Shown here: in pieces, positions 1 to 11,573 of the stretch
Layout of the letters: each line of letters starts with the position of its first letter
How positions within the stretch are numbered: the first letter of the stretch is position 1
Virus record (IMG/VR): IMGVR_UViG_3300012974_000418
Length of the DNA: 11,573 bases
Reading direction: 5' to 3' (one strand)
From: a virus
Lineage: Duplodnaviria > Heunggongvirae > Uroviricota > Caudoviricetes
The notes under the pieces: generated by a model
The model's input: the letters and a program-made list of their open reading frames with translations, nothing else
Told to the model about the DNA's origin: nothing
Databases searched by the model: none
Translations under genes and position numbers: made by a program

Positions 1-564
1 AGCGAACCAACGGACTTATTTACCTGGTACGGTAAAGATAAAAAAGGCGACTCTCTCGCTATTGTAATTAAAAATAAAAACGGAAATGATTACTTATCTC
101 TCGGTTACTACGATCAGGACGACTACCACATTCAAAGAGGAATTCGTATTAATGGTGATAGTCTCACCCAATATTGTAGTGAAAAAGCCAGGAATGCTTC
201 AGCGTGGTTTGAAAGCAGTAAAGCTATCATGGCAGAATCATTTGCAACAGGTTCCGATCATCAGGTTGTAAACGAGCTCAACGGGGAAAGACTGAGAGAA
301 CCTAACGAAGTTTTTAAACGTTTAGGTCGAGCAATAAGATATAATTTTCAAGTGGACGATGCAAAATTTAGACGCGACAATGTAAAAGAAATAATTTCTA
401 ATTTATTCGCTAACAAAGTTGACGTTGACCATCCTGAAAATAAATACAAAGACTTTAAGGATCTCGAAGATAACGTTGAAAAAAGACTTCAAAATCGCCA
501 GGCGAAATATCAAAATGAAATTAATCAACTATCTGCGCCAGGTGTTAATTTTGATGATATTTAA
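1..564 (+). CDS. 3' part of a conserved hypothetical protein (yfdF-like by synteny with fadL-yfdF-mlaA-yfdC-argW); 5' end lies outside the window
   Basis: Frame 1 is open from base 1 to the TAA at 562..564; the tracked ORFs 86..271 and 229..564 are fragments of or overlaps with this frame. Identity is inferred from position upstream of mlaA, not from recognised sequence. Confidence 0.55.
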   Translation, partial: SEPTDLFTWYGKDKKGDSLAIVIKNKNGNDYLSLGYYDQDDYHIQRGIRINGDSLTQYCSEKARNASAWFESSKAIMAESFATGSDHQVVNELNGERLREPNEVFKRLGRAIRYNFQVDDAKFRRDNVKEIISNLFANKVDVDHPENKYKDFKDLEDNVEKRLQNRQAKYQNEINQLSAPGVNFDDI

Positions 565-702
565 AATTATTTTTCCAGTTTTTTGATTTTTCAACGCCTG
601 AATATCGGAAATAGTCAGTGACGAACATCAGTATTTTTACATCATTACGTCCGGGTCATTGTCGGTTTATCTCCTTTTACTTGTGGTAATTGAGGGATAA
701 CA

Positions 703-737
703 ACAAAAAAGGTGAGTTTTGCGACTCACCTTTTTTA
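703..737. terminator. Bidirectional rho-independent terminator between the convergent yfdF-like gene and mlaA
   Basis: A-run 704..710, stem AGGTGAGT (710..717) / ACTCACCT (724..731), 6-nt loop, T-run 731..736; sits between the two convergent stop codons. Confidence 0.7.
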
Positions 738-745
738 TTTGTTTC

Positions 746-1501
746 TTATTCAGAATCAATATCTTTTAAATCATCCTGAATCGCTTGTGCGTTCGGATTT
801 TCCTGCGGTTTGAGTTCGCCGCCATTAGCGATGAAATCATGACGCTGGAAGTACGCTTCGCGCACCATAATATAAGGATCGGACGACTGACGCAGCAGAC
901 CATCGGAATCCAGCAGCTGAGCGCGGGTTTCGATCCCTTCAAGCGTCCATTTACCCACAGACATCGGCCAGGTCAGCCAGGAAAGAACCGGGTAAAGACC
1001 ATCCGCCATATCACCACCGTCATCACGCAGCGTGAAGCTACCGTAGAACGGTAACTGAACGTAAGGCCCATAACCCACGCCATAATGACCAAGCGTACTA
1101 CCGAAGCGGTGAGGTTCAGTCCGTTGCAGTTTCGGGTTCGCCATCCCTGCAACATCAATAAAGCCGCCCATCCCCAAAATGGTGTTCAGGAAAAAGCGGG
1201 TAAAGTGGACCATCCCCTGATAAGGGTCGCCCTGCAAGAAGTAGTTAACCATCACCGCAGGTTCTTCAAGGTTGCCAGTAAAGTTGCTCAAACCATTACG
1301 CGCCGGTTGCGGAACATAATCACGCCAGGCGACAGCGACCGGTCGAACAATATACGGGTCTAATACGTTGAAGTTGAAGTTGTACATGGTGCGGTTGAAC
1401 CCTTCTAACGGGTCAGAACGCCCTTGCTGATCTGTACCGGAACTCGCACACCCCACCAGAAGCGTAGTTCCCAGAGCAAGCGCCGACAGGCGAAGCTTCA
1501 T
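746..1501 (-). CDS. mlaA: MlaA/VacJ outer-membrane lipoprotein (phospholipid asymmetry maintenance)
   Basis: 251-aa ORF with signal peptide and lipobox (LLVGC); sequence reads as MlaA/VacJ family; expected position next to yfdC and argW. Confidence 0.88.
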   Translation of the reverse strand: MKLRLSALALGTTLLVGCASSGTDQQGRSDPLEGFNRTMYNFNFNVLDPYIVRPVAVAWRDYVPQPARNGLSNFTGNLEEPAVMVNYFLQGDPYQGMVHFTRFFLNTILGMGGFIDVAGMANPKLQRTEPHRFGSTLGHYGVGYGPYVQLPFYGSFTLRDDGGDMADGLYPVLSWLTWPMSVGKWTLEGIETRAQLLDSDGLLRQSSDPYIMVREAYFQRHDFIANGGELKPQENPNAQAIQDDLKDIDSE

Positions 1502-1794
1502 AAATGTCTCCCTGTTTTTTTATGGCTTATGCAGTTTGCCATCCATGACGGAACGATACCGTATCCGCCTGTTTAGGTGTGGGCGATTGTAACAGCACGT
1601 CAACTGATGTCCAGACGCCCTGATTTGCTGATTTGATCATAGCCTGGTAATCGCCGCCCTGTAGGCTACTTGATTCTATAGAAACAGAAAAAGGCAAACG
1701 CAGCCTTTTCTACATTTTCAGAGTAACTCCCGCCAGTTGCGAGCAAAAAAGCCGCTACGCTTTAGCTATACGTGCTAATTCAAGAGAAGAGACC

Positions 1795-2727
1795 ATGGAC
1801 AACGACAAAATTGATCAACACAGCGACGAAATTGAAGTTGAGAGCGAAGAAAAAGAGCGCGGCAAAAAAATAGAAATAGATGAAGACCGACTCCCCTCCC
1901 GGGCGATGGCAATTCATGAGCATATCCGCCAGGATGGTGAAAAAGAGCTGGAACGCGACGCAATGGCGCTACTGTGGTCAGCCATTGCGGCGGGTCTGTC
2001 GATGGGCGCTTCGCTACTGGCAAAAGGGATATTTCATGTCGAACTGGAAGGAGTGCCAGGCAGCTTCTTACTGGAGAATCTCGGTTATACCTTTGGTTTT
2101 ATTATCGTCATTATGGCCCGCCAGCAATTATTTACCGAAAACACCGTGACTGCGGTACTACCCGTCATGCAAAAACCGACAATGAGCAACGTCGGCTTAC
2201 TTATGCGATTATGGGGCGTCGTGCTGCTGGGTAATATTCTCGGGACAGGTATTGCTGCATGGGCATTTGAATATATGCCTATCTTCAATGAAGAAACTCG
2301 CGATGCATTTGTCAAAATCGGCATGGATGTGATGAAGAACACCCCCAGCGAGATGTTTGCCAACGCGATCATTTCCGGCTGGCTGATCGCCACTATGGTT
2401 TGGATGTTTCCTGCTGCGGGTGCGGCAAAGATTGTGGTGATTATATTGATGACCTGGCTTATTGCACTGGGTGACACCACCCACATCGTTGTCGGTTCTG
2501 TTGAAATCCTCTATCTGGTGTTTAACGGCACGCTGCACTGGAGCGATTTCATCTGGCCCTTCGCACTACCTACTTTAGCGGGGAACATCTGCGGCGGCAC
2601 CTTTATCTTCGCGTTAATGAGTCATGCACAGATTCGTAACGACATGAGCAACAAGCGTAAAGCAGAAGCACGCCAAAAAGCAGAACGTGCGGAAAACATT
2701 AAGAAAAATGATAAAAACCCAGCATAA
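1795..2727 (+). CDS. yfdC: Inner-membrane protein of the formate/nitrite transporter (FNT) family
   Basis: 310-aa ORF with a hydrophilic acidic N-terminus followed by several hydrophobic helices; length and position immediately upstream of tRNA-Arg match yfdC. Confidence 0.85.
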   Translation: MDNDKIDQHSDEIEVESEEKERGKKIEIDEDRLPSRAMAIHEHIRQDGEKELERDAMALLWSAIAAGLSMGASLLAKGIFHVELEGVPGSFLLENLGYTFGFIIVIMARQQLFTENTVTAVLPVMQKPTMSNVGLLMRLWGVVLLGNILGTGIAAWAFEYMPIFNEETRDAFVKIGMDVMKNTPSEMFANAIISGWLIATMVWMFPAAGAAKIVVIILMTWLIALGDTTHIVVGSVEILYLVFNGTLHWSDFIWPFALPTLAGNICGGTFIFALMSHAQIRNDMSNKRKAEARQKAERAENIKKNDKNPA

Positions 2728-2762
2728 ATGGCGAGGGTTTAAGCAATCGAGCGGCAGCGTAC

Positions 2763-2791
2763 TTACCCCGCAGTCCATTAGCGGGTATACT
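2763..2791 (+). promoter_or_regulatory. Possible promoter for the tRNA-Arg gene
   Basis: TATACT at 2786..2791, 11 nt upstream of the tRNA 5' end; weak -35-like TTACCC at 2763..2768 with 17-nt spacer. Confidence 0.3.
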
Positions 2792-2802
2792 CATGCCGCA
2801 TT

Positions 2803-2877
2803 GTCCTCTTAGTTAAATGGATATAACGAGCCCCTCCTAAGGGCTAATTGCAGGTTCGATTCCTGCAGGGGACACCA
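2803..2877 (+). tRNA. argW: tRNA-Arg, anticodon CCU (argW-like), 75 nt with encoded CCA
   Basis: Acceptor stem GTCCTCT / AGGGGAC, anticodon loop CTCCTAA with CCT anticodon, T-arm GCAGG-TTCGATTC-CTGC, discriminator A then CCA at 2875..2877. Confidence 0.93.
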
Positions 2878-3038
2878 TCTATCAGTTCGCTCCCATCCGT
2901 ACCAGTCCGCAAAATCCCCTGAATATCAAGCTCTCCGTAGATTCACAGTTCGTCACGGTTCGCGTCAGATCGTTGACAGCCGCACTCCATGACGGGTAAA
3001 AAGTGGATAAAATAATTTTACCCACCGGATTTTTACCC
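2878..3038 (+). other. attL-proximal region between the tRNA and int, with short direct repeats (possible integrase arm-type sites) and a possible int promoter
   Basis: CAGTTCG at 2883..2889 and 2946..2952, related GGTTCG at 2957..2962; TTGACA at 2973..2978 with TAAAAA at 2997..3002 (18-nt spacer). Confidence 0.3.
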
Positions 3039-4196
3039 ATGCTCACCGTTAAGCAGATTGAAGCAGCAAAGCCGAAAGAAAAACCATACCGCCTTCTCGA
3101 TGGTAATGGCCTGTATCTTTATGTCCCTGTATCAGGGAAAAAGGTATGGCAGCTTCGCTACAAGATTGACGGTAAGGAGAAAATCCTGACCGTAGGAAAA
3201 TATCAGCTTATGACTTTGCAAGAGGCAAGGGATAAAGCATGGAATGCGAGGAAAGACATCTCGGTTGGCATCGATCCGGTAAAAGCGAAAAAGGCTTCGT
3301 CTAACAACAATTCCTTTAGTGCGATTTACAAGGAATGGTACGAGCACAAGAAGCAAGTCTGGTCAGTAGGCTATGCAACTGAACTTGCAAAAATGTTTGA
3401 TGACGACATTTTACCTATCATCGGCGGCCTTGAAATTCAGGATATTGAGCCGATGCAACTGCTGGAAGTAATCCGCAGATTTGAAGATCGCGGTGCAATG
3501 GAGCGAGCCAACAAAGCCCGCAGAAGATGCGGCGAGGTTTTCCGTTACGCTATTGTCACTGGTAGGGCTAAATATAACCCGGCACCTGACCTTGCTGACG
3601 CCATGAAGGGATACCGCAAGAAAAACTTCCCGTTTCTTCCTGCAGACCAGATCCCGGCATTCAACAAAGCACTGGCAACATTTTCAGGAAGCATCGTATC
3701 GCTCATTGCGACCAAAGTTTTACGCTACACAGCCCTAAGAACGAAAGAGCTTCGTTCCATGCAATGGAAGAACGTCGATTTTGAAAACAGGATTATCACC
3801 ATCGACGCCAGTGTGATGAAGGGACGCAAAATTCATGTTGTCCCGATGTCAGACCAGGTGGTTGAACTTCTCACTACACTAAGCTCAATCACTAAACCAG
3901 TATCAGAGTTTGTTTTTGCCGGGCGCAACGATAAGAAGAAGCCAATCTGCGAGAACGCGGTGCTACTTGTGATCAAACAAATCGGCTATGAAGGTCTGGA
4001 AAGCGGTCACGGATTCAGGCATGAATTCAGCACGATTATGAACGAGCACGAATGGCCTGCTGATGCTATTGAAGTGCAACTGGCACATGCCAACGGCGGA
4101 TCTGTGCGCGGGATTTACAACCACGCTCAGTATCTCGATAAGCGCAGAGAAATGATGCAGTGGTGGGCGGACTGGCTTGATGAAAAGGTGGAGTAA
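3039..4196 (+). CDS. intS: Phage tyrosine integrase (IntS/CPS-53-type, argW-specific family)
   Basis: The tracked ORF 3003..4196 starts at GTG; the ATG at 3039 (MLTVKQIEAAK...) gives 385 aa, the length I recall for IntS-type integrases. N-terminal arm-binding-like domain; C-terminal catalytic region with HxxR (HGFRHEF) and a tyrosine near the C-terminus (RGIYNHAQYL). Confidence 0.88.
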   Translation: MLTVKQIEAAKPKEKPYRLLDGNGLYLYVPVSGKKVWQLRYKIDGKEKILTVGKYQLMTLQEARDKAWNARKDISVGIDPVKAKKASSNNNSFSAIYKEWYEHKKQVWSVGYATELAKMFDDDILPIIGGLEIQDIEPMQLLEVIRRFEDRGAMERANKARRRCGEVFRYAIVTGRAKYNPAPDLADAMKGYRKKNFPFLPADQIPAFNKALATFSGSIVSLIATKVLRYTALRTKELRSMQWKNVDFENRIITIDASVMKGRKIHVVPMSDQVVELLTTLSSITKPVSEFVFAGRNDKKKPICENAVLLVIKQIGYEGLESGHGFRHEFSTIMNEHEWPADAIEVQLAHANGGSVRGIYNHAQYLDKRREMMQWWADWLDEKVE

Positions 4197-4250
4197 TCAA
4201 CCTTTTCATCAATTTTCACATCACCAAAGCCATTTAGAACGTGGATGATG

Positions 4251-6188
4251 TTAACCTATTGCAACTCTCGCATTACAAAATGCCAAAGCATCAGCCTCCG
4301 TATTGAACTCAACAATAAAAAAGTTTTGCAATCTAATAACGGTGTCCGTTTGTGCAGTAAGATACAATCGAATTGTTCCTGATGATTCTGCTTTTCCAAT
4401 ACCGAAAGTACTTGTCCATTTGCCGTCTTCTGTATAGATAACACCTGCTGAAACAGATTCTGAGAATCTAAAGTTTCCTGTCCCGGAAACAAGTTTAGCG
4501 TTAACCCCCCATACATACCACAGCCCACCAGTTATTGAGGCAAATTCTGAACTTAACTGTGATGACCCAGCATCGATTGATACTTCCGCACAACCATAAC
4601 CAATTGCTATTCCATCATCTACACAGTTTGCTGTTACTTGTTTCGTGCCGGGGAATGACCACGTAGTAGAACCAACAACCCCTGAATATAAATCTGCTGC
4701 ACGTACAGCGCCATGATACCCTATGGCCCCCTTGATAGCTTGCACCGTGGGCGCTCCACGCAAACTTAAGTTGCTACTCGCTAATAATCCAGATTGAGAT
4801 GCAACGCTTTTAATAATCGGGACTCCGCCAACTTCCCCCCCCGCATAAAGATTCTCAACAATAAATGAACTATTAGCGTCAACGTTCATGCTGTAAATAT
4901 TCGAACTAACAGTGTCAATTCGACAGTTACGCGCAATTAAGTTTGAGTTAATTAATTCAATATTAGTTAAGTATGACTCTTCAATGTATGCCTGTGGTGT
5001 GTTTATTAATTTAACCTGTCTCGGAACTTCTTCAGAACCATCGCGATCAATGGTAGATGCCGTAGCAATGAGTTCAAACCATACGTTTCGTATAACAATA
5101 GGGGTATAAGGAACAATGTTATTATAGTCAATCCTTATGCCACCACCAGTGCATTGCTCCATGATGCTATCTTGAATTTGCACAGATCCACCGCCATCTT
5201 GAGCATTCACTATATCAATACAGTATTTAGATATACCTTGGAAATAACAGTCGCGAAATGTATCGCAGCCAGAATGCATGCCGGGCACGCTTTCAGCACG
5301 ATACCCATACTCAGACGTTCTGAAGTTAACAGTTTGATATGTATTACCTATATTACCAGTTGGCTTTTTAATACAAACACCAAAATCAGCCATACCTACA
5401 TAACTGATATCCCATCTCCCAGAGAACATATCATTCGGGTCATATAGCACCCCCACGGAATCAGATGTTGCCGCCCCCTGTATGCTTATTTTTGAAATAC
5501 TTCGACGCTCCCAGTTTGGTACTGATTGTAATACTTTAATTGCATAATCTTCACTCCCTGGTTTTAATATAGATGAGTATCCAGAACCATCAATATCAGC
5601 ATTGCCAGTTGAAACGCTTTCGCTATATATGCCTGGAGAAACAAGAACCCGCCCCCTTGCGGTGGTATCATTAATCGCCTGTTGTAAAGTTGAATAATCA
5701 CCACTATGTTTAATGTCATTCAAATTATCAATTAGCTTTCTTTTACCAGAGCCAATATTTTTTGCACCATCTTCTGCCTGTAGAGCCGATTTACTCTGTG
5801 CATCATTAACTAAATTTAATCCTCCTGGAGAGGACAATTCTTGTCTTAACTGATCTGGATCGTACTTCAGCACATTAGGAAAATAGAACTGCTGTGCTCC
5901 ATACGCGTCATAAACAGCCATGGAATGGCCTTGCACAGTCACAAATTTAGCAATCTGTCCGTTATATACAGGATAACCAGCAGCGTTAATGATGATTGGT
6001 TGAGAAACAGGAACGTGAGAGCCGTCTTCGTTCTCCACATAAACCTGAATCTGGTTTTCAGGATTTACCGGGTCAGTGTCAATTTTACCGATATAAATTT
6101 TGCCATTGGCTACGGCTTTAAAAGAACGAGCCATAGTGAAGAGTTGCGAAGGCATCGATACAATCACATTAGCTGTAATGTCTGTCAT
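4251..6188 (-). CDS. Tailspike protein: P22 gp9-like N-terminal head-binding domain (about 5853..6188) fused to a divergent receptor-binding/depolymerase body
   Basis: The first ~110 aa ([34 protein letters not shown]...VLKYDPDQ) are near-identical to the P22 gp9 N-terminal domain as I recall it; the remaining ~530 aa do not resemble the P22 body. Confidence 0.88.
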
Positions 6189-6246
6189 TTAATTTGCTCC
6201 AGATGCAAGGAATCGCCGCAGCGTGGCTACGGTGAATTTTGGGCAT

Positions 6247-6270
6247 AAAAAAACCCAGCCGAAGCTGGGT
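6247..6270 (-). terminator. Rho-independent terminator on the minus strand between ant and the tailspike gene
   Basis: Read on the minus strand: stem CCCAGC, loop TTCG, stem GCTGGG, then TTTTTTT (plus-strand A-run 6247..6253, stem arms 6254..6259 and 6264..6269). Confidence 0.65.
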
Positions 6271-6288
6271 CGTTGCGTTGGTTATCTG

Positions 6289-7212
6289 TCAGTAGTTATG
6301 TACTGAAGGAGGCAATTCTTTATTCTTAAGTCTCATCCATGCGGAAAGATTCGTTGGTCCGTCTGGCTCATTGATATCAACATCTCGTGTGTGATTGATT
6401 AAAACGTCTCTCGCCATTCCGATAACATACGAGAATTCATGACCGTAGTCGTAGCATCTGCCGGAATAGTTCGATTGAATTTGTTTTAATGCCGGATACA
6501 GTTCGCGGAATAATGCCTGTGAACGGTTAGCATAATCCCAGAGCCATACAAGGCTGTTTGCTTCTTTTGCAGAAAGCTCGTTGGTTTTCTTCTCTTGTTT
6601 GCCGATGAACTCACCTTCAAGCGGAACTCGAGCTGCAAGTGACAGTGCTTCGGTAAACTGCTCCTCACTGATTTCTTTGTACGAACATCCAAAATGGGAT
6701 TTCAGTGACGACCACATGGTGATCATCGCCTTAGCCTGTTTTTCTTTTGGCAGAGACTGACCGCGACTCATGACGAGTTGTTTAATGGCTTCCTGCTGCT
6801 CAGTGGTGATTTTACCCGGCAATGCCTTTTTAGCTTTGCGCGGGTTAACCACATGGCCTTTAGTCCAGTACTCGTAGAGCACATCGTCACACTCTTCCTG
6901 ATACTGGATTACATTGTCGCGGATTTCAGGGCGGACTTTGTTAGGGCTGATGGTTTGCAACCAGCCATTCAGTTTACGTAAAGCAAGGCAAATCATGGTC
7001 TGCACGCCGCCAACTGAAGGTATTGCGATTTCCACAATACCTTTAGCAAATCTTTGTTTTAACTTTGTAAACTGTGAAGCCCAATCCATACCCATTCCCT
7101 CAACGATAGGTTTCATTGGGGTATACGGTTCGCCGTTGTGATTGACAACATAAAGCTCTGCGCCGTGGAATGGCACGTTGATAGTAGATACTGCTGTTGC
7201 TATACTTTTCAT
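6289..7212 (-). CDS. Phage antirepressor (Ant-like, AntA-type N-terminal domain)
   Basis: 307-aa ORF placed between the arc-like gene and the tailspike, as ant is in P22 immI. The N-terminal region has the look of AntA-type antirepressor domains. RBS GAGGA 9 nt upstream of the ATG. Confidence 0.65.
7178..7206 (+). promoter_or_regulatory. Predicted sigma70 promoter firing antisense across the ant translation-initiation region (Psar-like)
   Basis: TTGATA (7178..7183), 17-nt spacer, TATACT (7201..7206) on the plus strand, inside the first codons of ant; predicted start about 7213. Confidence 0.45.
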
Positions 7213-7283
7213 GTCAGTTTTTCCTCAAAATTTACTGGCGATTTAAGCCCGAGCTACTCGCAATAGCTTGGGCTTTACTCATT
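7213..7283 (+). ncRNA. Candidate sar-like small antisense RNA complementary to the ant ribosome-binding site
   Basis: From the predicted start (~7213) across the ant RBS complement to a hairpin (arms 7245..7255 and 7265..7275, 10 Watson-Crick pairs plus one G-U, 9-nt loop) followed by a U-containing tail; about 68..71 nt. Confidence 0.4.
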
Positions 7284-7425
7284 CTGGACAAACAATTCCA
7301 TCCTTAGCTACTGACTCCTTTAGTCTCCTCAATACCTCATTACTGAACGACCGATCATCCTTTTTAGCGGACTGCTCCAAAGCCTTTTCCAGCCATTCTG
7401 GCATCCTTAATGTCTTAACTTTCAT
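7279..7425 (-). CDS. Arc-like ribbon-helix-helix repressor, 48 aa (below the ORF-track length cutoff)
   Basis: Hand-translated: MKVKTLRMPEWLEKALEQSAKKDDRSFSNEVLRRLKESVAKDGIVCPE. AAGGAG RBS 5 nt upstream of the ATG at 7423..7425; RHH pattern (MP..L...L....RS.N.EV..RL.ES); position between mnt and ant. Confidence 0.6.
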   Translation of the reverse strand: MKVKTLRMPEWLEKALEQSAKKDDRSFSNEVLRRLKESVAKDGIVCPE

Positions 7426-7529
7426 TTTTGCTCCTTTGTATGTGGTACGCATACATAGTATTTAGGTACGCATTGATAGTCAATAGATACCTACATATCC
7501 TGTGGTAAATAATTATTCAGGATGCGCCG
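7426..7529. promoter_or_regulatory. Divergent promoter/operator region between the arc-like and mnt-like genes (Pant-like and Pmnt-like)
   Basis: Minus strand: TTGACT (revcomp of 7478..7483), 17-nt spacer, TACTAT (revcomp of 7455..7460). Plus strand: TTGATA at 7473..7478 with TATCCT at 7496..7501. Imperfect palindrome GTATG-N7-CATAC (7438..7454) centred on GTAC; direct repeat GGTACGCAT at 7444..7452 and 7465..7473. Confidence 0.5.
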
Positions 7530-7781
7530 ATGTCTGATCGTAAGTACAAAAACCCTCAAGTGAATCTGAGGCTTCCTGTAGAGATAAAGGAACGTCTTAT
7601 TGAGCTGGCTGAGGCTAATTCTCGTTCATTAAATGCTGAGATGGTCGCGGCACTTGAAGCGTGGACCGAAAAAAATAAACACATTCAAGCACTAGACCTT
7701 GCAACTATAGCATCGCGGTTGATAGAGCTTGAGCATGAGGTTGAGAAGTTAAAATGTATGCATGGCAACGGTGAAAAATGA
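7530..7781 (+). CDS. Mnt-like ribbon-helix-helix repressor (maintenance-of-lysogeny repressor of the immI module)
   Basis: 83-aa ORF, the length I recall for P22 Mnt; N-terminal RHH pattern (VNLRLPVEIKERLIELAEANSRSLNAEMVAALEAW); divergent from the arc-like/ant genes. Confidence 0.7.
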   Translation: MSDRKYKNPQVNLRLPVEIKERLIELAEANSRSLNAEMVAALEAWTEKNKHIQALDLATIASRLIELEHEVEKLKCMHGNGEK

Positions 7782-8092
7782 AACGCATCGCTATTTTGTT
7801 AATATTGTTCTTCTCTACAATAGTTTGCGCCAAACAAAAATCAGATAATGGCGATCTTAAAGGCCTGCAAGAACTCATGATAACTTCGAAATTTGCTGGC
7901 ATGTGCGGCACAATCAAACAAATGGCAACATTTCAAGAATCAACAAAAATGCCTGGCGGAGATGAGTTCTTACATCGTTTTCTGACCACAGAGCAAGCAA
8001 GACTTGGAATGAATCCACAGGAGTTTCTTGAAGCATGCCAGAAGTCAATTTCAGCTTATACCAATTATTACAATCTAACTTCTGATAAATAA
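7778..8092 (+). CDS. Small exported protein of unknown function (N-terminal signal peptide); accessory gene in the mnt operon
   Basis: 104-aa ORF whose ATG overlaps the mnt stop (ATGA); hydrophobic N-terminus MKRIAILLILFFSTIVCA; AT-rich relative to flanking genes by eye. Confidence 0.6.
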   Translation: MKRIAILLILFFSTIVCAKQKSDNGDLKGLQELMITSKFAGMCGTIKQMATFQESTKMPGGDEFLHRFLTTEQARLGMNPQEFLEACQKSISAYTNYYNLTSDK

Positions 8093-8117
8093 TAGAAAGG
8101 ATTTTATAAATAACTTT

Positions 8118-8603
8118 ATGAAAAAATCACTATTAATTATCCCGCTTCTGCTGGCTGGATGCGCAAAAGTAAGTGACTATCAAGCAAGTTGCGAACAACG
8201 CTATCCAAAGCTTAGTGATATGGCTAATTGCCTTGATGCCAGCGTGAAGAACGACTCACGCATGGCATCAGCACCAACACCTAAGCTGTATGTCCTTGCT
8301 GCGAAGATGCTCGGGCAAGGTGTCGATGAAGGCAAGATAAGTGACGCACAGGCAAGACTTGAGCTTCAGAATCTTTATGTTCAATTACAAAGCCAAGAAC
8401 AAGCCCAACAAATAGCACAAAGCCAAGCATTCCAGCAGGCTTTATTGAATTATCAGGCTGTAAACACAATGCAAGCGATCGAGCAAAAAGCGAGACAGCC
8501 TGTTATAACTCAACCTTACCCAACGCGTGTTGACACCTATACAAACTGCAATTCAGGATTTGGAAATACCGTCACATGCAACAGTAGCAGCAACATTAGA
8601 TAA
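8118..8603 (+). CDS. Predicted outer-membrane lipoprotein of unknown function with a Gln-rich predicted helical region
   Basis: 161-aa ORF; lipobox LLAG-C with Cys at position 15 and Ala at +2 (no Asp inner-membrane retention signal); Q-rich segment (QLQSQEQAQQIAQSQAFQQALLNYQA); same strand as and downstream of mnt. Confidence 0.65.
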   Translation: MKKSLLIIPLLLAGCAKVSDYQASCEQRYPKLSDMANCLDASVKNDSRMASAPTPKLYVLAAKMLGQGVDEGKISDAQARLELQNLYVQLQSQEQAQQIAQSQAFQQALLNYQAVNTMQAIEQKARQPVITQPYPTRVDTYTNCNSGFGNTVTCNSSSNIR

Positions 8604-8605
8604 AG

Positions 8606-10717
8606 CTATTCATATTCATTCATACCGCTTAACGAGGCGACAATACCAACTCTCGACAAGCGATTGAATTCATCGCTACCAATAGCATCGCGTATTGCTT
8701 TTACGGCGGCTTTATTTGCCATAAATCTGCGTTCAGCCGCCGCTAATGCACCATCACTTGCCCCAACCTTAACTGCCTTTGTTGCCTCTTGGACAGCCTT
8801 TTCAATCGCGTAACGACCACTGCGGGATGCAGCTAACTTTTCTATCGTCCCTTTAGCTATAGATCCAGAAACAGCCCCCACAACACCGCCAACAATCCCG
8901 CCACCAGTGGTACCAACAATAGCCCCTGATGTTGAATTGCCTATTGCATTGAGAACTGTCATGACAGCTTTTGGCAGCCCTTGCTCAAGAGAGTTAATAG
9001 CCGGTATAGAGCGCCCCGTATGCTCTACATATCGCAGTGGTCTGGTTGCTGCTCTGGCAAGGTCGCTGTATGCCCTAGCAATCTTACCCATTTCTGGCGA
9101 GTGCCTGCTAATGGCAGTAATGTTCTGCGGCGTAAGGATCGACGCTATATGGAATACGCCAGCAGACTCTGATTTACCGCCACGCACCCCTTGCGATACC
9201 GCATCTTGTAATATTGATGCAATTGCTGGAGATCGCTCAGACTCTGGCAGTGAGCCAATAATCTGATGAAACTTTCCTGTCCCACTTTTTGATGAATTTT
9301 GCAAGGCTTTAATACCATCAGTGACTAACTGATCAGTTGCAAGGTTTCTAAACGCTGCTTCAGCCTGTTCTTGTGCTGTAAATCTTGCTTTTGACAGATC
9401 ATTAGCTTTTTGCCAGTCATCAAGAAAACCGCCATTTTGAGCCATTATGCGCATATCTTCCGTTGCTGCATCACGAAGCTCCGCCATGCGCCTTGCCGTA
9501 TTTGCCTCACCAGACCTTATATACTTCTGCTCAGCGTCAGCAAGTTTACTTCGCCATGCCTTCATGGCATCAAACGTGATTCCTTTTTTACCAGTTTTAG
9601 CATAAGCAGATGCAAATTGTTTCATCTCAGGAGTTAGCGGCATGCCAGCCAAAATATCACCCTGAATTGTAGCGTTCAGGTTTGACATTCTGGCCTTTGC
9701 GTCAGGCATCGTGGAGCGGACGCTATCCCATGCTGCCTTTTCTGAGTTCTTCATTTTATCAATACTTGCTAAAACCCTTTGTTTTATGGCTGCACTTTTT
9801 TCTGATGCAGATCCAGCCTCAGCACCAAGTTCATCAAGTGCTGAGTGGAATTTCGACTGTATTTCACTAAACGCCCTAGTATGTGCATCCTGAACAATTC
9901 CTGGTTCGGATGCCAATATCCCTTCGGCTTGTGCAATTCCACGACTTCCAGATCGCATTCCTGGTGTTAATGCGTTTATATCAATTCCAGCAGACTCAGC
10001 CGCTTTTGCTACATCTTCGGACACATTAGCGGCCTGACTGGCAATTGACTGACGCCCAGCACCTGACTTTGCCATCCTGGAAACATCATTAGCAGAATTC
10101 AGTGCTGCACCACCAAGAGCCTGTGAAACCCTTGGCGCAATAACGCGCCCGACACCTGAAAGAACGCCTTGAGCACCAATATTGATACCACCGTTAATGG
10201 CAGCATTTTGTGCAAAATCACCCTCCTGATTTGCAGCATCAGCAAGAGAACCTGCAATCATGTTTCCTGCGGAACCGATATCTCCAGCGAGCTTTGCTGG
10301 CGCTCCAGCAGCTTTTGCCGCTGTGCCAATTGGCAGGAGATACCCACCAATTGTTTCACCGGCTTGCGCATAAGGGTCTGTCGGTCGATCGACTGGACGA
10401 TAGACATCATCCAAAACCTTGGGGCCACCAAGCCCCTGGCTGATTGCATTAATCAGACTTGCGCCACCCTGCAATACGTCAAATGGTATGTTTACCAGAC
10501 CACGGCCAGCCTGTTCTGCAATTTGCCCTGCGCTTTGACCACCAGTGAGCCAGTCAGTGGCTTTTCCTACCAGAGATTGTTCTTCTGGCTGCGATTGGTT
10601 TTGAGTGGATTGATCACCAGAAGACAGCATCTGAGCAATGCGACGTGCTCCCTCAGTATCGCCGGCAGCATCAGCATTCCTTAACGCCGTCATCAACTGT
10701 TCGCGACTATAGGCCAT
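8606..10717 (-). CDS. Internal virion/DNA-ejection protein (P22 gp16-like by position), Ala/Gly-rich
   Basis: 703-aa ORF, the last late-strand gene before the immunity module, as gene 16 is in P22. Low-complexity A/G/S-rich composition with a glycine-zipper-like segment ([22 protein letters not shown]) near the C-terminus. Its ATG overlaps the upstream gene stop (TAATG). Confidence 0.55.
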
Positions 10718-11199
10718 TACTGCCCTCCGAGATATTTATTAATCAGGTCATCATCAGAAAGCTGCTGTTGAGACGGTTGTATGTCCTTCCCGTATTTCTG
10801 TTGCATACGTTTCTGAGCCATCTCAGTGGTTTTTATGATTGTTTTGATGGCTGCTCTGGCTGATTTTTCAGACTGATTTGGGGACAAACTACCAATAGCA
10901 TCCATTACCTTTTGCCCCTCGGCATTACTTAAAGCCCCCATCCCTTTCATCTGCTGAATGCCAGATAAGAATCCCTGAGATTTCAGTGTGTCAACCAGAG
11001 TTTCTGTATCAGCAGCCTCTGTTCCTGGAATGAATCTACTCGATAGTGGGTTTAGGTTTGTTCCGAAATATCCAGTGAATCCTGGGCTATTAAGAACTTT
11101 TGTAGCCGTCTCTATCGTTCTGGAGAGATTATCCATTCCAGAGTTGTACGCATCGGCCTTATCTCGCTTTGCCTGCTCCATAGCTTGCTGATTCTGCAA
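10717..11199 (-). CDS. Virion internal (ejection) protein candidate, 160 aa with TTG start; possibly the C-terminal part of a gene interrupted by an in-frame amber codon
   Basis: ORF starts at TTG (11197..11199) with AGGA 7 nt upstream; same frame as the upstream ORF, separated from it by a TAG at 11209..11211 and three sense codons; Q/N/A-rich. Confidence 0.5.
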
Positions 11200-11208
11200 T
11201 CTCTTGTC

Positions 11209-11573
11209 CTACAATTCAGCAAGTTTTAAGGCATTAGTTTCATTTGCGATGAGTCTGTCGTATTTCTTGTCCTCTAATTCCATCCGACGAAGATTGACAT
11301 TTTGTTGCGCAATATTGTTGCTTGCCCACCCTCTGGCATTTGTCATGTCATTATTACGGATTGTTTCGTTAATTCTTTGCTGATCCTGCTGGCGGCCAAC
11401 CATCTTGTCCTGAACATTGAAGTAGTCAATCGGACCAAGAGCAGCCATTCCAAGGTGATCAACAAACTCACCAAATCCTGAAGGGTTCTGCTGATACATC
11501 TGAGCAACGCTGTTAGGGTCAACACCGACGCGAGTCAGTTCCTTGGCGTTGTTTTGCAGCCATGATTGCATTG
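11209..11573 (-). CDS. Virion internal (ejection) protein candidate (gp20/gp7-like by position); likely 5'-truncated by the window edge
   Basis: Open frame from the window edge to the TAG at 11209..11211; the ATG at 11569..11571 is only the first start inside the window and the true start may lie upstream. Confidence 0.5.
   Translation of the reverse strand, partial: MQSWLQNNAKELTRVGVDPNSVAQMYQQNPSGFGEFVDHLGMAALGPIDYFNVQDKMVGRQQDQQRINETIRNNDMTNARGWASNNIAQQNVNLRRMELEDKKYDRLIANETNALKLAEL

Follow-up and report, generated by a model that had tools for sequence, protein, structure and literature searches.

The window analysed here, an 11,573-nucleotide stretch of DNA from IMG/VR virus record IMGVR_UViG_3300012974_000418, covers the boundary at which an Escherichia coli chromosome meets the right-hand portion of a P22-like prophage inserted at argW. 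The chromosomal side carries the host genes mlaA (746-1501, minus strand) and yfdC (1795-2727, plus strand), and this flank is matched by all 5,426 of the 5,426 complete E. coli genomes searched. The prophage attachment site, seen from its attL side, is the tRNA-Arg(CCU) gene argW (2803-2877, plus strand), detected with ARAGORN; homology to phage CUS-3 begins near window position 2848, and the CUS-3 record itself opens with the attL core.

The first prophage gene encodes an IntS-type tyrosine integrase (3003-4196, plus strand; Pfam Arm-DNA-bind_3, Phage_int_M and Phage_integrase), which carries the intS annotation in E. coli TW10573 and is convergent with the tailspike gene. The two stop codons are separated by a 54-bp spacer (4197-4250). 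The tailspike open reading frame (4251..6188, minus strand) starts with ATG and encodes 645 residues followed by a stop codon; the open reading frame list, its translation, and Pfam and PHROG tail matches all support a real, intact gene, delimited as the earlier note on this DNA had proposed. Beyond the tailspike lie ant (6289-7212, minus strand), arc (7279-7452, minus strand), a gene for a Mnt-like repressor (7530-7781, plus strand), two small open reading frames designated orf104 and orf161 (7778-8092 and 8118-8603, plus strand) and a gene for a gp16-type DNA-transfer protein (8606-10717, minus strand), with gp20-like fragments further on. A consensus scan placed a terminator-like hairpin, whose 8-bp stem leads into a run of T, in the interval separating ant from the tailspike gene (6252..6271, minus strand), in agreement with the position of tANT as annotated in HK620. 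The resulting order (gp20, gp16, cassette, mnt, arc, ant, tailspike, int, argW) is that of a P22-type late-region end, and the same layout is found in CUS-3 and TW10573. Among complete E. coli genomes, strain TW10573, in whose annotation the genes are named, provides the best match to the prophage context; the closest phage record overall is CUS-3, followed by other Lederbergvirus-like phages.

Head-binding domain and exchanged module of the tailspike

The assignment of the N-terminal 110 or so residues to a P22-type head-binding domain, made in the earlier note, is borne out by a full-length match of residues 1-113 (5850..6188, minus strand) to the tail-attachment profile PF09008 Head_binding (E = 5.6e-67). 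In a phmmer search of all PDB sequences, residues 1-118 matched Sf6, P22 and other P22-type tailspikes, Sf6 gp14 ranking closest (7sg7, E = 8e-65) and P22 gp9 also being clearly matched, and the body of the protein matched no PDB sequence. A profile search of the PDB recovered the N-terminal domain together with a weak extension into the cap and first β-helix rungs of Sf6, and yielded no remote homologue with a known active site for the body. Both phmmer and profile alignments to P22 gp9 cover residues 1-128 only, so that no homology to the gp9 body (residues ~120-666) was detected. At the DNA level, the tailspike gene is 88-98% identical to that of CUS-3 up to about nucleotide 300, after which identity drops to 78% near nucleotides 300-360 and to 56% near nucleotides 330-390.

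The head-binding domain is followed by a linker, or neck (residues 114-133; 5790..5849, minus strand), predicted with low confidence (pLDDT below 50) and common to the P22-type tailspikes P0001, P0007 and P0019 of receptor-binding protein (RBP) subtype X18. Residues 117-133 of this segment resemble the neck of Kayfunavirus fibres, GGIGLGAWVSVGDASLR. Among 74 other P22-type tailspikes sampled, a DGAxxIG motif is present in only 4, where it lies at residue 122.

A tblastn search of 50,697 phage records found that residues 120-645 share 91% identity with the tail fibre of the virulent phage vB_EcoP_IMEP24, and that identity drops to about 36-39% for the LM33_P1, ES17 and Kagunavirus siphophage fibres or spikes. 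Nucleotides 399-1938 of the gene show 95.8% DNA identity to nucleotides 645-2184 of the IMEP24 tail-fibre gene, and residues 134-645 (4254..5789, minus strand), which we define from this identity and its breakpoints as the exchanged receptor-binding module (subtype X18, clade A), are 93.4% identical to fibre residues 216-727. In a sliding comparison, identity to IMEP24 climbs from approximately 50% to 86-98% at nucleotides ~395-400, placing the 5' breakpoint at the boundary between residues 133 and 134, directly after NDAQSK. The reading frame then agrees with the IMEP24 fibre up to its last residue, and identity collapses approximately 20-25 nucleotides past the stop codon, marking the 3' breakpoint. 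The two modules are separated by a dS of 0.089 with an omega of 0.35, pointing to a recent common ancestor and to purifying selection on both copies; against a 96% identical prophage variant, omega is 0.18.

These data strongly support, at the level of sequence, a mosaic origin of the tailspike by module exchange. The exchange that the earlier note had proposed is now located at both breakpoints, and its partner is the fibre gene of a virulent T7-like phage. Residues 134-645 constitute a portable cassette, recently swapped between this temperate chassis and at least three other kinds of phage, all virulent coliphages, with the 5' recombination point inside the conserved neck sequence and the 3' point just beyond the stop codon. 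The first ~25 nucleotides past the tailspike stop codon look like a decayed version of the hairpin downstream of the IMEP24 fibre gene, and no terminator-like site was detected in the spacer (4197-4250). The decayed hairpin weakly suggests that transfer proceeded from a lytic to a temperate phage.

Predicted fold of the tailspike body

An AlphaFold2 monomer model of residues 111-645, built on 27 family sequences, reached a mean pLDDT of 87.8 and a pTM of 0.84, with a poorly defined neck (residues 111-154). The model contains, with good confidence, a right-handed parallel β-helix at residues ~158-482 (4743..5717, minus strand), bearing a putative catalytic and binding groove. It is followed by a predicted C-terminal β-sandwich at residues ~494-645 (4254..4709, minus strand), delineated by secondary structure and high pLDDT, for which Foldseek reported a local match to the CBM22 carbohydrate-binding module 4xuo (TM 0.59, normalised to the target).

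Foldseek comparison against the PDB matched the body to the Klebsiella K2-2 tailspike, CBA120 TSP4, Kp7 gp52 and the Sf6, P22 and HK620 tailspikes, with E values of 1e-10 to 1e-4 at 10-13% identity (11-12% for the P22 tailspike). The predicted β-helix matches depolymerase tailspikes and polysaccharide lyases or hydrolases. The claim that the body is unrelated to that of P22 accordingly holds for sequence and fails for the predicted fold class, which is the same. The model confirms a depolymerase-type tailspike fold for the predicted body, and this fold would suit a hydrolase, a lyase or a purely binding protein alike. Five residues are invariant across the family and may belong to the active site: H305, D309, E372, D425 and D437.

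Distribution of the receptor-binding module and its probable target

Related bodies form a family of modest size, with 280 clusters at E ≤ 1e-3 and 62 at E ≤ 1e-30 in a HMMER search of 1.84 billion representative proteins; a scan of IMG/VR with the body as query returned no relatives. The family splits into three clades. Clade A comprises the present protein, P0001 (95% identical), IMEP24 (93%), P0003 (88%), P0006 (72%) and P0010 (51%). Clade B comprises LM33_P1, Golestan (92% identical to LM33_P1), the P22-type P0007 (81%), ES17 (64%) and the P22-type P0019 and P0022 (63% to LM33_P1). Clade C consists of 635-residue P22-type tailspikes approximately 40% identical to both A and B. Subtype X18, defined to include IMEP24, LM33_P1, Golestan and PD38 RBP1, has no serogroup assigned to it (supplement, PMC10408124); the present module falls within it at the threshold of at least 30% amino acid identity over the receptor-binding domain (RBD), with 93% identity to IMEP24, 39% to LM33_P1 and 40% to Golestan, measured over about 510 residues.

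Clade A modules are carried by four chassis types: P22-like phages, Kayfunavirus, a Kagunavirus-like siphovirus (P0003, contig L095; 88% amino acid identity to the present module) and an SU10/Kuravirus-like podovirus (P0006, contig L096; 72%). The LM33_P1 clade (Golestan, ES17, P0007) extends over the same four types. This spread, seen in each of the two clades, is the pattern expected for host-glycan-specific RBDs moved horizontally, and it is the signature used by Pas et al. 2023 (PMC10408124) for serogroup-specific RBDs moved in this way.

By analogy with P22 and Sf6, the tailspike would act as a homotrimer in which residues 1-113 plug into the tail hub and the β-helix body binds and cleaves a host surface polysaccharide, letting the virion reach the outer membrane; the C-terminal β-sandwich may stabilise the trimer or add glycan contacts. 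The most likely substrate would be O-antigen. We lean towards an E. coli O-antigen of a serogroup still to be assigned as the target, with capsule as the main rival. The earlier note's description of the receptor specificity as unknown was supported: the near-identical relatives (the IMEP24 fibre, WP_249531446.1 and others) are uncharacterised. The nearest characterised relative, LM33_P1, is 39% identical, so that the body is not near-identical to any tailspike of known specificity found in the comparison. According to PMC7885116, citing Dufour et al. 2016, LM33_P1 targets ST131-O25b:H4, and the same article reports that the homologous ES17 fibre binds heparan sulfate, indicating that members of the family need not share one class of glycan. 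Neither specificity is transferable to clade A, because RBD identity is only 38-39%. The present module lies outside the O25b clade, whose members are 63-92% identical to LM33_P1, and in a separate clade at 39% identity.

Megablast and sensitive blastn searches found the body in none of the 5,426 complete E. coli genomes, and P0007, the P22-type member of the LM33_P1 clade, was likewise found in none of the complete E. coli genomes; clade C, ~40% identical to the present body, matched three complete genomes, which carry no serotype names. In the literature, IMEP24 was mentioned by a single ICTV taxonomy paper, and nothing specific was found on the biochemistry of O25b tailspikes.

A capsular polysaccharide (a K antigen, a group 1/4 capsule or a colanic-acid-like polymer), possibly attacked by a lyase activity, is an unlikely alternative target. 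The top Foldseek matches are Klebsiella capsule depolymerases (K2-2 TSP, Kp7 gp52 and Depo32), but at 10-16% identity these matches are generic to the fold. PHROG 8280, annotated with colanic-acid degradation activity, matches residues 1-243, but it is the head-binding domain plus first rungs that account for this match. Kayfunavirus fibres can be capsule-specific, as in the case of K1F (PMC10408124); against this, O-serogroup correlates with the tailspikes of P22-like phages of E. coli and Salmonella (Pas et al., PMC10408124), and the sole experimentally characterised family member cited, LM33_P1, is described as O25b-specific (PMC7885116). An O-antigen target remains the reading that we favour.

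The tailspike-integrase slot

P22 and Sf6 carry a surface-glycan-modifying gene beside the tailspike. In the present prophage, the spacer at 4197-4250 contains no open reading frame, and no gtr, acyltransferase or acetyltransferase gene lies between tailspike and integrase. The convergent integrase, the 54-bp distance and the lack of an intervening conversion gene are as the earlier note had described them, and the slot holds none of the genes (gtrABC, an oac or acyltransferase gene, or a neuO-type gene) by which serotype-converting prophages of this kind would be recognised. No conversion gene was found elsewhere in the window, nor in the 19 kb inspected of the 40.5-kb sister genome L094. The same note's comparison of this arrangement with that of HK620 and CUS-3 proved mistaken, as both carry a gene in the slot: in HK620, gene 9 is directly followed by a gene annotated as encoding an O-antigen modification protein, and CUS-3 has the phase-variable neuO between integrase and tailspike. 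An acyltransferase gene occupies the slot in TW10573.

To place the empty slot in context, we surveyed the 80 loci in IMG/VR whose head-binding domains were most similar to the present one. In 30 of these, a full-length IntS-type integrase gene lies downstream of the tailspike gene in convergent orientation, and these formed the counted set. The gap was at most 150 bp in 14 of these 30 loci, 211-474 bp in three (one holding a gtrA remnant) and at least 699 bp in 13, the filled slots holding gtrABC, acyltransferase-3 or hexapeptide acetyltransferase genes. Counted by distinct tailspike body (25 types), 12 were empty, 10 filled, 2 intermediate and 1 mixed. An empty slot is common, occurring in about half of comparable argW prophages, and is not notable. 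We rejected the idea that it is specific to the present tailspike, since empty slots are common across tailspike types.

The X18 P22-type tailspikes examined at argW, namely the clade A members in the window, L005, L006 and L094, P0007 of the LM33_P1 clade, and P0019, all abut int, and the 54-bp junction is identical in contigs L005, L006 and L094. Because the downstream flanks are homologous, the empty slot among X18 prophages reflects inheritance of the chassis and does not constitute independent evidence. With the slot empty, a lysogen would not be expected to modify the receptor through known genes of the gtr, oac or neuO type.

An empty slot could also have arisen by deletion in a decaying, non-inducible prophage, in which the tailspike would be a functionless relic. 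No more than the right-hand quarter of the prophage is visible in the window, the hairpin downstream of the tailspike appears decayed, and in TW10573, which is the closest complete genome, the prophage is truncated, with recT fused next to gp16. However, the tailspike reading frame is intact and agrees with the IMEP24 fibre to the last residue, omega lies at 0.18-0.35, and none of int, ant, arc, mnt and gp16 is disrupted. Furthermore, the exact tailspike protein occurs with the same neighbours on the ENA metagenome contig L005, and 60 sequences from many assemblies form a cluster headed by its 96% variant P0001, among them the RefSeq entries WP_249531446.1, WP_244584764.1, WP_244586320.1 and WP_250190012.1. 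Finally, the 40,566-bp metagenome contig L094, which resembles a complete P22-like phage genome, carries the same tailspike, 54-bp junction, int and early-left operon, which argues for a live phage. A relic is, on this evidence, improbable, and the tailspike probably belongs to a live phage.

Taken together, these results make it very likely that the product of the gene at 4251..6188 is the receptor-binding tailspike of a temperate P22-like phage (Lederbergvirus-type, CUS-3/Sf6-like) residing at argW of E. coli, with an exchanged β-helix body and an empty tailspike-integrase slot.

The orf104-orf161 cassette

The possibility raised in the earlier note that the cassette at 7778..8603 might mediate lysogenic conversion was not upheld, as its products lack transferase features and the cassette is not linked to tailspike type. 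The 104-residue product of orf104 has a Sec-type signal peptide, and orf161 encodes a 161-residue lipoprotein with a classical lipobox (LLAGC) and four conserved cysteines, indicating that both are envelope proteins. Neither had a Pfam or PADLOC match, an NCBIfam match above the curated cut-off or a transferase signature, and their PHROGs are of unknown function. The orf161 family, whose AlphaFold2 model for the present member has a pLDDT of 63, contains only hypothetical proteins and lipoproteins, from prophages of Serratia, Yersinia, Klebsiella, Morganella and Providencia and from a few P22-like phages. In TW10573 the cassette is found with a tailspike of another type and an acyltransferase; where the tailspike is the same as here, L006 carries something else in place of the cassette and L094 retains only orf161.

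The two genes sit at the position that sieA/hkcC occupies in P22. Our best guess is that both are envelope morons expressed in the lysogen, such as superinfection exclusion proteins; judging from their sequences, they are not glycan-modifying enzymes.

It is nonetheless conceivable that the prophage converts or masks the receptor through unrecognised genes, possibly this mnt-linked cassette. Kapi1 alters O-antigen with no known conversion gene, and deletions of its candidate genes were without effect (PMC8787464); orf104 and orf161 also lie at the lysogen-expressed mnt/sieA position. However, transferase and acyltransferase features are absent from both products, the cassette is unlinked to tailspike type, and the DNA-level match to Kapi1 stops near window position 6622, before the cassette. 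The occurrence of the orf161 family across Enterobacterales with diverse surface glycans is better explained by a generic exclusion or fitness role. We consider such cryptic conversion highly improbable. The same very low probability applies to the joint proposal that the receptor is protected or remodelled through envelope proteins like those of orf104 and orf161, with no known O-antigen-modifying enzyme involved, and that clade A represents an E. coli surface-glycan specificity yet to be assigned, shared by four unrelated chassis. An exclusion-type role for the cassette remains our preferred reading.

Comparison with known systems

Modules for K1, O78, O145 and other specificities are documented to have been exchanged by temperate and virulent phages. 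Among P22-like phages a mosaic tailspike is the norm, as illustrated by the 25 different bodies found on nearly the same head-binding domain in the 30 sampled loci, and the present case is an ordinary one, of an already-known protein type. Its value lies in providing a clean example of exchange between Kayfunavirus and P22-like phages that is recent (dS about 0.09), is mapped at both breakpoints and concerns a specificity that would be new. Once a serogroup is assigned, the module could serve in typing, engineered phages and tailocins. Furthermore, the neck motif at the junction suggests that the RBP recombination hot spots proposed for lytic coliphages (Pas et al.) may extend to a temperate chassis.

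The tailspikes of P22 (gp9), Sf6 (gp14), HK620 (gp9) and CUS-3 (SiaK1) share with the present protein the head-binding domain and the position at the end of the late region beside int, and those of P22, Sf6 and HK620 share the predicted β-helix fold class of its body. In contrast, the bodies of all four show no sequence similarity to the present one beyond the first rungs, and HK620 and CUS-3 have a glycan-modifying gene beside the tailspike, which the present prophage lacks.

Kapi1 (vB_EcoP_Kapi1) uses the same argW site, has a 96% identical integrase region, likewise joins a head-binding domain to an orphan body and is without a recognisable conversion gene. It differs in having a different body and a small open reading frame, hyp24, between tailspike and integrase. 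Its O-antigen modification is experimentally established (PMC8787464).

Members of the LM33_P1 clade share with the present protein the full-length architecture of neck motif, β-helix and C-terminal domain, and the P22-type members of that family, P0007 and P0019, likewise abut intS at argW without a conversion gene; their RBD, however, is only 38-39% identical to the present one. IMEP24 (Kayfunavirus; MZ648215, UCR92084.1) shares the receptor-binding module, the same C-terminus and approximately 20 nucleotides of 3' flank, but anchors the module through a T7-type tail-fibre N-terminus (PF03906, PF18668) rather than the P22 head-binding domain used here, and is virulent, whereas the present prophage is temperate.

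Host flank and integrase start

Upstream of mlaA, window 1-750 matches the final part of an icaT-like gene in the annotation of E. coli TW10573, the strain with the best-matching prophage context. The gene called at this position varies between related contigs carrying the same tailspike, encoding 352 aa in L005 and 224 aa in L006. This segment has a low GC content (0.34-0.37). The longest integrase ORF begins at a GTG codon at window 3003 and encodes 397 aa. In related contigs, gene callers return an integrase of 397 aa in some and of 385 aa in others, the latter corresponding to a start 36 nt downstream of GTG 3003 (window ~3039).

Small ORFs beside mnt and the gp16-type protein

Two small ORFs lie downstream of mnt on the plus strand: orf104 (window 7778-8092), encoding a 104-aa signal-peptide protein, and orf161 (window 8118-8603), encoding a 161-aa lipoprotein with an LLAGC lipobox and four conserved cysteines. 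Together they take the place that sieA/hkcC occupy in P22. The orf161 lipoprotein family is kept in prophages across many Enterobacterales genera, and members are also encoded by phages Gally, 720R6, VSe13 and Brookers; the AlphaFold2 model of orf161 reaches a pLDDT of only 63.

The same tailspike is carried by L094, a 40,566-bp contig from JGI metagenome 3300076421 that is probably a complete phage genome. At L094 6223-9104, immI is reduced to mnt and orf161, without arc and ant. The gp16-type DNA-transfer protein of the window (8606-10717, minus strand) comprises 703 aa, and among the PHROGs that match its residues ~28-252 the annotations are transglycosylase and lytic tail fibre protein; L094 gp16 is longer (875 aa) and contains an SLT domain.

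Tailspike neck, 3' end and RBD clade

The neck of the tailspike (window 5772-5849, aa 114-139) is similar to the neck of the Kayfunavirus fibre, and is common to P22-type tailspikes of the X18 subtype from different clades. In Pas et al. 2023 (PMC10408124), the recombination hot spot 'motif one' is reported for lytic genera only; the tailspike neck may be its counterpart.

No terminator-like site was found in the tailspike-integrase interval. The ~25 nt 3' of the tailspike stop (window ~4226-4250, minus strand) resemble a decayed version of the GC-rich hairpin following the fibre gene of the virulent Kayfunavirus IMEP24.

A single RBD clade was found on four chassis types: the window prophage, IMEP24, a Kagunavirus-like siphovirus (L095 6001-7929; 88% aa identity) and an SU10/Kuravirus-like podovirus (L096 6001-8019; 72%). 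With the window tailspike as query, tblastn alignments to Kagunavirus tailspikes (e.g. MZ234010 27043-28896) begin at query residue 50, a hint that the Kagunavirus anchor is similar to the P22 head-binding domain over that domain's second half. The chassis spread of this RBD clade is paralleled by that of the LM33_P1 (O25b) clade.

Follow-up and report, generated by a model that had tools for sequence, protein, structure and literature searches.

Does the short spacer between the arc-like and ant genes of this locus give rise to an antisense RNA that limits antirepressor synthesis, as the sar RNA does in phage P22? In P22, sar is a 69-nt antisense RNA of the arc-ant intergenic region, which pairs with the ant ribosome-binding site (RBS), prevents Ant synthesis, and modulates the lysis-lysogeny balance. 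It has been detected by small-RNA sequencing of P22 infections, and has been annotated or measured in the P22-like phages epsilon34 and UAB_Phi20. An earlier note on this DNA, made from the letters alone, had proposed an RNA of the same architecture. We find that the plus strand from 7178 to about 7283 very probably encodes a divergent sar allele of a P22-type immI region, belonging to a P22-like (Lederbergvirus-type) prophage at argW of Escherichia coli. Throughout, "the window" is the whole 11,573-nt stretch of DNA that was analysed.

A P22-type immI region at the left end of an E. coli prophage

Judged from its sequence, the window comes from an E. coli chromosome and contains the left end of a P22-like prophage (Table 1). 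The part from 2803 to 4250 resembles the left junction of a prophage integrated at argW, with integrase and then tailspike genes in the order seen in CUS-3. These two genes converge and lie 54 bp apart. Further along, the gene layout is the immI layout of P22: Ant carries both P22_AR_N and P22_AR_C, two genes encode Arc/Mnt-type ribbon-helix-helix repressors, their predicted promoters are divergent and overlapping, and the locus lies between the DNA-ejection and tailspike genes. The window Ant is 57% identical to P22 Ant, and the Shine-Dalgarno (SD) sequence of its gene, GAGGA (minus strand, 7226-7222), precedes the ATG at 7212 by 9 nt.

For the arc-like gene, whose stop codon is at 7279-7281, the ATG at 7425 is preferred because it follows a strong SD (AGGAG, 7435-7431), lies downstream of Pant, and agrees with the SEN22 and RefSeq annotations. 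RefSeq names this ORF "Arc family DNA-binding protein" in E. coli UMNF18. A start at ATG 7452 (57 aa) was rejected, as it begins upstream of the predicted Pant start. The Pant-like promoter would drive arc-ant and is placed relative to arc and mnt as Pant is in P22. Two inverted repeats between 7434 and 7497 are candidate operators, probably bound by the Arc-like and Mnt-like repressors; their sequences are unlike those of the P22 operators, while their positions are analogous. P22 also has an annotated ant terminator in the place equivalent to that of the terminator predicted here.

Two small plus-strand ORFs 3' of mnt (7778-8092 and 8118-8603) have signal-peptide- or lipobox-like N-termini (MKRIAILLILFF... 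and MKKSLLIIPLLLAGC...), and a Pfam search gave no match for either. They may be moron or superinfection-exclusion candidates, since the same place holds orf59a and sieA in P22.

Table 1. Features of the prophage end and its immI region, in window positions.
Feature	Position	Strand	Details	Source
tRNA-Arg (CCU)	2803-2877			Rfam search
Tyrosine integrase gene	3003-4196	+		
Tailspike gene	4251-6188	-	P22 head-binding domain	Pfam Head_binding
Predicted intrinsic terminator 3' of ant	6252-6271	-	GACCCAGC-TTCG-GCTGGGTT then TTTTT	Terminator scan
ant	6289-7212	-	307 aa; predicted sar target	Pfam P22_AR_N 2.8e-44, P22_AR_C 5.7e-30
Putative Psar	7178-7206	+	-35 TTGATA 7178-7183; 17-nt spacer; -10 TATACT 7201-7206	Promoter scan
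Predicted sar RNA	7213-7283	+	~67-72 nt; +1 G7213; 3' end probably 7279-7283	
Hairpin I	7213-7239	+	6-bp stem 7213-7218/7234-7239; 15-nt loop	Folding
Hairpin II	7245-7275	+	12-bp GC-rich stem 7245-7256/7264-7275; 7-nt loop CUCGCAA	Folding
arc-like gene	7279-7425	-	48 aa; ATG at 7425	Pfam Arc 1.6e-5
Inverted repeat	7434-7442/7450-7458		9-nt arms; overlaps divergent Pant/Pmnt candidates	
Pant-like promoter	7455-7483	-	TTGACT-17-TACTAT	Promoter scan
Inverted repeat	7459-7476/7480-7497		18-nt arms; overlaps divergent Pant/Pmnt candidates	
Candidate Pmnt	7473-7501 or 7484-7513			Promoter scan
mnt-like gene	7530-7781	+	83 aa; divergent from arc-ant	Pfam Arc 3.1e-10
Gene-16-like ejection gene	8606-10717	-		

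A promoter within the first codons of ant

The plus-strand promoter that the earlier note had placed inside the first ant codons, TTGATA-N17-TATACT, is indeed there, in codons 3-12. Its -10 element is extended by a TG at 7198-7199 (TGcTATACT, 7198-7206), and its score of 10/12 makes it the best promoter-like site between 6000 and 8500. Such a score is not unusual in itself: the window holds four 10/12 matches, with 3.25 expected, and two that also have the TG extension, with 0.20 expected. What speaks for Psar is its position and conservation rather than the consensus score. The only other 10/12 site with a TG extension (1585-1613, minus strand) lies in the host part, upstream of a lipoprotein ORF (746-1501, minus strand).

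The position of the promoter is that of Psar in P22. Here the -10 element ends at 7206, the predicted +1 is 7213, and the ant ATG occupies 7212-7210, as read from the sequence register alone. In the P22 RefSeq record (NC_002371), sar occupies 15021-15090 (minus strand) and Psar 15097-15125, with the ant ATG annotated at 15091 and the stop of arc at 15022. The register is identical, with the P22 -10 element ending (15097) 7 nt before the +1 (15090). The extended -10 block TGCTATACT, in ant codons 3-5, is shared with the annotated P22 Psar without a difference, whereas the P22 -35 element is GTGTTA (3/6 consensus) and that of the window TTGATA (5/6).

A promoter in coding sequence with a score no rarer than chance might simply be a by-product of Ant codons. 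There would then be no functional antisense RNA, and the hairpins described below would serve the sense arc-ant mRNA, for instance in processing, stability, or translational coupling. The codons that hold Psar, however, fall in an N-terminal extension of Ant, outside the Pfam P22_AR_N match (residues 12-121). As a negative control we have one example, an Ant homolog of a Stx phage, encoded in the lysis cassette outside immI, which begins directly at the conserved ...VPFHG... region: it has no N-terminal extension holding Psar, no Psar, and no sar-like hit. At least in this example, the N-terminal Ant extension appears from sequence to travel with the antisense unit. The by-product reading is taken up again below, with the strand-specific evidence.

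The predicted RNA and its fold

A transcript starting at G7213 would cover the ant SD and the whole 66-nt arc-ant spacer. The earlier note had it run antisense across both the RBS and the start codon of ant. The first part stands, and the second probably does not: with the predicted +1 directly adjoining the ant ATG, the transcript need not include the start codon. The predicted length agrees with the approximately 70 nt proposed. Folding of 7213-7283, which the note had suggested as a check, gives two hairpins with a minimum free energy (MFE) of -25.9 kcal/mol (z = -5.53), and 0 of 200 shuffled sequences fold as well.

The loop of hairpin I holds the anti-SD CCUC (7223-7226). Hairpin II spans +33 to +63, close to the 35 to 65 nt downstream at which a hairpin had been proposed. 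It is followed by UUUACUCAUU (7276-7283) and is presumed to be the intrinsic terminator of sar. The hairpin had also been thought to overlap the 3' end of the arc-like gene; it ends 3 nt short of the arc stop codon, and the tail alone overlaps. Hairpin II, which is followed by an interrupted U-tract, went unflagged in a simple terminator scan. We do not count this miss against the hairpin, because the same scan also misses the annotated Psar and the proven sar terminator of P22.

No ATG or GTG occurs in the predicted transcript. A small plus-strand protein (ORFs 7138-7266 and 7197-7307) was rejected on this ground and because conservation tracks pairing, not codons.

A homolog of P22 sar

The Rfam model of sar (RF00262) aligns all 68 of its positions at 7213-7279 on the plus strand, with 29.3 bits and E = 8e-4 in a 601-nt search. 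This lies under the gathering score of 43 bits, so a default Rfam search misses the site: at the gathering threshold, a search of the whole window reports the tRNA only. We also used a covariance model (R2) of nine sar alleles, including that of P22, from which the class of the window and SEN22 was left out. R2 finds 7213-7284 on the plus strand with 50.2 bits (E about 4e-8), covering positions 1-72 of 72. Its next plus-strand hit has 13.9 bits, and no other hit in the window exceeds 20 bits.

The element also has the location, promoter, and structure of a sar RNA. It is antisense to the arc-ant intercistronic region of immI (mnt, arc, ant); its promoter lies within the first ant codons with the +1 beside the ant ATG; and it comprises approximately 68-70 nt with two stem-loops, of which the 5' one has a loop complementary to the SD of ant and the 3' one is of the terminator type. 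The full-length Rfam alignment, the R2 score, the P22-identical register, and the P22-type flanking genes bear out the P22 sar architecture that had been proposed. From sequence comparison, we conclude that the element is a homolog of P22 sar, not merely an analog. The earlier remark that its sequence appears different holds in that the allele is divergent (about 67% identity to P22 sar), and does not hold in the sense of unrelated, as the element matches the Rfam sar model.

With P22 sar, the window element shares a +1 beside the ant ATG, a 3' end over the arc stop codon, a length of approximately 70 nt, and a two-hairpin architecture in which the 5' loop carries the anti-SD. The two agree at 50 positions in 75 alignment columns, and the longest continuous identity in the 5' third is only 8 nt. 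Hairpin II has 14 bp and a 4-nt loop in P22, versus 12 bp and a 7-nt loop here, and the P22-type allele reaches 94 Rfam bits, versus 29.3. Predicted pairing of the window sar is -129 kcal/mol with its own target, compared with -54 kcal/mol with the P22 target. The near-consensus -35 element and the shorter, larger-looped hairpin II are differences from P22 that could matter.

The nearest allele is the sar of SEN22 (NC_028696), which is identical to that of the window at 63 of 70 positions, has the same loops, and likewise falls under the Rfam cut-off (32.4 bits). Unlike the window, SEN22 has a P22-type ant 5' end and a GTGTTA -35 element. Its ant is split by a transposon according to the annotation (positions 781-1928 of its locus), and its sar, arc, and mnt are intact. 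CUS-3 (CP000711) shares the ant 5' end of the window, the TTGATA Psar, and the kind of arc-like gene, and is likewise an argW prophage in which int adjoins the tailspike gene. It differs in having another hairpin I, a P22-type hairpin II, and approximately 200 bp extra between arc and sar. The epsilon34 genome paper (2008) describes CUS-3 as apparently without arc. At 2877-3017 (minus strand) of the CUS-3 locus there is an unannotated 46-aa arc-like ORF, MKVKTLRMPEKLEKILEEKAKEECRSFSAEVIKRVLDSLKREGVMV, which resembles the arc-like protein of the window, and a sar-family RNA is present.

Conserved and covarying hairpins of the antisense strand

Scanning IMG/VR for the Psar -10/ATG core yielded 60 distinct sar-like 72-mers. 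The 15-base search pattern fixes this core, so its conservation among the relatives is by construction, and some non-sar matches are probably due to chance. Folded singly, all 60 relatives give the same two hairpins starting at +1. For hairpin II, 95 to 99% of cells in the family alignments are paired and five to six pairs are changed on both sides. The observed covariation is not attained in any of 500 shuffles, and slid controls are far lower. Hairpin I occurs in 29 distinct versions (e.g., GUUGG/CUGAC, GUCAA/UUGAU, GUCGU/ACGAU, GUCUU/GGGAC, and GUCAG/CUGGC), with three to five pair types at stem positions 3-5. Canonical pairing amounts to 99%, versus 84% with permuted 3' arms (0 of 2000 permutations reach 99%), figures for which the arms were taken from each sequence's own minimum-energy fold and which are biased towards pairing. 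Hairpin I was tabulated from individual folds because the MAFFT (A1) and model-fitted (A2) alignments lose its register; they were rejected for this hairpin, being out of register in classes with other loop lengths (60 to 65% paired). In nearly all alleles, the loop of hairpin I contains CCUC, CUCC, or UCCU and is thereby complementary to the ant SD.

These structures belong to the antisense strand rather than to the mRNA. Across the 60 relatives, the mean MFE is -29.4 kcal/mol for the sar strand versus -19.6 kcal/mol for the mRNA strand, the sar strand being the stronger in every one, and approximately 21% of sar-strand pairs are G.U and turn into C.A mismatches in the mRNA. In favour of the by-product reading, the mRNA strand, too, folds into a complement of hairpin II; yet the fold of the ant leader in the window is not significant on that strand (z = -1.6). 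The stability and covariation of the antisense strand therefore indicate that selection acts on the antisense transcript. Together with the experimentally established RNA of P22, to which the element is homologous, this makes the by-product reading highly improbable.

The low Rfam score of this divergent allele could also be that of a decayed sar remnant, homologous and nonfunctional, in a defective prophage. The window, however, has a better promoter than P22, all stem pairs are intact, and none of the ant, arc-like, and mnt-like ORFs is truncated. Moreover, the identical 75-nt allele is found in three independent viral contigs (L036, L070, and L087), and 21 E. coli genome records contain the surrounding 291-nt stretch (7170-7460) at ≥99% identity; at ≥80% coverage, this region is present in 35 of the 5426 complete genomes of E. 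coli. We give a decayed remnant next to no probability.

A third alternative accepts that the unit is transcribed and holds that it acts mainly by convergent transcription, not by RNA-RNA pairing at the RBS. Polymerases from Psar, or the sar terminator hairpin, would hinder Pant or late-operon polymerases and so tune read-through into ant and the tailspike gene. Psar does face Pant from approximately 250 bp away, with a -35 element near consensus, and in the genome paper on epsilon34 the ant moron is discussed as a modulator of late read-through into the tailspike gene. Against this, the anti-SD lies in the hairpin I loop of nearly all alleles and the antisense-strand structure covaries, which points to selection on the RNA itself, and P22 reviews and annotation describe RBS occlusion. 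The two mechanisms can coexist; that convergent transcription is the main one seems very unlikely to us.

A divergent sar allele that pairs with the ant leader thus remains our preferred reading of the locus, and we infer that the window sar is made, terminates at hairpin II, and represses ant translation. Sigma-70 RNA polymerase would start at G7213 from the extended -10 promoter in the first ant codons, copy the complement of the entire arc-ant spacer, and stop just within the arc stop codon, once past hairpin II. The resulting RNA of approximately 70 nt would have a 5' hairpin whose 15-nt loop exposes the anti-SD CCUC. This loop would contact the ant leader on arc-ant transcripts, whether from Pant or from late read-through, with a full duplex then forming over the 66-nt spacer. 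The complementarity of sar and ant leader is perfect because sar is cis-encoded. The duplex would occlude the ant RBS and keep antirepressor synthesis low. Activation of Psar by transcription from Pant is a further claim about this promoter, which we have kept out of the evidence.

Allele diversity and mosaicism

We find that sar alleles are more diverse than the Rfam cut-off allows. Four allele classes score between 69 and 94 bits: the P22 type (94), the CUS-3 type (86), the GTCGAT type (72), and the GTCAAT type (69). Besides the window (29.3 bits), five classes fall below 43 bits, namely L004 (38.8), L052 (38.6), SEN22 (32.4), L035 (29), and L007 (28.5), and an Rfam scan of two more loci (L059 and L065) gave no sar hit at E up to 1. 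The Rfam cut-off is narrow relative to the real diversity of the sar family.

The classes differ in what they are predicted to pair with and in how their parts are combined. Predicted duplex energy is about -130 kcal/mol with the own target and -29 to -54 kcal/mol with most foreign classes, SEN22 reaching -97 kcal/mol. We observe three classes of Psar -35 element and ant N-terminus: TTGATA, GTGTTA/C, and GTGAAA (L001, L002, L007, L047, L105, and others). Promoter, hairpin I, and hairpin II classes are variously combined, which implies a recombination joint at the invariant -10/ATG core. A farther-reaching proposal, which we hold to be rather doubtful, is that sar comprises at least 10 specificity classes without cross-pairing, the window and SEN22 alleles forming one of them, and that phages exchange promoter type, hairpin I, and hairpin II at the invariant TGCTATACTnnTCATGT joint. 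The window allele, with its near-consensus -35 element, could be expressed constitutively from the prophage and would then act in trans only on superinfecting phages of the same class. If this is true, the specificity classes add an RNA-level layer to immI heteroimmunity.

The TGCTATACTnnTCATGT core also precedes small non-Ant ORFs beginning M-K/N-S-I-A (IMG/VR contigs L005/L017/L054, L107, and L039/L084/L120), where unrelated hairpins come next in the antisense direction. At L005 there is a canonical terminator with UCCUCC in its stem; L107 has an anti-SD and then a CCCCGG hairpin. Such loci may represent sar-like units that are attached to other genes and are not homologous to sar, although some matches to the pattern are expected by chance.

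Discussion

Short, structured cis-antisense RNAs that block an RBS, with a recognition loop in the 5' hairpin, are a familiar design, seen in IS10 RNA-OUT, R1 CopA, and lambda OOP. Lambda OOP differs in working through RNase III at the 3' end of cII. The sequences and targets of these three RNAs are unrelated to those of the window sar. As a member of a family whose mechanism has been known since 1987, the element itself is little new; what is mildly new is the allele diversity and the annotation gap only.

This gap is visible in E. coli UMNF18, where the RefSeq annotation of an identical locus includes ant and two Arc-family genes and no noncoding RNA; our model R1 detects the same sar RNA there. 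At least seven other sar-like loci that we tested also fall short in Rfam, five of them below the cut-off and two without a reported hit. Given these misses by Rfam and RefSeq, antirepressor control is under-annotated in many P22-like prophages of E. coli and Salmonella.

The practical value of the finding thus lies in annotation, and biologically it extends a known mechanism only. The diversity of sar alleles and their mosaic reshuffling are usable for studying the specificity of antisense recognition and immI heteroimmunity.

Follow-up and report, generated by a model that had tools for sequence, protein, structure and literature searches.

The 104-bp gap between the arc-like and mnt-like genes of a P22-type immI allele: a probable transcriptional switch with three phased boxes and rearranged promoters

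The Arc and Mnt proteins of phage P22 are textbook models of ribbon-helix-helix (RHH) DNA recognition, and immI serves as a model for antirepressor control. In the P22 record, Pant (14793-14821, plus strand) and Pmnt (14798-14826, minus strand) overlap almost completely; each -35 hexamer abuts the -10 hexamer of the other promoter, the two promoters have one spacer in common, which contains Oarc, and the Pant start is covered by Omnt, a dyad of 17 bp. Graded repression of one promoter combined with autoregulation of the other is known from lambda OR, where helix-turn-helix repressors bind 17-bp dyad sites at a spacing of 23-24 bp. RHH repressors like omega of pSM19035, CopG and proteins of the ParG/ParR type act on short, asymmetric and helically phased repeats in either orientation, and the usual spacing of adjacent RHH dimers is 8-11 bp. 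The locus studied here takes the place that is known in P22-like phages as "ant moron" or immI, and phage CUS-3, which carries the same allele, was reported to lack arc (PMC2629481). A characterization of the CUS-3/SEN22-type immI allele or of its operator strings was not found in the searchable literature. An immI-type switch is a classical kind of system, and the 104-bp gap described here is an uncharacterized variant of it. Taken together, we consider it likely that transcription of an immI ("second immunity"; mnt / arc-sar-ant) module of the P22 type is switched from this gap, and that the module differs from P22 in operator specificity and in promoter geometry.

The window, i.e., the whole stretch of 11,573 nucleotides that was analyzed, starts with host genes and continues into one end of an E. 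coli prophage that is P22-like and sits at tRNA-Arg (Table 1). As in P22, the locus combines ant with two RHH genes, one arc-like and one mnt-like, with a sar-like RNA and with tailspike and gp16-like genes, and the order and orientation of the genes are the same, mnt diverging from arc-sar-ant between gene 16 and the tailspike gene. The phage records nearest to the region are CUS-3 and SEN22, both belonging to Lederbergvirus. Together with about 147 E. coli prophages these phages carry the same allele, with control regions that are identical or nearly so and Mnt proteins that are 88-94% identical. Carriers of the allele include UTI89, RS218 (CUS-3) and E. coli O104:H4. The region was found in 147 of 5,426 complete E. 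coli genomes, in every case on the chromosome, and it is conserved across many enterobacterial genera, such that the immI allele of the window is both common and old.

Table 1. Features of the window in the order of their position.
Feature	Position	Strand	Remarks
mlaA and yfdC-like transporter genes			host genes
tRNA-Arg(CCT)	2803-2877		host part
Integrase gene	3003-4196		prophage part
Tailspike gene, with P22 head-binding domain	4251-6188	-	
ant antirepressor gene, 307 aa	6289-7212	-	Pfam P22_AR_N 150 bits and P22_AR_C 104 bits; regulated output
Psar-like promoter TTGATA-17-TATACT, TG extension	7178-7206	+	inside 5' end of ant; consensus scan 10/12
sar-like antisense RNA	7213-7279	+	arc-ant gap; Rfam RF00262
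arc-like RHH repressor gene, 48 aa (MKVKTLRMPE...)	7279-7425	-	first gene of ant operon; Pfam Arc
Dyad TGTAT-N9-ATACA (17-bp palindrome GTATGYG-GTA-CGCATAC)	7437-7455	.	over predicted Pant start
Box O1 GTGGTACGCAT	7442-7452	+	Pant -3 to +5 (predicted); first 9-mer copy; GGTAYGCA core in nearly all relatives
Pant -10 TACTAT	7455-7460	-	consensus scan; TACTAT or TAATAT at this position in 26/33
Box O2 TAGGTACGCAT	7463-7473	+	Pant spacer, abuts Pmnt -35; second 9-mer copy
Pmnt -35 TTGATA	7473-7478	+	consensus scan; TTGATA or TTGCTA in 30/33
Pant -35 TTGACT	7478-7483	-	consensus scan; TTGACT in 30/33, TTGACA in 2/33; base 7478 common to Pmnt -35
Box O3 TAGATACCTAC	7484-7494	+	Pmnt spacer, 21 bp from O2; degenerate; right arm of 18-nt inverted repeat
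Pmnt -10 TATCCT	7496-7501	+	consensus scan; TAnnnT in 32/33 despite 12 different hexamers
mnt leader with Shine-Dalgarno AGGA (7519-7522)	7503-7529	+	unconserved in distant relatives
mnt-like RHH repressor gene, 83 aa	7530-7781	+	strand KNPQVNLRLP; Pfam Arc; C-terminal helix predicted
Two exported or lipoprotein ORFs	between mnt-like and gp16-type genes		
gp16-type DNA-transfer protein gene	8606-10717	-	

The two genes bordering the gap had been taken for RHH repressors in a sequence-only reading of the window, and this is backed by Pfam Arc matches of 25.1 bits for the arc-like and 40.2 bits for the mnt-like protein (cut-off 20.4). As is typical for P22-type immI, a gene for a small Arc-family RHH repressor heads the ant operon and ant, with its P22_AR domains, lies 3' of it within one leftward operon. 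The arc-like protein matches PHROG 228 ("Arc-like repressor"), and its relationship to P22 Arc is remote (PDB E=0.4-0.5). Its start codon, ATG 7425, is preceded at a distance of 5 nt by AAGGAG, read as the complement of 7431-7436, and the limits of the gap, 7426-7529, hold if the gene starts there. An upstream start at ATG 7452, leading to an ORF of 57 aa, was rejected: no Shine-Dalgarno sequence precedes it, its place within box O1 is upstream of where Pant is predicted to start, and other genera have unrelated N-terminal extensions. In a comparison of two E. coli alleles, residues 1-10 of the arc-like protein are identical despite 8 nucleotide changes, with 16/36 residues shared in the remainder. 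Since these 8 changes leave all amino acids in codons 1-10 unaltered, the Arc-like reading strand MKVKTLRMPE is, as judged from codon comparison, under strong purifying selection. A pattern [ST]-[LV]-R-[MF]-P in this strand is kept across three arc types that otherwise have different N-termini. CUS-3 itself encodes an unannotated arc-like ORF of 46 aa beside the control region (L001 1388-1528) as well as a second, P22-type mnt, and homologs now carry the RefSeq label "Arc family DNA-binding protein."

The best PDB match of the mnt-like protein is 1MNT (E=3e-5), and the protein matches PHROG 795, the family of P22 Mnt. Its reading strand is Arc-like (PQVNLRLP), as opposed to PHFNFRMP in P22 Mnt, and equals the strand of the Arc FV10 mutant that was solved with DNA (1BAZ/1BDV). 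YxxPQVNLR is invariant in ten divergent homologs, and the strand Y-K/R-N/H-PQVNLRLP is unchanged in all relatives. A helix spanning residues 57-77 is predicted in a low-pTM, single-sequence and single-chain model that provides no more than a layout of the secondary structure; the C-terminal helix shows no sequence similarity to the Mnt C-terminus. With regard to the RNA component, the sar-like RNA is matched by the full RF00262 model (1-68) at 29.3 bits (E=0.0014), which is below the gathering score of 43. It is located at the right place and on the right strand for sar, has a strong promoter-like site just upstream that takes the same position as Psar in P22, and folds with -25.7 kcal/mol (z=-4.35).

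Relatives of the region were gathered by searching IMG/VR and GTDB genomes with the Mnt-like and Arc-like proteins. They stem from E. coli, Salmonella, Yersinia, Erwinia, Pantoea, Lonsdalea, Chimaeribacter, Xenorhabdus, Photorhabdus, Providencia, Arsenophonus and others. The alignment was anchored on the core ATTGNNNNTCAA, and the conservation counts of the promoter elements refer to 33 non-redundant representatives from at least ten enterobacterial genera with a mutual difference of at least 5 nt.

Two divergent sigma-70 promoters, Pant and Pmnt, are strongly supported, with predicted starts. The sequence-only reading had placed -35 hexamers TTGATA at 7473-7478 (plus strand) and TTGACT at 7483-7478 (minus strand), and both were recovered by the consensus scan, which assigned 17-bp spacers to both promoters (TTGATA-17-TATCCT on the plus strand and TTGACT-17-TACTAT on the minus strand). 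An alignment across relatives, suggested along with that reading, retains the -35 hexamers and TAnnnT-type -10 hexamers at 17 bp among the 33 representatives; the hexamer positions are kept in 26-32/33, with -10 sequences that vary, and the 17-bp spacers fall within the 16-18 bp of sigma-70 promoters. Fixed spacing and a kept pattern with varying sequence should be expected of functional -10 elements. The Pmnt -10 is weak by consensus, the promoter scoring 9/12 overall. From a start predicted near 7448, Pant would transcribe arc and ant leftward, while Pmnt, with a start predicted near 7508, would transcribe mnt and downstream genes rightward; these starts are about 60 bp apart and the promoters point away from each other. 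An alternative Pmnt, TAGATA-18-AATAAT at 7484-7513, was discarded, as its AATAAT region is unconserved and part of the mobile mnt leader.

The geometry of this pair differs from that of P22. The -35 hexamers had originally been described as arranged in the manner of P22, which is wrong: the annotated P22 promoters overlap over their whole length with each -35 abutting a -10, whereas in the window the -35 hexamers share a single base pair (7478), stand back to back and leave two separate spacers. The overlapping Pant/Pmnt pair with one shared spacer, a mark of P22-type immI, is therefore absent from the window. The gap itself measures 104 bp as compared to 90 bp in P22. On the other hand, the window resembles P22 in the presence of two RHH repressors, of a dyad at the Pant start and of an element in the Pant spacer.

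Not all of the gap is regulatory in the sense proposed. When the window is compared with FDAARGOS_403, representing the second of two E. coli allele classes, 7437-7502, i.e., the stretch from the dyad to the Pmnt -10, is identical at 66/66 positions. To the right, identity amounts to 26/27 in the mnt leader and 243/252 in the mnt gene, and to the left it is 7/11 in the arc leader, 22/30 nt in arc codons 1-10 and 61/117 nt in codons 11-49. The conserved block begins exactly at the left arm of the dyad. In MS196 and L031, the same mnt gene is found as second cistron behind another repressor and homology to the window starts at 7503, so that 7503-7529 is to be regarded as a leader moving with mnt and not as operator DNA. 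Of the 104-bp promoter/operator region as first delimited, the promoters are strongly supported by their conservation, and the leader has to be subtracted.

The conserved block contains three 11-bp boxes of the type T(A/G)GGTAYGCAY exactly 21 bp apart, with T|A centers at 7446/7, 7467/8 and 7488/9. At this spacing all three face the same side of the helix. In E. coli the third box is a degenerate copy, whereas distant relatives have it in canonical form. A 9-bp direct repeat had been noted before: GGTACGCAT indeed occurs at 7444-7452 and 7465-7473, 21 bp apart, and these are the sole exact copies on both strands of the 11.5 kb, with about 0.09 expected from window length and 9-mer frequency, i.e., the repeat is far beyond chance. 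A repeat finder reports it as a 21-nt direct unit (7444-64 and 7465-85) with 76% identity. The degenerate box GRTAYSYA is present 10 times in the window as compared to 3.9 times expected, with 5/10 copies falling within 7444-7499. Box O2 lies at about -41 from the predicted Pmnt start, its columns are among the most conserved of the region and it is retained in loci that possess mnt only; the best-conserved columns outside the promoters are GTACG of the second repeat copy (33 representatives). The sequence of O3 is poorly conserved among the 33 representatives, and its position is taken by TAGGTACGCA(T/C) or TAGGTATGCA in Yersinia, Lonsdalea, Erwinia, Photorhabdus and several IMG/VR relatives. 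O3 as inverted partner of O2 holds true in E. coli, but in distant relatives O3 is a direct copy; it can be read in both ways because its GGTACC core is quasi-palindromic. An imperfect palindrome with 18-nt arms (7459-76 and 7480-97, 78% complementary) is centered on 7478. The third box at 7484-7494, the 21-nt unit and the palindrome with 18-nt arms are features that the sequence-only reading did not contain. By eye, there is a trend between residue 8 of the Mnt-like protein (N or H) and the O3 sequence that is confounded by phylogeny.

Overlapping O1, the palindrome GTATG-N7-CATAC was likewise found where it had been described, at 7438-7454 over the predicted Pant start; the motif has one copy in the window and none in 200 shuffles (0/200), and its arms extend to 9 nt (7434-42 and 7450-58). 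GTATG(T/C)G-GTA-CGCATAC is a perfect palindrome in TW10590, IGC, L016 and L039. The view of palindrome and direct repeat as separate operators, on the other hand, had to be given up, as the first repeat copy is the center of the palindrome and one of the three 21-bp-phased boxes. Each of the five outer pairs of the dyad (TGTAT/ATACA) is intact in 11-15 of the 16 divergent relatives compared, and two of the three inner pairs are broken more often than the outer ones in these 16 sequences. In the same set, compensatory changes in dyad pairs were absent, with 0 pairs changed on both sides, which argues for 7437-7455 being a DNA dyad rather than an RNA hairpin. A scan lists the element as terminator-like on the plus strand, with 8 pairs followed by TAGTATTTAG, but besides lacking compensatory changes it has a poor T-run, the predicted Pant start lies inside it so that only one arm would be transcribed, and a plus-strand transcript is not expected here since sar ends at 7279. 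An RNA hairpin or terminator in place of a protein site is thus extremely improbable.

It could also be argued that the repeats are remnants of a duplication or echoes of promoter elements without repressor binding, or else sites for host factors. Within the 21-nt unit, ATAGTA is the Pant -10 and GATAGTCAA the pair of -35 hexamers, and a palindrome resembling a LexA box accompanies the mnt-only modules. However, the GGTAYGCA cores lie outside the hexamers and yet are among the best-conserved columns in a setting where the flanking genes are 37-65% identical across genera, and a CTGT-N8-ACAG box is absent from 7426-7529. We regard this explanation as very unlikely.

P22 Oarc (ATGATAGAAGCACTCTACTAT) and Omnt (AGGTCCACCGTGGACCT) have no match in the whole window at up to 3 mismatches, in agreement with the earlier notion that the operators are unlike those of P22, and operator specificity is therefore likely to be different. 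Instead of the two unrelated operators of P22, the window features one box type in three copies at 21 bp. The GRTA left half of each box matches the core of the P22 Arc half-sites in the Arc-operator structure, and TGATAG as well as ATAGTA resemble Oarc half-sites, all of which are leads only. As a lead only we also note that the Thr/Arg strand type of the Arc-like protein resembles that of RHH proteins of the omega/CopG/ParG type. The arrays bound by the latter are contiguous at 7-11 bp, while the strong boxes of the window are 21 bp apart and, unlike in those arrays, promoter hexamers fill the intervening one-turn positions.

As to which repressor reads which element, we lean slightly toward the T(A/G)GGTAYGCAY boxes as candidate sites of the Mnt-like protein. 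Four loci from Providencia and Moellerella contain mnt while arc and ant are absent. They keep GGTACGCATTGATA and, flanking it at a spacing of 10-11 bp, two GATACCTA boxes, together with a promoter TTGATA-17-TAGAAT, and a LexA-box-like element, TGTAT-N4-ATACA, marks the sharp onset of their homology. Retention of the boxes in these loci favors the Mnt-like protein as the candidate box reader, with the qualification that the four loci are close relatives of one another and count as roughly one observation. Predicting operators from the reading strands fails, and the strands can serve as a lead only: the Mnt protein of ST160 has the strand PQFNLRLP, yet a quite different palindrome, TAAGACCACGGTGGTCTTA, is located upstream of its gene, so that strand residues alone do not predict the DNA. 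Three arc strand types adjoin the same region, and covariation of arc type with any sub-element was not observed among the relatives, where the whole package co-varies as a unit, such that nothing in the comparison separates Arc-like from Mnt-like sites.

A division of labor as in P22 is tentatively conceivable, though on balance improbable. Accordingly, the O1 dyad would be the operator of a tetrameric Mnt-like protein alone, and O2 and O3, taken as arms of the 39-bp imperfect palindrome centered on 7478 with one site per spacer, would form the operator pair of the Arc-like protein, which would silence both promoters. P22 indeed has the Omnt dyad at the Pant start and Oarc in the shared spacer, and with separate spacers one box in each would be the natural counterpart; moreover, TW10590 and IGC show a more symmetric form of the inverted repeat (7459-76 / 7480-97), and the O1 dyad is perfect in several relatives. 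Against this speak the GGTAYGCA core common to O1 and O2, the finding that O3 is a direct and not an inverted copy of O2 in distant relatives, the presence of O2-type and O3-type boxes in mnt-only loci and the lack of conservation at the inner dyad positions.

Alternatively, both repressors could read the same three boxes, with concentration, oligomeric state and cooperativity setting the outcome, which we judge rather unlikely. A parallel is provided by the MS196-type immI, whose two RHH repressors do not differ in their strand (PLGIRIP) and whose gap has a single motif in triplicate and in the same layout: two copies of CTACACCGTG, at a distance of 21 bp, surround the Pant -10, and the third copy is palindromic. 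The layout of three sites at 21 bp hence recurs with another specificity, and sites may be shared. An Arg following the central hydrophobic residue of the strand is common to both heads in the window, but the DNA-facing residues as derived from alignment to Arc differ, being V-T-R in one head and Q-N-R in the other.

With the boxes as candidate sites of the Mnt-like protein, the switch may be pictured as follows. In the lysogen, Mnt-like protein made from Pmnt would occupy the boxes on either side of the Pant -10, O1 and O2, and would thereby block Pant and hence synthesis of the antirepressor. The dimers on the two boxes would probably be bridged via the C-terminal helix, a guess modeled on the P22 Mnt tetramer and on the low-confidence model of the protein. 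Cooperative binding to O1 and O2 is speculative, because a spacing of 21 bp is twice that usual for RHH dimers. O2, directly adjacent to the Pmnt -35, need not repress Pmnt, while the weaker O3 in the Pmnt spacer would be filled at higher concentration, leading to autoregulation of Pmnt. After infection, Pant would fire, the Arc-like protein would feed back on Pant via the O1 dyad and/or the boxes, and sar RNA would limit translation of ant. Such a scheme is reminiscent of lambda OR as an analogy of working only, in that both have three related sites placed between, or overlapping, two divergent promoters; the proteins of the window are RHH proteins, its boxes are asymmetric, 11 bp long and 21 bp apart, and there is no homology with lambda OR.

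A further-reaching proposal, which we consider doubtful, is that a single helically phased array of three strong boxes 21 bp apart serves both RHH repressors, whose DNA-reading strands differ, and that mnt cassettes of different specificity are stacked one after another in prophages as trans-acting protection. If true, two weaker boxes may be provided by the promoter hexamers that fill the one-turn positions in between, and the decision between lysogeny and antirepressor synthesis would be set by oligomerization and cooperativity rather than by separate operators. Stacked mnt cassettes would then be portable and would shield a lysogen from being induced by antirepressors of heterologous superinfecting phages.

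What sets this allele apart is the distinct set of candidate operators, the back-to-back geometry of the promoters and the phased array of three boxes. The locus would represent a natural specificity swap, in which an Mnt protein with an Arc-type strand is combined with different operators, and the single shared operator of P22 would be split into phased boxes along with a rearranged promoter geometry. The literature, in which CUS-3-type phages had been inferred to lack an arc gene, is corrected. While practical consequences are small and concern the annotation of prophage regulatory regions and the prediction of cross-induction between prophages, the allele may serve as a convenient second system for studying RHH specificity beyond the strand residues and the evolution of heteroimmune immI regions.

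The comparison of 2008 described CUS-3 as devoid of arc and concluded that its ant gene must be controlled differently (PMC2629481). We find an unannotated 46-aa arc-like ribbon-helix-helix (RHH) ORF in this phage (locus L001, 1388-1528, minus strand), which begins with MKVKTLRMPEKLEKIL, falls within the 'bsq2 boundary sequence' and adjoins the same operator region as its counterpart in the window. Automated start calls for arc-like genes disagree. In E. coli TW10573, RefSeq places the start at Met8 and lists a 41-aa 'hypothetical protein' (L003, 6067-6192, corresponding to window 7279-7404), so that the DNA-reading beta-strand is removed from the annotated protein; in other genomes the gene is annotated as a 48-aa form. 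With regard to the C-terminus of the arc-like protein (window 7279-7296; L118-L140 and L186-L190), one allele class ends in Cys-Pro-Glu (G[IV]xCPE), an ending with a conserved Cys that is kept across E. coli, Yersinia, Erwinia and Lonsdalea, and a second E. coli class ends in REGV(M/T)V.

E. coli MS 196-1 (L005, 863-970) carries an immI allele distinct from that of the window. Both of its RHH proteins share the DNA-reading strand PLGIRIP, and the gap between their genes contains two copies of CTACACCGTG, 21 bp apart, around the -10 element of Pant as well as the palindrome CTACACTGTGTAG. The three-site layout is thus the same as in the window, whereas the specificity differs. In Mnt of Salmonella phage ST160 (L088, about 820-850), the strand reads PQFNLRLP, with Gln replacing His6 of P22 Mnt, and upstream of the gene lies the dyad TAAGACCAC-G-GTGGTCTTA as opposed to AGGTCCAC-C-GTGGACCT in P22. 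Operator and strand have here changed together, naturally, within the classic Mnt lineage.

Modules from Providencia and Moellerella (L177-L180, about 600-700; L178, 115-528) contain Mnt only, with neither arc nor ant, and the element CTGTATACATA(T/C)ACA(A/G) marks the start of homology. This element resembles either a LexA box or a TGTAT/ATACA dyad in shortened form. Its neighbour in P. alcalifaciens is a umuD-like gene with a separate SOS box.

Further features of the window are compiled in the table. The gene order at the prophage end indicates that the phage integrated at an argW-type site. The sar-like RNA has a fold z-score of -4.35.

Features of the prophage end and of the arc-ant region in the window
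Feature	Coordinates	Strand	Remarks
Prophage end	746-4196		Order mlaA, formate/nitrite-transporter-family gene, tRNA-Arg(CCT), tyrosine integrase
tRNA-Arg(CCT)	2803-2877
Tyrosine integrase	3003-4196
sar-like antisense RNA	7213-7279	+	Arc-ant gap; Rfam sar 29.3 bits (below gathering score of 43), E=0.0014, full model covered
Promoter-like TTGATA-17-TATACT	within 7178-7279		Strong, with TG extension; inside 5' start of ant

Downstream of mnt (7778-8603), the mnt stop codon overlaps in ATGA with the start of an ORF of 104 aa that carries a signal peptide; next comes an ORF for a 161-aa lipoprotein, whose lipobox is LAGC. Both match PHROG families of unknown function. In the lysogen, the two ORFs, whose position is occupied by sieA in P22, are probably co-transcribed from the predicted Pmnt, and exclusion or conversion are candidate functions for them.

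Tandem mnt genes of differing specificity occur in CUS-3 (L001, 1635-2164), in MS 196-1 (L005, 971-1479) and in three further loci (L031, L182, L183). In CUS-3, the window-type mnt precedes a near-P22 mnt (MARDDPHFNFRMP...), despite which no P22 Omnt is visible in the CUS-3 gap; MS196-type prophages carry their own mnt first and the window-type mnt second. Such stacked mnt genes may be trans-acting cassettes that confer cross-immunity to antirepressors from other phages.

What the first reader, a model, noticed from the sequence alone, without database searches (positions are those of the whole stretch)
7778..8603. Two exported proteins (secreted protein plus outer-membrane lipoprotein) in the sieA-equivalent slot, co-transcribed with the lysogenic repressor mnt
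In P22 the interval between gene 16 and mnt carries sieA (superinfection exclusion) and small accessory genes, on the mnt strand. Here that slot holds two different genes: a 104-aa protein with a signal peptide, translationally coupled to mnt, and a 161-aa lipoprotein (LLAG-C lipobox, Ala at +2, so predicted outer-membrane sorting) with a Gln-rich helical region. Both lie downstream of mnt on the same strand with no intervening terminator, so they should be expressed in the lysogen. Neither looks like a polytopic inner-membrane protein, which is how I recall SieA. Prophage-encoded outer-membrane lipoproteins are known to act in receptor masking (Cor, Llp) or serum resistance (Bor). This pair is therefore a candidate undescribed superinfection-exclusion or lysogenic-conversion module.
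Basis: partly seen in the sequence, partly recalled or inferred. Interest (0 to 1): 0.8.

Follow-up and report, generated by a model that had tools for sequence, protein, structure and literature searches.

The report
Two independent prophage envelope-protein genes
In an E. coli P22-like prophage, two small genes for exported proteins (one periplasmic, one an outer-membrane-type lipoprotein) sit where phage P22 keeps its exclusion gene sieA; they are real, conserved and probably expressed by the prophage, but their function is untested and they are separate cassettes, not a dedicated pair.

Summary
ORF104 (7778-8092) and ORF161 (8118-8603) are real genes on the mnt strand, between mnt and the 3' end of gene 16 of a P22-like prophage at tRNA-Arg. 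ORF104 has a Sec signal peptide and overlaps the mnt stop (ATGA). ORF161 has a canonical lipobox (LLAG|C, Ala at +2) and a Gln-rich helix.

Neither resembles the three-TM protein SieA or any characterised family in sequence or predicted fold. They belong to phrog_19844 and phrog_6067, both of unknown function.

The "pair" reading is not supported. ORF161 occurs in 186 of 5,426 complete E. coli genomes and ORF104 in 18. In 80 viral contigs ORF161 always abuts gene 16, but ORF104 is its upstream neighbour in only 10.

ORF104 relatives sit at other lysogeny-associated sites: next to mnt, next to gene 16, and next to cI in Pseudomonas prophages.

Published RNA-seq of prophage Gally (98.8% identical lipoprotein) shows prophage expression, about 16-fold higher in macrophages. 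Deleting Gally gave no macrophage phenotype.

Best guess: envelope-level superinfection exclusion, a functional substitute for SieA (confidence about 0.4). A Bor-like host-fitness role is the main rival. These are uncharacterised members of a known kind, morons of the P22-like "ant moron". Interest is moderate.

The parts
7459..7497 (.). 18-nt imperfect inverted repeat in the arc-mnt intergenic region (operator-like), overlapping divergent promoter-like hexamers
   Evidence: arms 7459-7476 / 7480-7497, 78% complementary; promoter-like sites. Function is inferred by analogy with P22 Oarc/Omnt.
7473..7513 (+). candidate Pmnt: two overlapping sigma-70-like matches (TTGATA-17-TATCCT; TAGATA-18-AATAAT)
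   Evidence: These are consensus matches only, and their number is no higher than in shuffles.
7530..7781 (+). mnt (Arc/Mnt ribbon-helix-helix repressor, 83 aa)
   Evidence: Pfam Arc E=3e-10; 42% identity to P22 Mnt over the RHH domain; 95% nt identity to CUS-3 mnt
7778..8092 (+). ORF104: Sec-exported periplasmic protein. Predicted three-helix bundle with invariant C43/C87 and an FQESTKMPGGDEF loop. Start overlaps the mnt stop (ATGA).
   Evidence: (phrog_19844, E=4e-62)
8118..8603 (+). ORF161: lipoprotein (lipobox LLAG|C15, Ala +2). N-terminal helical domain with invariant C25/C38, Gln-rich helix 76-125, C-terminal C144-x9-C154 hairpin.
   Evidence: (phrog_6067, E=3e-110)
8606..10717 (-). gene 16 (ejection protein), convergent with ORF161; the stops are 2 nt apart
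   Evidence: annotated as P22-gp16 family in the 98.7% identical TW10573 locus
7279..7452 (-). arc
   Evidence: Pfam Arc
6289..7212 (-). ant (antirepressor)
   Evidence: Pfam P22_AR_N + P22_AR_C
4251..6188 (-). tailspike (P22-type head-binding domain); far end of the variable 'ant moron' interval
   Evidence: Pfam Head_binding E=6e-67

Best explanation
The finding is two separate prophage accessory genes (morons) that recombination has placed side by side in the variable region between gene 16 and the tailspike gene of a P22-like prophage.

ORF161 is a Lol-sortable (outer-membrane-type) lipoprotein of family phrog_6067. It is the regular occupant of the position that abuts the 3' end of gene 16, the place sieA holds in P22.

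ORF104 is a Sec-exported periplasmic three-helix protein of family phrog_19844. It rides on the mnt message through an ATGA overlap.

In most prophages ORF161 has its own conserved leader of about 38 nt (an extended -10-like TGnTATCCT plus a strong SD). In this window homology starts at the ATG and that leader is missing. ORF161 is therefore most likely expressed here as the third gene of the mnt transcript.

Most likely role: envelope-level superinfection exclusion. The lipoprotein would act from the outer membrane or periplasm on a secondary receptor or on the trans-envelope ejection conduit of incoming P22-like phages, replacing SieA functionally but not by homology. ORF104 would be a more general periplasmic factor that protects lysogens.

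Shown: the genes are real, they carry export signals, their position is conserved, the two are independent, and a near-identical lipoprotein is expressed from a prophage.

Inferred: co-transcription with mnt here, outer-membrane location, and the exclusion function itself.
For: Position:
- In 75 or more of 80 IMG/VR contigs ORF161 abuts gene 16, which comes in three sequence types.
- The same holds in Serratia, Morganella, Salmonella phage VSe13 and E. coli. A Proteus phage also carries a homologue, whose context was not read.
- In Morganella it is the only gene between tailspike and gene 16.
- In P22 sieA holds that position, with its own promoter.

Alternative to sieA: none of 75 loci has an ORF with three or more TM segments in the interval.

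Other occupants of the interval: several are also envelope proteins. These are an 81-aa two-TM protein, a lipoprotein with a weak PEGA-domain match and SieA itself; a 122-aa protein with a possible N-terminal export signal (by eye only) sits there too.

Expression: Gally GALLYPH_13 (98.8% identical) reads 70 against a prophage median of 15.6 in LB. It reaches log2 10.3 in macrophages, while the adjacent gene 16 stays at about 4.

Selection: dN/dS is 0.03-0.09.

ORF104 relatives sit at lysogeny-associated sites:
- ATGA-coupled to mnt;
- alone next to gene 16 in Salmonella;
- after an Arc-like gene in a Yersinia siphovirus prophage;
- beside cI in a Pseudomonas prophage.

Precedent: lipoproteins encoded inside structural clusters of mEpimmI coliphages exclude phages that use matching receptors (PMC11893012).
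Against: No sequence or fold similarity to any characterised exclusion protein.

No phenotype data exist.

The lipoprotein is nearly invariant across prophages with very different gene 16 types and across hosts. That fits a conserved host target at least as well as a phage target.

A remote family member is chromosomal and not in a phage, as is an ORF104 relative in Sulfurimonas.

Expression rises in macrophages and in the bacteria-only B1/B6 samples, which is also typical of host-adaptation genes. In LB it falls just under the 5x moron cut-off used by the authors, who called Gally moron-free.
Confidence: 0.4

Rival explanations
1. Lysogenic-conversion fitness factors for the host (Bor-like). 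The lipoprotein, and perhaps ORF104, alter envelope properties that matter in the animal host or under envelope stress, and have nothing to do with other phages.
For: The Gally homologue rises about 16-fold from LB to macrophages and is also up in the bacteria-only B1/B6 samples.

The gene is found in O104:H4, O26:H11, ETEC B7A and AIEC LF82.

Remote family members are chromosomal lipoproteins.

Strong purifying selection fits a conserved host target.
Against: Deleting the whole Gally prophage did not change LF82 survival in THP-1 macrophages.

The close subfamily was found only in P22-like prophages, always beside the ejection-protein genes.

The excess of pathogens in the hit lists may only reflect which genomes get sequenced.
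Confidence: 0.25
2. One reading: ORF104 and ORF161 form a dedicated two-protein module, a periplasmic partner plus an outer-membrane lipoprotein, that work together.
For: They are adjacent, on the same strand and 25 nt apart with no terminator between them. The arrangement recurs in 18 complete E. coli genomes, including O104:H4.
Against: ORF161 is in 186 genomes and ORF104 in only 18.

Only 10 of 80 viral contigs have ORF104 upstream of ORF161. Mnt (32), a convergent orf122 (18), a convergent lipoprotein with a weak PEGA match (16) and an 81-aa TM protein (2) are the alternatives.

The 70% allele of ORF104 occurs without ORF161. Distant relatives occur alone in other prophage types.

Homology between arrangements breaks exactly at the ORF161 ATG, which marks a recombination joint.
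Confidence: 0.05
3. A role in the phage's own lytic cycle. One possibility is Llp-like masking of a receptor late in infection, so that progeny are not lost on debris. Another is help with envelope passage or lysis.
For: The genes lie inside the late/structural region next to the ejection genes. T5 Llp is a precedent for a lipoprotein with that role (own knowledge).
Against: The genes are on the strand opposite the late operon. They are expressed in the uninduced lysogen while late genes are silent. They are absent from most P22-like phages: only 5 phage records carry ORF161.
Confidence: 0.1
4. Passenger genes: captured bacterial envelope proteins kept by linkage to mnt and gene 16, with no benefit specific to phage or lysogeny.
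For: Both families include chromosomal, non-phage members. No function is known.
Against: dN/dS is 0.03-0.09 within prophages. Position is conserved across at least five genera. ORF161 has a conserved dedicated leader and is actively expressed.
Confidence: 0.1

Closest known systems
P22 SieA (superinfection exclusion A)
   Same: Same genomic place: between gene 16 and mnt, abutting the 3' end of gene 16, on the strand opposite the late operon, and prophage-expressed (PMC10883804). Similar size (161 vs 162-164 aa). It targets the envelope.
   Different: [quoted passage not shown] ORF161 and ORF104 have only cleavable N-terminal signals, no TM segment and no similarity to SieA.
Receptor-masking lipoproteins: Cor (phi80/N15), Llp (T5), Lpp021/Lpp010 of mEpimmI phages
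   Same: Phage-encoded lipoproteins with a lipobox, some located inside structural gene clusters. They exclude phages by acting on an outer-membrane receptor (PMC11893012).
   Different: No sequence relationship. The PHROG Cor match (E=0.078) covers only the signal peptide. tblastn finds ORF161 only in five P22-like phage records. ORF161 is larger and mainly helical. P22-like phages bind O-antigen first, so any target would be a secondary receptor or the ejection conduit.
Lambda Bor
   Same: A prophage-expressed outer-membrane lipoprotein moron in enterobacterial prophages.
   Different: No Pfam or PHROG match to Bor. No serum-resistance data. A different genomic site.
The 'ant moron' / immI region of P22-like phages (Villafane et al. 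2008, PMC2629481)
   Same: This is that region: a mosaic insert between gene 16 and the tailspike gene that carries mnt/arc/ant plus variable genes of unknown function.
   Different: The 2008 description predates these two gene families. Their export signals and the fixed position of the lipoprotein beside gene 16 were not found described in the full-text searches made here.
T4 Spackle (periplasmic exclusion protein), considered for ORF104
   Same: A small, signal-peptide-bearing, helical periplasmic phage protein.
   Different: Foldseek of the ORF104 model against the PDB gave no match with E<1, and the PDB sequence profile search gave none.

Membership tests
SieA | Gene lies between genes 16 and 9, next to gene 16, on the opposite strand | tested here: met
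SieA | Integral inner-membrane protein with 3-4 TM helices and no signal peptide (PMC10883804) | tested here: not met
   Kyte-Doolittle 19-mer scan: P22 SieA has three hydrophobic regions. ORF161 and ORF104 have only the N-terminal signal.
SieA | Sequence similarity, including the FxRYPxEAxxFNK motif | tested here: not met
   BLASTP finds no alignment at E<=100. The motif is absent on reading the sequences.
SieA | Blocks DNA injection by P22-like phages | not testable with these tools
   Needs plating, K+ efflux and DNA-entry assays.
Bacterial lipoprotein (Lgt/Lsp substrate), ORF161 | Signal peptide ending in the lipobox [LVI][ASTVI][GAS]C | tested here: met
   LLAG|C15. Present in 31/31 close and 40/44 distant homologues.
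Bacterial lipoprotein, outer-membrane sorting (Lol rule) | No Asp at +2 | tested here: met
   +2 is Ala in 27, Val in 2 and Thr in 2 of 31 homologues. Actual localisation was not tested.
Sec-exported periplasmic protein, ORF104 | N-terminal n/h/c signal with an AXA-type cleavage site and no other TM segment | tested here: met
   Cleavage and localisation were not tested.
Cor / Llp / Bor lipoprotein families | Sequence homology of the mature protein | tested here: not met
   The Cor PHROG match covers residues 1-29 only, at E=0.078.
PHROG families phrog_6067 (ORF161) and phrog_19844 (ORF104) | Full-length HMM match | tested here: met
   E=2.6e-110 and 3.7e-62; both are annotated as unknown function. 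All 44 distant relatives also match phrog_6067.
Moron | Present in some and absent from other related phages at the same site | tested here: met
Moron | Expressed from the repressed prophage independently of the lytic operons | tested here: inconclusive
   The Gally homologue reads 4.5x the prophage median in LB, below the authors' 5x cut-off. It is among the top three prophage genes in macrophages while gene 16 stays silent. No data exist for this window's arrangement.
Dedicated two-gene module (ORF104 + ORF161) | Consistent co-occurrence of the two genes | tested here: not met
   18 vs 186 genomes; 10 of 80 viral contigs; ORF104 alleles occur without ORF161.
T4 Spackle-like periplasmic inhibitor (ORF104) | Fold similarity | tested here: not met
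   No PDB Foldseek match with E<1.

The most novel reading that the evidence does not exclude
The phrog_6067 lipoprotein is a new, non-homologous family of superinfection-exclusion proteins. It would block DNA delivery by P22-like podoviruses from the outer-membrane or periplasmic side, by masking a secondary receptor such as OmpA/OmpC or by jamming the gp7/gp20/gp16 conduit. It would be the functional alternative to the inner-membrane protein SieA at the same locus. ORF104 (phrog_19844) would be a second, broadly distributed periplasmic exclusion factor of Proteobacterial prophages.
Probability: 0.3. Interest if true: 0.6.

Novelty: new member of a known kind. Interest (0 to 1): 0.4.

Why it matters

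A conserved lipoprotein at the same position is present in 3.4% of complete E. coli genomes. Carriers include O104:H4, O26:H11, ETEC and AIEC strains. It is an obvious and cheap candidate for a second exclusion mechanism, acting on the outer side of the envelope.

If confirmed, it would bear on phage-therapy host range in pathogenic E. coli. It would also offer a handle on how the P22 ejection conduit crosses the periplasm. If it proves to be a host-adaptation factor instead, its macrophage-responsive expression would be the lead.

Either way the result here is a sharpened hypothesis, not a discovery.

Tried and rejected
- **Family libraries.** Pfam, NCBIfam and PADLOC scans gave nothing above threshold. 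The NCBIfam GspK hit scored 18.9 bits against a cut-off of 130 and lies in the Gln-rich helix. It probably explains one stray 'GspK' annotation and was rejected.
- **PHROG Cor hit.** It covers the signal peptide only, so it was rejected.
- **Coiled coil.** A heptad scan of residues 76-125 found no canonical register (5 of 15 a/d positions strongly hydrophobic). An Lpp-like coiled coil is therefore not supported.
- **st313-td lead.** This is the macrophage-survival gene of the P22-like prophage BTP1. It is bstA, lies next to cI and is unrelated.
- **Literature.** Searches by protein accession, locus tag and PHROG id found no paper.
- **Tool failures.** The search for related loci with the distant alignment A3 failed because no stretch was conserved enough.
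- **Neighbours of distant ORF104 relatives.** The Sulfurimonas 131-aa and Yersinia 151-aa proteins have no Pfam match and gave no clue.
- **Internal promoter.** No sigma-70-like promoter for ORF161 was found inside ORF104.

Full report
**Setting.** The window is the right end of a P22-like (Lederbergvirus) prophage of E. coli, integrated beside tRNA-Arg(CCT).
- Gene order: mlaA, yfdC, tRNA-Arg (2803-2877), integrase (3003-4196, +), tailspike (4251-6188, -), ant (6289-7212, -), arc (7279-7452, -), mnt (7530-7781, +), ORF104 (7778-8092, +), ORF161 (8118-8603, +), gene 16 (8606-10717, -) and part of gene 20.
- The 7400-8700 stretch is 98.7% identical to E. coli TW10573. There RefSeq annotates the same order and calls the large convergent gene a P22-gp16 family ejection protein.
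Gene 16 is followed on the opposite strand by sieA (with its own promoter), a terminator, orf59a and mnt.

**Observation.**
- The mnt stop and the ORF104 start overlap as ATGA.
- ORF104 begins MKRIAILLILFFSTIVCA|K. The only hydrophobic 19-mer windows are at the N-terminus.
- Cys17 varies among homologues (Phe in the O104:H4 allele, ANA|E in others). This is therefore a Sec signal and not a lipobox.
- ORF161 begins MKKSLLIIPLLLAG|C. All 31 close homologues keep a lipobox and none has Asp at +2.
- Residues 76-125 hold 15 Gln in 50 residues and are predicted as one long helix.
- No terminator-like site lies between mnt and the end of ORF161.

**Are they real genes?**
- ORF161 has 94 homologous 90%-clusters across Enterobacterales and 251 representatives in a profile search.
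- C25, C38, Q22 and A79 are invariant, and a C-terminal C-x9-C hairpin is nearly invariant.
- Against other E. coli and Salmonella phage alleles, dN/dS is 0.03-0.09 at dS 0.14-0.58. One allele shows 0 non-synonymous against 22 synonymous changes.
- ORF104 has 18 close clusters and more than 315 relatives by profile search. They come from Pseudomonas, Yersinia, Salmonella, Sulfurimonas, Methylophaga and Nitrosomonas.
- In ORF104, C43 and C87 are invariant, and so are most residues of the FQESTKMPGGDEF loop.

**What they are not.**
- Neither protein matches Pfam, NCBIfam or PADLOC. Both match PHROGs of unknown function, phrog_19844 and phrog_6067.
- AlphaFold2 gives ORF104 a three-helix bundle (mean pLDDT 76).
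- It gives ORF161 a helical N-domain (blocks at pLDDT 79-87), a long helix and a low-confidence hairpin (mean pLDDT 65).
- PDB and BFVD searches return only generic helical bundles.
[quoted passage not shown] ORF161 shows no similarity to it, and neither mature protein has a TM segment.

**The pair is not a module.**
- Among 5,426 complete E. coli genomes, ORF161 is in 186 and the ORF104 allele in 18. All 18 carry the window's arrangement.
- In 80 IMG/VR contigs carrying ORF161 (at least 98% identical), the downstream neighbour is gene 16 in 75. It comes in three unrelated sequence types (39, 23 and 13 contigs).
- The upstream neighbour in those contigs varies:

| Upstream neighbour of ORF161 | Contigs (of 80) |
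|---|---|
| mnt directly | 32 |
| convergent orf122 | 18 |
| convergent lipoprotein with a weak PEGA match | 16 |
| ORF104 | 10 |
| 81-aa two-TM protein | 2 |

- Annotated E. coli examples show the same classes.
- In Serratia and Morganella the lipoprotein again abuts gene 16. In Morganella it is the only gene between tailspike and gene 16.
- A 70%-identical ORF104 allele is also ATGA-coupled to mnt, but in prophages whose slot holds other genes and no ORF161.
- A 48% relative sits alone beside gene 16 in Salmonella P22-like prophages.
- A 60% relative follows an Arc-like gene in an immI-like insert of a Yersinia siphovirus prophage.
- Pseudomonas relatives lie between cI and the early-left genes of lambdoid prophages.
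- A Sulfurimonas relative is chromosomal.

**The recombination joint.**
- In five other arrangement classes ORF161 is preceded by a conserved leader of about 38 nt, ATGGTATCCTG.GCAAAACTAAGGAGAGTTAACCAT. It carries a TGnTATCCT-type extended -10-like motif and a strong SD.
- In the window homology begins at the ATG, and the 25-nt spacer has neither feature.
- Where a convergent gene separates mnt from ORF161, as in Gally, the gene must have its own promoter.
- Here it has most likely become the third cistron of the mnt transcript. That is an inference.

**Expression.**
- Gally, the P22-like prophage of AIEC LF82, encodes a 98.8% identical lipoprotein, GALLYPH_13.
- In the S1 Table of PMC9928086 it reads 70 against a prophage median of 15.6 in LB. 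That is second only to the C2 repressor, and just under the authors' 5x cut-off of 78.
- Its log2 values are 7.9-8.2 in the B1/B6 samples, 10.3 in macrophages at 1 h and 8.6 at 6 h.
- The adjacent gene 16 stays at 3.6-4.2 throughout.
- The authors reported Gally as moron-free.
- Deleting Gally did not change survival in THP-1 macrophages.

**Mechanism.** The evidence favours prophage-expressed envelope proteins.
- I commit to envelope-level superinfection exclusion as the most likely role of the lipoprotein (about 0.4).
- It holds the sieA position in prophages that have no SieA-like gene: none of 75 intervals contains an ORF with three or more TM segments.
- Several other occupants of that interval are also envelope proteins.
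- The close subfamily was found only in P22-like prophages.
- Lipoproteins in structural clusters of other coliphages do exclude phages through their receptors.
- Against this, there is no homology to known exclusion proteins. The near-invariance of the protein next to hypervariable ejection genes fits a conserved host target. Remote relatives are chromosomal. Expression is host-responsive.
- These points sustain a Bor-like fitness role as the main rival (about 0.25), weakened by the null macrophage phenotype of the Gally deletion.
- ORF104 is spread across podovirus, siphovirus and lambdoid prophages, so it cannot be specific to P22 ejection proteins. Its role is more general and less clear.

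**Novelty.**
- The region is the known 'ant moron' (PMC2629481).
- The genes are already catalogued as hypothetical proteins or 'lipoprotein'.
- What this analysis adds is the fixed position of phrog_6067 beside gene 16, its prophage expression, and the independence of the two genes.
- They are uncharacterised members of a known kind.

Noticed in passing
window 11209-11211 (- strand), within gene 20 (10717-11573+): In-frame TAG in the ejection-protein gene 20. The 98.5% identical FORC_041 prophage has CAG (Gln) at that codon and an intact 421-aa gene. This prophage therefore probably cannot make infectious virions, yet it keeps the mnt-ORF104-ORF161 genes intact.
   Followed up: yes
L012 (phage Gally) 2947-3366, - strand: GALLYPH_14 (the Sf6 'protein 15' type) is a second lipoprotein, with lipobox LLSG|C and a weak PEGA match. 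It is convergent with the ORF161 homologue. It is the upstream neighbour in 16 of 80 viral contigs and reaches log2 11 in macrophages (PMC9928086 S1 Table).
   Followed up: partly
L027 1680-1718, L012 3465-3503, L031/L032 2563-2603, L002 3464-3502; absent at window 8093-8117: A conserved leader of about 38 nt precedes ORF161 in five other arrangement classes. It has a TGnTATCCT-like extended -10 motif and the SD TAAGGAG. The window lacks it, and homology starts at the ATG. The hexamer TATCCT is also the -10 of the window's candidate Pmnt (7496-7501).
   Followed up: partly
alignment A1, ORF161 residues ~128-161: The C-terminal ~30 residues come in two types, ...TNCNSGFGNTVTCNSSSNIR and ...TTNCTTYGNQTRCQSY. 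They are exchanged after the conserved 'ARQP' between otherwise near-identical N-terminal parts. This suggests a separately swapped module, possibly one that sets specificity.
   Followed up: no
L013-L016 5328-6430; L021 5005-5541: In other P22-like prophages the same slot carries toxin-antitoxin-like genes. These are a SocA_Panacea-domain gene with small neighbours, and HicA plus DUF1902. A 122-129-aa protein with a possible N-terminal export signal sits next to gene 16.
   Followed up: no
L003 (E. coli TW10573) 12284-17404: In the closest complete-genome relative the prophage is broken directly after gene 16. A RecT fragment and early genes follow, then an IS100 insertion. That copy is therefore a rearranged remnant.
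   Followed up: no
window 4197-4250: The integrase and tailspike genes are only 54 nt apart. TW10573 and O104:H4 carry an acyltransferase (O-antigen modification) gene there, so this prophage lacks that conversion gene.
   Followed up: no
L023 7001-7390: A distant phrog_6067 member (129 aa, without the Gln-rich helix) lies in a non-phage chromosomal context, beside pseudouridine synthase, a Ser/Thr kinase and a CoA-transferase. The phage lipoprotein may descend from a bacterial envelope lipoprotein family of unknown function.
   Followed up: partly

Follow-up and report, generated by a model that had tools for sequence, protein, structure and literature searches.

A nonsense point mutation has very probably killed the gene-20-type (gp20-type) DNA ejection gene of a P22-like prophage in the 11,573-nt stretch of DNA analyzed here (hereafter, the window). 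The change is a coding-strand C to T, that is, G to A on the + strand at position 11211. On comparison with its relatives, the locus is one gp20-type gene and not two, and the intact form is a P22 gene-20-type ejection protein of 423 aa. The kind of lesion is already known, no other sequence searched shares the allele, and no new mechanism is called for.

The interrupted gene and its prophage surroundings

The window runs from the E. coli chromosome into the right end of a P22-like (Lederbergvirus, HK620/CUS-3-type) prophage, which is integrated at the tRNA gene argW. The features of the window are given below with their coordinates, strand and the source of each assignment.

746..1501, - strand: mlaA, host gene (Pfam; RefSeq annotation of matching E. 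coli genomes)
1795..2727, + strand: yfdC, host gene (Pfam; RefSeq annotation of matching E. coli genomes)
2803..2877, + strand: tRNA-Arg(CCT), argW, the integration site (tRNA search; the only tRNA in the window)
3003..4196, + strand: IntS-type tyrosine integrase (Pfam; RefSeq annotation of matching genomes)
4251..6188, - strand: tailspike with P22 head-binding domain, intact (Pfam)
6289..7212, - strand: antirepressor Ant, intact (Pfam)
7279..7452, - strand: Arc-like repressor, intact (Pfam)
7530..7781, + strand: Mnt/Arc-like repressor, intact (Pfam)
7778..8092, + strand: unknown ORF of 104 aa, intact, without a Pfam match
8118..8603, + strand: unknown ORF of 161 aa, intact, without a Pfam match
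8606..10717, - strand: gene-16-type ejection protein of 703 aa, intact, the functional partner of gp20 (identical protein on 6 contigs)
10717..11208, - strand: 3' part of the gp20-type gene (codons 261-423 and the natural stop), open and unchanged (translation)
11197..11199, - strand: TTG, Leu-264 of the intact protein, putative re-initiation codon (window sequence)
11209..11211, - strand: amber TAG, formerly CAG (Gln-260) (window sequence against relatives)
11212..11573, - strand: 5' part of the gp20-type gene (codons 140-259 of 423) (translation, PF16928, protein identity)

Read directly, the minus-strand letters around the junction are ...GCT GAA TTG TAG GAC AAG AGA TTG CAG AAT... The sequence-only reading had described a TAG between two same-frame minus-strand ORFs, followed after three sense codons by a TTG with an AGGA before it, and each of these elements was recovered in place: the sense codons are GAC AAG AGA, the AGGA lies at 11210..11207 (-), 7 nt 5' of the TTG, and the two ORFs (11209..11571 and 10717..11199 in the ORF listing of the window) share one frame. 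Translated in that frame, 11571..10717 yields 120 codons, one stop and 164 codons to the natural stop, the last base of which overlaps the gene 16 start codon at 10717. The upstream ORF does end at the TAG as had been claimed, but the ATG listed as its start at 11571 is Met-140, internal to the protein, and the frame stays open as far as the window edge. Outside the window lie the first 139 codons of the gp20-type gene and the rest of the prophage. The same-frame ORF pair is accounted for by a point substitution inside one gene, so chance is not at issue.

The family assignment is based on both the protein profile and the gene order. The window fragment scored 67.5 bits (cut-off 29.7) against Pfam PF16928 Inj_translocase, named 'DNA/protein translocase of phage P22 injectosome', and a full-length relative scored 227.5 bits over residues 10-217. 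As in the P22-like late-operon order 14 - 7 - 20 - 16, a gene-16 homologue adjoins the gp20-type gene, with overlapping stop and start at 10717; the gene-7 side is outside the window, but every relative that shares this gp20/gp16 has gene 7. A gp16 identical to the 703-aa protein of the window occurs on 6 further contigs, where it is tagged PF26808 Phage_P22_gp16, and an intact 421-423 aa PF16928 protein precedes it wherever the contig extends far enough. A family member is expected to be one uninterrupted polypeptide of ~420-470 aa; the relatives are all uninterrupted, while the window copy has a TAG at codon 260. We thus file the locus as a putative nonsense-mutated copy (pseudogene) of the PF16928 family and not as a functional member.

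The surroundings of the stop are intact. Full-length family matches were obtained for the host genes and for the remaining prophage genes in view, and the region from gene 16 to the tailspike head has ~89% DNA identity to CUS-3 and HK620, the closest isolated phages for this arm. Window positions 11573..5848 aligned with five prophage loci (L009-L013) at 99.2-99.5% identity with 0 gaps. From 6004 to 11573, position 11211 is the only base absent from every fetched relative, and the 3' part of the gene (10717..11208) has no private substitution. Given that ~5.5 kb around it contains neither a gap nor another private base, the lesion is likely recent and isolated, and the sequence resembles neither a poor assembly nor what is left of a decayed prophage.

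Some further features of this arm were recorded. The integrase and tailspike genes are convergent and 54 bp apart (4197-4250); according to feature names, several similar argW prophages have an acyltransferase, O-antigen polymerase or glycosyltransferase gene near the integrase/tailspike, and the prophage here seems to be without a serotype-conversion module at 4197-4250. The 161-aa and 104-aa ORFs are located between gene 16 and the mnt/arc immunity region and are unchanged in L009-L013; P22 carries sieA (superinfection exclusion) in that interval. In the tailspike gene, 8 substitutions at 5907-6003 are private to the window among the six relatives aligned there, and the similarity to the same six relatives ends at ~5848, just past this cluster. 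Rather than point mutation, the cluster probably reflects the border of a different tailspike receptor-binding module.

Comparison with intact relatives

The window translation with Gln placed at the stop was used as the protein query and obtained 4,814 matches. The best 23 of them (P0001-P0023) are 423-aa proteins that agree with the query at each of its 284 residues (100% identity), window residues 140-259 and the C-terminal part each being 100% identical as well. Because these 423-aa proteins match with Gln at the stop, the stop replaces Gln-260 of a 423-aa protein. At the nucleotide level, two loci that code for a protein of this kind (L049/L050) differ from the window by 1 mismatch over 855 nt of the gp20-type gene, at 11211, and so a single base against an intact allele creates the stop. 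The changed base is T on the coding strand (A on the + strand) in the window, and C (G) in the relatives; a three-way DNA alignment of 121 nt around the site likewise has one differing column, with T in the window and C in the relatives. Among the 42 fetched loci that retain both flanking 15-mers, the codon at the site is CAG in 41 and CAT in one, and none has TAG or any other stop.

All intact relatives examined have a continuous CDS of 421-425 aa. In complete E. coli genomes a single annotated CDS extends over the site (strain 2020CK-00188, 421 aa; strain p11A, 424 aa). The intact E. coli prophage alleles closest to the window, P0001 (423 aa) and L049/L050, have CAG at codon 260 and are each annotated as one 'phage DNA ejection protein'; the P0001 protein is identical to the window translation once Gln is set at the stop, and L049/L050 have a different prophage context from the window, with a 704-aa gp16 and another flank. 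The AGGA and the TTG are also found inside the uninterrupted ORF of all relatives, and for that reason they are no evidence of a gene start.

We profiled the distribution of the TAG allele by exact matching. A 61-mer with TAG was found in 0 of 5,426 complete E. coli genomes, 30 of which contain the CAG version exactly, and an exact 33-mer scan for further TAG carriers returned 0 matches in GTDB species genomes, IMG/VR and metagenome contigs. Programmed readthrough, or a conserved split gene, was considered and rejected, with a stop in 0 of the 42 relatives and 0 exact TAG matches in the four collections.

A base that is single, private and absent from every other public sequence searched could also be a sequencing or assembly error, in which case the true genome has CAG and the coding-strand T at 11211 is a wrong consensus base. 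We consider this unlikely, given the 5.7 kb around the site that aligned without an indel and the lack of any other private base at 6004-11573. Systematic substitution errors usually occur at Dcm (CCWGG) and Dam (GATC) motifs and at homopolymers, and the site, GAATTG[T]AGGAC, is outside all of them.

Position of the stop in the protein

Distant homologues are also continuous over the junction. When 50,697 phage records were searched using tblastn, 46 matched over at least 80% of the query with the junction inside one piece and within one annotated gene, for example HK620 gene 20 and the Salmonella phages VSe13 and SE1. The Sodalis phiSG1 'gp11 | gp12' was considered as a split pair and rejected, as gp11 is a single 425-aa CDS and gp12 is the next gene, with a 4-nt overlap. 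HMMER, run exhaustively against 1.84 billion cluster representatives, identified 2,865 homologues, and among the best 150 of these, 114 match in one stretch over residue 260, 30 match the N-terminal module only, and 6 match the C-terminal module only. Four of those six matches lie within proteins of at least 387 aa, and the two short proteins (136 and 174 aa) look like fragments. With just 6 of the best 150 being C-terminal-only, and 4 of them in proteins of at least 387 aa, no family of standalone C-terminal-domain genes is apparent. In an alignment of 82 diverse full-length homologues, column 260 is never gapped and has Q in 36 and E in 18, and the run around it is conserved and indel-free (E250, N252, L254, K255, E258, L259 in 66/82, and K262 in 56/82).

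To locate the stop in the fold, we relied on the domain map published for P22 and on an AlphaFold2 model generated from the 82-sequence alignment (mean pLDDT 82.7). Residue 260 is in the interior of a predicted helix of 47 residues (253-299), seven residues in, where the pLDDT is >90. The sole internal low-confidence hinge of the model is at 213-223, in agreement with the C-terminal-module-only matches, which begin at residues 214-236. The natural module boundary is thereby predicted at ~213-236, about 40 residues N-terminal of the stop. With residue 260 inside a conserved predicted helix and the hinge/module boundary at ~213-236, the stop is predicted to cut inside the C-terminal domain and not at the linker. 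A stop at a domain linker had been considered, as the P22 PP2/PP3 boundary (255/256) is numerically near, and was rejected as a coincidence, the hinge here being at ~213-236. For the gp20-type protein, no PDB sequence match was found, and when the model was compared with the PDB by Foldseek, no match had an E value below 0.2.

The predicted position of the stop bears on another explanation, namely that the amber codon is real but silent or leaky, due to either a suppressor-tRNA host or a restart at the TTG that gives a two-piece gp20. A CAG-to-TAG change is exactly what a Gln-inserting suppressor reverses, and if the suppressor host were true, the prophage would be a wild suppressor-dependent (conditional) phage; however, argW is the sole tRNA in the window, and nothing usable was found in the literature on natural amber-suppressor E. 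coli. A restart could draw on the AGGA-N7-TTG 9 nt after the stop and on the untouched downstream frame, but the motif is equally inside every intact allele and an intact downstream frame is equally expected of a recent mutation. The P22 N-terminal gp20 amber fragment is still packaged (PMC8402733), though the break in the window would fall in a conserved C-terminal-domain helix ~40 residues past the predicted hinge, so that neither fragment would be a whole domain, and standalone C-terminal-domain genes do not form a family (6/150 C-terminal-only matches). Taken together, we find a silent or leaky amber very improbable, and favor a loss of gp20 by the nonsense mutation.

Two genuine genes, the upstream one ending at the TAG and the downstream one encoding 160 aa from the TTG, are hardly credible: the stop, AGGA and TTG are in the right order and spacing and the 160-aa or 154-aa ORF is called on 17 public contigs, but one CDS covers the site in every uninterrupted relative, and the loci with such calls that were read (L003-L008) are without TAG, cut by an IS/rearrangement or an N gap, and always CAG where the codon is retained. 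The sequence-only reading had left the choice open between two adjacent genes, the second with a TTG start behind AGGA, and a single gp20-like gene with a nonsense mutation. The former can be dropped, as no relative has a stop there and AGGA/TTG are inside every intact ORF. The latter agrees with the homologues, which are single polypeptides over the junction in E. coli prophages, HK620 and phiSG1. The alignment that had been proposed, of the concatenated translation against homologues, likewise gave one polypeptide over the junction, and a consistent two-gene arrangement was not found among them.

The 17 public contigs encode the downstream ORF as an exact protein, in either the TTG form (160 aa) or an ATG form (154 aa, ATG at 11181..11179), and six loci were read from them (L003-L008). 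In five (L003-L007) an IS element or a rearrangement interrupts gp20, and in L008, a metagenome scaffold, a run of N bases does so; no TAG was seen in the six, with CAG in all that keep the codon. Among the loci read, gene callers picked the TTG or ATG in cut or broken alleles only, and the 160/154-aa ORF calls were thus rejected as support for two genes, none of these disrupted or gapped alleles being amber. ST131-type E. coli prophages (L005 at 8740-9989, also L006 and L007) have a 1,250-bp IS3-family (IS911-like) insertion in gp20. The element has a 3-bp target duplication (ATC) and is located 21 nt downstream from the position of the amber codon in the window. This is an independent inactivation that leaves the same C-terminal ORF, by insertion and not by point mutation. 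L003 (1-96) and L004 (1-173) represent two further, different gp20 truncation points. The IS911-like insertions and these truncations indicate that gp20 was inactivated repeatedly and independently in E. coli prophages.

Proposed consequence and the P22 gene 20 ambers

Virion packaging, ejection and periplasmic-channel assembly of gp20 are known for P22 only (PMC10883804; bioRxiv 10.64898/2026.09.03.749273). P22 virions package gp7, gp20 and gp16 and release them on adsorption; K+ release and DNA injection require all three (PMC10883804). In-situ cryo-EM revealed that residues 1-47 of P22 gp20 line the extracellular channel, followed by an outer-membrane helix and the periplasmic domains PP1 and PP2, and that the C-terminal plinth (256-435) abuts the cytoplasmic membrane, where gp16 takes over (bioRxiv 10.64898/2026.09.03.749273). 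The P22 mutants amH1032 and amL100, which lack just the final 33 or 66 residues of gp20, make non-functional virions (PMC10883804). Only residues 1-213 of the window protein align with P22 gp20 by BLASTP, the C-terminal half not being sequence-similar, and the functional inference therefore relies on domain analogy and on the full-length alignment to HK620 gp20.

The proposed sequence of events starts with a coding-strand C-to-T transition that would have turned CAG (Gln-260) into TAG. In an ordinary host, translation would end after residue 259 of 423, with a loss of 163 residues (39%). The fragment would retain the N-terminal Inj_translocase region, corresponding in P22 to the extracellular segment, the outer-membrane helix and the first periplasmic domains, and would lack most of the C-terminal domain, corresponding in P22 to the plinth on the cytoplasmic membrane that works with gp16. 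By analogy with the P22 gene 20 ambers, induction would still give DNA-filled particles, perhaps with the 259-residue fragment; these would be without a complete trans-envelope channel to the cytoplasmic membrane and would be non-infectious. A Gln-inserting amber suppressor (supE type) in the producing cell should restore the exact wild-type protein, CAG having been the codon before the change. From the P22 analogy we infer both the loss of function and this particle phenotype, with induced particles likely unable to deliver their DNA unless the host has a Gln-inserting amber suppressor.

In annotation, the locus is best entered as a single gene-20-type ejection gene that contains an internal stop (pseudogene) and not as a pair of hypothetical genes. 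The prophage probably cannot make infectious particles and should be scored accordingly, though all else in view is intact. It provides a clean example of what would be the first step of prophage decay, with one point mutation in an essential virion protein of an otherwise untouched element. Beyond annotation it matters little, as this is an ordinary, textbook amber mutation in a well-studied phage gene.

The P22 gene 20 ambers (20-amN20, amH1025, amH1032 and amL100) belong to the same family and the same position in the 7-20-16 cluster. The lesion type is shared with 20-amN20, which is also a CAG-to-TAG change (PMC8402733). The truncation point is near that of amH1025 (codon 315 of 472), at 67% of the length in P22 and 61% in the window allele, and the 314-aa N-terminal fragment of amH1025 still assembles into virions (PMC8402733). 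The same phenotype would be expected for the window allele by analogy, that is, assembly, no DNA injection and suppressor rescue (PMC8402733, PMC10883804). The P22 alleles are lab-selected conditional lethals of a Salmonella phage, whereas the window allele, found in a prophage of E. coli, seems to have arisen spontaneously.

The closest isolated-phage gp20 compared was HK620 gene 20, with 39% identity over 420 aligned columns that run straight over residue 260. It is an intact CDS of 449 aa, and CUS-3 gp20 is also 449 aa according to a review table, whereas the window gene would be 423 aa and is interrupted. In its C-terminal half, the window protein is a different mosaic module from P22 gp20, the BLASTP alignment ending at 213. 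A mosaic breakpoint inside gp20 was observed at window ~11396-11413 (~codons 193-199), near the predicted hinge. Many E. coli prophages (e.g., p11A) match at ~98-99% only downstream of ~11413, with an unrelated segment upstream, and for Sf6, Gally and HF4s-type phages the match (95-99%) is confined to the part upstream of ~11396. Intragenic mosaicism of gp20 has reportedly been published already, and the breakpoint at ~11396-11413 fits with it.
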